Source of the DNA: Phoronis australis
Taxonomy: Eukaryota; Animalia; Phoronida
Length of the DNA: 64,000 bases
Direction of reading: 5' to 3'
NCBI GenBank assembly: GCA_002633005.1
Contig: NMRA01000723.1
Coordinates: forward strand, 116,675-180,674
Part shown: positions 1 through 64,000 of the stretch, piece after piece
Numbering within the stretch: the stretch's first letter is position 1
Layout of the letters: every line of letters begins with the position of its first letter
Notes under the pieces: model-generated
Seen by the model: the letters and a program-made list of their open reading frames with translations, nothing else
The model's database searches: none
What the model was told of the DNA's origin: nothing
Program-made: the position numbers and the translations under genes

Positions 1-84
1 GACTTTCCCAATGTGGCGTATATACATCACTCAAATTATGCAATATTTGCTATCCTACATATAAAACCAGGAACAGTTTCTTAC

Positions 85-165
85 CAAGTCACTAGATGGC
101 GATGACAGCTGCAGAGCAGCCATGACTGCAGACAGGTTGGTCTCTCGCTCATCATCATACTCATC
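85..165 (-). CDS. SRP72: SRP72 coding exon 4 (gene continues beyond window start)
   Basis: tgtag|GAT...TTG|gtaag, 81 nt, phase 0-0; DEYDDERETNLSAVMAALQLSSPSSDL matches SRP72 'DDYDEERKTNLSAVVAAQ'. Confidence 0.93.
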
Positions 166-1825
166 CTACAAACATGGCAAACTTAAAATAAGATAGAATG
201 CACGGTGCACGATTCTAGACTCAATCAAGCAATAAGTTAACGTGAATATGTAGTTTGCAACTTTCCTTCAATTTTCAACAGGGACATCACATTTAATCTT
301 CAGTCTAGCAACATGTAACTTTCATTTTTGATACAGCAATTCGATATTTTCCTCACCACAGTTAAGCCTGTATTAACTATACAGTTAAAGCAATTGTAAA
401 TCCCTAAACCTTAAATTGTTTACAACCAACAACCTTGTGCTGCATTAAACTGGCATTAACTTTAAAGGAATGCTAGTCTTTTTGTTAAATTATTTCACAA
501 AAATTTTATAGGAATGTCTAACTTTCTATAAAATCAATGCAGGTCTTTTGACAACTTACTGCAAAAGCATTTTTTTCATATGATACGATTTACTGCCAAC
601 TTTACAATACAATAACTTATAGGTACAACTACTGCTTAAAGTGTCAGTCCCATTAGTATTCAAAATTTAAGGGCATTAGCACAGGTTTCTGAATACATCT
701 GACGGCTTCATGTTCAAAGGACGTCAACGCGCAAAGATGACTCAACTCTGCTACTAATTTCAAACTTGAACAGTAAACATATATTAAGTTTATACAGGGA
801 ATAAACACAAACCCAACACAGACGTAATTATTTAGCTTGACTTTGGTCTAAATTCAGACCACGAAAAATTTAACTATTAATTTTTTCATTTCTGATGGGT
901 TTGTAACATGCTTGCATGAAAATTATTTGATAAGTCATGGTGTCAAGAAACAGAACTTAAGCCTAAACTTGGAAGACTTCATCTGCGGTACTGGTGTCAT
1001 TTTTCAAATGCACTGTGGGAGAGTTGTTGGCTAATAAACATCCAGTGATATCAACGATTTCACGACATGTAACAATACGATGAAAGACAAAACTTGTCAC
1101 TTGAGCACACCAGAATTGAAAGCACGCATCTTCAAGCTATTAAGTATGAGTACGAATAAGCAGCCAATACATAAAGAGTGAAAGCGAGCCTCAACACGCA
1201 TGAAATTGATACATAAATTACTTAATCTTTTGTGCAAAACATTCTTAAGACAAGTACCATCAGATCACGCCGAAGTTAATTCTCACTATCTAAAACGCAA
1301 ATTTTCAATCTGCTCAGACATCTCCAAAGATATCTACGATGTCAGCGGATGTTTACGAGGTAACAACCATTCTTTGCAGACCTTCCACGCAGGCCTTTTA
1401 TCTTAGACTAGACTGTGTCCAAGGTGGCCAAATGGACACCCTCATTCAAATTTAGACACAATAGTACAGACACCCTGCTCTACATCTGGACGCCCAACTA
1501 AAGTAAGCAAGAAAGTATGGTTGTCTCATTTCAGTTGCTAGCAGCAGCTCTGGGATCTCATTGGTCTGTCCAGAATAAAAAAGCCAATTTAGAAATGACA
1601 TAAAATAAGAAAAACCGTGTTGCAAGCATGTCACCATCGTAACATACCACACTATTACAGCAATTTGACTCAAGTTCATCAAAACGTATCATGCGTCATT
1701 GGTCATGGACGCCCTGATAAATTGGGAAACACATTTTGGATATCCTATTTTTGAAATCCCGCATCAACCCAAAATGACAGCAGCACCACAGACAAAATCC
1801 AACTCGTGTCAAGATAATGTCTTAC

Positions 1826-2012
1826 CTGGGTGTTCTTCATCAGGTTCTTGTACAGTGCGAAGCACTCTTCGAACCTCTCTAATCGGTACAAAACCTGCGC
1901 ATGCAACTCCTCGAGCCTGAGGTCAGGATCAGGCACAGTCTCTATAGTGACCAGGGCATCACTGGTACGATTCAGTCGGTACTGGCAGTATGCTTTCTCG
2001 AATGACAGACCC
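1826..2012 (-). CDS. SRP72: SRP72 coding exon 3 (TPR region)
   Basis: tgtag|G...CAG|gtaag, 187 nt; GLSFEKAYCQYRLNRTSDALVTIETVPDPDLRLEELHAQVLYRLERFEECFALYKNLMKNTQ contains the SRP72 motifs 'FEKAYCxYRLN' and 'QVLYRLER'. Confidence 0.95.
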
Positions 2013-2521
2013 CTACATCAACAATGGTAAAAAAGGTACAGTACACTGCACAACAAATTGCTAAATTTTCAAGCGGCTATAAACCCACGTTTCCTCCAAG
2101 ACGGATTTTTTTATTTATACCACTTATTGAGCAGTTTCAGCTTGTTCCGTGCTCACATGAGAAATGATTCCTGGTCTTGCAAAGAACTGATAATTTGTTA
2201 TTCAACGAGATCATGCTCGGCACATGAAATGACATGTTGTAGAGCCTGATCTCAAACAACAATGAATTGTCTGTTCTTGCGAAGCCCTGAAATCACCTCT
2301 AACCTGACTAATGAACATATTGAAACAAGTTTCAAAGCAGTAAGTAGTCTAAATCAAAAGTTGTTTCTTGCAATGAAAGGTGGTTTATGGATGTCTCAAG
2401 TTTCTTGAGTTCAAGAACTGAGCAAGAACGTACATTCCTCGATTGTTTTTGACTTTATCAATCATTGAGATTTGGGATTAAGAATTACAAATGAAAGGAA
2501 TAAATGATCCAGGTTTCTTAC

Positions 2522-2639
2522 CGAGACAACTGTGTATTGCGAAAGATTGCAGTGAGTGCATCCTCAAATTTGTCCAGGTGCAGCAAACACACGATTTTAC
2601 AATGGAAAGCAGTGACATCTTCTGGGGCTTCCTTGAGAA
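2522..2639 (-). CDS. SRP72: SRP72 coding exon 2
   Basis: tctag|TT...CG|gtaag, 118 nt; (I)LKEAPEDVTAFHCKIVCLLHLDKFEDALTAIFRNTQLS(R) matches 'DDVTALHCKVVCLI'; phases join exons 1 and 3. Confidence 0.94.
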
Positions 2640-2703
2640 CTAGACAAGTACAGAAGAAAAAATGTTAGACTGTAACACAACACAAGTGGTGGAAGCACGT
2701 TAA

Positions 2704-3525
2704 GGGCAATTCCATTTGTAACGGACGTACAATCAGAGCACATTTTGATCAGTTGTGAAAAAATATTCATCCTAGGAAAATAATTAATCCATCAATTCAT
2801 AGGTCTCATTGATAGCTTTCAAAGTCAGTGTGTATCAACTTTTCCCCTATCTTTTAATCTGACTGAGAAAATTGCCTCTAAAGGGGTTTGACGGACTCAG
2901 AGAATTTGATTTTTTAAAAAAATTTTAATGTTAATTTTCTGTGAGTTGCATTAAATTACAATATTTTGTTTATATGATGTTTTAGTGGAATGTTTGCAAA
3001 GTACAACACACTAATTTTTTTGATGATATCTTCTAAGAAATTTTTGTCAAACAGCTCGATATAAGTTGAGTTATTGTGACGGACGTACATGACGGACGTA
3101 CACTCTGAATTTCTAGTATTAAATTGTTCGTTGTGACTAAAATATCAATTCAATGTAATAAATCAAACTTTTGCGCTCTTTTGCTACTAATTTTGCTTTT
3201 AATTAAAATGTACTGATTGACCTTTTGCACGAAATCATCACAGGTAGGTCTATGCTAGGAATATACGCTAGGATTTTTACATTTCAATAATAAAGATATA
3301 AACCAAGACCCTAAAATTTTGACTTTCCTTTGCAGATACCAAGTAATATAGATGGGAATGAGAGTGATAATCATTTTGTATTTGACAGCTGTTAGTTATC
3401 AGGAAGACCTGTTTTTATGCGTTAAATAGAGCACTAATTCAAAACTAACAAGTAAATGTGACTGTCAAATATATAATGTAAAATAAAGTTTAAAACATAA
3501 CTAATCACTGTCATAGAACTCGCCC
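2704..3525. mobile_element. possible non-autonomous DNA transposon remnant in SRP72 intron 1
   Basis: Starts (T)TAA|GGGCAATTCCAT and has a weakly matching inverted end ATAGAACTCGCCC|TAA; internal repeated motif ACGGACGTACA (~2721, ~3079, ~3092). Ends and superfamily uncertain. Confidence 0.3.
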
Positions 3526-4789
3526 TAAGCCGGTACAAAATTATTCTCTGGACCATGCCGATGATGGTTCTGATGCATGCCCATGTAAGTAATAATGGTG
3601 ATGTTTTAAAAGTATTAGTAACAGGGCTTCACCATCTTCTTAAAACAAAGCGTGAAGCATGGTTTAGTAGATAGCATCGACTTTTGACATTCATGTTTTG
3701 ATTCAAATCACCCGTAATGTCTTCCAGTGTGAAAACAAGATATTTTAATTTAATTGATATAGGATTATTACTTACATGGTGTAGAATATGTCAAACGTGC
3801 CCGAAAATGGGAAGATGTTGTCAACTACCAAATAGAAAGCTATTAGCTAAATTTCACAATAATCAAACATGGAATTCCAAAGATAACAGAGAACTTGAAA
3901 AAAACAAATCATTGTTCTCCAGAATACCAATTCCAAACTCGACGCAAATTTCTAGAGTTCAATATCAGTAGTCAACACTGTCTTTTCTCTAGTCTAAAGC
4001 CTTAACATCTCCACTGGAAGTATTTATATGTTTCAAAAACGTACACTGAAGGTCAGGTGTAGCCTACTTTTTGACACTTCGTAGGGCCTTACACGTGAAA
4101 ACCGCGAATCGTACTCGAAGTACCCATTCAGCTGACGACTGTCTCACGTATAAAAAATTGTTGTTGCCAGGAAGCACGCGTTACATACCTGTCACTTGTC
4201 ATCGCAAACATTAGTGTTCGGGAACTAACCATGAAACTACGGGTAGCATATCAGCAAGAAATAAACATTGGCACTAATTTCAGAAAGTTTCTAATGCTGT
4301 AAAAACTGTTGCGTTATTTTTAAGAGGGATTGCTTTATTTGTTTAATGTATTCACAATTGAAGTTTTTAAAGTGTAATACCTGATAAAATACCCCACTGA
4401 TAGTGGACACCTCCGCCCCCCGGAAAATAACTCAGACTGTCACACATACAGTCACCCGGCGACTCAATGTCATTCAGCCTTAGGCCCTACCAAGACAATT
4501 CTTGCACGTTTTAATAGTAGATGTGATCAGCAAGTGCTCAATAAAATGCGTTCTCGTGATACTGCTTGTGTTATTTCTTTAGTTACAATGCACACCTAAC
4601 TCGTTAGGCCTACATTGCATTTAATCCGGCAAATGAACGCTGATGACACACACACGCTCGCTCGCTCGTGTATTTTAAACGGGCAGTAGGGCCAAATCCG
4701 GTCACCGATTAAGAGTTTTCACCTCGTCAAAAATACACTCCACACTTGAAACTATCACTTTAAAAAGCGCTTATGCAGAAATTTTCAGT

Positions 4790-4859
4790 GTGTCCGGTAA
4801 GACTTGAACCCAGGTTGGACGAGCGATGGTCAAGCATGTTAACCATTCGGCCAAGAGGC
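4790..4859 (-). mobile_element. tRNA-derived (Pol III A/B box) module inside a larger local repeat; further copies at ~5127-5360 and ~5861-6097
   Basis: Minus strand has A-box TGGCCGAATGG (4853-4843) and B-box GGTTCAAGTC (4810-4801); no convincing acceptor or anticodon stems, so not a functional tRNA. Confidence 0.6.
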
Positions 4860-4890
4860 AATTGCCGCTTGACAAGAAACTTGGAGAGGC

Positions 4891-6360
4891 TTTATCTGAC
4901 TGGGCATATCGTCACAACTGGAAGTCACGTTCCACAACACTACTCCCCGTTCCGCGGAAAATGCGCGCTCCCTGGCTTTTAGATCTCAGCAACACCCTAG
5001 CATCCTGGAATTTGTCCTCAGCAATGCTTTTTGTATTCTGAATCCACCACTACCAGGTCGCACTCTCTCCATCTGCCGCTTTACATCTCAGGGTTAATCG
5101 TTGGGCAACAATGTAGAAAATTTCAGTGTCTCCGGTGAGACTTGAACCCAGATTGCACGAGCGACAGTCAAGCATTTAAACCAGGGGCGGATCCAGAATT
5201 TTGAGTTAGGGGGGCAACGGTAGAGTATTAGCCAGGATTTTGCCCGTCAGACATTCGCACTTCCATCTGCCACATGGAATCTGGGAGAGTTTTAGGGGGG
5301 GGCCATGGCCCCATTGGCCCCCCTCAAAATCCACCACTGTAACCCATTCGACCAAGAGGCAATTGCCGCTTGGCAAGCGACTTACAGAGGCTTTATCTGA
5401 CTGTACGTGTCGTCACAACCGGAAGTCACGCTTCACAATACTTACTTTCTTCAGTGGCTCTTTCTACTTCAACACACATCTTCGATGAAGCTTAGTTACG
5501 AGAATCAAGGTGACTTTAGCAAAGAATTCCAAGTCCACTTCTTTGGACACTGTTAACTTTTTCACCACGCGCGATAACCACAAAGTATAACTCCATGTGC
5601 ATATATGTATGTTTCGTAACTTTNTTTATCTGACTGTGCATATCGTCACAACTGGAAGTCACGTTCCACAACACTACTCCCCGTTCCGCGGAAAATGCGC
5701 GCTCCCTGGCTTTTAGATCCCAGCAACACCCTAGCATCCTGGAATTTGACCTCAGCAATGCTTTTTGTATTCTGAATCCACCACTACCAGGTCGCACTCT
5801 CTCCATCTGCCGCTTTACATCTCAGGGTTAATCGTCGGGCAACAATGTAGAAAATTTCAGTGTCTCCGGTGAGACTTGAACCCAGATTGCACGAGCGACA
5901 GTCAAGCATTTAAACCAGGGGCGGATCCAGAATTTTGAGTTAGGGTGGGGGGCAACGGTAGAGTATTAGCCAGGATTTTGCCCGTCAGACATTCGCACTT
6001 CCATCTGCCACATGGAATCTGGGAGAGTTTTAGGGGGGGCCATGGCCCCATTGGCCCCCCTCAAAATCCACCACTGTAACCCATTCGACCAAGAGGCAAT
6101 TGCCGCTTGGCAAGCGACTTACAGAGGCTTTATCTGACAGTACGTGTCGTCACAACCGGAAGTCACGCTTCACGATACTTACTTTCTTCAGTGGCTCTTT
6201 CTACTTCAACACACATCTTCGATGAAGCTTAGTTACGAGAATCAAGGTGACTTTAGCAAAGAATTCCAAGTCCACTTCTTTGGACACTGTTAACTTTTTC
6301 ACCACGCGCGATAACCACAAAGTACAACTCCATGTGCATATATGTATGTTTCGTAACTTT
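4891..6360. repeat. near-identical ~735-bp tandem duplication (4891-5623 / 5625-6360) joined by a single N; probable uncollapsed haplotypes
   Basis: Copies differ only by scattered SNPs and poly-G length; junction is n at 5624. Confidence 0.85.
5182..5339. mobile_element. hAT-like MITE (158 bp) inserted into the tRNA-like module; duplicate at 5916-6076
   Basis: Termini CAGGGGCGGAT...ATCCACCACTG (9/11 inverted match); flanks TAAAC/TAACC; the uninterrupted version is visible at 4831-4850. Confidence 0.75.
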
Positions 6361-6793
6361 TTGTGGGGATGTACTATCGCCCCTGTATGCCTGTGGCATC
6401 CACGGCAATGTAATTGCCTATACCAGGACCCACTACCTGAATATACACCAGTCCTTGCTGCGAAACTTTAAATCTACTCACTTCTTTTGTAGGTATGGGA
6501 ATGGAAAACCAGTGACTTCTTCCCGTGTTGTTAATAAACAACGTATTTAACAAAACTTTGGACATGTTCATTTTGACAACCATATTGTTCCCAGCGATTA
6601 CAATACATTTCATCTGAAACTGGAGTTTACCATTATCTAGGGAAGTTCGGAAGATAAGAAAATGAACATAACGAAATTATATTTTGCCAAAAATTTATGG
6701 CGAAACGCGTAAGTAACCGTAAGTTCAATATGCTTTAACATGGGGACTATTGCAACGAAACGACGAACTTTAAACTAACGCAAATGCACTTAC

Positions 6794-6899
6794 TTTTATT
6801 GCTCGTGACCAACGCTTTTTCATAATCTTGATTTTGACCAAATTTGTTCAATTCCGTAAAAAGTGTGGCCAAATTTAACTCCTCCCCGGCTTTCGCCAT
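6794..6899 (-). CDS. SRP72: SRP72 coding exon 1 (signal recognition particle subunit 72)
   Basis: ATG at 6899; MAKAGEELNLATLFTELNKFGQNQDYEKALVTSNK + A|gtaagt matches 'LWSEVNRYGQNGDFTRALKTVNKI'; phase 1 joins exon 2 (A+TT=Ile). Confidence 0.93.
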
Positions 6900-6976
6900 C
6901 GTGGAAAACGGAAGTTCAGTTAATGAATCTCTGAAAGCAGAAGAGCGCTCAACGTGACCTTCGCCACCTATGTATC
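6900..6976. promoter_or_regulatory. very compact bidirectional SRP72/PNPT1 promoter region
   Basis: 77 nt between divergent ATGs; ETS-type CGGAAGT at 6909-6915; both starts lie in YY1-like ATGGCG context. Confidence 0.8.
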
Positions 6977-7081
6977 ATGGCGGCCTCCATTCTCACGCAT
7001 GGAAAACAGTTGTTATGGTTTAAACAGCATCTTAGGCGATGTCTGAGCAATTATCGATGGTCTGTTGGAAATCCTGGATCG
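6977..7081 (+). CDS. PNPT1: PNPT1 coding exon 1 (mitochondrial targeting peptide)
   Basis: atcATGG context; MAASILTHGKQLLWFKQHLRRCLSNYRWSVGNPGS has no acidic residues and is R/K/L/S-rich; TCG|gtaatt donor in phase 0 fits exon 2. Confidence 0.82.
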
Positions 7082-8539
7082 GTAATTCTGATGTTTTTGC
7101 AACATACATGCAATTTTACCTGATAACCTAAAGACCCTCAGTCCAAAGTTCGTCAGACATTTTTGGTGTACAATGTCACTGACTACTCTATTGACTGTTC
7201 TGTCAGTCAATGGTCATGTAGAAACATCCACCACCAGGGGCCGGGCAGAACAGGACTGTGCCAGTGCAGTGGGACAGCACTGCCAGCCGTAGTAGGCAGT
7301 AGCCTACTGGGTACTGTACCGTCAGTCGGCGTCAGTGGCAATGTGTCACTTACAGATGACTAATCAAACTAGCCAGCTAGCTACCTGTGTATGACTGAAT
7401 GTCAAAACACAGCTAGGAAACAATTATTAGTCAATTAGGGAATTAAGGAAAAACTAGCTCTTTCAATTGACCTATCGCCAGGATTATGACTGATGGCTTA
7501 ACTGACCAATCAGAATGCAACATTCCTGATGCACCTTCGTCTGTTTTCCAATTAAGCCGCCATTTTACCCGACAAACAAGGCATTGTCGGTAAAGCTTAT
7601 TTTCGTTTATAGCTCAAGAAACTGCGCGATAAGAATGTGAAATGGTGAAACGGTGTTGTTATGGCGAGTGTAATTTTGACTGCCGTTATACAGCTCGAGA
7701 AGAATATCCCATCACTTTTTGGGCATTGCCTAAGCCGAAAAAAGATGTCAACTGTGTAAATGATGAATCAAACTGTGTGGATGGCCACACGAGCAGCTAA
7801 ACTTAACATAGCAATGCTGCTGGATTACTTGAAGGTTAAACACAAATATATTTGTTCCAAGATACGTACATTTCAGTTTGGTGGCTACCTGATTTTGATT
7901 CCAGAGTTGCACTCATCTGGGCGCCATACTAGTCCTGTACAAACCATGGTCAGAAAATTTGATATTGACAAAAATTTGATGGTTTAAATTTTGCTATCAT
8001 GATTGTTTTTGCCAATGAAATAACAAAACAAGTTGCATACTTAACTAAAATATATCTAAAATTAGTTGAAACTGACTACGTGTATTTTATATGTAAAGCA
8101 AAATTGAAAAAGATGCAATGCAGAAATAAAACTTGTATTTGTTCCATACTACAAGATATATTTATTAAGTATACAAAGACAGTTGTTTTCCTTTGAGGAT
8201 GGCGAAGTCTATCACAACTCAGTCTAAGTGAAATCAATCCTTTGTCCTTGTGAAGGGAATACAACAGTGCTAGTGATGATGAATGAAATTCATGTAATTA
8301 TTCTAGAAGTAGATATAAAATCACTGAAATAGTAGAATAGTATTTGATAATTTACAAAGTGGAATTTTATGTTTGCTAAAACAGATTTTCTATTTTTGAA
8401 AACAGAAAATCAGGGTCTCTATACTATATTGTGTCCAAAACTAAAAAATTCCGTGGAAAAAGGCTTCAATTTGAGTGGGAACCTTGATGACTTTTGGTAC
8501 ACAGGCATTGATACACGTACTTGTTGTCTGTGTTTTCAG

Positions 8540-8701
8540 GAGGTGGTTGTGAATGTTGCGGGTAAGCCATTGAGATTTGAGTCGGGACGCTTGGCAAGGT
8601 TTGCAGATGGCAGTGCTGTTGTTACACTGGGAGAAACATCTGTCTTGACTACTGCGGTCAGTAGAGCCAGAGGACTGACTACTTCTTTCTTACCTCTGAC
8701 G
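8540..8701 (+). CDS. PNPT1: PNPT1 coding exon 2
   Basis: ttttcag|GAG...ACG|gtatgt, 162 nt; 'SGRLARFADGSAVV...TAVS...FLPLT' is the start of the first RNase PH domain. Confidence 0.95.
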
Positions 8702-10162
8702 GTATGTGTTGAATTGAGGGTACTTACATTCTCAGCTGCGTATGTGCTATATGTTGGTCTGCCTTTGTATGTAATGTTCACAGAATACTCTGAATGTTGA
8801 GTACCAAGAAATGACTTTACTGGGAACGGATGGTGTTTTTATGGCCCCACATATATTTATGTGGGGCCATATTGCTGTCATCACTGTTTGAATGTCCGCG
8901 GCTGGTTGCACAAAGCAGTCCTAAATAGTGGGTCAACTATACATTCCTTAACTTTTCACCTCATTTGTGTACTTGTGCAAACACTGATTGAACTTTCTAA
9001 TACCATTTTCCTTTCATTACTATGTCCATTTTAGCTTTGATACACACCAAGAATAAACTCTATGTTGAATTGATTTCTCAATATTAATGAAAGTAAACAC
9101 AAACTTAGTCTTTAACTTAAAGATATTCCATGAAAAGATCTCTATATTTTCATGCAATACTCAAATTTCACATTGTTGTCACTGTAGAAAACTTGGCAAC
9201 AGTTTCCTTAAATAACCTCTGTCTTTGCCCAGCTGAGTTGAAAAAACACTGTTACCTGCATAGCTAATTGTGTTTTCTGAGTTGAAGTTAACTGGCATTT
9301 TTCGTAGTGGCTATTCCATTAGAATCGGTATGGAAAGGCACTTGAAATAACAAATTGTGGTGGTTGTGTTCATAAAAAATCAATAATCACTAGTTGTTGT
9401 TCTAACTTGTAAAGTATATTAATTATTGTTTGTAGTGGTGTTGTTATCCATAAATGTGATGCAGTGGGTATTATCACCTGTTCAGTGCAACAAAGTACGT
9501 ACACACCAAACCAAATTTTCAAGTGTTATTTACAATGAATTTGTTTTGCGCTACAAAACATTTCCCTACTGATAACTCTAAATGAGCCATACTGGTTGCG
9601 ATTTGAATAGCACAAGCAATAAACGAGTTTGATCACTACCGCTGGCTGATAGTGATTTCCCTAATTGAAAACTTTTCGGTAATAGTCGGTTATAGAGAGA
9701 ACCAGTTTGGTGCCCGTTATTTAGTGGTGAGATTTGGTTCTCAAAATGTGGGCACATTATATCCGACCATGACCCACTTTTCTGCATTGTCACACAATAC
9801 ATTGGTTTTGCTTGCACCTATAGTGTCCTAAGCTGAGTTCTTGTCTTGATGATCTAATAACTTTTGTAGTTTATGAATGGGAATTGAGATATGTTCTTGT
9901 AAAGACGAGGATAATTGATGTCCGTATTTTGGAATGTTCTGTATCATTAGTCATGGCAACACTTTCCTTTACACAATCATCTTACATTGTACAACTTAAA
10001 TACATTATTGAAATAACTATGAAATGTTTGACTGTTTTTATACATCTAAAAGCCTAATGTTTTAGTTAAATCTGTGCTGCCTGCTGTTCTCAATCTCCCA
10101 ACAAGTGAGAGTTCCCTGTCCAGGTCACTATACTGAATACCACCCTCACTTACTCCTTCCAG

Positions 10163-10607
10163 GTAGACTACCGACAGAAGTCGGCAGCTGCAGGTCGGAT
10201 TCCCACCAACTACCTGCGCCGTGAACTCGGCCCGTCTGACAGAGAGATTCTTGCTTCACGTCTCATTGACAGATCGGTCCGCCCCCTGTTTCCACTTGGA
10301 TATCTTTGTGACACCCAAATTGTTTCTAATCTCTTGGCTATAGACGGCATTAACGATCCCGATGTTATCAGTATCAATGCGGCATCTGCTGCTCTTGCTG
10401 TGTCCGACATACCTTGGAACGGGCCCATAGGAGCTGTGCGTATTGGCTGTATAGACAACGAAATGGTGATGAATCCAACTCGTAAGCAACTGATGCACAG
10501 CACACTGAATCTTGTTGTGACATCAACTGCTCAGAACCTGGTAGTTATGTTGGAAGCGTCGGCAGAAAACATGCTGCAGCAGGATTTTATGAAGGCCATA
10601 AAACTGG
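10163..10607 (+). CDS. PNPT1: PNPT1 coding exon 3
   Basis: ccttccag|GTA...G|gtaatg, 445 nt; '[21 protein letters not shown]...[13 protein letters not shown]...[25 protein letters not shown]'. Confidence 0.96.
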
Positions 10608-10920
10608 GTAATGTTTCTGTTTTATTGAACCTACAGCATTGTTAAGTTTCCAGTGTTTTATTCTATGGAAGATGACTAGATATTGCAGGATGATGCCTGG
10701 TGTTACATATGGACTGGTTATCTTTTGGCCATTTCGCTTATCCTTGATTCACCTCCAAATGAACCATGTGTACAGTAACCATAGCAACAAATTCTGTCTA
10801 TACTTATTGCCATCTTCACTTGCACTTGTATTGGCCCGTAAAAACGTTGCACTCAAAACAGTTGATGTAGAGAACTTAAAACTAGTAATGTGTTGATGGT
10901 TTTGTGGTTGTAGCTTACTG

Positions 10921-11387
10921 CAAGGCTTGGAATTTTCCGCGGAAACGCGGATTTCCACTTTTTTCAAATGTTCTGTCCGCGCATTTTATTATATTTCCGC
11001 GTAAATCGGATTTGATATAAAATTTCCGCGGCAAATTCCTTTCTTACCGCGGTGTGCCGATGACGTTCACCTCGAAAAGCGGAAGTTACTCTTTATGTTT
11101 CGGAGGAATGTAAATTGTCAACATTGCCGGGACAACTGGTATAGCGTGGTGAGATTTTCAATGGCGTTTCGTGTGATTGTAAACAGCGGTGACAAATACT
11201 ACGGCTCTGCAGAGTGGACGGACGAGCTAAAAAGACGCAGACGCATGCTACTGATGGTGGTAACGTTTTTTAAGTCCCGATTTTTGTCGGCGAAAGGTTT
11301 ACATCGACTATTTCAAGGCTGGGTAGCGCGCATGTTTTGGGCCGTAAAAGTTTCTGCGTTTTTTGTCATTGGTCATTCCAAGCCCTG
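10921..11387. mobile_element. hAT-like MITE (467 bp) with 6-bp TSD in PNPT1 intron 3
   Basis: TIR CAAGGCTTGGAAT / ATTCCAAGCCCTG (12/13); TTACTG directly on both sides (10915-10920, 11388-11393); subterminal CCGCG repeats. Confidence 0.8.
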
Positions 11388-11706
11388 TTACTGTTAATGT
11401 TGTCTGTTTTATAAATAATTTCTATGCATAAAGAAAATATTGATAGTAAAAATAATAGACGTGTGCCTGTAAACGCATGTTTTGGTGAGCATTTGCCACT
11501 GTCTCTGACTGTTTTTATTTTTGACGGCATAACTTCAGACCTGTTTATAATGGTAGTTTTTCATTAATTGGGTTGTTCAGAAAAATGAGACTGGTGTGCT
11601 GTAACAAATTGTTTCCAGTTTCCAGGTAGAAATGTAACATAGTTACTATCACTTGGTAAACTGTTAACTGTACAAGTGTCTCACTCGGTTTATTGTTGCA
11701 TTCTAG

Positions 11707-13298
11707 GTGTAAAAGAAAGCCAAGCAATTGTTCGAGGTATTGTAGACTTACAAAAACTTGTAGGCAAGGAGAAAAGAGAATTCAGCCCTGTGAGTGAACT
11801 ATCCCAGGTCATGTTGGAAGCCTGTTCTAGTCTGGCACAGACACGTCTCATGGAGGTGTTCAGTGACTATACGCATGACAAGTTCTCACGAGATAATGCG
11901 GTAAAAAACGTTATGGAGGACGTTGTTGACAAACTCAAAGGCAGTTTCCCAGAGACAGAACCGAGTGTACTCATTGAGTGCTTTAATAAGGTGTCCAAAG
12001 GTGTGTTTCGTGATTTAGTGTTAGATGGTGAGAAACGATGCGATGGGCGTACCAGCAACATGCTGAGGCCTATCTCATGTCAAGTGGACTTGTATCCCCC
12101 ATTACATGGGTCGGCATTGTTCCAAAGAGGACAAACTCAGGTTCTTTGTACTGTGGCATTTGATTCACTTGAGTCGGCTGCAAAGTCTGACTCGGTGTCA
12201 GTATTGACTGGAGGTATTAAAGAGAAGAACTTCATGCTGCACTATGAATTCCCACCCTACGCGACCAATGAATTAGGTCGGCCTGGAATGATGGGAAGGA
12301 GGGAATTGGGCCATGGTGCATTGGCCGAGAAATCGCTTCGCCCCGTAGTTCCTGACAAGTTTCCCTTCACGATTAGACTAACGGCAGAGGTCCTCGAGTC
12401 CAATGGTTCATCATCTATGGCGTCAGCATGTGCCGGAAGCTTGGCATTGATGGACGCTGGAGTACCCATCTCAGATGCCGTGGCTGGAGTTGCCGTGGGT
12501 CTTGTAACACGTGTGGATGAAAATAATGATATAATTGAGTACAAGCTGCTCACTGATATCCTTGGTATTGAGGATTACATGGGGGATATGGACTTTAAGA
12601 TGGCTGGCACTAAACGAGGCATTACTTCATTGCAGGCCGACATGAAGTTACGCGGACTTCCTCTTGCCATTGTCATGGAGTCAGTGCAAAAAGCGACGGA
12701 GGGAAAATCGGAAGTTCTACAGATTATGAATCAAACAATTCAGCGAAATCGGGAAAAGCCCAAACCAAATCAACCGATCACTGAGAAGCTTAGTATTCTG
12801 GTAGCCAAACGATCGAAATTTGTCGGTGTTGGTGGCTACAATTTAAAGCGTCTCACAGCGGAAACTGGTGTGATGGTCTCTGTCGTTGATGACACAACTT
12901 TTGAAATTTTTGCCCCTAATCCGGCGGCAATGGATGAAGCAAAAGAGAAGGTTGAACAACTCTTAGCTGAGGAAAGGGAACCTGAACTAGAGTTTGGTGC
13001 TATTTATCAAGGAAAAATTGTTGAGATTCGTGACAGTGGTGTCATGGTGGAACTGCATCCCCTAATCAAACCAGCTTTAGTACACAATTCACAGTTGGAT
13101 CAGAGAAAAGTGAGTCACCCAAGTGTGCTCAGTTTTGAAGTTGGTCAAGAAATATCAGTCAAATACTTTGGTCGAGATCCAGTCACGGGGCAGCTGAGGT
13201 TGTCTCGGAAGGTCTTGTATACGCCATCTAGTGGCGTTGTGAGGACTCTTGGACAAACAAAGTCATCAAGGACTAGCGAGAATGGAAGTGAGGTGTGA
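11707..13298 (+). CDS. PNPT1: PNPT1 coding exon 4 (helical domain, second RNase PH, KH and S1 domains; stop codon)
   Basis: ttctag|GT completes Gly (phase 1); motifs [54 protein letters not shown] 'VGVGGYNLK' and S1; total CDS 2304 nt = 767 aa. Confidence 0.97.
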
Positions 13299-13410
13299 CC
13301 TTGAGCTTTTCATTTACTGCTGGGGGATGTAGTTTTAACTTAGAGTGACCAGATCATAAAGTCAGAATAGTCGTATTCCTTCTGCTGCTTACTTTTTTCC
13401 TGATACCAAT

Positions 13411-13454
13411 CACTGCACTGCACTGCACTTCTCTGCACTGCACTGCACTGCACT
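13411..13454. repeat. (CACTG)n microsatellite downstream of the PNPT1 stop
   Basis: Interrupted run of CACTG pentamers. Confidence 0.85.
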
Positions 13455-13869
13455 ACCTGTACAATCTATCTTTAAAAAGTCTTTTTTGGTATGAACATCG
13501 TGTTAGATATTTTTATGCACTCACATATGAAAATGGGGGTGCATATTGCCATCTTTTTTGTCAAGTGTTCGTTGCTATATCTGCAAACGCCTTGCAGGAT
13601 CCTCATGAGATTTGACATCGGTTTACCGTTATGCCTCCTGGTGGCAATTTATTCTTTACATTTGTCTCTTCAATTTCGTAGTTGGGCCCACATCAGCTGG
13701 TTACCGATAAATGCTTACCATTATCTTTATACTGGTAATAAGAAAAACAAAGTGGAACTTCATACACCCATCTACTCGTATCTGTGCGACGAGCTTGCAA
13801 CCTAATTTCCCATGGGATACTTTTGCAACTCAGTTGGTAGAGCACTTGGTGTGGTTATCTCAATGTACA

Positions 13870-14820
13870 AATCTGTGAAGGATGTTCATTGATTTCAATA
13901 GTTTCATTATGTTGTGGGAGTTGTTCCTGTTACGGAGTATTGATCTGGTGTTGGGGGACTTTTAATGGTATGACTTCATGTGAAGAGATTCCACGTCTTG
14001 CTGTAAGGTATTTTGAGGCGTTCATTACATTAAACGTATTGTTGCCATGCAAGGGGATATAGGATTTGGAATAGTCACTCCTGTGACTAGAGGCCTGCTA
14101 CTATCTCTACAAATAATTGGGTCTTCCAAACTTTTGAACATTTTTGAAGAATTGGGGATTACAGATTGTTTTCATAACTTACGTTCCCTTAATCTCTCTC
14201 ACTGTAAGAATATTTTGCATGATTTGGCTTGTAATTGGTGGCTATTTGAATGCCATTCGAAAACATAATTAAGAATCTATATGTTTTGATGAAGAATGTT
14301 TTTGAAGTTAAGCTATGTATAGAATTAGACTTAACTCAGTCTAGTAGGTCGATTTTTGCTCAAATTAGAACCGGATTCTACAGATATTGGTTTGAGGTTG
14401 GGTGTTTTCGTTCCCTGGAATATAGTGATAGAATCTGCGGTCTTTGTCACACTGGTCAGGTCAAAACTGAAGTATCACAAACACCTTTTACTCTCGAGTT
14501 GAGATTAAATATCCCCAATGTCACGCAGAAAGCTGTGAAGTAACTTACTTACCATTGTACATAAAAATATCCGGAAAACTACATTCTTCATCAAAAATAT
14601 TTTTGAATTATGGGAAAGTTCATTTATGTATGATCACTAGACTGTCACTATTTTGATCCTCTTGCTCGTGATGCAATCGTGTATTTGTTTTTCATGTATC
14701 TAAAGTGACTTATAAGCCCAGTGGTGGGCTGGGCGTTCCCATTTTGTTATTTGTTGTTTTAATCTATCTGTGCCAACACAGGTCACTATAATAAAATAAT
14801 TTACATTACTTACTTTACCA
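13870..14820 (+). mobile_element. decayed, 5'-truncated non-LTR retrotransposon (LINE ORF2 C-terminus plus tail)
   Basis: Frameshifted remnants 'VPVTEY*SGVGG', 'MQGDIG' and 'RSIFAQIRTG..EVGCFR..DRICGLC..VKTE' resemble the post-RT region and C-terminal Cys knuckle of CR1/L2/RTE-group LINEs; ends in AATAAA plus a TTAC-type tail. Confidence 0.7.
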
Positions 14821-14848
14821 GCACTTTGGTTGGAAAATGTCTGATTGG

Positions 14849-15821
14849 GAGCTCAGGATACGTGGTAAAAATTGGTCAGCTGAAATGCACTATACATTTA
14901 AATTATGTAATAGGGGTAACGTGCTCGTTGACTTCAGTTCTGTTTGAGGATGATTGGAGCTAGGGTATCAGGTTTTAACCAAAATTGAGAATTTACATTT
15001 TATATAAAGCTGCATTTGCCCCAGTTTAGCTGTATTCAGAACGTACACATTATTTGAACCTGCATTTCACCCCTGTTAAGCTGTCAGTGTTGAATTCTTA
15101 ACTCAGTCATTTCTTACCATGCTCATCCAATCTTGAATTATTGCCAAATGAACCACCAACTCAAGTCACAGCCAATGCGTACATGTGCCATTATAGAGTC
15201 CTTAATTTGAGGGCTTGACAAACCTAATAAACTTTGAAGTGTTATCCCCAGAGTTGCTGATGATTTCCATGTTCTTGTTTTAGCGACAGAAATAGCATCG
15301 TATCCAGTAAGGACTACTGTGGGACTGATTTCTTCAAGAGTAAATGGTCGAATTCCATTCTCATTTTTGGAAGGGCAAAACGCAGCTTTAGAAGGGCCTT
15401 CGCTCGTGTTTAGAAGGGTGTAAAATATTGCTAGTACTATGCACATCAGATCTTGAAAAGTTGCCAAATGAGCTGGCAACTAGTCACACGCATTTGAATT
15501 TGAAATTTTAGAGTTGACCAACCCCAGAAGCTTTTTCTTGAGATGCAGATTCTTTCAATTGATGTTGTTGGTTACAGAAATAGCATCCTTTCGCGACAGG
15601 AATATGGAATCAATTTTATGAGAGTAAGTCTCTATTCAATTTTCGGTTTTTGGCCAGCAAAACAGAGCAAAATGCAGTTTTATACAAAAATTGAAAACCA
15701 AGAATAATGTACGTTATTTGCAAACATTCAGGACGTCTTTAGTTTGTCACTTTGGATTTGGTACTCTTCCATGGGAAATAAAACACCAATATTTGGCCAC
15801 AAAATGCATGGTCCTGAGCCT
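14849..15821. mobile_element. possible Kolobok-like non-autonomous element
   Basis: Right end GGTCCTGAGCCT|TTAA; degraded left match GAGCTCAGGA at ~14849; left boundary uncertain. Confidence 0.35.
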
Positions 15822-16649
15822 TTAACCTCAGTGCTATGAAGAGGAACTTCAGCTTTCCATTTTTTGCTGTATTCTATCAATTAGCCAAGAAGTAAACGTT
15901 TTAATGATTAATCCGTTCGGATAGCTTTCTGTTTTCGTACATTCTTTTTGAAACGCAAAAAATGTTTATTTGTTCAAATGCTACTACTGAGTAATAGCCC
16001 AATGGGATAGGTGTCATTTTTCAAACATTTTTTCAATTGTTTAAACCTGTTCGCCACGGCACTATAATGAATAAAATTCATTCATTCAATACTACTGTGT
16101 CAACCAGACCAAGACTTGCACTTTAAAATACTTTCTCAAACATACATGTTGTGTTACAAGCATTGTTTATTTATTTGCTACTGTTTAAACACACCCAACA
16201 TACCATACTATATAATCAATCCATAAAGCACATAATAGATTAGCATGACACCTGTTTCTCTCTACCATTAAATGTTTTATCATTTCCATTCCTTTGAATA
16301 CTTCTGAAAATTCTATGTAAAAGCAACTAAATGTGTAAATTTATATTTTGGATGTATCTATAAATGTTTTAGAAGTCACAAAGCAATTTCATAAAGAGTT
16401 ACAAATTCATTTAGAGCATACTTTGACTTCATGCTTTCAATTACATGAATTACATCATAATTCAATTTTGGCATTCCCGTTACCTAATTTGGAAACCAAG
16501 AACTTGACGTTTTGTTCTTCGTCCAAAACATTAATTTGGCATTTCGTTTAAGAAGTCCGTACACATTAAAAAACATAACTGCAACATTTGAATACAAAAT
16601 AATCAAAACACTAACTTTATTTAAGGAACAACAAGTATTACGGAAGCTA

Positions 16650-16883
16650 AATATTGTATAATAGCGTAGATCCACAATATTGTATAATGATGTAGATCCT
16701 CAATATTGTATAATGATGTAGATCCTCAATATTGTATAATAGCATAGATCCACTAAATTGTGTAATAGCGTAGATCCACTATATTGTATAATAGCGTGGA
16801 TCCACAATATTGTATAATAGTGTAGATCCACTATATTGTATAATAGCGAAGATCCACAATGTTGTATAATACTGTAGATCCAC
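16650..16883. repeat. 26-bp minisatellite, 9 copies
   Basis: Consensus AATATTGTATAATAGCGTAGATCCAC, head-to-tail with no spacers. Confidence 0.95.
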
Positions 16884-17059
16884 ACAGGCTCATTTTGCAG
16901 TGCTGGGAACTGGTCTAAGTATCATTCACAGTTACTTTCACCATTTCTGATAGGACAAAGCAGAAAGGAAGCATGTTGAGTGCAGAGTTAGTGAGGAAAG
17001 CGTTTCATTGAAGAAGAAAAAGTTGAGAAGTCCATGCATGGTCTACAAGAGATCAACGG

Positions 17060-17098
17060 CACAAATACAAACACACGCATTAGTTTGAACACTTTATT
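17060..17098 (-). terminator. probable RNF38 polyadenylation signal
   Basis: Minus-strand AATAAA at 17098-17093, followed ~15 nt later by a GU-rich element (GCGTGTGTTTGTATTTGTG); implies a ~3.15 kb 3' UTR. Confidence 0.6.
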
Positions 17099-18861
17099 GT
17101 TGTACACATTACCCCCACCAATAGAAGCTCTCTGAATCATGCAGTACATGGAACACCAGGGCGAAAGTGGTCATCGTAGCAAAAAATATAAAATAAAGCA
17201 TCTGTTATTGCTAAAAAGATAACAAAAATTCTCATCCTGTTTGAATAAAAAAATTTCACACAACAAAAACAACTATGATATTATATCAACTCAATAGACT
17301 TTGAATACGTGTGCCATGTTACAGAACACATACACGCAGACAATCACTCACACATCATAGCTTTCAACTTGACAACATTAAACAGGGAACAACTCTCTAC
17401 CTACTACATGGCAAAAATTCCGCGAAGCTCTAGCCATGGTATATCATACACCGCGTGTTCCAAATATCTATGAGGTAGCCATTTTTGATTCTAAACTTTC
17501 CAAGTGAAGCCATGGAACTAAAGCCAACAGGCGCCTGTGCACAAAATAAAATAAGTCTCATTCAAATCTCAACACCTTTTGGCTTTTGATAGTGGTGCAA
17601 AACTGCCACACACTTGACCAGTCCTGATAACTGAATAGCAAGCCAGAAAGAACATAAAGGCACAAACATTTCCCATGTAAAATACAAAATTTAGTGAAAA
17701 TAACATTACATTGCTAATAAACGACTTATCATGTTCTTGTACTACATAGCCTAGCTAATTTAAAAGTGTGTGCAGCAATAGTTCACTATCTACGCTACCA
17801 CGCCACACTATTGAGCAAGTTTATGGAATAATACACGTTTTAGTACAGAACTAGATAAGCCTAGTTTCCATGGAAATATTAAACAACAGAGCAGGAAACA
17901 TTAAGGAATTTGTGAGAATGATTTTGAAACAACAGAACAACGTGAAAAGCATGTTAAATAAACAGTTTCAGTGCAGCGCTCCAGTGACTACTTTCAATAC
18001 ACCCACTCTACAGCACGGCAAAAATGACACGGGTGCAACCCAGTTAAGCCTTATGGGACAAAAATCAGTGGTGACTATAAAACACATCCCAAAAATTCAT
18101 AGTGCTAACTTATGAATAGATCTGAAAATGTTACATATGGACATTTGATATGGCAAAAGAGTGTCCACAGTAAACATAAACAACAGTAGCAGCCTTCCTT
18201 CACTGATGGACTGACACACTTACATATAATACTGCTAACATTGGTCCTTGAAGCAGGGACTGCCTTTATACATAACAAAAATAAGCAACAACACAAAATG
18301 TGAATAGAAAAAAAAACCAGCTCGACAGCAGTCAGAAGTTAACGATGAAATGAACAACGGCTGCAAGTGTAAGTCCCTACGCTGAAAATTTGTGAAAAAG
18401 TCTTTTCAGCAGTAATGCTGACAGTGTTTCATTACAGCTTCAAGCAACGAGGGTTATGTGGTGTGTATAACGTTAGATGCGCGCGATACTAAAATGGCAA
18501 GGTGGAGATTCTACACAGCACGAGGGGTTAAAGAGAATGGTGACTGATCAAGCTCTAGCTGTGAAGAATAAAACAAAACGAAACGTAACAAAGGCATAAA
18601 CAAACTACACTAAATTATGACATGATATGCTCTCAATCAAATAACTCGACTAAGCCACACGAAAATGAAATCAATATCAATTGTAAATTATGATTGGATA
18701 ATAACAACGAGAATACTTGACAATAACATGTACGGCTGTTCACATTCTACAAAAGCTTTTCGATTCTTTTCATGGAAATCAAAATTAAACCCAAAGCTTC
18801 TTAAATGTATGCGATAACAGCCAAAAACAGTTCAAACTTTAAGCAGAGGTAGAAGTTTATG

Positions 18862-18922
18862 CAACTGCAATACAAGCTCAGTGCACTGTACAACTGCAAT
18901 ACAAGCTCAGTGCACTGTACAA
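18862..18922. repeat. 29-bp direct duplication in the RNF38 3' UTR
   Basis: CAACTGCAATACAAGCTCAGTGCACTGTA x2. Confidence 0.9.
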
Positions 18923-20246
18923 ATCCCAATGCCTAACGACAGTCGAGTTTTTGCTCAACCTTCAGAACTCATTATTGGGAGATTGTGAACAAAGAAACCA
19001 GGTTATGACGACCACCCCATGTGCAAGCTGTCATCGACAAGCAACGGTTCAAGTTGTGATTGACATGCGTTCATGACGACTTAGAAGAGCAGCAAAAAGG
19101 TTTTAAAAGAGCTAAAAATCCCCCCGATGACTCTCCAGGAGGAATAGTCTGCCGAGGTCAGCTGCTTATTTCTATACCATCAGAAACAGACTAGACTTGG
19201 CACTCTAGAACCCAGTAGCGAGTCGATGACAGCTTTAACACGTTACTGGACTTGGAATTAGCGTGAAATGAACTCAGAATCAACAACAACACGTGACGTG
19301 AGCAGGGTGATGTCAACATTTAACTACAAAAAGTAGAAAATTCACAACTTAAGTCATAGAATGTGCTCCAAACTTTGGCAACATTGCTCCAGATCAAAAA
19401 CCCACCCCGTTGTGTACATAGTAATATAAGCAAGCTTTGCCATATGAGACCCTCCCAGAGTGCGAAAACGCAGTAGTGTGTTGTTGGCAAGCTTGCATCC
19501 AGCAAGACACAACCTAAATAATACTGGCCAATCAAAACGAGGAAGTAACCCCACTTGCAACAACACAAGCCAGAGAAAAAGCCTCCCCAACATCAACAAA
19601 TACACAGCCACGTTTACAGCAAGAAGCCCACTCTGGGAACACTGAAGACTTTTGGTGTGTTTCTACCTTCACACGTATGTGTACAAGTACAGTAGAAGAA
19701 CCGACTTACAATATGAGCAGCCAGCCAGGAATCCTTTGAGGACTTGGGGTGGAGAGACTAGTACTAAACATAATAAAAAATTGCCTTTTGCCTAAAATTG
19801 CCTAATGAAAATGGAGAAATTGCCATCTACATGTACAAGTAATTTTGCTTTAACCTCCCAATGCGTCACAATGCAACACTTGCGGCGAGATATCTGCCGC
19901 GTACACATCTGACAAGTGATTGTGATAGATTATACAGAATGAGGCGGTAGCATATAACAAACACAGACGAGGTTAAATAGGAAATGTCCACAAAATGAAA
20001 ACTAGAAAATGCCCTCTAAAGTACATGAAACAAAAAACTTGCGTGAAGTTGTGAAAATTTACAAAACCCTAGGATTGCTATATACCTAAGAAAGATACAC
20101 AACACTCAGAAAAGCACAACAATCCACCGTATTTGTGGATGGTGTTCAATCCCCACAATAACTGATCAGCATTTAGTCAATTTCCCAAAGCAGCATTGGC
20201 AAAGGTTGGAGGTCAGCCTTGATGATTGCACAGGCGTTCGGAGACT

Positions 20247-20312
20247 CTAATCTGATTGGCTGGACGCCGTCTCCGATGCATCAGCCCGACAAATTGGGCA
20301 AGTTCTATTGGT
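20247..20312 (-). CDS. RNF38: RNF38/RNF44-family E3 ligase, last coding exon
   Basis: tttttcag|ACC; TNRTCPICRADASETASSQSD* completes the RING-H2 and matches the family C-terminus 'NRTCPICRADAS'. Confidence 0.95.
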   Translation of the reverse strand, partial: TNRTCPICRADASETASSQSD

Positions 20313-20560
20313 CTGAAAAAGATAGAGCTTCAATAGCAAAATGCACAAAAATTCAGGCATGGTTAAGCAACCCAAGTAAAACACAAGAAAATACCTACAA
20401 CACTTTCTTTCTTTTAAGGTCTGAGCAGACAATGTACTGAGAGTAAGATGAGAAAAAAATCCACTAAACCTAAAGACTTTTCAGGTAATTTGAACTTGTG
20501 CATTAATCTTATTATTATTGTTAAAGAAAAGAAATCTCCATATGTAGAAAATCTCCATCA

Positions 20561-21139
<579 letters not shown>

Positions 21140-21143
21140 TTAC

Positions 21144-21244
21144 AAGAAGTGCAGCAGTAAACCAGGGTATGGAGGTGGCGGTGGCACCGAGCGCCATCTG
21201 TTGGTCCGGTTTGGTGTGCGGCGCACAAAACGAGAGTATGGGCC
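21144..21244 (-). CDS. RNF38: RNF38/44 exon
   Basis: ttacag|GGC...TT|gtaagt, 101 nt; GPYSRFVRRTPNRTNRWRSVPPPPPYPGLLLHF(L); phase fits both neighbours. Confidence 0.9.
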
Positions 21245-21367
21245 CTGTAAAAGACATTTCCCAATTATTCTGTAAAACAATTCAAGAGACAGTAATTAAA
21301 AACATATTAGCATATTAAATAGTAATTAATGCTACTGAAAGCCTTAGAAAGGTCAACAAAAACTCAC

Positions 21368-21517
21368 ATAGACATCATGTGGCTGCGGGTGAACGGCTGG
21401 CTCTTGAAGAAGGACTGGTGCCGACGGGTTGATTGTGGGGCCTCTGTGGATTGCACTAGGAATGTGGTAGGTACCCGGACGGCGATCACCGATCACATGG
21501 ATGTCATTCTCCTGGTG
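21368..21517 (-). CDS. RNF38: RNF38/44 exon
   Basis: ccctcag|CAC...TAT|gtgagt, 150 nt, phase 0-0; HQENDIHVIGDRR...EPAVHPQPHDVY (alternative in-frame AG 6 nt downstream). Confidence 0.85.
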
Positions 21518-21868
21518 CTGAGGGTAGAGACGCACATTTTCACAGCACAAAATAAATGGCACCACAAAGCACAAAGACAAAAAGACTCGATGTCAACAGC
21601 TAGCTACAGCCGATAAAAGTTGTCAAACTATTTGTAGTTTCTTTTGTTCAGTGTTCAAACATTTTTAATATGATTGCAAGCCTAAGGATAGGGACTTAGG
21701 CAAATAAATTCATTCTCTTATGACTTAATACAAGTTACAGAAGTTCAGATACTACCCTTACATTGTCGAGCATAAGAAAACCAATCTCCGTCTGGAGTTG
21801 ATGTTTCTAATGAACTACACCGCATTCACTTATAAAACCATGATATGAACAATAACAATGAGACTTAC

Positions 21869-22168
21869 ATGATGATGGTGACCCTGCAAGTGTTGTGTCG
21901 TTGGCACAAAATGGGTCGTATGTAGTGGGTTGGGGTGATGCTGCAGATGAGGGGGCATGTGTACCGGCTGCATGTGCTGTGGCAGGTGCTGGGCCATAGG
22001 CAGGCCGCAGGCGGGGATGTGCTGGATACTGCAGGCTGGGAACTGTACGGTGCACCCTGGGATGGTCCAGGTGGGCTGCGCCATGTGGCCCGTGGTGGGC
22101 AAGTGGTGGGCAGCGGTGCACACTGGGATGGCATAAGGCGCCATCGTGACCGGCGTAGAAACAGGAAC
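21869..22168 (-). CDS. RNF38: RNF38/44 Pro/His-rich exon
   Basis: ttcacag|GTT...CAT|gtaagt, 300 nt; 'IPVCTAAHHLP...IPGCTVQFPACSIQHIPAC', the repeated PxC motifs typical of RNF38/44. Confidence 0.92.
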
Positions 22169-22991
22169 CTGTGAAAAGAGAAATTTATTTAAAGTAAATA
22201 AGCAGAATAATGAATGAAAATTTGTGAGCGAGGTCGACAATAAATTGACAATGACACAAAAATTCAACATGAAAACGATACACAACAAAGTAGCATACTC
22301 TCTAGTTGGTAATGCAGAGTCAAGACAGCTTGTACCATGATCTCGGGTCCTTCATTTGTGCCTGAGGGCATCATTTTCCCATTTTAAAACCTTTTATCCT
22401 CAGCATAGTTCTAGTTACAGGGTAAATTTATATGAGATTTTGGGTAAACAAAGTTTAGATTGTAAAAACATGCCAAGTCATTATTGCTAGCACAATACAG
22501 TAGTAGTTGTAGGAACAACAAAAATTTGAGAATACCACAACTACATGTAAAGTTGGTGACATAATTCTAATATAATCCACAAAAAATCTATATCAATAGT
22601 CATCAACTCAATCACATTAGTATTTCAGAGCAGTGCAAATGAAAATTAAAAATGAGTTACTGATTTGTTGATGCATTAATGATTTCATTGAGGCATTTCA
22701 CAATTAGTACTGAAACACTAAAATACCATGGGACTGTTTCAAGAAAAGTGATTCAGAAATTCTGTTTTGGGCTTCACGCGACTATTTATGACGCAATTTA
22801 ATAAGACTAAAGTGTTCAAGGAATACCCGTAATTGCTAGTTAATCGGATAATCAGTGTAAATTGTCATATGATAACAATTACATGGCAAATATTTTATGT
22901 TGTATTTGTTGCAGCGTAATACAAAACAAGGCTCCTGGTATACACAACAACTGCACTAAGTAAGGCTTCATAAGAGGCGTGGTCTACACAC

Positions 22992-23178
22992 CTGTGTCAT
23001 GTCAATAATGAAGGGGTGGTGGTGAGGTGCCTGATGAGGCAGGACTGCGGGGTGAATTTGTTGCTGAGGCATGGCTGCCTGTGGCTGGCTCATAGAGGGT
23101 GGTTGGAAGGCCCGCCGCTCTGGGGACTCAGACTGACGGAGAGTGTTCCGGTCTCGGGCACGGCGACGAGTGGTAGGG
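22992..23178 (-). CDS. RNF38: RNF38/44 exon (common acceptor for alternative upstream exons)
   Basis: ttttccag|C...CAG|gtgtgt, 187 nt; PTTRRRARDRNTLRQSESPERRAF...IIDMTQ; requires a phase-2 donor. Confidence 0.9.
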
Positions 23179-23551
23179 CTGGAAAAGAAAAAGAAATTCA
23201 TATAGCACAGGTTGAAAGCTAAATTCTGGATTGTCTTCTTAAATAAAAATAATGAGGAAAAGGCCAATAAAAGCAAAGAAGTCCAAAAGCCTAGATGAAA
23301 TAGGTTTTTGCACAGTGCTAGAGAGGAAACTAGAGGCGCATGAATTCAACACGTAAAATGATAATAGTAACACATCAGTTTGGATTTGTTAGCAAGTCAG
23401 AAAATATGTGGCTGCTGTTCTTGGCACTGCAGTACAAACATTAATTTTGACAGTAGACTGACACAAGTAGTAACTGTACAGCAATGAACACAGCTGTTAC
23501 TAAATGAATATACATCTAGGGAACGCAAGCTCACAACTAAATACACTGATC

Positions 23552-24968
23552 CTACCAGGCCGCTTGCAACTGACGACGGACACTGTTGAATACATCCTTA
23601 ATGGTCGCGATGAAGTTCCGCAGCATGTGGCGTGCATTCAACGATATGCCAATGTTGATAGCCTGACTACGCAACTGTTCCGCCATATGTGTGTCGACGA
23701 CACCATGCTGCACAACCGAACAAACAACAGATAAGGCCTGCTGGATGAACAGACGCTGGAGTTCAATTAGACCCGTCATATGACCACTGAGTAACGAGAG
23801 AGTGGCATCTTCAACGGTTTGCCCATGCCAGCGGCTGAGAGAGGCAAGCAGGGACCTTGTGTGGTCAAACGATGGGTTGAAGAGAACTTCTTGATACACC
23901 CATAGGAATGACTCAAAATAGAACTGAGAGACCAACTGCAAGAACAAGGGAGGAAGACTGTCATCTGCCAGAGGCATTAATGGAGGAGGCATCTGTGGCA
24001 ACAATGGGAATGGCATCGAAGCTATTGGAATCGATGGCAAGACTGGAAGAAACAGAGAGTGAGCATTCACAGTATTGGCTTGGATGCCATCCGACTGCAG
24101 GCGGTATAACGCTGCTGTGAATGTGCCTTCGGAGTGGCCACTGGAGTTCAATGGCGATGGCACAAAGCTGTCAAATCCAGCTCTTTGGTCATCGTAATAC
24201 TCCCTCAAATTTATTCTGTCACCTGTCGAACTACAGTCTGTATCCCGTGTGTGATTACTTTCATGCAAATGATGACTACTTGTGGAGGAGTTAGAACATC
24301 TACTTTCAGGAAAAGAGTCAGTATGTCCAACCATTGGGTACGCGCTGTGTTGGACAGACCCGCAGCCAGGTAGCGACACCATACCTTCTTGTCTATTACC
24401 AACAGGCGACATGTTGGGCAGTGTAGACCAACTTCTACATGTAGCCATATCTTCTTGTCTGTTTCCAGAAGATGACATGTTGGTGCCTTCAAACCAGAGA
24501 TTCTCCTTGCTGTGTCCGGACACATTTTCAATGTTATGTTGTCGGTACTCATCAACGGGATACCTTGATCCTAACAACGCTTCCTCATGATTGACACAGT
24601 CTGGTTGGCTACAGCCAAGTGAATGGTTATCCTTTACATACGATCCATCCATATTTACTTTCTTTCCACAATCAACAGAGGAGGATTGTTTGTTAAAACT
24701 TTCAGAAGACCCTGACTGAACATGTCCAAACTCAGCTAGACAATACTGCTCGTTTTCTTTATCACCTTGATCACCAATTTCATTTGGAACATTGTAGCAA
24801 TGAGCAAGTGAGTCACCAAACAGTGGAACATCTACAGAGCTGACTGAGCCAATCAACTGAGCATTGTGAGGCAAAAACGGCCCACAAAAACTATCCAATT
24901 TTTTCTGTTCAAAATTCTTAATGTTATTGCTATTGTAAGTGGTATCACCGTCAGAATCTTCACTGCGG

Positions 24969-25006
<38 letters not shown>

Positions 25007-26323
25007 GCTGTTGTCTTCATATTTACAGTCATTCCGATGACAATTATTGCCATTTCTGTTGCTCATCTTGTTGGCATGCAGTTCATCCATGCTGTCATTA
25101 TTGTGAAATGAATGGTTACTGAACTCATAAAATGCAGAACAAGGTGTCGTGTTTCTCACACAGCTGACTGGTGATTCTTTCACGGGGTGGCGTCTATCTC
25201 GACAGTTCACAATGGATGAATTACTACGACGTACGTTAAGAGGAGCAGCAACACCACTTAATGAGTAATACACTCGGTTGTGCTTTTCGCTGGCTGTCCG
25301 TGGACGAGAAGAACTGCCATTGAATTTGCGAAGCCGAGGACACAATCCATGCCCAGCCAAAGTTTCTTCTTTGGCAAGTTCCCACTTGGTAGCGGACTCA
25401 GGAAGCATGACCCTGAGCTTTTTGTTATTAGCTTCCAGAGCATTCTGAGTGTGTCTAGGCAAGATCTTTTTCTTCAGTTTATCGATTTGTTTCAAACGAG
25501 CACAGCCATTGACGAGAGCACCGCATGATGAACCTGGACCATCTGTCCACTCAGATCCATAGAAACAACACATGTCACAGTCTGGTGGTTTGGACTTCGT
25601 TCTCTTTGTCGTGTCGAGTCGAAGCAGTGATAGCCCGTTGGCCAAAAATTTCATCTTTTGAAAATTGATTTTGAAATCACTGTTCATGGAAGTCCGAGAT
25701 GTGTGTTTTCTAGCGCTAGCAAGTCTCACCCGTTGTTTTCCCACATGTGACAATTTGTTTCGTGAATGCTGATCAACACTGTTACTGACCAGGTCACTGG
25801 AGAAACCGCAAGACTTCATGTTGGTTGACTGGCGATGATTATTGAACAAGTAATACCGACGTTGACTAGACAGCCAGTCGACAACTTTGGAACAATTACA
25901 AGCAGGAGAGTTCGCACAGGCACACAACTTGGAGCAACGGGTGTTATCAGAGGCTGCGATGCATGTTTCTACACCCACTTTCTCATTTCCATTGGGTACT
26001 ACAGCTCCCTGGGATGGATAGAACGAGTGGCCACACTCACCATCAGACCTTGGCCGTTGATTAAACGGCTTCGCCGAGACCAAGTTGGCAGAAGTCCACG
26101 ACAAAGGCTTGTCTTGTGGCTGGGTTGTCGGTTGCTTGAATATGTGCCCAGCATTTTGTGGAGTGGCTGCAGCCAAGGAACCACCTTGCTGTATTTGGCT
26201 TCTGGTAGACTGGATGGTATTACCTGGCCTCTTGCTAGACTTTATACGTAGGTCTATAAACTTTTTGTTTTTTACCTCAGCAAATGCCATAGAAATGTCA
26301 TGAATATTCTTTTCAACTGCCAT
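23552..26323 (-). CDS. 923-codon intronic ORF; probable giant alternative first coding exon of RNF38 (spliced form ends at 23556)
   Basis: 2.77 kb without a stop in otherwise stop-rich intron DNA; in-frame TAA two codons before the ATG; ends GCC TG|GTAGGA, a phase-2 donor matching the 23178 acceptor; no RT or transposase motifs seen. Confidence 0.8.
24968..25006. repeat. (AAC)13 in-frame poly-Asn tract within the 923-aa ORF
   Basis: GTT repeat on the plus strand encoding N13. Confidence 0.9.
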
Positions 26324-27301
26324 GCATTATGCAAAAAGCAAAATAGCAGTAAATGACAACTATATGTAGGTCCACTATAGACAGACCACACGATTTCTCA
26401 GTCAAAAGAAAATTAAATTGGTGATTGTTATGTCACGTTTCCTTGGAGAGGCTGGATAAACAATTAACTCACAGACATGAGTGTTGCATGATGCAACAAT
26501 CGAAAAAGAAAAACAATTAACGGCATGTACAAAATCCAACAAGTGAAATTCACCATCACGGAAATGAAACCATAAGTGCATAAAAACACAGATTATCATT
26601 TCTACAGAATTGTTCTAGACTACAGCCACATGACTTTAAATTGTTGTTGGTGCAAGAGTTCACAGCAGTTTTTCTCAGTGCTGAGTATTACAAATCTCAA
26701 AGCACATAGTGAAACTAGAGTTAAAAGAAAATTAAATACCAATTTCAAACAAAAGAACCATCAACAGTAGCCCAAGAACTGGGACGGACATAAAAAACAG
26801 GTATAGGGCAGTGCGGGGAGGAACCACAGACAAAAGATAACTAATCTGGTCTCTTACTGGTTGACAGAACAAAGCAATATTCGGACATTGCAAATGGTTG
26901 GAAATAGAGAAATGCTTTTCTGAACTACCACTACTACTACAAAACAACAAAATAAATCGATGTACTCCACACAACTTCATGTTCTGTGACACACTCGGAA
27001 TATCCAGACATCAAATAGAACAAAACAATGAACCATACTATTTCGACTCATTCCGGCACCATCCTTGAACAGTGCCACAGTGTACGGTAAGATCTTGCCA
27101 ATGAAGATACGTAGCATCACATTAATGCTTTATAATGCTCATGTTCTTTACCATAACTCCATCAGAAAATATTTTGAAAAACTCAAGCATTCACAATGTT
27201 AGAAGACCATGAAAAATGAAAAAAAGTTGATTTTGGCAATTATTTTTGTCCAAAATTAGTGAGATTTTAACATAACTATTAGTCATGACATAAACTCATA
27301 C

Positions 27302-27495
27302 CTCCTCCTATTACGAGGGGTATTGCACCTGTCGTTGGTCGGTCTACGCTGTTGCGGTTGAGACTGAGGCATTGTCCGCCTGTCGACGGCAGAAGAGTCC
27401 CAAGACTGAGACGGGGGTGGTGGACTGGCTGTCTGCGTCAGATCAACTTGGGCATTGTGATTCGTTTTCCTTCTCTTGCGAGTCGGGCTCTCAGT
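27302..27495 (-). CDS. RNF38: RNF38/44 conserved N-terminal exon (basic NLS-like motif)
   Basis: ttgcag|ACT...AG|gtatga, 194 nt; TESPTRKRRK...TASPPPP...RCNTPRNRR(S) matches RNF38 'SPSPKRQRL...SASPAPSPP...RCNTPARNRRSP'; AG+C=Ser joins the 23178 exon. Confidence 0.92.
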
Positions 27496-30400
27496 CTGCA
27501 ATGAAATAAATTAACATGACATGAGTCTTGTACAATGGACATAACAGTTGCTCAACATCTCCAACAGGAAGTATGTAGTGTAGATCACATGGGTAGTGTA
27601 GTGGTGGTTTTTCAATTCCGACTAATTAAACACACACATCTAATGTCTGCCCAGCAAAGTAAAGCCAAATGACCCCTGTGCATGTTGTTTTAGTTCAAGG
27701 AGTGAATTGTCAGACTGTCATTAATGTTTTTGGTAGCAAAGTAATGAGAAACACCAACACCAAGTTCCACCAACTGTGAGCACATGAGATTTGATGAAGC
27801 TGTCAATTTGTCAGTTGTAATTGTCTTAACTGGAGCATTTTTTGGCACTAATGACTATTACCTCACAATCACTACAAAAGATATACCAACCTTTGCGAAG
27901 GCCTCACATTTCAGCAAATAACATTTAAACTGTCTACTTTTAACTCTTAAAAGTTTACATTTTCTGAATCGTGGATGACTAAAATATTAATTCATGCCCG
28001 AAATGCAGTATAACCGTTAATAATCGCATGACCGCCATTGTTGTGAACATAGTATATTTTGCTCTGAACATGAATTTCCACTAAACTTAGTGTGGGCAAC
28101 TTTGTGCTTGAACAACATGTGGTTAATGTCAATGTACAAGGAAGAGCAGCGTAGATTTTTATTTATCCACAGATGTATCGGCCCCTGAAGGCACTTTTTA
28201 AGATATCAATAGCGGATATCTCCATTGCTCAAAGAAAACAAAAAAATCTGAGAAAGGTTACCTTGGCCATAGACCCTAAAAGAAGCCTACATATTTTCAT
28301 GAGAATCAATCCAAGTAATAAAAAGAAATCGATGTTCAAAACTGCTTAAAGTATCAAAAGTCAAAAGACCTGAAAATGGCCGATAATTATTGTCCTCGTA
28401 ATTAAAGTCAATAAATATTGTAAGTAGTAAGAATAAATTTATACCTTTATACAGAAAGGTTGACAATTGCTTTGAAAACTATATTTTACAAATTCAAATA
28501 CACATCATGTCACCTTATAGTCATTTTATTTCACAACCGTTGGTACATTCCTGTAATAGCGTAACATTTTTTGTTTGAAAAGCCATTCACAATAAGGTGA
28601 AAGCAAATGGTAAACAAATACACTTCACGACAACATGTGAGAAAAGATGTTCTTGCAATTCCATTTTTAGTTGACTGCTGAGAAAACTCCCTACGTTGGA
28701 ATTCAGTTTGATACCTTTTGCTCTTAAGGAACAAGATGCTGGGACACCCACTTGACAGCCCATGACTTTATGCCTCATAACAGAATTGAGATCTAAACAT
28801 GGAGGTCACTGCAGCAGTTCTCACAAAACATTGGAAGTGAGTTACTGAGTCAAGTGCAACAGTTCCAGAGCCTGTGTAACACAAGCTTGTCCATATCTCA
28901 AGTTACATTAACTACCACAATGTACAAACCCACACTGAATGAACTCTGCTTTCAATGCCTTTTCACCAAACAAAAGCCAACATGCAATACCCAGTATGGC
29001 ACAGGAAATCATTTCATAATTATAATATATAATTGTAACACAACCACCATGTCACCAGTAGATTGTGAATAATTAAAACTAAACTTTGAGCTGATGGTAG
29101 CGGTTGCAGGTGAGTGGCTTCTATGGCTATTGCAGGATGGACTGCCATCAGCTGCAGGGGGTTGTGAAATATAGATGAAGTGAGAGAGAGAGAGAGAGAG
29201 AGAGTGTGTGTGTTCATTGTAAGACACATTTGCCTCGGATGACTGATGCAGGCTGATTGTCTGGTGAGCTGACAATGAAGTAAATAATGCATAAAACTGT
29301 CTGCTACTATTTAACTGGCATAAGTGGGAAGTGGTGTTCCTGTAACAGAGTGATGAGCGGCCCTGTTGGGCATTAGTTAACAAAGCCTGTCTTCCAATAT
29401 TCTACATGTCCATCAAAAGACTATTAGCAGTGATTGGTTGAGAGTCACGTGATCTTGTAAAACAAGCAGCCATTGTGATAAATGTCTTTTATGAACACTG
29501 TGTCATGAATGGCGGAACTAAAAAGCTAAAAGTACTGTGAATTACATCTTTGCACTACAACTACAAAGTATTCCACCAATTATAAATATGTCTTTTTGGA
29601 AATTACTTAAAGTATTGCCAACAACGCACCTGGCGTCTCCAACAAGAAGTCAATACAAAATAAATTGCACTTGTTGAGTTTCATGTGAGTCACAGCAAGC
29701 TAAGCCAACAAAAGCTGATCACAAGCACACAGTATTAATATCGTTCGTACTGACTGCAGTGGGGCTCTATCAAAATACTGTTTGCAAGCTCTGTACAAAA
29801 TCTACTAAAACACAATTATTAACCTTTTTTGGAGATTTTCACCTTGAAAATTAAAAAGTTCAGTTTTGGCAGTTGTGCAAAATTGTTGACATTTTTTCAT
29901 AATTAGGTCATTCTATTCCTGAATTGTAGCTTATCAAAAGGTTATGAAAAGTGGCCAAGTGGAATTGAAAGCTACAGAAGTTTTCAAAAAGTTGACAAAA
30001 TTTCATCTCACTGTAAATCGACAGAATTTCAAAGATTAAAAATTTTCCCTCCGTTAACCGTCTTAGTTTCCTTCAGAGTATTCTCCATAGCTTGAATGAA
30101 GTCAGGCAAAAATTGATGAGTCTGTTTGAAAACTGATAGTATCTTTTACAGACTGTTTTGCATGTAAGTCAACTTTAAGCTATATAGCTGCATCAACTTC
30201 CGGAACTTGCAATCTTTGATTTAAATCAATTAACTTGATCCGTGCATCACTGTCTTCAAAATGGCCTCCCAGTTGAGGTTGACCAAGCAGACCACAGGTC
30301 ACTGGCAGTCTAGTAAACATCTGACATAGACCAATGCTAGGCATTCAGTTGAACACCCTCTACATGTTCCAGTTTACACCATTGCTGTATAAACTGATCA

Positions 30401-33400
30401 AGTCTGGTGCACATGCAGCAGCTTAATCCATTCCCATAATGCCATGCTTCTGGTTAATACCAGTATTCTGCACACACTGTCATAAACAGTGAACAAACAC
30501 AGACCCAGGTCAGAGTCAGAGCACAGAAACAAACTATCTATTGACATAACATTTAAAGCTGTGTTATAGTTCTGGGTGTTGGTGTTTATATGTATTCACT
30601 CATTCAGTCTCTTGCAAATTAAGTATAATCAGTGCTGAAAAGGGAAAAGTAAAATTTGTTCTTTTGGTGAACTACATCAATTGCATTTCTAATGACCCTA
30701 ATTTTCTGCAAGATCATTTCATAACTGTCAGTTCTCACTGGAAAAATCATACAGGTACCAGGTATTCTGAAGTTCACCATAGATTGTCAATCAAAATACC
30801 AGTGGCTAAGAGTTGAAAAAAACTATCCAAATCCCAACATCCATGTTGAGGGGCCTCATCCATTTATTACTTTTCCGGACTCAGTGCCTGAACTTCTCAC
30901 AAGAGAGGCCACAAGGGGCCCCAACAATGGGTTGAATGAAATGAGAGGAAGCAGAAAATCCCTGGCAGACTTGAAGCATTATCAGCTTTATAGTGTCAAT
31001 AGAGGTGAACAGGTCTCAGGTGAAGGCCATTAATGGAAAGGGTGTTTACAGTGGTAATCCCTCATCCTTTGATGTGGCAAGATGTATATAGGGTTGTGTG
31101 GGTCATGGGAAATGATTATGGTGGGAGGGAGGGCCAGGGAGATATTGGATGAGGGGTTGAGGAGTTGACACATCTCCCATTCTTCAAAGTGTCTGGATGT
31201 GTGGAGTGTTATGATGGTCATGGGAAATGAACATGTGGGGAGGGGGGAGGGAGCTACGGGAAGGTGGTGGTGGTTGTCTCCCATTATCGTCCGTCGGGAA
31301 CACTTCGGGTATATTCATAGTCTGAAATTTCTCCTCCAAGGTAAATATTATCTGCACTAGTGTGAATTTCAGCCATACAGACACAAATGCATAAAAAATG
31401 CTCACTTGCGAACTGTTAATACAATGGTATAAGTATATGTACACATAATCACTTATACAATAAAACCCAGGACATTCTGATGCTGTTACGAGATGGTGAC
31501 ACAAAAGGCACGACAGTCTTGCCAAAAGTGGGACAATATTGGAAACTATAGACGTGGTCAAAAAGAAAAACTGAAATAATCATTTCAAGTTTTCAGAAGC
31601 TTATTGCTTCAAACATTTAAATAGATGCACAGTGCTAACCATTGAAACAATAAAGTAAGATTTAATTTTATTGGTAAGTCTAACACATTTCCACAAAATC
31701 CCTGACTAAGTCGAAGGAATTTTACCGAATTCACAAAACGATGGAGCCAAACCCTCCTATAGACTCATAACTTTCATTCAAGATCAGTTTGATCTACATT
31801 CAGCTGCGATAACCATTGGTGCCTGGGAACCCAGACCTAGATTCCAAAAGGTCAGACAACCACTTCAGAAAAAAGGATGCATAAAAAACCCTCTCTAGTA
31901 AAACCACCATCCTGATAATGCAGAGCAAATGCATTAGCAATTTCAAAAGTAATTAAGACTAGCTCTGAGCTAGAACTTACACAGTAACCACAAATACAGA
32001 ATCAACAAGATTTCCTTTTGAAAGCTTGACTACAAGGTGGATTATAGGAGACAGAGCATGAGTAATCCCTTGGTGAGATGAGTTGCGTTTTTTTGTGCAT
32101 TCAGCTGACACATGGCAAGTTTGCAAAGTTGAGTTGCGAGTCAAGACACTTAAGTATCTGAGCTCACTGCGGTATCGCATCAATTTTGGATAAAAATAAT
32201 TGCTAAAACTGACCTTTTTACACTTTTTATGTAACTTTGTTGTGAATGCTCAAAATTTCTCAAAACATTGTCAGACTGTAGCTGTGGTACACATCATAGA
32301 CATGGAAGATTATTAACTTGGTGCTACGTATCTTTCATGATAAAAATGAGGAACTAACATTTCACTTGTCGGCCATGTTGAATCCTAAATTGGCAAGATT
32401 TTACCAGACATCCATTTCAAAAGTCTAAGTTGCTAAATGTCTCGCCAATACCTTGCGTGCGTTACGAACAAGATTCTAGCAAACTTGGCAAATTCACACA
32501 AGACCACACTAAATTATGCATGTGAAAGGAAATTGTGTACCTTTTTCATAATGAATAATGGGATAAAATTCTTTACTTCAATAAAACTATTGAGGATTTA
32601 TCACTGGATATGTTTGCGCATTTGCATTTTTGGAACACACCCGAACTTAGTACCATAACGTCAATGGAAGTGGGACAAAAATTTATTTACCGGTATCACA
32701 GAGAGTTAAGATTTTTGTATAATGGACCAACAATGAGGCCCACGTCTGATGCACTGCAAAAGACACCTCCTTTTTGTTTTACAGATGGTCCATTGGCATG
32801 CTGGCGTGGGTCGAAGTTCAAAGCCAGTTCAGTATTTGAAAAGCATTCGACCACTCCAGTACAGTGCAAACAAGTCAAGCAACAAGGACTCAGAACACCA
32901 TCTGTCAAAATTATCTGATAGAGGACCCACAAAACATTGTCGTAGTACTTTGAGGAGCTTAAGATTATTCAGTTCAAAGTTTTTTTAATTAAATATTCGT
33001 TCTCACCTTCTCCCACAAGTGGCAGAATTTTATACATTCAGTGTTTCTTTTTAAAGTTTAATTGCAACATTAACATTACATGTCACCTCAAGAACTGAAC
33101 AGTTACAGCAGTTCCTCAGTTATCTAGAACCCAATGTGGCCAACAAATGAAATTGTGTTTTGTCGAGTTACTCGTCAAAAGTAACGATTAACAACATTTT
33201 ATTCTTTTACAAGCATGGTCTGCAGAGTGTAGATGTCATAAAACAACATTTGTTAAAGTTTCCATTATCTGCACAGTGGTAATCAGCAATTGACAAATTA
33301 AAAAATTACCATTTTGACAATTATTTTGTGTGAAATATGTAAAGATTTTCCGTAAAACAAAAATGTAGTTTTCTGGTAAAGTTTTATAATTAAAGTGGCA

Positions 33401-34592
33401 TTAGCCACATTTAATTCTTTGCATGAGTGCAGATCTGATTATTTTTAGTTCACCTCAGTTATTCAAACCTGACACCACGTGGCTAAATTCAAACTCAGCG
33501 TACAGTGTGGGACAGACTGCAGTTGCAACAAGTGGCTTCATCCTTCCCAAGTCATCATGTGACTTCAACCAACATGAGTCATCAAGGCTGCCATCTATAG
33601 ACCCAGTTCCTTATCAGAAAAATGAGATCTCGTAACATCACACAAGTGAAATGCAAGACCAATACAAGAGCATAGGAGTAAAATGTCTGCCACTAAAGGC
33701 TGGTGTGTTGAATAATGCCGAGAGAATTAAAGGTTTCCACTCCACTTGAGTGCTTATTATAAGTGAAAATGTCTTATGTAGTGGATCCCAGACATATGTG
33801 TCCTTCCAGATCCCAGGCAGTGGGAGACAGGGAGATCCTGCTGGTTGGGAGACAAAGCCATGAAAAATCAATAAGTTTTATCTTCATCTCAGCCAGCATG
33901 TTTATCCAAGCCAGGCTGAACTAACCAGAGACATAGAGGCTGCATTGAGTTGAGAGATGCTGTGGTTAATGCTTTGTCAAGGCTGTGTGGGCAGCCTGAG
34001 GGGAAGACATTGTTGGCACAGTCATGGAAGACCCATGTACAGTGCATTATACAAGCGGATATGATTTTAGTGCTGCATCCTGTGTTGCTACAACAGGGGG
34101 GGCACCCCTATTCATTGCATTTATATTAATGGACAGGAAGAGATGTACCCAAGCTGGAACAATGTAGATTTCCGGCAGTTATGTAATGTGAGCAGTTCAA
34201 GTCAAAACTTGCGTCAAAATAATACAAGGATGTAAAATATTTCCTTCTGGAATGATGTCATTCATAAAAGAGAGGAGACATGTACCTTCAAACATAAGCT
34301 GTAACAAAATTGTATATTTTCTACATTTATCTGAACAGGTCATGTGGAAACTTTCACAAAAACAATGCAAACACGAAACACTTTTCTTTAAAGAAAAAGA
34401 CTATTTTGCTTATATGTCAGCCTCTAAAATCAGCTTTACATGCTCCACAAAATATAAACGATCACGTTTTAAAAAGATTCTTTTTTCAGAATGTTCTTGG
34501 ATTAGGTCCTATACTAATTCCTAACAGAGACTAGATAGATGGCTACAATCTATTCTGGCTCATGTTTGGTCATAAAGTGAGCAACAGAATCT

Positions 34593-34704
34593 GGCGTCAA
34601 GGGCACAGAACGATCCTCTCGGCGTCAAGGGCACAGAACGATCCTCTCGGCGTCAATGGCACAGAACGGTCTTCTCTGTGTCAAGGGCACAGAATGGTCC
34701 TCTC
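34593..34704. repeat. 28-bp minisatellite, 4 copies
   Basis: GGCGTCAAGGGCACAGAACGATCCTCTC, degenerating to the right. Confidence 0.9.
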
Positions 34705-36020
34705 GACAGCTATCATCACAGTATAAAAGAGAATGCCACCAAAAAACAACATATGTTGTATCAAGTTAGATCCATTAGTTCAACTCAATAACAGCAAGTT
34801 CAATTCTTTTACCCGACACCAGATGCACTCTTTTAGTAGTTTGACTTTATTCGCCATCTGTTGGTGGTTTTTGAGTTTGTGATGTGGCTTCTATCGCATC
34901 CATTTTCCACGTGACTATATTCTTCGACAGTATTTTGCAGATGAGAGATTGTTTGACAAACCATGGTTTGTAGCTGTAACACGCCAATTTGACTCATTCT
35001 TATACCAACGCCAATTACCAATAAGCTTACTATCATACAGTTTCGTCGTGATTTATGCTGCAAATTAGTGTAAGTATATTATACTTAGTTTTGTTATATA
35101 GTCAGAATATCAACGCTGTAACACGTATTCTGTACCTTTTCAAATTACCGTAGACTCAAGAAGTTTGACGTTTGTTCGAATAAGTACATATGCAATGGTA
35201 AATACTAGTATTGAAACTTTGTAAATGACCAACGCATTTTTCAATTGTCTCACAGAACGTTTTTTGCATGTTACAGATGAACCGAGTAACTACAATTAAC
35301 GAACAAATAAAGTTTATCTTCACTGCAACTCATACTCGCGTTCATCCATGTGGGCCTTAAGATTTTCGCGACCACACTAGACTATATACATTTTCCAGAT
35401 TAATAAAAGAACAAGAAACAAACGATGCTTTATGTATTCTGTGCATCTTTTTTAAATGCAAAACAAATCACACCCATCAGACTGGTGACTTTACCCAGGA
35501 TCTTGACTGCACGCTGGGTTCAGGTGAGATGTGATGTAAAATGAGGTCACCTTTAGGACAAAACCAGGTGCTTAACAGGGGCCTATTATTCATCAACTAA
35601 AGAAACTGTAGGAAACGACATTAATGTGACCAACCTATCTCCAGCAGTGGTCAATCATTCCAGAAAACCCCCAACCTTACAGTCACATTTTGAAATTGAC
35701 GACTTGGGACTGAAAGTGAATGTTAAAACAAAAAAACAGGGTTGAAGTTGGATTGCAGACATCCCAAATCTCAGTCTTTCAACCCCTCAGTCACTGAGAA
35801 CCCCCAATGAGGACACTGGGGGCTGGGAGGGGGGGCGTTTAAGAACACGTAAGTGTGCCTGCCAAAATCTGCTGAACAAATTGTTTTATCACTACACATC
35901 CAACTAGTGGAAGACATAAGATACCAAAACTTGAAACGAGACAAAAGTTTTCCAACAGCCATTTGAAAATGAACATAAATGTATTCATCTATATGGCCAT
36001 GTGCCGAGGTATCTCAGTTA

Positions 36021-36502
36021 AGGACGCGTCGATGTTTTGGGGAGTTGCGGTCAATATGAATGCTCAACTTTGGTCCTGGACCGTAGTTTACAATGCCAGT
36101 TAACTTCGCAATAAACAGGTGGATTTAAGAGGGGAGCGTCCACGCTGTGGTGCAGTATGAACGATCAACTTCGGCCCCATTGAAGTTATTGCCAGGTGCT
36201 ACTGTTATCGTCAACAATTACAGGGTAGTGCCTTCGCTAATAGTTGCTTATATTTTGTTCTAATGATCACAATTCGCATTAAAATTAAGTTTTATGTCAA
36301 TAGGCACATGTGTGTTTTCCCAAATTGTCACATTAAAAACATTGTAGCATGCAGCGCTACCTTGCGACTACTTCGATGACAACAGCATCATCTACCATTT
36401 ACTTCGAAGTCCATTAACTACCGGAAGTCAGTATGAACTGTTTAGTTAACTTCGCAGTTTACATGCTGCTCAGACTGGAGTTTAATCAGTATGAAAGGCC
36501 TT
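36021..36502 (+). mobile_element. PIF/Harbinger-like MITE (left end degraded)
   Basis: Ends AGTATGAAAGGCCT; aligns by eye with the inverted copy at ~50820-51285 and the truncated copies at 38323 and 38860, which begin TAA|GGGCCTTTCACACT. Confidence 0.7.
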
Positions 36503-37972
36503 TAGAAAAATCACTATTTAATTTTGAAAATGTCTTCAAAATCAACCACAAATGTCAGCGAATGAATAAGTAATGAATGTACTACCATCCAACAACAAAA
36601 GCCTGAAACGACACTGAATCACTTGTTGAACAGAATGGCTCAAGTCAAGCACAAATTCTTATGGCAAGTTCACTTGTACTTCAATATTATAGTCTGTAGT
36701 CACTGACCATTTTGAGGTTTTCTTTTTTCAACCTTTTTATAACCAAGCACACAGGTCTCCAGGCAAAATTAATCCTGTCAGAAACTGAGGGTCAGTCAAA
36801 CAACTGACGACCTAAATTTCCAATTATAAAGATTACAAGATCAGCATGAAAGTGTTTGCTTTACTGACCACAAGTCATGTCATTGTTTCATAAAGCTAGA
36901 ATGATTTGGACATTGTTTTCAATAAACACAGCTGTGCTTTAGTGGGATGGGTTGGCCTTAACATTGTTTGCTATTCAGAAATCTGCTGGCAGCTGAGCCA
37001 AGTGTGCTGAATCAACCTTGAATCAGACAGGATTGCGCACAAAATATCAAATAATATGTCAGCAGCTGAAAACGCTCAGAATGAACTTTGGATCACATGG
37101 CTTTGAGCTAAAGATCTCACAATTAAGCTGTGGAATTAATGTTTCTCACAGTTTAAGTACTGTCTGGACAACATTTTCTTCAATAGTATCCTGTTAAGAC
37201 ACTGCTTTGTGCACCACTGGCAAATGATTCGTCTTGTAGTTATAACTGTGTTTCACCTAATGTTCAGCTGGCTAAAGAACAAAAATCGAATTACGCCTTT
37301 TACTATCAGAAAATCGGCCCACAATATTCCATACCATGATAGGATTCTACTTCCGTTACCAACCATTACAGTAAAGAATATCACAAGACCAATTTTATGA
37401 GAGAAAAAGGTCCACGTAATTTGATTTTCACGTTTAGCTAATCAAACAGGGCGAAATACAACTTTTAAGAGTCACATGACAAAACAAATTAAGTTCATGA
37501 AGAGCGATAAAACTTCTATCAAAAAAGGTCCCATCTTTCAAACCAAGAACACAATTTTGTCTTTTCTTAAGACAACAGATAAAAAGTGCTGAATGTTGTT
37601 GAATCTAAGCAACATCTTTCACACGTTCCCTTGCCATCTTCACATCACAGTTCATCCCCTTCCAGATAACACTGCCATGAAATGGACCAAACCCTTCTGT
37701 TCTTTGGCCAGGCTTAGTCAGAACTGTTGCCTGGTAGCCATGGCAACGGATAACTGGCTGATTACATGCAGCAGGGCAGACAGGGTTGTAAATTTCAAAG
37801 GCTACACAATTTACATGTGCAATAAACAGAGTCAGCCAGATGGTGTCTTGCAAGCTGAGCCAAGGGAGCATGGGAACTTCACCAGGTGTAAAAGTATCAA
37901 AAGGATACAGAAAATGACCTAAAACTCAACATATTTCAAAAAGGTCGGGTGTGTTTCATGACAAATGACTTG

Positions 37973-39012
37973 AAGGCCAAAGTAAAAAAAATTGGTCTTA
38001 CATCCCACCAAACAATTGTTAAAAGATAATTCAATCCCAGTTTTACAGCAAAAGTTCCAAGTCTCTGGGAATATGCTGCTAGTTTCTGAGATAATTTAGT
38101 ATTTTCTAGACCATGATGTGGCATCCATTACATGGGTATAATTCTGAAGTTGGGGCAAGATCAAATTTAAGAATGAAGTCTAAAGTTACTTTTCCTCAAA
38201 CAGACCACTCACTGCTCATAAGGGCCTTTCACACTCACTCACTCACTGCTCATAAGGGCTTTCACACTCACTCACTCACTGCTCATAAGGGCCTTTCACA
38301 CTCACTCACTCACTGCTCATAAGGGCCTTTCACACTAACGTTGACGCATTGATGTTTTGAGGAGTTGCGGTCACTATGAACGGTTAACTTCGGTCCTGGA
38401 TCGAAGTTAAGAGCGCCCAATGAATGACTGTTATACATCCATAAAACTTTAACAAGGACGTCAAGAACACATTACNAAGGCCAAAGTAAAAAATTTGGTC
38501 TTACATTCCACCAAACAATTGTTAAAAGATAATTCAATCTCAGTTTTACAGCAAAAGTTCCAAGTCTCTGGGGATATGCTGCTAGTTTCTGAGATAATTT
38601 AGTATTTTCTAGACCATGATGTGGCATCCATTACATGGGTATAATTCTGAAGTTGGGGCAAGATCAAATTTAAGAATGAAGTCTAAAGTTACTTTTCCTC
38701 AAATAGACCACTCACTGCTCATAAGGGCCTTTCACACTCACTCACTCACTGCTCATAAGGGCTTTCACACTCACTCACTCACTGCTCATAAGGGCCTTTC
38801 ACACTCACTCACTCACTGCTCATAAGGGCCTTTCACACTCACTCACTCACTGCTCATAAGGGCCTTTCACACTAACGTTGACGCATTGATGTTTTGAGGA
38901 GTTGCGGTCACTATGAACGGTTAACTTCGGTCCTGGATCGAAGTTAAGAGCGCCCAATGAATGACTGTTATACATCCATAAAACTTTAACAAGGACGTCA
39001 AGAACACATTAC
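37973..39012. repeat. ~500-bp tandem duplication (37973-38475 / 38477-39012) joined by a single N; probable uncollapsed haplotypes
   Basis: Near identity; n at 38476; copies carry 4 vs 5 units of the internal minisatellite. Confidence 0.85.
38206..38412 (+). repeat. ~34-bp minisatellite (4 units) running into a truncated Harbinger-like MITE; 5-unit version at 38709-38950
   Basis: Unit CACTGCTCATAAGGGCCTTTCACACTCACTCACT; the last unit continues as MITE sequence (ACTAACGTTGACGC...). Confidence 0.85.
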
Positions 39013-42000
39013 TTTTTCCAAAATACATGAACGTTGACAGAGGATGTCAGTCAGTCAGTCAAAACATAACTTCATCAGTGGATAATGCTACTATATCAGT
39101 ATAAGTTTTATGAACACCCAAACACTATATTTCACAGATTTCATGACAACTATTTTAATTGAGCTTGGACGCATCAGACACCATTTTTTAGTAATTTTTA
39201 ATTTAAATAAGACTCTGACCTGACATAGATGTGCTCCACCCACTCTCAACTATAGTCCCGTATACACTACAAACATTGGCATGGATCAGCTGACACGGAA
39301 CGAGTACTAGTATCTGTGTAAAGGAGACTGAACTGGAGCAAACTGACACCGCGGTTACAACTTTTGCCACCCGTTTGTGAGGTAGAGCAATTTGCGCTAG
39401 AACATCTTGCTCCGTGTCAATTATGTGTCTTAACGCAAAACTGGGGCAAGGCGGAAAGGATCATCTCTACTGCGCTTGTGTAATGACCTAAATACAGGTT
39501 CACTGACTCTTCAACTCCCGTCATTTGTAAACCTGCGCATGTGTGATCCACTCTCCAGCCTACAATTTCCGTCTTGCCACAGTTAGTGAGTTGTGTGTGT
39601 AAACGGACGCTTAACACCGATCAATTTGCTCCGTCAGTTGTGCTGGGACAAAAGTTGATGTCTAAACAGGACTTATTATCTCAGAATTCAATGTCCCAAA
39701 TCAACAACTTCAATAATTCAAGCTTAACTTTTCACTCAAGACATCTCATGCCTGTTATAATTGTATTTCCCTGAAACTGTGGCTTCCCAGGTTCCCACAA
39801 GGTTTAAACCTCACAACAAATTGGATTTGGTTTGGCTGAAGCCATTTGCGTTAATTAGGACTGGGTCTTCAGGGGAAGTCAGCGCAGATGCCACAGAGTA
39901 CTAACAGAACCAGCAGAACAACCAGCATCTACATGTCTGACAGCAGCTGTCAGCCATCTTGGAGGAACACACCGCCATAAGCTATTGTTTTATCCCCTCC
40001 ACCATGAGTGCTGTGGACTGTGTCCAGACTGAAGACAACATGTTGAGGCTACATTAGTGTGTCTACAAGTCCTAGGAAATCTACCTCAGCTGTGCTAACC
40101 TTAGTAACACCATGTCTAACCACTAGTCAGGTGGTTAAAACATACCATCTTTTATGTTACATCTTTCACTTTCTAATGAACCGCTCAACTCACCATCTCA
40201 ACAAAAAGCCACTCCTACACATTATCCTCTGTGGAAAATTAGTCTAGTTAAGTAAATACCTTAATTACAGTAAAAATTCTCCAATTTAGTTGTGAAAAAC
40301 TAATTATTTTTCTCAATGTAAGAGCTTGTCCCAAACTCCGAAAATAGGCAATGCTGGCCACCCCAAATAACAGAATCACCGAAAGATGTTAAAATTACTC
40401 AGTCTATAGATTGAAAACAAGATTGTCTGAAATTTGAGAAATATCGTGAACGTAAGAGTTTCTGCGTTCCAAATCATAGAGACCGTCCCAAAATTGGAGG
40501 ATTTTTAGCGTAATTCATTTTGGCTGAGGCCGAAGTAGACCAAGGCATAACAGGGAACGTGTTGTCACCAAATGGGTGCTAACATGAGACACTCTTGAGA
40601 TTCTTGCGATGAAAAATCTGATTATGGAACCGAAATTCAACATTCCAACCAATAACTGAATGAGCAGCCATTTTGCCAGAGTACACAGGGAGGGCCACAA
40701 ACTTACTCATGAAGTACTCGCCTTTAAACCCAGTCGTGTGTGATCTAGCTTTTTTTTGCAAGAACCTTGCTACATGGAACCCAATATAAGCTCTCCAATG
40801 CACTTGCAAAAGCGGTTTACAGTAATCATACAAAGAACGAAACCAAGACTAACTGAGACGGTCCACTGCAGAAACTGTTCAATACCAACAGACTACCGAG
40901 TATATATTTGTCTCTGAGAAAGCATTTCAGCCAGATGAAAGCAAAAAGCATGGCTGTGCTCTGCCCTATCGGCAAACAGAAGAGGGTCCCTTCAGGTGTC
41001 TCGGTTATCTTTATTGGCCAGAAAAACTAAACAATATATCCTCTTCACTAAACTGGCAAATGCTGGCACTTTCTATAGCATTTTTGCTGGCACAAAAAAC
41101 GCCAGTCATTTGAAAGATCACAAAGCGGCATTTTTGCTAGTGTTTTCGCCAGCTCTTTCGTAGCCAGACAGCTTACTCACAGGACAAACAAGTGCAGGGG
41201 TAAGACATCTTTTCTATTAATCGAATATACGGTCAAGTAAATGTGTTTTCACATCAGGTTTTGTTAACAAGGGATTTGGGTGGTGAGGAAATAAACTTCT
41301 GGCGAAAATGACCCCTTCACAGACAGTTCATCTGCCTGACAAAAATGAGTGTTTTCGCTGGTATTTTAGCCAATGAAACTGATGTGGACCCAGTGAGAGT
41401 AAGTCGAGGGCATGACTAGTTATGTCCATAGAGTTTAAGACAACCCCGTAATTTAGTGAAACCCAGCGTTAATGGCATCGACTGAATGCAATGAGAGAGA
41501 AACAATTATCTTTGTACAAAGAACAACAAATATACACATATATATACTTCAATCAATATCTTCTAATAGCACACAGAAAGAACGATAGCCAATAGAACGT
41601 ACACAGCAGAGTTAGTCCAAGGACGAAAACAGGTGAACTATCTACCAGAGAAAACATTACAGTAGAATGGGATTGATGAATCCTAAAATTACTCCTGTTC
41701 AGTCTTCCTCTAAACAGACTGTTTATTCCTAAAGGTTCGCCAATCCTTCGTGTATCAGAAAATTTATAGGCCAACAAATGAATTAGAATCAATACGCTTA
41801 GCCTCGAAATTGGTGCATAAAGAGGCCTAAGTTATTAGATCAAAAGACTACCATAAAATCTCACTAATTTTGGATACAATATGGTGGACAATTTAATTTT
41901 CTTAATAAATGTAGCACCATATTAAGGCTTTGTCATGTTAAACTTACATGTCACAGTCACTTAAAAATTTTGGGCACTCACAAAAATGTCAGATGCCCTT

Positions 42001-43436
42001 GAAAACTGAAAAAATGGACGGAAATAGCATTTATTTTTGCCCAAAATTGGTGATATTTTACTGCCAAAGAGGGTAACTTGCATCAGATATTTATACCAAG
42101 GGCACATCAGTAGCACCTTGAATAGACCATGAAGCTAACACTGGTATTTTGACAGTGCACAGATGTTCAAGAAGTTCAAATAAAGAACTTAACTAAAAAA
42201 ATGTTGTGGTAGACATCACACAAAAAAGAAAAACATACCCTTTGGCAAATTAAAAAAAATATATACTAAGTTGGTATCATTGGTTGAACAGCAACGTGGG
42301 GTTAAATGCAGGGGAGAAGTCAACTCTAGCGCATAATGGTGATTCAGAAAACAGACTGTCCCTTCTTTGAAACAAAGAAGGGCTTTGGTACAAGAGACTC
42401 TTCAGACACTCACTGGAGAAGGGACACCGTCAAACCTGTCCTCATTTTAGGTCCTCCATTGTGACTTATGACACTTATCACACAGAATGGACTGTTTGGT
42501 GCTAATGAAATGGAAGACAGTAAAATGATACAGCCAGCTAATGTCAACACGTGTTTTTCCAATCAGCTTAATGATATACAATCTTCTTTTGTTTTACAAT
42601 GGGCTTGAATTCCATTGAAACAACAGGAACCACAAGAGAAAATTGAGTTTGTGAAAATTAGGAGAAAAACACAAACTCGCGTAGCAAAATAACAAAAGAT
42701 TTATCAAATCAACCCAGGTCAATAATTGGCAAATGAATTTAATTAGGATAGTACTTATCTTGGTATTAATTAGAATGAAAGGCAGCAAGATTCAAAGGCT
42801 CACCACTAGTATTCATCAGAACAGAAAAACCTACAAGAAGCACGGGGTGTAGTGAATTTTATTCATGATGCAAAACAAAAATAACAGAAAAACAATGGTT
42901 AAATAGTCCTAAAATGTGGTGCATTCAGAACTCATGAAAGACTCTTTCTACATTCTGGTTGTCACCATTTTTTTCAAAACAACCTACTCTCTCCACCCCT
43001 CAAAGTAAACGTTATCCAATCTTCCCAGATTTATTAGTTGACTACCGTAGTACATTTCATTTTCATATTGCTTTTCTTAGATAAACTCGTTCCTCAACTT
43101 CTTGCCTCAAACTTCGAATGTCAATTTCAATCAGACCCCTCCTTCCAAGCCTGCATCAGTCTGCCGATGCCACCTCTGTTATGACATGAACAAGGACCAC
43201 AACTAATAGAAAGTTAGTACCATAGAAATAGACTTTGAAACACAACTCAAATGGTTTGAACTTCGAAGCTCAGATGGAAATTGTTAACCGCTCACAATGA
43301 ATTAAAAAGGAAACACAAACAAATATCTATGTATGTTCAGACAAAACTATGTACATATGGTGGTTGAAAGTAAGAAAACAAACACAGACGTATAAAAATT
43401 ATTACCCATAAACCGCAATGGCCGATTTCTACTCAC

Positions 43437-43502
43437 GTTTTGGTTATTACGCAGGGAGTAATGTCTCCAGGGCTGGGACTGGTGGCAGCTGGCCTGCGCC
43501 AT
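43437..43502 (-). CDS. candidate alternative first coding exon of RNF38
   Basis: ggtATGG start, MAQASCHQSQPWRHYSLRNNQN, donor AAC|GTGAGT in phase 0, matching the 27495 acceptor; no homology support. Confidence 0.4.
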
Positions 43503-46196
43503 ACCCGCAGAATAAAACAGAGGGATTCCTAGCAGCATGCAAACAGACAGACTACGCGCAACACCAGCACTATAATGCACAACAGGGATTACAAAGCCAG
43601 TAGTCTCACGCTCTCTTTCTCTCTACAACCCTGCAGACATGCACAGAATCCAGTATGCTGATTGTCACAACTCACGCAGTGGTCCGCTTACTTTGTCTGT
43701 GGTAAATATCCCAAACTTTGAGAACATTCAAGATAAATCCAATGGTATAAGTCACAATTCAACCTTCGAACAGGGTCTTTCATGAACCTATAGTTGCTAT
43801 GTCTCCTGGTTGTGGTTTGTTTATAATAAAAACTGTTCAGTTCACCCTAATCAGCGGTGAACCTTTGACCTCTTTTGTGTAATATTTGCGCAGGAAAAAG
43901 ATTAAAATTCCGGTCTCATAAACCAAGGTTCAATTCCTGATATCACAAAATAGTGTCCACTCCTAGCTAGCACGAAATCCCAAGCACGAAAAACCACCAA
44001 ACACCAATGCCTTCAGCAGGAGATTACATTCACTCCACTATGGCTATTCAACAAGTTTCTATGCCCTGTGAAAGAGTGGAAACCAGGCTTCTCTTCAATC
44101 ACTGAACTGCCTCTCATTCACTGCCTAATCTTCCACTGCCAAGCTCTCTGTTCACAGTAACTGACCACAAATCAACAGTGGTCTCTCCACAATCTATTCA
44201 CAGCACACAGATTACCTATGTGTGACCAGCCTCACTGGCTCCACCACTATTGTTCAGCAAGCCTGAGTTGTTAATTCAGTGCCAGTGTGTGTGTGTGTGT
44301 GTGTATGTGTGTGTAGATGTGTATTAGCATTAGCTAGCCAGCTCTGCTAACAGAATGCAGCTGTGACCTACCCACAATGCACAGCGACCTCTATTTATGC
44401 ACATAAGGCCAAGAAAAGCCTTGTTGGATTCTGGAGTGAGGACTCTACTGGGCTGAAGCATTTGCACTCAGTATTTGTGGTTTACTTCCATAGTGAATCC
44501 ACCAAGGTGAACAATATTGCTCAGTAACTGACATTTTGGAAAGAATAGAAGCCATGTTGATTAAGTTGTGCAAGAATGATCAGTAATTTTTTAGAAGCAG
44601 TCTCTTCATACACCATGTGTTCAGTACGTAGTCAAAGTACAACAAGAAGTGTTAAGATCATCTGACAGTTCATACAAATAGGATGATTCATAAAATTTTG
44701 AAGCAAAACTGATAACTAAAATATCACATTACAAAAATGACAATGGTGTATAAGGCATTGAAACAACAAAAACATTTAAAACAAGCAAAACTACGCCGTT
44801 GTAATGAATTAGTATAAAATTATGAACGTTAAAACAGAGATTGAAAAGCTTGTAAAACATTATTTTGAAACGTTTTGTGTGTTGGTCTGAACAACTCTTT
44901 TAACAGTTTGTTGAAATGTTGATTTTGAGCATGGAGCCCATTCCCTTTAGTTATTTCGTCTGACCCAGCTTTTAAACAAAACAAAATTTCCTCTCATTGG
45001 GTATTCCAGGTATTACTCCTACAAAAACACTAGCACTGATTGCACTACATGACCCAATTACTCAGTGAGGCTCAAAACAACCTCTTCCATAGGTCGAAGA
45101 ACATAGCATGGATAACTCATGAAGTCAGTGACTCGCTCAAGCAATTTACCAAGTACAAATGCAAACTGGTTCTCAAAGGCAACTGAGACTGATAAAACCA
45201 ATAAAGAACAAAATGGGTAATGGTCACTTATAGGCCGGGGGGGGGGGTGCCATATAACGGCATCAAACAGTTAAGTGACAAGTGTACCCTTTGGTGAAAT
45301 CATGTCATGAAAGACAGAGTTGACCATTTGGCTGTGAAATAAATAAAATGAAAAAAACAGCAAACAGAAAAGGAGGTTTTTATATTAGTGTGTGTGTGAG
45401 AGTGTGTGTGTGTGTGCGCGCGAGCACAAGTTTTTTGCAATTCTGATATTTCTAACTGGTAATAACTTGGTAACCACCAACAACTTAAACTATAAAAGAA
45501 CAGAGTTCACAATGAAATACCCCTTGTACTAAAATACATTTAACAAAGGGGATCTGCACTGAATAAACTATGGAGTACACAATATGTGGGTGGTTTTCTT
45601 TTACTTTCAAAGGTGCCAGTTCTCAATGCTTGGTGTTGGCTAGAAGCAAACATCGTATACACAAAGTACTGAAACATTCCAGAACTTGAGTCATAACTGG
45701 AAAGTACAACAAGGGGTAAAGGCAGTACTTCTATAGTTGCTTAGCTTTAATCTTTCAAATTATCACCAATTTAGATAGCTCCAAGTATCATAACTCTTTA
45801 GTTATTTCATGTAAATACCATAACCAAGGCAGACTTCAGTGTGAGAGGAGAAATTCGTCCTATACTCAAAAGCTTTCACAGTGATGTTTTATTACGACAT
45901 TCGTACTATACAAACTTTGTTGAAAACGCAACTGGACTTTTTGTTTGGCAGCTAAATACAGACGCGCAGCTATGTAGCAAAATACCGAGAGAAATAACAG
46001 AAAAACAAAATAAAACACTAGCTATATTACGAGACTGCATGTCTCATCATCAGGCAATGAGTGAAATGAACATATACGAAGAGAAATAAACAGTGAAATA
46101 CAGATGACACCAAGCAGTGGGGCATACAAACAGAGAGTGTGACTGTATAACACCATAGCGAGCCCACAAGCCTAACGAAATAGAGCCAGTGTCCCG

Positions 46197-46336
46197 TACA
46201 CACCTGTGAGCTGCTCATTCAGCACAGGTTTTTCGTGACCGATTAATAGAGTTTCCAGGATTTGGTTAAAGATTTTGGAAAACCTATTGATCAATCACAA
46301 AAAACCTGTGTTGAATGAGTCGCTTACAGGTATGTA
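46197..46336. mobile_element. 140-bp palindromic MITE with TA at both ends (Tc1/mariner-like)
   Basis: TA|CACACCTGT...ACAGGTATG|TA; ~65-bp imperfect arms with a ~10-nt loop. Confidence 0.7.
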
Positions 46337-46416
46337 TCACACTGGGTCTGGGTATCCAGGTGTGTATCACACTGGGTCTGGGTATCCAGGTGTGTATCAC
46401 ACTGGGTCTGGGTATC
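46327..46416. repeat. 30-bp minisatellite, 3 copies, overlapping the end of the palindromic MITE
   Basis: CAGGTGTGTATCACACTGGGTCTGGGTATC x3. Confidence 0.9.
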
Positions 46417-49400
46417 ACACAGGCACAGATATTGCTTTGTTCCAAGCCGCCTGCTACTTACAAATTGTGTGTTGCATGCATGCATAGCAAATTGTGTAAT
46501 GAAGGTAAAACAAGAAGCACCAGGCTTGTATTGGATGCTAGTCACTATGCAAAGCTGTAAAACTTGTGTAGGAATTTTTTGTCCATATTTCACACATATT
46601 TTGAATGAGATTGCAGGAGGGGGTGAACCTTAATGGCTTTGATTTGATTTAAATTCCAAATTTCGAAGCAAAGAGAAAATTCACAATAGAATTTCTTCCG
46701 ATATCCCTCACAATTCAGTCAATAATCCCAACACAACAAAAATTGTTTTGACAAGACTTCGTCAGTTTTTGATAGACAACGGCTACTCACAAAGAGCGCG
46801 GGCTCTCGCGCTGCAGACTTAATGTATGCGTGCTGACATATGCGCTTGGCCAAGGATAGGATTAACAAAGAACCAGCATAGTAAGCGAGCAGAATTAACG
46901 ATTTCCACGGCCTCAGCCCTGAATACTATACTACAGTACGAATATTGATCCAAAATCCTCTGTACACAACATTGATAGGCTGTGTATGGTTGCATGCAGG
47001 CTCGTGCAGACCTGGATCAGGCGTTTACATAAGGTCCCTCCAGGGAAGACAATGAGGGCAGTCTTCATATTTTATGCATTGACATCACACCGCCAACGGA
47101 AATTTATAAACAACAGTTTTTAAATTTAGAAAATAACTTGGCACAACAGTAAAATTTTTCAAGAAAGAAAACATGAAAATTAACCTCAATACTTTCACAG
47201 AATAGATAGTGCTACTGTTATTAACAAGGTGAAACTTTCAGCATTTCAAACCATGCACAAAGCTTTTGAAAAATAGAAAACAACAATTTTGGCAGTTATT
47301 GTAGATCCATTTTGAGGAAACTTTGCCATACATGAAGGCTAAAATATGTAGACCACATCTCCCCATCAACATCAGTAAAGCTCACCTACAAAAATTATAC
47401 CAAATCAAACACAAGTTTCTTTATGAAACATGATGTCAATAGTTTTCTAATGTCAATCTTGACACCATGCTTACACAATTACAACAGTACGTGCTCTTTG
47501 AGTTTGTCTTTCTCAACATTTTTTACAATTAGTGTTATTATGAAAAGCAAAACTATGAATAGGTCACACCGTTCCACGCAAAACCGAGCAATTTGAATAG
47601 TTTTTGATTGCTACACCAGGCATTTTATTATATGCAATCAACATAGATAACAATAACTTGAGGATACTGCAACTGTTGCTTAATGTGCTGGAGAACAGAG
47701 CCATCTATTGTGTAACCTTAAAAGACAAGTCAATAGACAACAAATGTAAAGCATCTCCGGCATTTCACTGCAATATTGATTGGTGACATCTGAAGCCACA
47801 ACACAGAAACTTAAACTGCTTTGCTAGTTCAAGGGGGGAATCTAATCCCACATGTCCTTTACACACCTGCTTATACTACAATTCATTCAAAACACAAAGG
47901 TAGAATAAACACACATTCCCATTAACTATTCAACAAGTTTACGAAAAAATCTGAAGTGCTACCAAAAAATAAGGCGACATATACCCAATAACCAAATGAT
48001 TTTCGATCGTCGTTTGGCAACATATATCTCGGGTACTCAAACGCAAGACAGGACTTACGAATTTAAAAAATGCGCGACCAGTAATTACTTTGGATTGGGC
48101 GACTAAGATTTTTAATTCAGTCGTCTAGTTGGCAACTGGGCTTTTGAGACCCAAGTGCTTGCCTGTATAGAAGAGTACATGTGGCCAAAATATTATCAAG
48201 TAAACTGCTACACACAGGCATATAACGATGAAGGTACAGCAAGCACTGCTCAAGTCAGGTTAAGTAATGTGTGGTATGCCAAATATTTATCAATGCACTG
48301 CCAAGGCTTTATGAATCAATGTAACCCACATGAGTGGGCTTTGTAGGTTCAATATCAAGAAATAGTGAACTCTGAATGTGAAACAACCAGGGGTAAAAGC
48401 TTAAAGCCAGTGCAGAGTGCTAGCTATGAACTGAGCGGTCTGCCTAAAGTGAACCATATTTGAGCTCACACCTCACGCCAAGGCAAGACCATTTGAATGA
48501 ACTTGCCGCTAGTTCATCCAATTGTTACTGTATTTTCACCTTGGCAAGAGCTGACAGCTCAGCTATGGTTCATTAGAGGAAGATAGCTCAACTGGTAGCT
48601 GCGCCTTTACAATTAACTACCTCAAACAAAACCTTGTGTTCTACTACTGAAAGAATACTGACAAAACTGAAGCAAATCAAGTCTAAACCTGAAACAGGCC
48701 ATACCCAAAACATGATATTACGTTATCATCACCACATTGTAACCACATTGGCCCAACAATGACTGACATGGCACAAATTGGCATGGGTGGGTTGCAGGTT
48801 GTTGTGGCAACCACATAACAAGACACACAACAGAATCATCAGCAGGTCACTGTAAACAGAACTGATGTCCAAGTGTACAGAAACCATGAGGCTTAGTGCC
48901 GCAGGGAACAGTTTAGAGTAATAGCAGGGCTTACAGCAGACCCACAGCTGTCAACAGAAAGAGAAATGTTTGTAAATCAGAAAGTATATTGTTAGATATG
49001 ACGTGTAATGTGTTGCAAAATTCAATGTTAAACAAATTGTGTTTGATGTCATTACATGTATTTGTTATCTTATATAAATTTTATATTTGATTTTACTCTT
49101 TGTATATTAGATGCTAACATTGAGCATTAAAACAAGCATAGTAATCTATGAGTGGAAATTTGAAGACAGTTCTGTGGATTAGGCGTTAAGCCAACACCAA
49201 GACGAATACAGTGCACTGATGCATATGCATCTCTATGAACTGTTGATCGGGGGCAGCTGGGTTGGGAGCGAACAATGTGAATTATCAAGTGAACCATTTT
49301 AATGTAGTAGTCATTTTTGTACAGAAATACAATATTAAGGGAAAATAAAACACCACTTTTCAGTCATATTTTATACTGAAATGAATTTATTTTGATTTTG

Positions 49401-50026
49401 AATTGGGCAGAAGAAATTTTAAAGTTCTGAAATACCGTAAGAGAAGTGAATATTTCTAGTTTTCCACCATGATTGTAATCTACTATGTCCACAGCAATTA
49501 CCGCATTAGTGATGGGGCATTCTTGGCCAGTTAACTGTTTCAAACTTGTTTGATTAAATATTGAAGTTATAGCTTTTTGGGGCTTTGAAGTCAAACCGCC
49601 AATTGTACAACCTCACTTTAAAAACAACTGTCAGATAAGAAAAGTCGATAGGATGGTACAATACTGATCTTGAGCCTACTATTGTCACAAAGTGCTGAAT
49701 AATGTCTTAGGAATGGTGGTTGACATGGGTCTATATTTGCTATATTTGTTATTGTTGTTATTGTTGTTACACTTAAGTAAGCAAACAAAGGACTACAGAA
49801 TGATAGCCCTTAATCACACTACAACCATCCTTTGTGAACCCCCCCCCCCTCCTCAATAAACTCCAGTCACAACTTTTAGGTAGTCAGCAGGAAATTGCAT
49901 GGACTGTTCCATAGACCAAGGACCAAGTTTCTTACCAGAAAAGTAAGATCAGTAAGTCTTCATGAGGTATATAATAGCGATGCAATATAAGCAGACCACC
50001 TGATCACATTTTAGCTTTTTCAGAAA

Positions 50027-50456
50027 CAAGGTACCTAAACTACACGGTCAACGGACTCATAAACATGACTCACGGACCTGTAAACACCGTCCTCTGACTC
50101 ACAAACACGGGAACGGACTCATAAAACACGATCCACGCACCCAAATACATGGGACACGGACTCATATTCATGAAGAAACACGGTTAATGGACCGCCAAAC
50201 ACGGTTTACAGACAAAATGAAGACGTCAGCTGACCCAGGAAGCCGATGAGTCCGTGACCAGTGTTTGGCGGTCCGTTAGCCGTGTTTCCTCGTGAATATG
50301 AGTCTGTGTCCAGTGTATTTAGGTGCGTGGATCGTGTTTTGTGAGTCCGTTCCCGTGTTTGTGAGTCAGTGGATGTGGTTTGCAGGTCCGTGAGTCGTGT
50401 TCATCCGTCCGTGCCCGTGTTTATGAGTCCGTTGACCGTGTAGTTTAGGTACCTTG
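50027..50456. mobile_element. 430-bp foldback element with 5-bp TSD
   Basis: Perfect 39-bp TIR CAAGGTACCTAAACTACACGGTCAACGGACTCATAAACA; imperfect arms extend ~180 bp; AGAAA on both sides (50022-50026, 50457-50461). Confidence 0.9.
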
Positions 50457-50819
50457 AGAAAGTGTCTCAGGTCTACAGAACACAGCCCCGGACTAGGCCA
50501 TTATTGTTCCAAGTGGGGTAACAGGCTGCCAAGAGGCAGGACAAAAGATCAACACTACCAGTATCTTTGACACCACTGAGTGACATTATGACCTAAGGTA
50601 ACAAGGTCAACAGTACTTTGACATTCTTGGACTCCCAGTGGACCGAACAAAGTGAAATAAGACAAAAGGTAGATCTATACAAAGCAAAACATAGAAAACA
50701 AGAACAAGATATGAAAGTGAACAATGACTTTCATTTCCCCTGCAACACACACTAACACACACCTATCACAATGGTTAAACATTACACTTTTCTCAAAAAT
50801 GCCTTCCCGTCTGTGCGGA

Positions 50820-51285
50820 GCGTCGACGTAAACAGCGCAGTTAACAGGACCATTCATACTGGCTTCGGTAGTTAATAACCATCGAAGTATTTAAGGGTGA
50901 CGCTGACATCATCGAAGTTATCCCAAGGTAGCGCTGCACGCTAAGATTTTTTCAATGTGACAATTTGGGAACATTTAAATGTGCTAAATGACATTAAACT
51001 CATTTTTAAATCGATTGGTTATCATTAGAGCAAAAAATAAGTAGTTATTAGTGATGGCACTACTCTGTAACTGTTGACGATAACAGTGGCACCTGGCGAT
51101 AACTTCGATTGGACCGGAGTTAAGCGTTCATACTGCACCGCAGCGTCGACGCTGCAGTCTTAAATCCACCTATTAACTGCGATGTTAACTGGAGCTGTTA
51201 ACTGTGATCCAGGACCGGAGTTAAGCGTTCATACTGACAGCAACTCCCCAAACCATCGACGCGTCGACGTTAGTATGAAAGGCCC
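50820..51285 (-). mobile_element. PIF/Harbinger-like MITE, inverted relative to the 36021 copy
   Basis: Minus strand begins GGGCCTTTCATACTAACGTCGACGCGTCGATGG and is colinear with 36021-36455. Confidence 0.75.
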
Positions 51286-53450
51286 TATCTAAATAACCAG
51301 ATATCTGTGGCGGCTGTTGCTTTCCGCTTTGAAGACACTCACAAATGAAGGTGATAAAAGCCCAAGGTGTCACCCAATTTAGATATGCAATAAAACATGG
51401 TAAACCCAAATTTTATCCCATTCTGCCCGATAGCATTTTATATGGAAAAGCTGTAATCAACGATTTCGCTCTGATTGGGGTCCATCATCCAAACTGCACC
51501 ACTCCAGTCAAGTACTTCTACACCCTGATTGCAGAGGATGTTGATTTTGAATGTCGAATTTAGAATGCAAGTGAATTGCTATTAAAATTTTGAAATTGCA
51601 AGTTTTTGAAAAACATGTGAGACCACACAGCTCTATTTATCTTGAAGATATGCCAGCCACTGACAGAGACGCTGCTATCACGTTGCTTTAGTTTTATAGA
51701 AAAAGCTCACAAATTCCCACAAAATTTCATTTTTCAAGAGGTTCTAACAGTGTTGTACCCATATTTTTCAAAATGTTCTCTGGTGGTAGTAGTGACAGAA
51801 AACTTGAACAGGGTAAAAGCATTAATTTGGTGGCACTAAACTTTTATGAAAAAAGAAAATAAAATGGACCTTGCTATCTCGTATTGCTGAGCTTGGAAAA
51901 AAATCCCAGCTTGGAAGAGAGTATTTTGGGGTGTGGCCTTCTGGGGCCAAAAACCAAATGAACACAATGGACAACCTACTACAGTAATCAATTAAAGAGG
52001 ACAATATTGCACAATCCCATGTCTTCCATGAACAGACAAACAGCAAAATGAAAAATAAGCAATTTAACATTTTTGTTCAGCAACAAATAATGTTGTGACG
52101 AGTGAAAACTGAGTCAGTACCCAGCAACAGGTTGTGCTGTCAAAAATTTGAATGCTTTTACGTATGAAAGATTCTATTTTCTCATTCACTGACAAAAATA
52201 AAGGAATCAACCATTACCTTTTAAATGTATTGAGCAGTGTTCTGGTGCGACTACTGGAACATCCCATCTCACAATGGAGAGTGTCAAATGTTTTGATTTA
52301 ATTTTCTGATGGTCGAAAAAATTGTCATAAAGTAAGTTGACTTGTTTTCTATGGTTCAACTTTCTTCATTTTACTTTGAAGTTTCATATTTGGGCATGAC
52401 CTAATAAGCACTGTGTTGGTCACAGAGAAAAACATGTGTGGTCTGTTTTTGACTCACATATGATTTGGTACTATGATATCTATCATTGATCAACAGACTA
52501 CAAAGATGTTGTCAGTAAACTACATAGCAGTCTCATGGCACGCACATACACCAAACCCATAGACAAGGCAGCATTCATCAACCATCCACCATGCTCAGAG
52601 TGGATGAATCAAGATCGATTCATTGCCATGTAGCAATACATTCACAAGAACCACACTTAATCTCCAATGGCCAACTGTTGTACCTGGCCAATTGCAGAAA
52701 GATACTGATTTGTCATGCAGGGCAAAGTGAATTCAATGGATGAGAGAATGCAGGCAGTATATTGATACAAAGCTCAAGGCTTCTCAGAATCAATGAGTCA
52801 CCCAAGCCACAGTTCCACTGGATGGCTGATATGACTGACTTGTGGTCAGAGAGAGAGAGAGGCTCAGGCCACAAGAAATAAGCTGTTTAACATCACACAA
52901 TAAACACAGGTCAGGCAGCAGTGGGATTGGCAATGAAAAGAATTGGATGTGTGGAAGGTACATGGTTTGGAGAAAGCTCATCACTGAACTCAGTGCAACG
53001 CAACTAGAACTATAAATATTGTGTATGTTGAAACTGTGGTTAATCCATCCAGGTCCTATCTTAAAACTCGGGAGCCCGGGGAGAGAATGTGTTCTATTCC
53101 ACAAAACATAGAACGTGGCATATTGAAAATCCAGAACAAAGAGAAAACAGGAATCCCAGACAATACCAAATTATCAAACCCAGAGACAAACCCTCACTTT
53201 TGTTCACCCACAAATTAAACTGACAGTGATATCAGCACCACAGTGGACAGACAAAAAAGTTTCCACATAACCAAAACTATAATTACGGTAACACTCAGTC
53301 ATTCACCATCCTTCCTTCAAAAGGTGTAGACCAATATAACCAGAGAGGACTTGGTTACAAAGAGGGGGTGTAACAGCTTGAAAACCTTCAAACAAATTCT
53401 ACATAAAGATGTATTTGTATAGTTGGTAGCAGCCCTTCCTTTACACAAAC

Positions 53451-53597
53451 TTCGTTAAAAACACGACTAGGCTTTTTGTTTACAAGCTTGATACTGGTAC
53501 GCTCGTAGTTTTGGAACAGTCTCCTTTCTTCAGGTGTGCAGGTATGCGTACCAGTATCAAGCTTGCAAACAGAAAGTCTAGTCGTGTTTTTAATGAA
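53451..53597. repeat. 147-bp hairpin (52-bp arms, 43-nt loop)
   Basis: Arms 53451-53502 and 53546-53597 differ at about 4 positions. Confidence 0.9.
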
Positions 53598-56126
53598 AGA
53601 TGCATTAGCATGCTTCTAACGATGCTAATGTATAGCACCAGCTAACCGACAATAGTACTTTAACATAACCTAAGCTGAACAAAGTGAAAACAAAAAATTC
53701 TGCAAATAGGAGGCCTTTGCACTAATGGCATATCTCGCAGGCTCACATAGCCCGCACCATGCAGTATCACTATACTTGCTGGACACGGTTCACTGATTTG
53801 AGGAGGATCATTTTCCCCACAAATCTCGTTCTTAAAAACATTTGGCACTTTTCAAGCTATTTTATATTCACAACATTGATATAGTTGTGTTTCTAACTAA
53901 TTTGGCCAAGCAATCATAGAGATAAGAATTATCCTGCAATTTCCACTAGACTATAGAAACCAGTGCACTTTCTATCAATTGTTTCAACAGTATATTTGTT
54001 CATCATAATAACTTTAAACAAACAAGACCTAATCTCCCCTTAGCAGATAACAGCAGTGTGACTAAACAAGGATGAATGACTGACTGACTGAACAGTTGTA
54101 CATACAGTTCATGCATTCTTCAAAGTAAGCACACAAGTTTTATCATCAAAGAAGCATTAGTCATGACCACCAGATGTCACCACAGTCTTGTGCAAATGAC
54201 CTTTATCCACACCTTTGTCTTTTAATGGGTCAATCCTCCAGAAATCAATTTCAAACACACAACCTACATAATCCAATGACCAACATCAGTTCAATGAGCC
54301 TCTATGCCTTATCATTGACCAAACTTGGATAATATTTAGGTTACAATGTATTTGGATGGCAGTCAAACCACAAACCACTTATTCTGTTAGCCGATTTCCT
54401 TGGTGCTTGATGAACCTAAATGCATTATTAAAAACAAATTCCTTAAAATACACCACAGGCAAACAAGAACATTAAAATTCCAGAAACTAATATAGACCGG
54501 CTACAGTCCAGGTCAGCATGTATCCGTGAAACGAATACACGTTTTTTTAAGTATCGCTCTGCAAAATTAGTTTTTTAATTATACTATTTATTTAGAATGT
54601 AACATGAATATGATCAGAAATAGATGGCTCCAACCCGTGAAATGAGAAAATTAGAACAGAAGACAAAAACAGAATATATTTTAAGAGCCTAACAAGATAT
54701 ATTCACGTAAGTACTGAACACGCCCGGGTTAATGCCCACATTCAGCTTAAAGCCCGCACGTAAAACTTGCACTTTAAACACCCATGCTGACCCCTAATTT
54801 ATGCCGTCAACACTTGAAAACGCCCATGTCTTTGCAGTTGTCAATCTTGTGTGAATTTCAGCTCCATAAACATAGTATGAAACTGGCTTACCTTTGAGTA
54901 ACTAACAGTCCCAGTTTCAGAGATCGGACCTTGCCCCTATAGTCTTGCACTACGTTTTACTTGAATCGTGCTTGCAATTCCAATATGTTTACCTGAACTG
55001 CCCCCCCCAAAAAAAAATTGTTTACTATATGGTCCCCTGTGCCATTTTATTTTAGATCTATCCACATGTACTCAGCAGTCTGTAGGACACCCTTGACAAA
55101 CAGCGCATCGCTCGATACATGGGGATACTTTAATACATTTTAGTACCTACGCTGATCATTTTAGTTTTACTAGTTTTACTATTTTATATTGTTATACGTT
55201 GGTAACTGCACGGCATTGCAACATCTATTTGATTCCTGATTTTTGAGTTCTCCAATTCAAGCGTCCTGAACATGAACCTACCCAAGTACTGAACTAGGCA
55301 AGCGGCCACAAGTATTAGGACTGTTGGTTGGGACCATGCCTTTTCTTAAACTGTACATTTATGTTTACGATTACAAGTTTATTTCAAAAACATCACATCA
55401 TTGCTAAAAACTGTGGAGCCTCGCCATTTCTGGTGAAGCAATAAAGGTGCTAAAATGATCAACATCACTGGGTCACAACAGAGCATGTTCAAAGAACAAT
55501 TAATCACACTGAAGAAATCAGACTAAAGCAAAGAGAGAGCTCAATATACACATCCAGCATACCGGTTCCAGGTTTCAACAAAGCTTACCAAGAAACCAGC
55601 ATTTTCAGAACTTAGCATTTGACAAACAAAAATCATTACCACACATCACAATAAAGAAATGTTGCCAAACGAGCTGGCGATTCAAGTCACAAGCAATGCC
55701 TACATGCGCCATTTATGAATTCACAGTTTTAGAGTTCACTGATCAATCCCTATAAAATTAAGTAATTTCTTGAGTCTTTGAAAGTTCTTGTTGGTAAGCG
55801 GATATCAATACTTATCACAGTAATTAATATTAGGGGCAAAAGTGGCTTAATACTTATTTGTTTTTTGGACTTTTTGACAGTTAAATACTTATCAAATACA
55901 GTTTTAAATGACATGGGTACGAGGTCAAATCTCTGAGCTCTAACACAAATAATTGTCTTCACCCAGATATGTTTTTAGCGCTTTCTGTACTAAACTCCAA
56001 TAATTGTACCTTACATTTTCATAATGAATTTTTTTTAAAATTGGTAGATGAAGCACCAAGAACCTCCATAATGTCATTTTTTAAGAAAATCATGTTATCA
56101 TCCACACAACTTATCATCAATGCGGT

Positions 56127-56250
56127 TCTTGACCCACCGGATACCATTATCATAACTCTTGACCCACCCGATACCATTATCATAACTCTTGACCCACCGG
56201 ATACCATTATCATAACTCTTGACCCACCCGATACCATTATCATAACTCCT
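56127..56250. repeat. 30-bp minisatellite, 4 copies
   Basis: TCTTGACCCACCSGATACCATTATCATAAC x4. Confidence 0.92.
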
Positions 56251-56287
56251 GGCTAACCCACTCCCATTATCATCATTTTGTACTTAC

Positions 56288-56352
56288 CGGCAGCTCAGCA
56301 CTGTCAGTAGCAATTCCTGTATGGCACTGCTGGGACACAACTGGACCATCCG
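56288..56352 (-). CDS. probable upstream internal coding exon of RNF38
   Basis: Strong acceptor cctaccttttttcacag| and donor CCG|GTAAGT; 65 nt; open frame xDGPVVSQQCHTGIATDSAELP ends in phase 0, fitting the 27495 acceptor across a 28.8 kb intron; no homology support. Confidence 0.6.
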
Positions 56353-59300
56353 CTGTGAAAAAAGGTAGGATTGGTAAGATATAAAGAAGTGTACACAGAT
56401 ACACACACAACAACTGGTACAGTGTAGAATTAAAATTTCAAAAATAGAAAAAAATGAAATCGGATAACTCATTTTTTTTACAAAAACTGATACAGCGTAG
56501 GTCAAAATGAAACAAGTACTAAATATAATACAACGGAAATGAGAAAATTAACTGAGTATACAACCAAACATTTTACTATAAAGGTTTAAGAGGTAACACA
56601 TGGTGGGCAAATGGGATTTCATTGTCAACAGAAAAAAGTTTAGAGACAGTTTTGTCTTGCTATTAGTTTGGTTTATATGACACATCTGTAACCTTATGAC
56701 ATGTATATTATTATTTTGAGTATTTGCAGCTCTGAAGCAAGCCTTCAAAGACGAAAAAAACAACTTTAGTAATATAGTACTATCCCAACAGGAAGAATTT
56801 TCACCATAAGAACAATAAGCCTTCCCACAGCCAGCTGTAGGGTCAGGCTAATAAAATATCCGGCCCATCGCTTTGAGCACAGACGCACTGCCTTAAAAAT
56901 GTTAAGTTTCTCATGAGAAAAGCGAGATCACGCAAGTCCCCATGAGATATCAACATAAAAGCATTCACATTATCTTTAGTAGTGAATGTAGACAGTCTAT
57001 AAAACATGCAACCCTGCTCAACAGATGGCGCTACACTATCAGTCCATTTGTCCAACAACAAACAGACCACGTGAACAGATTTTTCCTCTCAAACTATTCA
57101 GATAACAAAAAGAATGAATTTCCTTCATCAGAACCATCTGCGGTCTGTTTCAGAAAAAGTGACATGAGATATAAATTTGGTCTTCAGCTCCTTATTCACA
57201 ATTACAAAAAAGTTTTAGCCACCTAACAATGAGTCCATCACAGTCCTTAAATATTTTATAGAAATTATCTCAGTTAGCTAGCATTTAAGTATATTCTCAG
57301 GGTCTTCACACTTTTGCTCAGGTGACATGTCTTCCAGGACCAGTTGTGTGGACCATAAGACCAAACTTCTGTCTTACGCAAGTCTAATTCACTTTTTACA
57401 AACAGACTACTGGGCTGGATTGCATAAAATTATAAAAATCCAATTAATCTATCAAGTGCATTATTCAACAAATGTGTGATAATATGACATCATTATTGCA
57501 TTACCCAACCAGACCCTGGTTAATATGGCAAGTCTACTGTAATATCTCGCTTCACAAAGATCAAAATAGGGACAAACTTGGTAATTATTTCAAAGATAGT
57601 GCAAGGCCACAAAGAGTCTTAACCTAGAGTTTACTGATGCATACCCATACACTAGTAAACAGACCAAGTACCCTGATCCTGGGGGCAAATGTCAGCAATA
57701 TTACGAGGTTACAATACAAGCACTTGACATTCCTACTGGAAAATCACATTCATCTGAAGAACCCATTGAAGGTTATCACTTTTTCCTTGAAACACTTTTG
57801 CATTTTCAAATTTTGTACCATTGCCACTATCTGATAGTCTTTAAAAACAAATATGGGCATTAAGAATGACATAAGAAGCCCCTGAAAAATCAAAACGGGG
57901 GTTTTGGCAATTATTTTTGTACGAAATTGGTAAGATTTTAATGAATCAGAGAGACCGAATTTCCCAATTCTGTTTCCCCATGAAGCCCATTCGCCCAAAC
58001 AGTAGCATATAAAATTTGAGCAAACAATACTTGACAATGTTAGTGCATTTTGCAAAGTATTAAAAAACATTAAAGCAGTATGATAGACTGTTTTCACCAC
58101 AATGCCTTACACGAGACTTATGAACATGGGGAAGACTGGATTTAAATTGAATGGAAAACGGTAAGTACGGAAATTCATTTATTAATTCATGCACTAATAA
58201 TTCACAATCCTTAGATTTTAGTTTACGTACCTAAATCGCATCAATATTTCCCCTAAATGTTTGTTCACCTTACTGATAATCTAATGTTTCGCTCCCAAGC
58301 AAAGACTTGTAATAAGTGCAGCGTGTATCTATGGAAACAGTAAGTTACACAACTTTGTAATAAATTAGGAAGATTATAATCAGAAGCCTGCCTACATCAA
58401 ACCCTCAAACCAGAGTATGATTTTGTTTTTGTCACTAGACATAAGGATTTATTAGCATTGTCAACAATAGTTAGTTTCACGACATCTTATATCTTCACTG
58501 TCCTTCTTTTCCTAACCTTCCCATAACTGTTCATTGTGCACCGTATTCTCATTTATCCAACAAAAACTCATGACACTGCAAAGCCCATAGCAAGGCGCTA
58601 AAGCTCAATACATATTAACTAGGACAGGCTGGTTGTGAAAAATGCAAACCCATACCAGGTCACAGATTGAATGATTGGCCCATTATCTAGGCATGGTTCA
58701 ATGTTGAGTACAGTAAACAGGCACCACAAACCACCAAATTGATTCTAATGGCCACTAGACTGTAGAGAAAATAGAGTAATGTAGTATAGGACTGCGTGCA
58801 AGCTGAGAACAAGTTTCTTCCATTAGCAAGACATGGCGGCAAAATCGGTTGATTGGTTTCCAGTTCTAATGAGCTCAGCACATTCACAAAATCATGGTTT
58901 ATGCATGATGTATGTGACTGTAGTGGGGCCTCAGTGTATGCTATGGAGTAAACATATACACAGTTGTAATGTTAAGCATCAGGTCTCAAGAGTACACCAC
59001 CTAGGACTATCACATCTATCATCTGAGAAATAATTTTCAACAAGTCAGGAAAAGTTTGATGGTGCTGTCAGCGCCTGCATAAACAACACACCACTTCTGT
59101 CTCCAGTGATAATTGACAACTTGATGCTCACGGAGTGGTGCTCATGAAGAAATGTCCCTCATTTTAACTACTCATTTAATTGAGGGTTCTGGTCACTTTT
59201 ACAGGGATCCCACATTTTGAGAATGATTTTGTCCACTGAGTAATGGGCATGGAACCGGTAACAAACATGGGACAACTACAAATCATTATTGTCACGATGA

Positions 59301-60761
59301 CAACAGAAAGGTCAAGGTCCTTCCTGATAAACCCCAGTGCATGCATTCTCGTTACACTAATATGCCGCCCAGTGAATTTAGAGTCCCCCAGAATGTCACT
59401 AAAGAGTTACAGTAAAATGTCAACAATTTGCGACACAATGCGTTGGGCAAGTAAAATATTTTTTTCATTAAAGATATGAAGCACAAAATTAGCACTTTAT
59501 CAGTCTGAACTCTAAAGACATGAAAAAACAACAAATTTTGGCAATTATTTTTGTCTGAAGTTGTTTTTACCGTACACGAGTTCTTAACTCGTCAGTTTTA
59601 CTGAGTTAGGGTGATGTTGATCTCTCATATTTTTCTTCTAAGTGCCCCTTGCAGTGGCTAACATTTTCCAAAGTGCATGGCTGTTGTACAACTACCAAAC
59701 GATCTGAGTGGGCGCCATTTTTCAAGCATTTAAAGCCGCATTTTATCGTTTAGCTGGCTACAAAACGAAAATAAAATGAGGCATTTTATTTTCATGAAAT
59801 CATAATATTCCTCATCGTGATAGGATTAAATTTCCATTTCCAACAAGAACATCGAAACCAGTCAATAACCATTCAAGAAAACGCTTCAGAGTTTATTGGG
59901 TTCACAAATCATAACATTGCAGACTCTTGTGCCAGCAAGCGTTGATAGTCACCGGATCATGTGGCACCAATTAAAGATTGGATGAGTGTGATGCAAACTC
60001 CATAACGCTTTGGTTAAGAATTCAACATTGAGAACTGAACACCGACGAAATGCAGCTTTTAAGTTCACAGTCGTTTGAAGGAACATGAATAAAAGATCCC
60101 ATCACGTGTTTAATTTCACCTGAACAAACAACTCTTTTGTCTATACAAAGATCTTCGAGGTGCAGTAAAGAATGCTTAACTTACGAGAATACTTATATGG
60201 TAAAGTCTCACCAATTTCAGACAAAAATGATTGCCAAAAATTATCATTTTCATTTTCATATTTCAAGGAACGCTGCTATGAATTATTCGCACAGTTCTTC
60301 AAAACTTCATCTAACAGTTGCTGTGGTACCAAACCTGAACATAAAAAAGCATTTAATTTAGTCCTGCACATGTCTCAAGGCAAAGATGATTTTACATGAT
60401 TTGAGATACCAAAACATGACAATTTTGCACACTTCATGATTCGAAAATTAGCACAAGTCGGACATGCTTAATTAAATGAATCAAACCTTGTCTGGTTTTT
60501 GTGACTAAAGTGACTTGAGAAATTCCAATGTTATGGCCAGTTCAGATTATTTGACCTATGATAGATTTTGCTGGTCTCAAACTATCTTTACTCAAGTCTT
60601 GTTTGTTATAAACTACAACTTTCAGTCCAAAACTGAAGCTACATACAGCTGCCAACACCATGCTAAAATAAATCAAGTTTGCACAGTGATTATGGCTGTG
60701 GAAGTGATCAATGAACTCAGTTGGTCCATAGCATCACAGTGTAAACTTAACACTAACTCAC

Positions 60762-60813
60762 CATACCAAACAACCCTAAAGCAGTGTCTAGACAACAAGA
60801 GGCCCTGGGTCAT
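60762..60813 (-). CDS. speculative first coding exon upstream of the 56352 exon (duplicated after the gap)
   Basis: caaaATG context, MTQGLLLSRHCFRVVWY, donor TATG|GTGAGT in phase 1, which fits the 56352 exon. Confidence 0.25.
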
Positions 60814-60860
60814 TTTGCCCCATGAAAATCTTGCTGTACTCAAAAGAGGGACCTATTACT

Positions 60861-61328
60861 CACGGGTGAGAAACAACATGACCGACTCACCCAAACAGGA
60901 CTGACGCACCTATAAACATGACCGTCCCACCACAAAACAGGACTGACGCACCTAAAAACATGACCGCCCCACCACAAAACAGGACCGCCGGGGACTGAGT
61001 AGTTAAGGCCTTTGTGTGATACTGCGGGTTATGACGTAACCGGTCAGATAGCTGTGTAAAGACTATCGCCAAAATAAAGCTTGACAGCCTTGCGTTATTG
61101 AGCTCCGTTACATCCCCGACATTGCCCACAGCCCGGGTAGTTCTGCTCGTCACCTCGTCGTGGAACTTACATCAACATGTAGTAGAGCGCGCGACCGATG
61201 CAGGCGCATGCAAAATCTAGGCGTCAACCAACACTCACCTTGCAGTTTGCAACCGCTTGAGTGAAAAACAATCTAATGAACTGTTGTAATAATAAGTGAC
61301 ATGTGCACGCGCCATTTCCTCAGAAAAA
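60861..61328. mobile_element. end of a CAC-terminated DNA transposon (CMC/Chapaev-like) running into the gap
   Basis: Starts CACGGGTGAG exactly where this copy diverges from the empty-site copy at 61599-61710; subterminal AAACA(T/G)GAC(C/T)G repeats about every 20 nt. Confidence 0.6.
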
Positions 61329-61598
61329 NNNNNNNNNNNNNNNNNNNNNNNNNNNNNNNNNNNNNNNNNNNNNNNNNNNNNNNNNNNNNNNNNNNNNNNN
61401 NNNNNNNNNNNNNNNNNNNNNNNNNNNNNNNNNNNNNNNNNNNNNNNNNNNNNNNNNNNNNNNNNNNNNNNNNNNNNNNNNNNNNNNNNNNNNNNNNNNN
61501 NNNNNNNNNNNNNNNNNNNNNNNNNNNNNNNNNNNNNNNNNNNNNNNNNNNNNNNNNNNNNNNNNNNNNNNNNNNNNNNNNNNNNNNNNNNNNNNNNN
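61329..61598. other. assembly gap
   Basis: Run of N; sequence 60749-60860 is repeated immediately after it. Confidence 0.99.
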
Positions 61599-63759
61599 AA
61601 CACTAACTCACCATACCAAACAACCCTAAAGCAGTGTCTAGACAACAAGAGGCCCTGGGTCATTTTGCCCCATGAAAATCTTGCTGTACTCAAAAGAGGG
61701 ACCTATTACTAGGATCACATGAATCGTGAAAAACATTAGTGTTTCAGCTACATAGATGACCTGTCCGCAAAGGGTTCATATTCATGAGTACTGAGTTTGT
61801 TTCCTCATCACCGCAGTCTGCCTTTAAGTAAAATTTGATCTAAAAAATACTACCTCTCTGATATACATTGAATACGATAAACACAGACCCTTGTGCACGA
61901 GTGTCCTCTGTAGAAGACGGTCTGGCTACGAAATTGCAAGCGAATACGCTAGTAGTTTTGGGGTAAGCCAGATGGCCAGCAAAGCGCTAGCAAAAGTGAC
62001 ACTGCTAATCATTCACGTTTTTGCGATTGGCGAAAAAAACTAAAGAAAACACTGGTGCCTTAGCCAGTTTGCAAGTGTCGAGACATAAAGAAAGTCAGTA
62101 GGCACATGCGTTGTAGAGCGAGGGTTCATACAACCAACATTTAAGAAACCAGGTAGCAAATGCTTAGTCTTTCCTCAACAACCCTTCAGTGTTCCCATGG
62201 ATAGCTGTGTTGGGGGTCTAAATCAGGTAGATTGGGCATGGGTTGAGCAACCTTGAAAACCAAAATAAGCTGCTTCATTAGTGCCATTCTCATGTGAAAA
62301 TTGGTGGAAATGAATTCTGAATATTTTTTCACTGGGAAAAAATTTGGCATTGAGGCACAAATTTGCTGCTATTCTGAATTCCTTCAAGTTTTTCTGGATT
62401 AACACCAGGGAAAATTATTGATGACCTACATGGTTTGTTGATTCAATTAAAATTCTGATAGTTATCGGTATCATATAACCATTGGTGCTGGTCCATGCAT
62501 TGTACTGCACTGACTGTGTAGTGTCAGTGTCTGCAAACAGGAGCAACGTAACATTCTGGTACTCATGAATCCTTTTGGGACTCAACCGTTTATGGAATTA
62601 ATTAGGTGTGTTTTTACCGAGATGTTTCTGGGATTTCCGAATATATGTGATTTGTACCAACGGTGGCTTAATTTCGTGTCAAGACGATCAGTTGAAACTG
62701 CTCAACTGAACACAACTCGAGGTGGCGCTGTGACTACACTGTGAACTAGTAGCTTTAAGTAGAATACCAGACGACAGGGTATTTGGGTCCATATCTCCTG
62801 CCCGGCTTACCACCTAGTTTAACATACAAGCAAGAATACCACAAGGCACAGGTGCGCATGTATGCTTGGTGGAGATGCCTGTTGACCCAGAAATCGTCAT
62901 ATGGCAATGAAAGCACGCCTAGTTTTGCGAGTCAGAACACACCTTCCAATAAATGCTCTTCCAGTCACAAGTCTAGCAGTTATTTCATAATGATGTTTTG
63001 CTAAATTTCTGGAAGATGTACAATATATTTCAAAAAACATCTCCCCCACTAATTCATTGCACTTAAATTATTGAAGGCATGATACAAAAAGCCAGCATCA
63101 ATATTTAAAATTTGATTTATGACAGTGTTCATGAAGATACATTTACACGGTAAAACTAAAGCCTCTGTTTAATACCAAAGAGAAATTTGTGGCTCCACAT
63201 GCGTACTCCCATTGGTGCTTAGATACCTATGAATGATCATAATTTTCCTTACTGCATTTGCATAGTTTAAATTTGAAGCATTTTAGCAGCAGTGACCAAC
63301 TTTATTACGTCAGTTGTTAAGCTTTAAGTACAAGTATTGTTAAATATCACCAACATAAGGACAAGATATAGTAAGCAGGTGAAAGTTTATATTCGCATTT
63401 TTTCAGAAATGACACAAACCACCAATACTACATTGTGGCTACCAACAGAGAATATTTTGGGAAAAATGTGGGCACTCAACAGAAGAAACCTTTAAAAATG
63501 AAGAAAATGCAGTTGTAGCATTTATCATGTCTGAAATTGGCAAAGAACTGAAGTCAATAGAGCCTAATTCTTACAACCAGTAACACAGACTTTTATTACC
63601 CAGCTACAATGTTCGCATTGATAAAATATGCATATTTTATTACACAACATTAGTCACCCTTTTAAAATCCAACACTCCTTTGTTTTCTGCTGATGCCAGC
63701 TTGGCATATTGTGTTGATTTACCTGGTAGTTACCCTGAGAAGGCCAATTGTAGGAAATA

Positions 63760-63935
63760 CTGTAAACGTTCGGGTTAACGCCCTGGGCGGTTAAATTGGC
63801 AAACCCAAAAAATTGGGGGTGGGCGGTTAACCAGACATGGGCGCTTAAACGTGAAACTTCAAAAAATCCAGGGTGGGCGGTTAACCGAACATGGGCGCTT
63901 ATTATAACAGGCAAGCGCCCTGGACGGTTAATCTT
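63760..63935. mobile_element. probable pogo/Tc1-like MITE end
   Basis: TA|CTGTAAACGTTCGGGTTAACGCCC start, repeated GGGCGGTTAA/GGGCGCTTA motifs; similar sequence near 54710. Confidence 0.45.
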
Positions 63936-64000
63936 ACCTCGTGATCTAAGTACCCACACCACACACGTAGTCGTAGGCCTACTCGGAACGCGTAGCACTT

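Follow-up and report, generated by a model that had tools for sequence, protein, structure and literature searches.

The RNF38 locus and a long open reading frame in its intron

The window, i.e. the whole stretch of 64,000 nt of Phoronis australis contig NMRA01000723.1 analysed here, carries on its minus strand an RNF38-type gene and, on the same strand, a long open reading frame (ORF) that lies inside the 4123-nt intron separating two RNF38 exons (Table 1). Assignment of the host gene was based on 562 matches at E ≤ 1e-30, of which the named ones were mostly RNF38- or RNF44-like; 120 of the 562 were listed, and all counts over 120 given below refer to these listed matches. The short form is 47–55% identical to the 15 best-scoring homologues, while the RING exon is 69–70% identical to mammalian RNF38 and was recognised by Pfam as zf-RING_2 (E 4e-9). 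In the long form described below, the RING-H2 pattern with its eight spaced metal ligands is found at aa 1240. A basic SP-x-RKRR/SPSPKRQ pattern, as in the ordinary exon at 27302, was present in 83 of the 120 listed homologues. The YEELL-type motif close 5' of the RING agrees on visual comparison with the consensus of 21 residues in PMC5764321, and in that paper a YEELL motif plus a RING-H2 define the CTL family.

The ORF comprises 924 codons from stop to stop (23552–26326), compared with 29–86 stops in each of the five other frames, and 922 stop-free codons would be expected by chance with a probability of about 4e-23 at the local base composition. It occurs once within the 64-kb window. Its ATG at 26323 is preceded two codons upstream by an in-frame TAA and followed by a second in-frame ATG at 26290, while an out-of-frame ATG at 26327 has a better −3 base than the one at 26323. 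The exon ends in CTG/GTAGGA, a phase-2 donor of the same phase as the GAG/GTATGA donor at 27302, and the joined frame reads QLQAA-C-PTTRRRARDR, giving a protein of 1293 aa (922 aa plus 371 aa from the common exons as defined by RNA). Joining the 27302 exon to the acceptor at 26316 instead reads AGT TGA, an immediate stop; weaker in-frame AGs occur deeper in the ORF, e.g. at 26234.

Table 1 Features of the RNF38 gene and of its probable alternative first exon, in window coordinates.
Feature	Position	Strand	Evidence
Last coding exon (RING end, stop)	20247..20312	-	RNA; 3' UTR to at least 18600
Common exon, YEELL-type motif and most of RING-H2	20615..20924	-	Pfam, RNA
Common exon (PPPYPGLLLHFL)	21144..21244	-	RNA
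Common exon	21368..21517	-	RNA
Common Pro/His-rich exon	21869..22168	-	RNA
First common exon (PTTRRRARDR...)	22992..23178	-	RNA, sequence
GT-AG intron, 377 nt, alternative exon to common exon	23179..23555	-	12 joint reads, X2 and X3
Alternative first exon, coding part (922 codons and 2 nt)	23556..26323	-	ORF; sense RNA
Conserved domain of ~144 aa, predicted five-helix bundle (isoform aa ~777–920)	23564..23995	-	phmmer, HMM, AlphaFold
Fast-evolving, likely disordered Ser/Asn-rich arm with Cys clusters	23996..26323	-	blastp empty against homologues' arms
AAC microsatellite, in-frame poly-Asn	24968..25014	-	sequence
Upstream ATG, out of frame, 4 codons, overlapping the start codon	26313..26327	-	sequence
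5' UTR with the likely start of transcription (no single base assigned)	26324..26500	-	X2 read fade at ~26360–26500
Ordinary RNF38 exon, ESPTRKRRK (NLS-like); the long form skips it	27302..27495	-	27302→23178 joint

A transcript contig (run X1, see below) carries 121 extra bases 5' of the 27495 exon that are absent from 18600–28600, and neither tblastn nor HMM searches found an upstream RNF38 coding exon in the window; the ordinary start thus lies past a very long intron or is divergent. Three further observations concern the surroundings of the gene. A PNPase (PNPT1) gene at 10100–13300 on the plus strand is convergent with RNF38 and intron-poor, its RNase PH, KH and S1 domains being encoded in one last exon of ~1.6 kb; animal PNPT1 genes usually have many exons. 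Positions 27206–27270 are a short dispersed intronic repeat that attracts hundreds of reads of other loci on both strands. At ~37970–39000, a head-to-tail duplication of ~500 bp, both copies of which contain a 34-bp tandem array, surrounds a single N at 38476 and is likely an assembly artefact.

Splicing and expression of the alternative exon

Four public runs carrying one species label were used, one as contigs (X1) and three as stranded raw RNA (X2–X4, ~18–19% of each run read), with joints listed at three or more reads. The joint 23556→23178 was found with 4 reads at 4 different starts in X2 and 8 reads at 7 starts in X3; it was at zero in X4 and in X1, whose contigs do not cover the alternative exon, so that its zero does not mean absence. 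The ordinary joint 27302→23178 occurred in all four runs (11, 6 and 15 reads in X2, X3 and X4 and one contig in X1), and at the three-read threshold 27302 was not joined to any site inside the ORF. Comparison of X2 and X3 with X4 for the long-form joint gave a Fisher p of 0.0034, a sample contrast that mixes tissue, sex, stage and individual, as the X4 genotype differs from that of X2/X3 and the labels are coded.

Read depth followed the same pattern. Mean sense depth of the alternative exon was 11.7 in X2, 6.7 in X3 and 0.16 in X4, corresponding to 0.51, 0.27 and 0.004 of the common-exon depth. Since intron depth on either side was ~0–2, the reads in the exon derive from mature RNA, and as the few sense reads of X4 carry the same letters as the window, the X4 individual possesses this DNA. 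The alternative exon is therefore spliced onto the common RNF38 exons in some samples only. These results confirm the observation on which the initial annotation was built, namely a long same-strand frame between two RNF38 exons with a stop before its ATG and a phase-2 donor 377 nt from the acceptor at 23178 (12 joint reads in two of the three raw RNA runs); the predicted length of 1293 aa, the stop created by the nearby acceptor and the mutual exclusion with the RKRRK exon were likewise borne out, the latter by the RNA joints and by the species pairs described below.

A conserved domain at the end of the exon

A phmmer search with the ORF against 1.84 billion representatives returned 38 proteins (best E 6e-16, 10 at E ≤ 1e-10), and in 37 of them the alignment fell within aa 756–920, one starting from aa 659. 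Most of these proteins stop soon after the domain and carry no RING, so that annotation can readily overlook the exon or treat it as a hypothetical gene of its own. Pfam contained no family in the ORF and none shared by more than two of 34 domain members; a search of proteins by word index with the complete ORF gave nothing among 4401 candidates, the ESM Atlas gave no usable match, and the best hit in a PDB sequence search was CFAP20 at an unconvincing E of 0.0028.

When a profile of the domain was run on the 120 listed RNF38 homologues, it matched six, all nemertean or bivalve (Tubulanus, Mercenaria, Saccostrea, Argopecten, Mytilus and Pinctada), and none of the vertebrate and arthropod models among them. 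When clusters were consulted for 30 of the 38 matches, Lineus X1 was added, the rest having no protein name or being called hypothetical. In all seven models, from two nemerteans and five bivalves, the domain ends just before the junction P-G-T-R-R-[RQ], and a Cys precedes the junction in Argopecten, Saccostrea and Mytilus as it does in the window. Long and short models part at the junction residue in the three species that have both database models to compare (Tubulanus, Lineus and Argopecten; all automatic annotations), with ESP-x-RKRR present in the short models and missing from the long ones. The window copy sits on a long branch (1.58) and remains unplaced in the domain tree; it keeps F802, W809, R824, L846, R899, M901 and F905, of which F802 and W809, in an aromatic-rich first helix, are invariant. 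One Liolophura protein (P0022, 1182 aa) has a PRC1/MAP65-type region (PF03999) fused in front, which is likely a gene-model fusion, and its length is not due to the conserved domain.

A metagenome scan with ten close homologues yielded 27 loci, several of them redundant. All 27 carried the domain, which was continuous in 26 (contig ends truncate two of these) and in L027 is interrupted at 2142–2497 by ~355 nt, a new intron or an insertion. In 25 loci, the other two being cut by contig ends, the exon is followed by CG/GT in phase 2, the phase having been read from the tails and presupposed by the donor pattern in the dN/dS step. RNF38-type exons lie downstream in 8 of the 27 loci. In L003, L004, L011–L014, L017 and L021, a PPPYPGFLLHFL exon or a divergent RING (39–52% identity) follows within 0.7–3.5 kb, and the Pro/His-rich middle looks shortened. 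No RNF38 match was found in the 2.3–5.6 kb downstream of L002, L006, L015 and L020. As the RINGs at the loci are only 39–46% identical to canonical RNF38, the comparison suggests that this clade may represent a divergent paralogue, with the exon taken as its start. According to PMC5764321, molluscs and annelids have up to three CTL paralogues.

For the 13 non-redundant loci with whole 5' ends, median pairwise dN/dS was 0.19 for the domain, 0.11 for an N-terminal helix described below and 0.55 for the linker between them, the values coming from 78 non-independent pairs at pS 0.4–0.54 and including L017, whose donor was mis-picked and whose domain was thereby shortened. These values show that the domain is under purifying selection in the metagenome-locus clade.

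Predicted structure and the N-terminal helix

AlphaFold2 with 34 sequences predicted five helices for the domain (17–45, 47–63, 67–103, 108–124 and 127–151; pLDDT 91.7, pTM 0.80). A Foldseek search of PDB and viral sets gave no match at E ≤ 0.001 (best E 0.5) and VIA none at Z ≥ 8, its best values being Z 7.2 (rmsd 4.9, 120 aligned) and Z 6.9 (rmsd 4.5, 123 aligned), with generic coiled bundles and the dynamin stalk (Z 6.9) as top rows. Such scores are the background for helical bundles and show neither a new nor a known fold. The initial annotation had mentioned a helical domain besides Cys clusters, and it is the former that gained substance, as the conserved C-terminal ~144 aa with 38 matches and five predicted helices. 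In contrast, the Cys clusters had to be abandoned as a conserved metal-binding module, no similarity having been found in any homologue's arm.

Inspection of the relatives further revealed a motif, W-x-x-[AS]-[YF]-x-x-[IVLM], in 46 of 64 domain-bearing sequences (near-identical cluster members included) versus 0 of 114 other RNF38 proteins, in most cases a few residues past the first Met; in 13 of 13 metagenome loci the Met stands 7 residues before the Trp. A matrix built from these 46 matches, and hence circular for them, scored in 50 of the 64, with a linker of 47–1337 aa (median 234). That the N-terminal helix and the domain occur together suggests a module made of two parts. For a homologue of 254 aa, the helix was predicted with pLDDT 74–85 and the linker mostly below 65, which fits docking of the helix on the bundle and also a stable isolated helix. 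In the window, the W-x-x-A-Y helix was found neither in the ORF nor in any of the three intron frames, and the best helix score upstream of the domain was −1.6, a value reached by 35% of shuffles. The comparison shows that this species has lost the W-x-x-A-Y helix and keeps the predicted bundle.

The first ~775 aa of the ORF gave no homologue, and blastp against the arms of the domain-bearing homologues was empty. By eye, the bivalve-type arms P0156, P0158, P0042, P0023 and P0032 share an extra short N-terminal motif, P-x-N-[FY]-V-P-x-x-Q-Q ... P-G-Q/R-[FY]-V-[FY]-[VI]-P, which the window lacks.

Proposed role of the long form and alternative explanations

We conclude, with a probability of roughly 80%, that a 2.8-kb exon with its own promoter is used in a sample-restricted manner and gives rise to a 1293-aa ligase in which a long arm and a predicted bundle replace the RKRRK start. 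The interpretation offered in the initial annotation is supported by these data, though it is now the C-terminal domain, and no longer the Cys clusters, that stands in the foreground. At the 5' edge of the exon, X2 depth falls from 21 at 26251 to 6 at 26360 and to less than 1 at 26500 (15.4, then 2.6, then 0.7 over the 5' UTR region), read cover tapering 50–100 nt 5' of the ATG, with the start site placed by Illumina read taper at a depth below 25. Neither a joint nor a loose end was seen at this edge at the three-read threshold, which leaves room for a minor upstream join, whereas the common exon showed 5–16 loose ends per run. This taper and the lack of spliced 5' ends point to a first exon with its own promoter, and we regard it as very likely that an internal promoter drives the alternative exon; the separate start proposed by the initial annotation is in this way supported. 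The restricted transcript skips the RKRRK exon and joins the long exon to the intact catalytic half, and translation of the long form from the ATG at 26323 or 26290 appears likely. The arm would likely be disordered and end in the predicted five-helix bundle, and catalysis is likely unchanged, as inferred from the RING-H2, YEELL motif and Pro/His-rich region common to both forms. The predicted bundle would most probably act as a surface on which an amphipathic helix, supplied by a partner or a substrate, can dock, and the ligase would thereby be retargeted in cells in which this promoter is on; we put such a retargeting surface somewhat above even odds. In most relatives, the likely occupant of this surface would be the exon's own W-x-x-A-Y helix. 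The RKRRK-type basic motif reportedly serves as the mapped NLS of RNF38. The long form retains basic clusters (aa ~241–250, 285–290 and 302–306, as well as PTTRRR), so that loss of RKRRK need not mean nuclear exit.

The main rival explanation holds that the domain is a module for self-association or scaffolding (a dimer, an oligomer or a membrane anchor) and does not dock partners. Helices of 25–37 aa, the aromatic-rich first helix with F802 and W809 and the generic coiled bundles and dynamin stalk in the VIA top rows are in keeping with it, as is the statement, in PMC12945521, that RING ligases are often oligomeric. However, the fold matches stay at the helical-bundle background, and the N-terminal helix is present in 46 of the 64 domain-bearing sequences and in none of 114 others, which speaks for a module of two parts; we consider self-association unlikely, if still the strongest competitor of a docking surface.

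Far less probable is splicing of the exon from an upstream RNF38 exon, as an internal cassette or in a mutually exclusive manner, instead of its use as a first exon under a separate promoter. A cassette would agree with the Pinctada model P0017, which has the RKRK exon and the domain together in one frame and indicates either cassette use or a mis-annotation somewhere, with the pyrimidine-rich AGs at 26396 and 26374 upstream of the ATG, and with the failure to find the gene's upstream exons in the window. Against it stand the clean 5' edge despite an X2 depth of 15–21, the in-frame stop before the ATG, the Met at a fixed 7 residues from the motif in 13 of 13 loci and the mutual exclusivity in three of three species pairs.

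We judge it similarly improbable that the long form is a decaying relic in this species, transcribed yet poorly translated or weakly constrained. The lost N-terminal helix, the long branch and the overlapping out-of-frame ATG might be read in this way, as might the variation in the arm: among 15 ORF variants in the reads, 11 were missense and 4 synonymous, compared with a neutral expectation of 4.2 synonymous (P=0.64). However, the 922-codon frame is still open, none of the 15 variants is nonsense or lies past codon 717 (a weak point at this small n), the domain keeps its seven residues from F802 to F905, and in two runs the long form accounts for between a quarter and a half of the expression of the gene. 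A long open frame together with neutral-looking variants indicates that the arm is held open while its sequence is not visibly constrained. That a transposon, a virus or a retrocopy inserted here and became an exon by chance, a concern raised in the initial annotation for TE and viral inserts and compatible with the single 2.8-kb exon, its AAC repeat and the small codon-position GC bias of the arm, is hardly credible and for the domain largely refuted, given that there is no Pfam match, no match in the viral fold library at E ≤ 0.001, a single copy in the 64-kb window and, across seven species from two phyla, an identical position and junction.

Returning to the own-promoter reading, a more far-reaching version can be formulated, which we hold tentatively and with the odds against it. 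The N-terminal helix and the bundle would form the two halves of a 'clasp', a type of module so far without precedent in E3 ligases, in which the helix docks on the bundle, closes a disordered loop of 47–1337 residues and gates a cell-type-specific RNF38; the module would predate the mollusc–nemertean split, would have moved in one clade to a fast-evolving paralogue, and its helix would have been dropped here so that a partner's helix can replace it.

Comparison with known systems

Previous work has studied RNF38 almost only as the short vertebrate form. The RING-H2, the YEELL-type motif, the Pro/His-rich region and the PPPYPG-LLHFL motif are shared between the window gene and RNF38/RNF44, while the long form adds a 922-aa first exon with a domain absent from Pfam. 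Alternative first exons are as such a known device. A description of this isoform or domain was not found in the literature searched, including the supplement text of PMC5764321, with picture figures and most subscription journals outside that search. For human RNF38, PMC7916862 gives a nuclear location and three predicted isoforms. Drosophila Murashka, a relative of RNF38/RNF44 compared here by description and not by sequence, is reported from cytoplasmic ER/Golgi-associated puncta, and no alternative first exon is described in the accessible part of that report (PMC12383540). Taken together, nuclear RNF38 and Murashka at ER/Golgi puncta indicate that location can vary within the family.

With respect to structure, FAT, vinculin tail and alpha-catenin, bundles that bind amphipathic helices, are all-helical like the predicted domain (Foldseek E ~1, VIA Z 6.0–6.3), but an rmsd of 4–7 Å or worse and an identity of ~4–15% make the comparison an analogy only. 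The closest counterparts are the automatically annotated long models of Tubulanus (LOC141900423 X1), Lineus (XP_064630475.1), Mercenaria (LOC123547138 X1) and Saccostrea (LOC134273846 X2), and further those of Mytilus (LOC134714992 X1), Argopecten (X1) and Pinctada (FSP39_018067), which are filed as 'uncharacterized' or 'hypothetical' without a domain name. They share with the window the domain directly before the junction and a variable arm in front of it. Most of them have the W-x-x-A-Y helix that the window lacks, and their arms, of 184–847 aa, show no detected similarity to the window arm.

RNF38 thus probably exists in a second, ancient form that has not been described before and that begins differently; with it, a conserved E3 ligase gains a domain without a family name and a regulated choice of isoform of long standing. 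The same catalytic end behind different fronts provides a natural experiment on the substrates and locations of RING ligases, and an arm whose length is free, flanked by a conserved element on either side, offers a test case for an open frame that is selected without constraint on its sequence.

Follow-up and report, generated by a model that had tools for sequence, protein, structure and literature searches.

An RNF38/44-type ligase gene with a giant intronic exon

The window analyzed here, a stretch of 64,000 nucleotides of the Phoronis australis genome (contig NMRA01000723.1), carries on its minus strand a gene for a RING-H2 protein. The RING-H2 exon alone matches Pfam zf-RING_2 (3.3e-09), and all eight zinc ligands are present in the spliced frame (C-x2-C...C-x-H-x2-H-x2-C...C-x2-C). 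Beside the RING lies the motif YEALL, which agrees with the YEELL-type consensus in the available part of PMC5764321, where a YEELL-type motif together with a RING-H2 is given as the signature of RNF38/44 (CTL) ligases. Judged by this sequence signature, the host gene encodes an RNF38/44 (CTL class) RING-H2 ligase. Its tail-to-tail neighbour is a PNPase (PNPT1-like) gene with few introns (8351-13298, plus strand), in which one 551-codon frame holds RNase PH, PNPase, KH and S1 domains. The features of the ligase gene are:

20245..20312, minus strand: last coding exon, with the end of the RING-H2 and the stop codon
20615..20924, minus strand: shared exon, carries the YEALL (YEELL-type) motif and the larger part of the RING-H2
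21144..21244, minus strand: shared exon, ends in PPPYPGLLLHFL
21368..21517, minus strand: shared exon
21869..22168, minus strand: shared exon, rich in Pro, His and Cys
22992..23178, minus strand: first shared RNF38/44 exon (PTTRRR...ESPERRAFQPP)
23179..23555, minus strand: phase-2 GT..AG intron of 377 nt between the domain exon and the shared exons, 4 and 8 junction reads
23556..23959, minus strand: conserved domain, predicted to form five helices (residues 790-922 or so in the long isoform)
23960..24076, minus strand: Pro-rich linker preceding the domain (25% Pro, residues 750-790)
24968..25014, minus strand: AAC microsatellite encoding a poly-Asn run
23556..26400, minus strand: giant alternative exon, probably a first exon, with an approximate 5' end; its first in-frame ATG is at 26323
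27302..27495, minus strand: upstream exon (TESPTRKRRK) of the isoforms without the domain, spliced straight to 23178 with the giant exon skipped
43437..43500, minus strand: 3' end of another 5' exon, with loose read ends and an unmapped far boundary

The giant exon contains a minus-strand frame of 924 codons from stop to stop (26326..23552), which sits within a 4123-nt intron of the ligase gene, between the exon at 27302-27495 and the six downstream coding exons. The peptide for which a helical domain had originally been proposed was correctly placed in the last ~133 codons of this frame. The abrupt change of composition described for it is also real: the fraction of LIVFMWY rises from 0.21 in residues 400-750, where S, N and H make up 0.33, to 0.42 in residues 790-924, and the Pro-rich linker lies ahead of the domain as stated. 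The ~780 residues upstream of the domain show no similarity to the linkers of its relatives. They include a small in-frame duplication at 24379-24483, consisting of two 39-nt copies that are 66 nt apart and 82% identical. A four-codon out-of-frame ATG frame (26327-26313, minus strand) overlaps the first ATG of the long isoform and could lower its translation. Thirteen SNPs are listed in the giant frame, nine non-synonymous and four synonymous, with no nonsense change and none within the domain; neither of the two patterns tested against chance is significant (p 0.30 and 0.13).

Expression was followed in three stranded RNA raw-read runs (X1, X2 and X3), chosen by species label and read to about a fifth of each run, and in a set of contigs (X4). 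The junction 23556-23178, which joins the giant exon to the first shared exon, is covered by 4 reads in X1, 8 in X2 and none in X3. The junction 27302-23178, which skips the giant exon, has 11, 6 and 15 reads, respectively, and one X4 contig. Inclusion versus skipping differs across the runs (Fisher p 0.003, pooled reads). Coding-strand reads span the whole giant frame in X1 (depth 6-17) and X2 (depth 2-14). In X3 the depth is 0-1.8, and the 3' 1.9 kb is uncovered there and in the X4 contigs; at 85% likeness the X3 depth is 0 across 23528-25411. The SNPs of X3 differ from those of X1 and X2, and therefore a genomic deletion in the X3 individual may explain the missing reads as an alternative to regulated non-expression.

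The final W codon and the stop of the giant frame straddle the splice donor, so that the spliced protein runs ...QLQAAC-PTTRRR. The RNA reads thus join the end of the domain in frame to the ligase exons, in agreement with its proposed placement directly before the shared RNF38 exons. The spliced long isoform is open for 1293 aa, 922 of them new and 371 shared, and ends in an intact RING-H2. The domain-less isoforms comprise 394-469 aa. Three other 5' exons (donors 43437, 44216 and 56288, minus strand) join the acceptor at 27495; of these, the 43437 exon alone contributes an in-frame Met, giving 469 aa instead of 394 aa. Since the X1 depth tapers at the 5' side of the giant exon near 26.4 kb (21 at 26251, 6 at 26360) and no joint into it from upstream is among the joints listed, the giant exon is likely an alternative first exon with its own promoter. 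Elsewhere in the introns, a repeat element at 27104-27270 draws many reads of other transcripts on both strands. A Pro/His-rich frame of 131 codons at 31184-31579 (minus strand), with an X4 contig over 31238-31404 and no Pfam match, is possibly a rare exon or 5' end.

Predicted fold and relatives of the domain

AlphaFold2, run with a 43-row alignment, predicts five helices for the domain (6-31, 33-49, 53-89, 94-110 and 113-138) with a pLDDT of 95.6 and a pTM of 0.85. The folded helical bundle of the original prediction is thereby borne out as a high-confidence model. Its helix-patterned character was confirmed as well, but amphipathicity is uneven: helix 1 has hydrophobic residues on all sides (mean 0.49, moment 0.12), and a strongly amphipathic character is confined to the last helix (moment 0.62).

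The domain had been called unassignable to a family and possibly new, and no significant match was found in Pfam, NCBIfam, PHROGs, the PDB or BFVD. In Pfam nothing reached the cut-off; the best row for the domain was DUF6473 (15.4 bits versus 27), and DUF1848 appeared below cut-off in 2 of 43 members (21.5 versus 30.5). NCBIfam and PHROGs gave nothing for the five members searched, a PDB sequence search gave nothing for the domain, the ESM Atlas no usable match, and Foldseek no PDB or BFVD match at E<=0.001. VIA-align returned no structure at Z>=8; its top scores were 7.6 (5j0l_A, rmsd 4.9, 123 aligned), 7.4 (5j0l_A, rmsd 4.9, 122 aligned) and 7.3 (5owv_A, rmsd 4.4, 118 aligned). Z scores up to 7.6 are at the level of generic bundles, and a novel fold does not follow from them. 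Neither the domain nor the isoform is described in the literature searched, which included few subscription papers and figures with unreadable logos. The domain does not appear in the available parts of PMC5764321, PMC12945521 and PMC12383540, and neither the seven text supplements of PMC5764321 nor the searched literature contain its core motif. The main text of PMC7441323, on spiralian-specific motifs, mentions neither RNF nor ubiquitin in the part available. We conclude that the exon encodes a new domain family, as far as the libraries searched are concerned, and gives a known E3 ligase a new isoform architecture.

Relatives were collected with phmmer, using a single-sequence query against 1.84 billion representatives, a search that distant relatives (e.g., in insects or vertebrates) could escape. 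It returned 45 matches at E<=0.001, 11 of them at <=1e-10, and 43 align over the full domain with about 27-38% identity. P0027 and P0031 were rejected as spurious repeat matches (8 and 14 short stretches). Without large gaps, 41 relatives and one cluster member align over the domain (P0045 and P0046 stand outside alignment A1); W24 is invariant, and F17, Y18 and Y26 of helix 1 are conserved. Word-index homologue searches yielded only relatives already known (1 and 9 matches), and another such search covered 2737-5000 aa only.

Two of the 30 clusters looked up carry species names, and both are nemerteans. In RefSeq, isoform X1 of Tubulanus polymorphus has 785 aa and that of Lineus longissimus 729 aa; both proteins contain the domain and the RING, joined at the same exon, and the records, XP_074643415.1 and XP_064630475.1, are both titled "uncharacterized protein isoform X1". 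The fused form therefore already exists, unannotated, in two RefSeq models. A spiralian distribution is suggested by these two named relatives being nemertean and by the depth of the tree. The remaining relatives are mostly recorded as stand-alone single ORFs. Of 41 related ORFs, counted without P0013 (fused) and P0046 (a fragment), 19 terminate with R or W near the domain or immediately behind it, compared with a background of 8.8% (nominal p 3e-10, the sequences not being independent). Such endings are expected where reading continues through a phase-2 donor into a stop, which argues that the position and phase of the donor are conserved in the relatives.

The genomic surroundings were inspected in 16 loci from a metagenome scan, which fall into three groups on the tree and are not 16 independent cases. 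An RNF38-type motif lies downstream on the same strand in 11 of them, namely all those with >900 bases downstream; the other five have at most 662 bases past the domain. In three loci (L001-L003) the domain exon is followed by the orthologue of the PxRRAFQPP exon, and the two join in frame. In eight others (L004, L006, L007, L009, L012, L013, L015 and L016) the first RNF38-type motif past the domain exon is YPGFLLHF, with the domain exon about 0.8-1.1 kb before the YPGFLLHF exon; L006 and L007 have a divergent RING-H2 (36-38% identity). This arrangement, read from sequence, suggests that the eight loci represent a shortened RNF38-like gene or paralogue in which domain and RING lie close together. 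The fetched loci yielded no TESPTRKRRK-type exon upstream, and a nested layout is therefore established for the window alone. The question of whether homologues accompany RNF38/44 genes is thus answered by conserved relatives that are fused to, or located just upstream of, RNF38/44-type exons; with a confident structure prediction and no clear match to a known domain in the libraries searched, the proposal of a new folded domain has held.

Most relatives share a second element, E-x3-W-x2-AY-x2-[IV] near the N-terminus, which is found in 33 of the 43 (34 with a looser pattern) and precedes the domain by 91-1382 residues. In the model of a short relative, whose bundle is predicted to fold like that of the window, this stretch is a helix with a pLDDT of 74-81, compared with about 50 for the linker. 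When the N-helix of a relative was modelled in complex with that relative's domain, the prediction, for which the alignment was not used and the partner fold is uncertain, scored 0.01. The motif is absent from the window: the ORF scores at best 0.9 and the minus-strand frames of 20000-64000 at best 7.1, versus 21-41 for true members. Two short linker motifs, C-x-GHDV-x-[FL] (5 of 43 relatives) and [LV][IL]-x2-[LI]-x2-W (6 of 43), belong to one clade (P0004, P0008, P0014, P0015, P0016, P0019, P0021, P0029 and P0034) and are missing from the window's frame.

The domain and the N-helix are under purifying selection. Among nine locus pairs, eight have a domain dN/dS of 0.03-0.23, and the ninth, with five differences, has 0.64; the linker gives 0.36-0.94 (nine pairs) and the N-helix 0-0.24 (the 8 pairs having differences). 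On the tree the window copy has a long branch (1.21) outside the largest clade, and because of this branch and the missing N-helix it may be under relaxed constraint.

Possible role of the long isoform

In some samples only, splicing joins the giant exon, which likely has a promoter of its own, in frame to the RNF38/44 exons and adds the predicted five-helix domain. We propose that promoter choice would make the long isoform tissue-, stage- or sex-specific, and that the domain would provide it with a structured docking site and with other targets or another location. A docking site is suggested because no folded domain is recognised in the ordinary isoforms apart from the YEELL-RING; to our knowledge, this applies to the RNF38/44/Murashka ligases in general. 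In most relatives the N-terminal W-x2-AY helix might work with the bundle across the disordered linker of 91-1382 residues, perhaps by docking on it, and the window copy would have lost this helix. Context and the established logic of E3 ligases lead us to give a probability of somewhat under 0.6 (about 0.58) to the reading that promoter choice produces a ligase form whose structured docking site alters its location or its set of partners or substrates.

Several other explanations have to be weighed. The domain might dimerise or oligomerise the long isoform, perhaps nucleating condensates together with the long disordered region, and bind no substrate. Helix 1 is long and hydrophobic on every face, with the invariant W24 and the conserved F17, Y18 and Y26, and dimerisation controls many RING ligases; a single chain is nevertheless predicted to fold on its own (pLDDT 95.6, pTM 0.85), and we consider self-association unlikely. 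Less likely still is an action in cis, in which the domain and the N-helix form a latch that damps or stabilises RING activity, or anchor the ligase to a membrane or organelle. The presence of the N-helix in 33 of 43 relatives, its purifying selection and the YPGFLLHF exon coming first after the domain exon in eight loci, which suggests a domain close to the RING, are consistent with a latch, but the isoform of the window has no N-helix. As to anchoring, the peak 19-residue hydropathy varies from 0.97 to 1.89 in four members, and a membrane-spanning helix is therefore not conserved.

A single, very long intronless ORF within an intron, with relatives mostly in the databases as stand-alone ORFs, could also be a nested, once-mobile gene of transposon or viral origin, whose own product is active and whose splicing to RNF38 is incidental. 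Against this speak the conserved position and phase of the donor in the relatives, the junction reads (4 and 8), which are of the same order as the exon depth at the 3' end of the giant exon (9.2 and 5.8) with an intron depth <1, and the absence of terminal repeats flanking the exon. Searches of prokaryote genomes, phage records, PHROGs, BFVD and viral contigs turned up no relative, the contig scans using one short pattern that can miss distant relatives. As a present mode of action the nested gene is largely refuted, and we regard it as improbable. That the frame is open by chance or reflects intronic read-through is hardly credible: although the SNPs of the upstream 780 codons look near neutral, a frame of this length has a probability of about 5e-23 at the local GC content, and for the domain this reading is refuted by 43 conserved relatives, purifying selection and precise splicing.

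The proposed promoter-controlled docking isoform can be extended to a wider picture, which we offer tentatively and with more doubt than belief. Here, an ancient helical family, present in no library searched, would as an optional intronic first exon make RNF38/44 a tissue- or germline-specific, substrate-targeted E3 ligase across several spiralian phyla. The module would be split, its N-terminal helix closing on the C-terminal bundle over a disordered loop of 90-1400 residues, and one worm lineage may have fixed a dedicated paralogue. The available part of PMC12383540 describes an action of Drosophila mura on Notch within the germline stem-cell niche, and by analogy with this action, and given the on/off expression observed here, we would guess at a germline role of the long isoform. 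For human RNF38, nuclear-transport and translation factors are named as ubiquitination targets (PMC12945521, available part).

An exon that adds a conserved domain is a direct handle on substrate choice, with two natural isoforms that carry the same RING and whose targets can be compared. The case also illustrates how Pfam can lack a conserved domain family, here because it is encoded by an optional exon and recorded mostly as stand-alone hypothetical ORFs.

Comparison with known bundles and CTL ligases

The FAT, vinculin-tail and alpha-catenin bundles, which bind amphipathic helices, resemble the domain in size and all-helical layout and provide an analogy for the docking of a helix. Against FAT/vinculin-tail bundles the model reaches Z 6.6 (3jbi_V, rmsd 6.1, 105 aligned) and 6.3 (6bz3_A, rmsd 5.6, 103 aligned). 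These scores, Z 5.3-6.6 with rmsd 3.5-7.6 overall, tie with those of unrelated and designed bundles, and at 4-10% identity no sequence link was found.

With RNF38, RNF44 and Murashka, as presented in the available parts of PMC5764321, PMC12945521 and PMC12383540, the long isoform has the YEALL motif and RING-H2 in common, and it shares six coding exons with the ordinary form. It differs from these ordinary ligases at the N-terminus, where an exon of 922 residues with a predicted folded domain replaces a short sequence. It has been proposed that the YEELL-RING module of CTL ligases stays constant and that their N-termini account for the divergence (PMC5764321, available part). The same source offers a precedent in RNF111/Arkadia versus RNF165/Ark2C, where an N-terminal targeting segment with SUMO-interaction motifs is set on the same RING module. 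Arkadia's addition, as described there, consists of linear motifs and is found in vertebrates, whereas that of the window is a predicted folded bundle on an optional exon.
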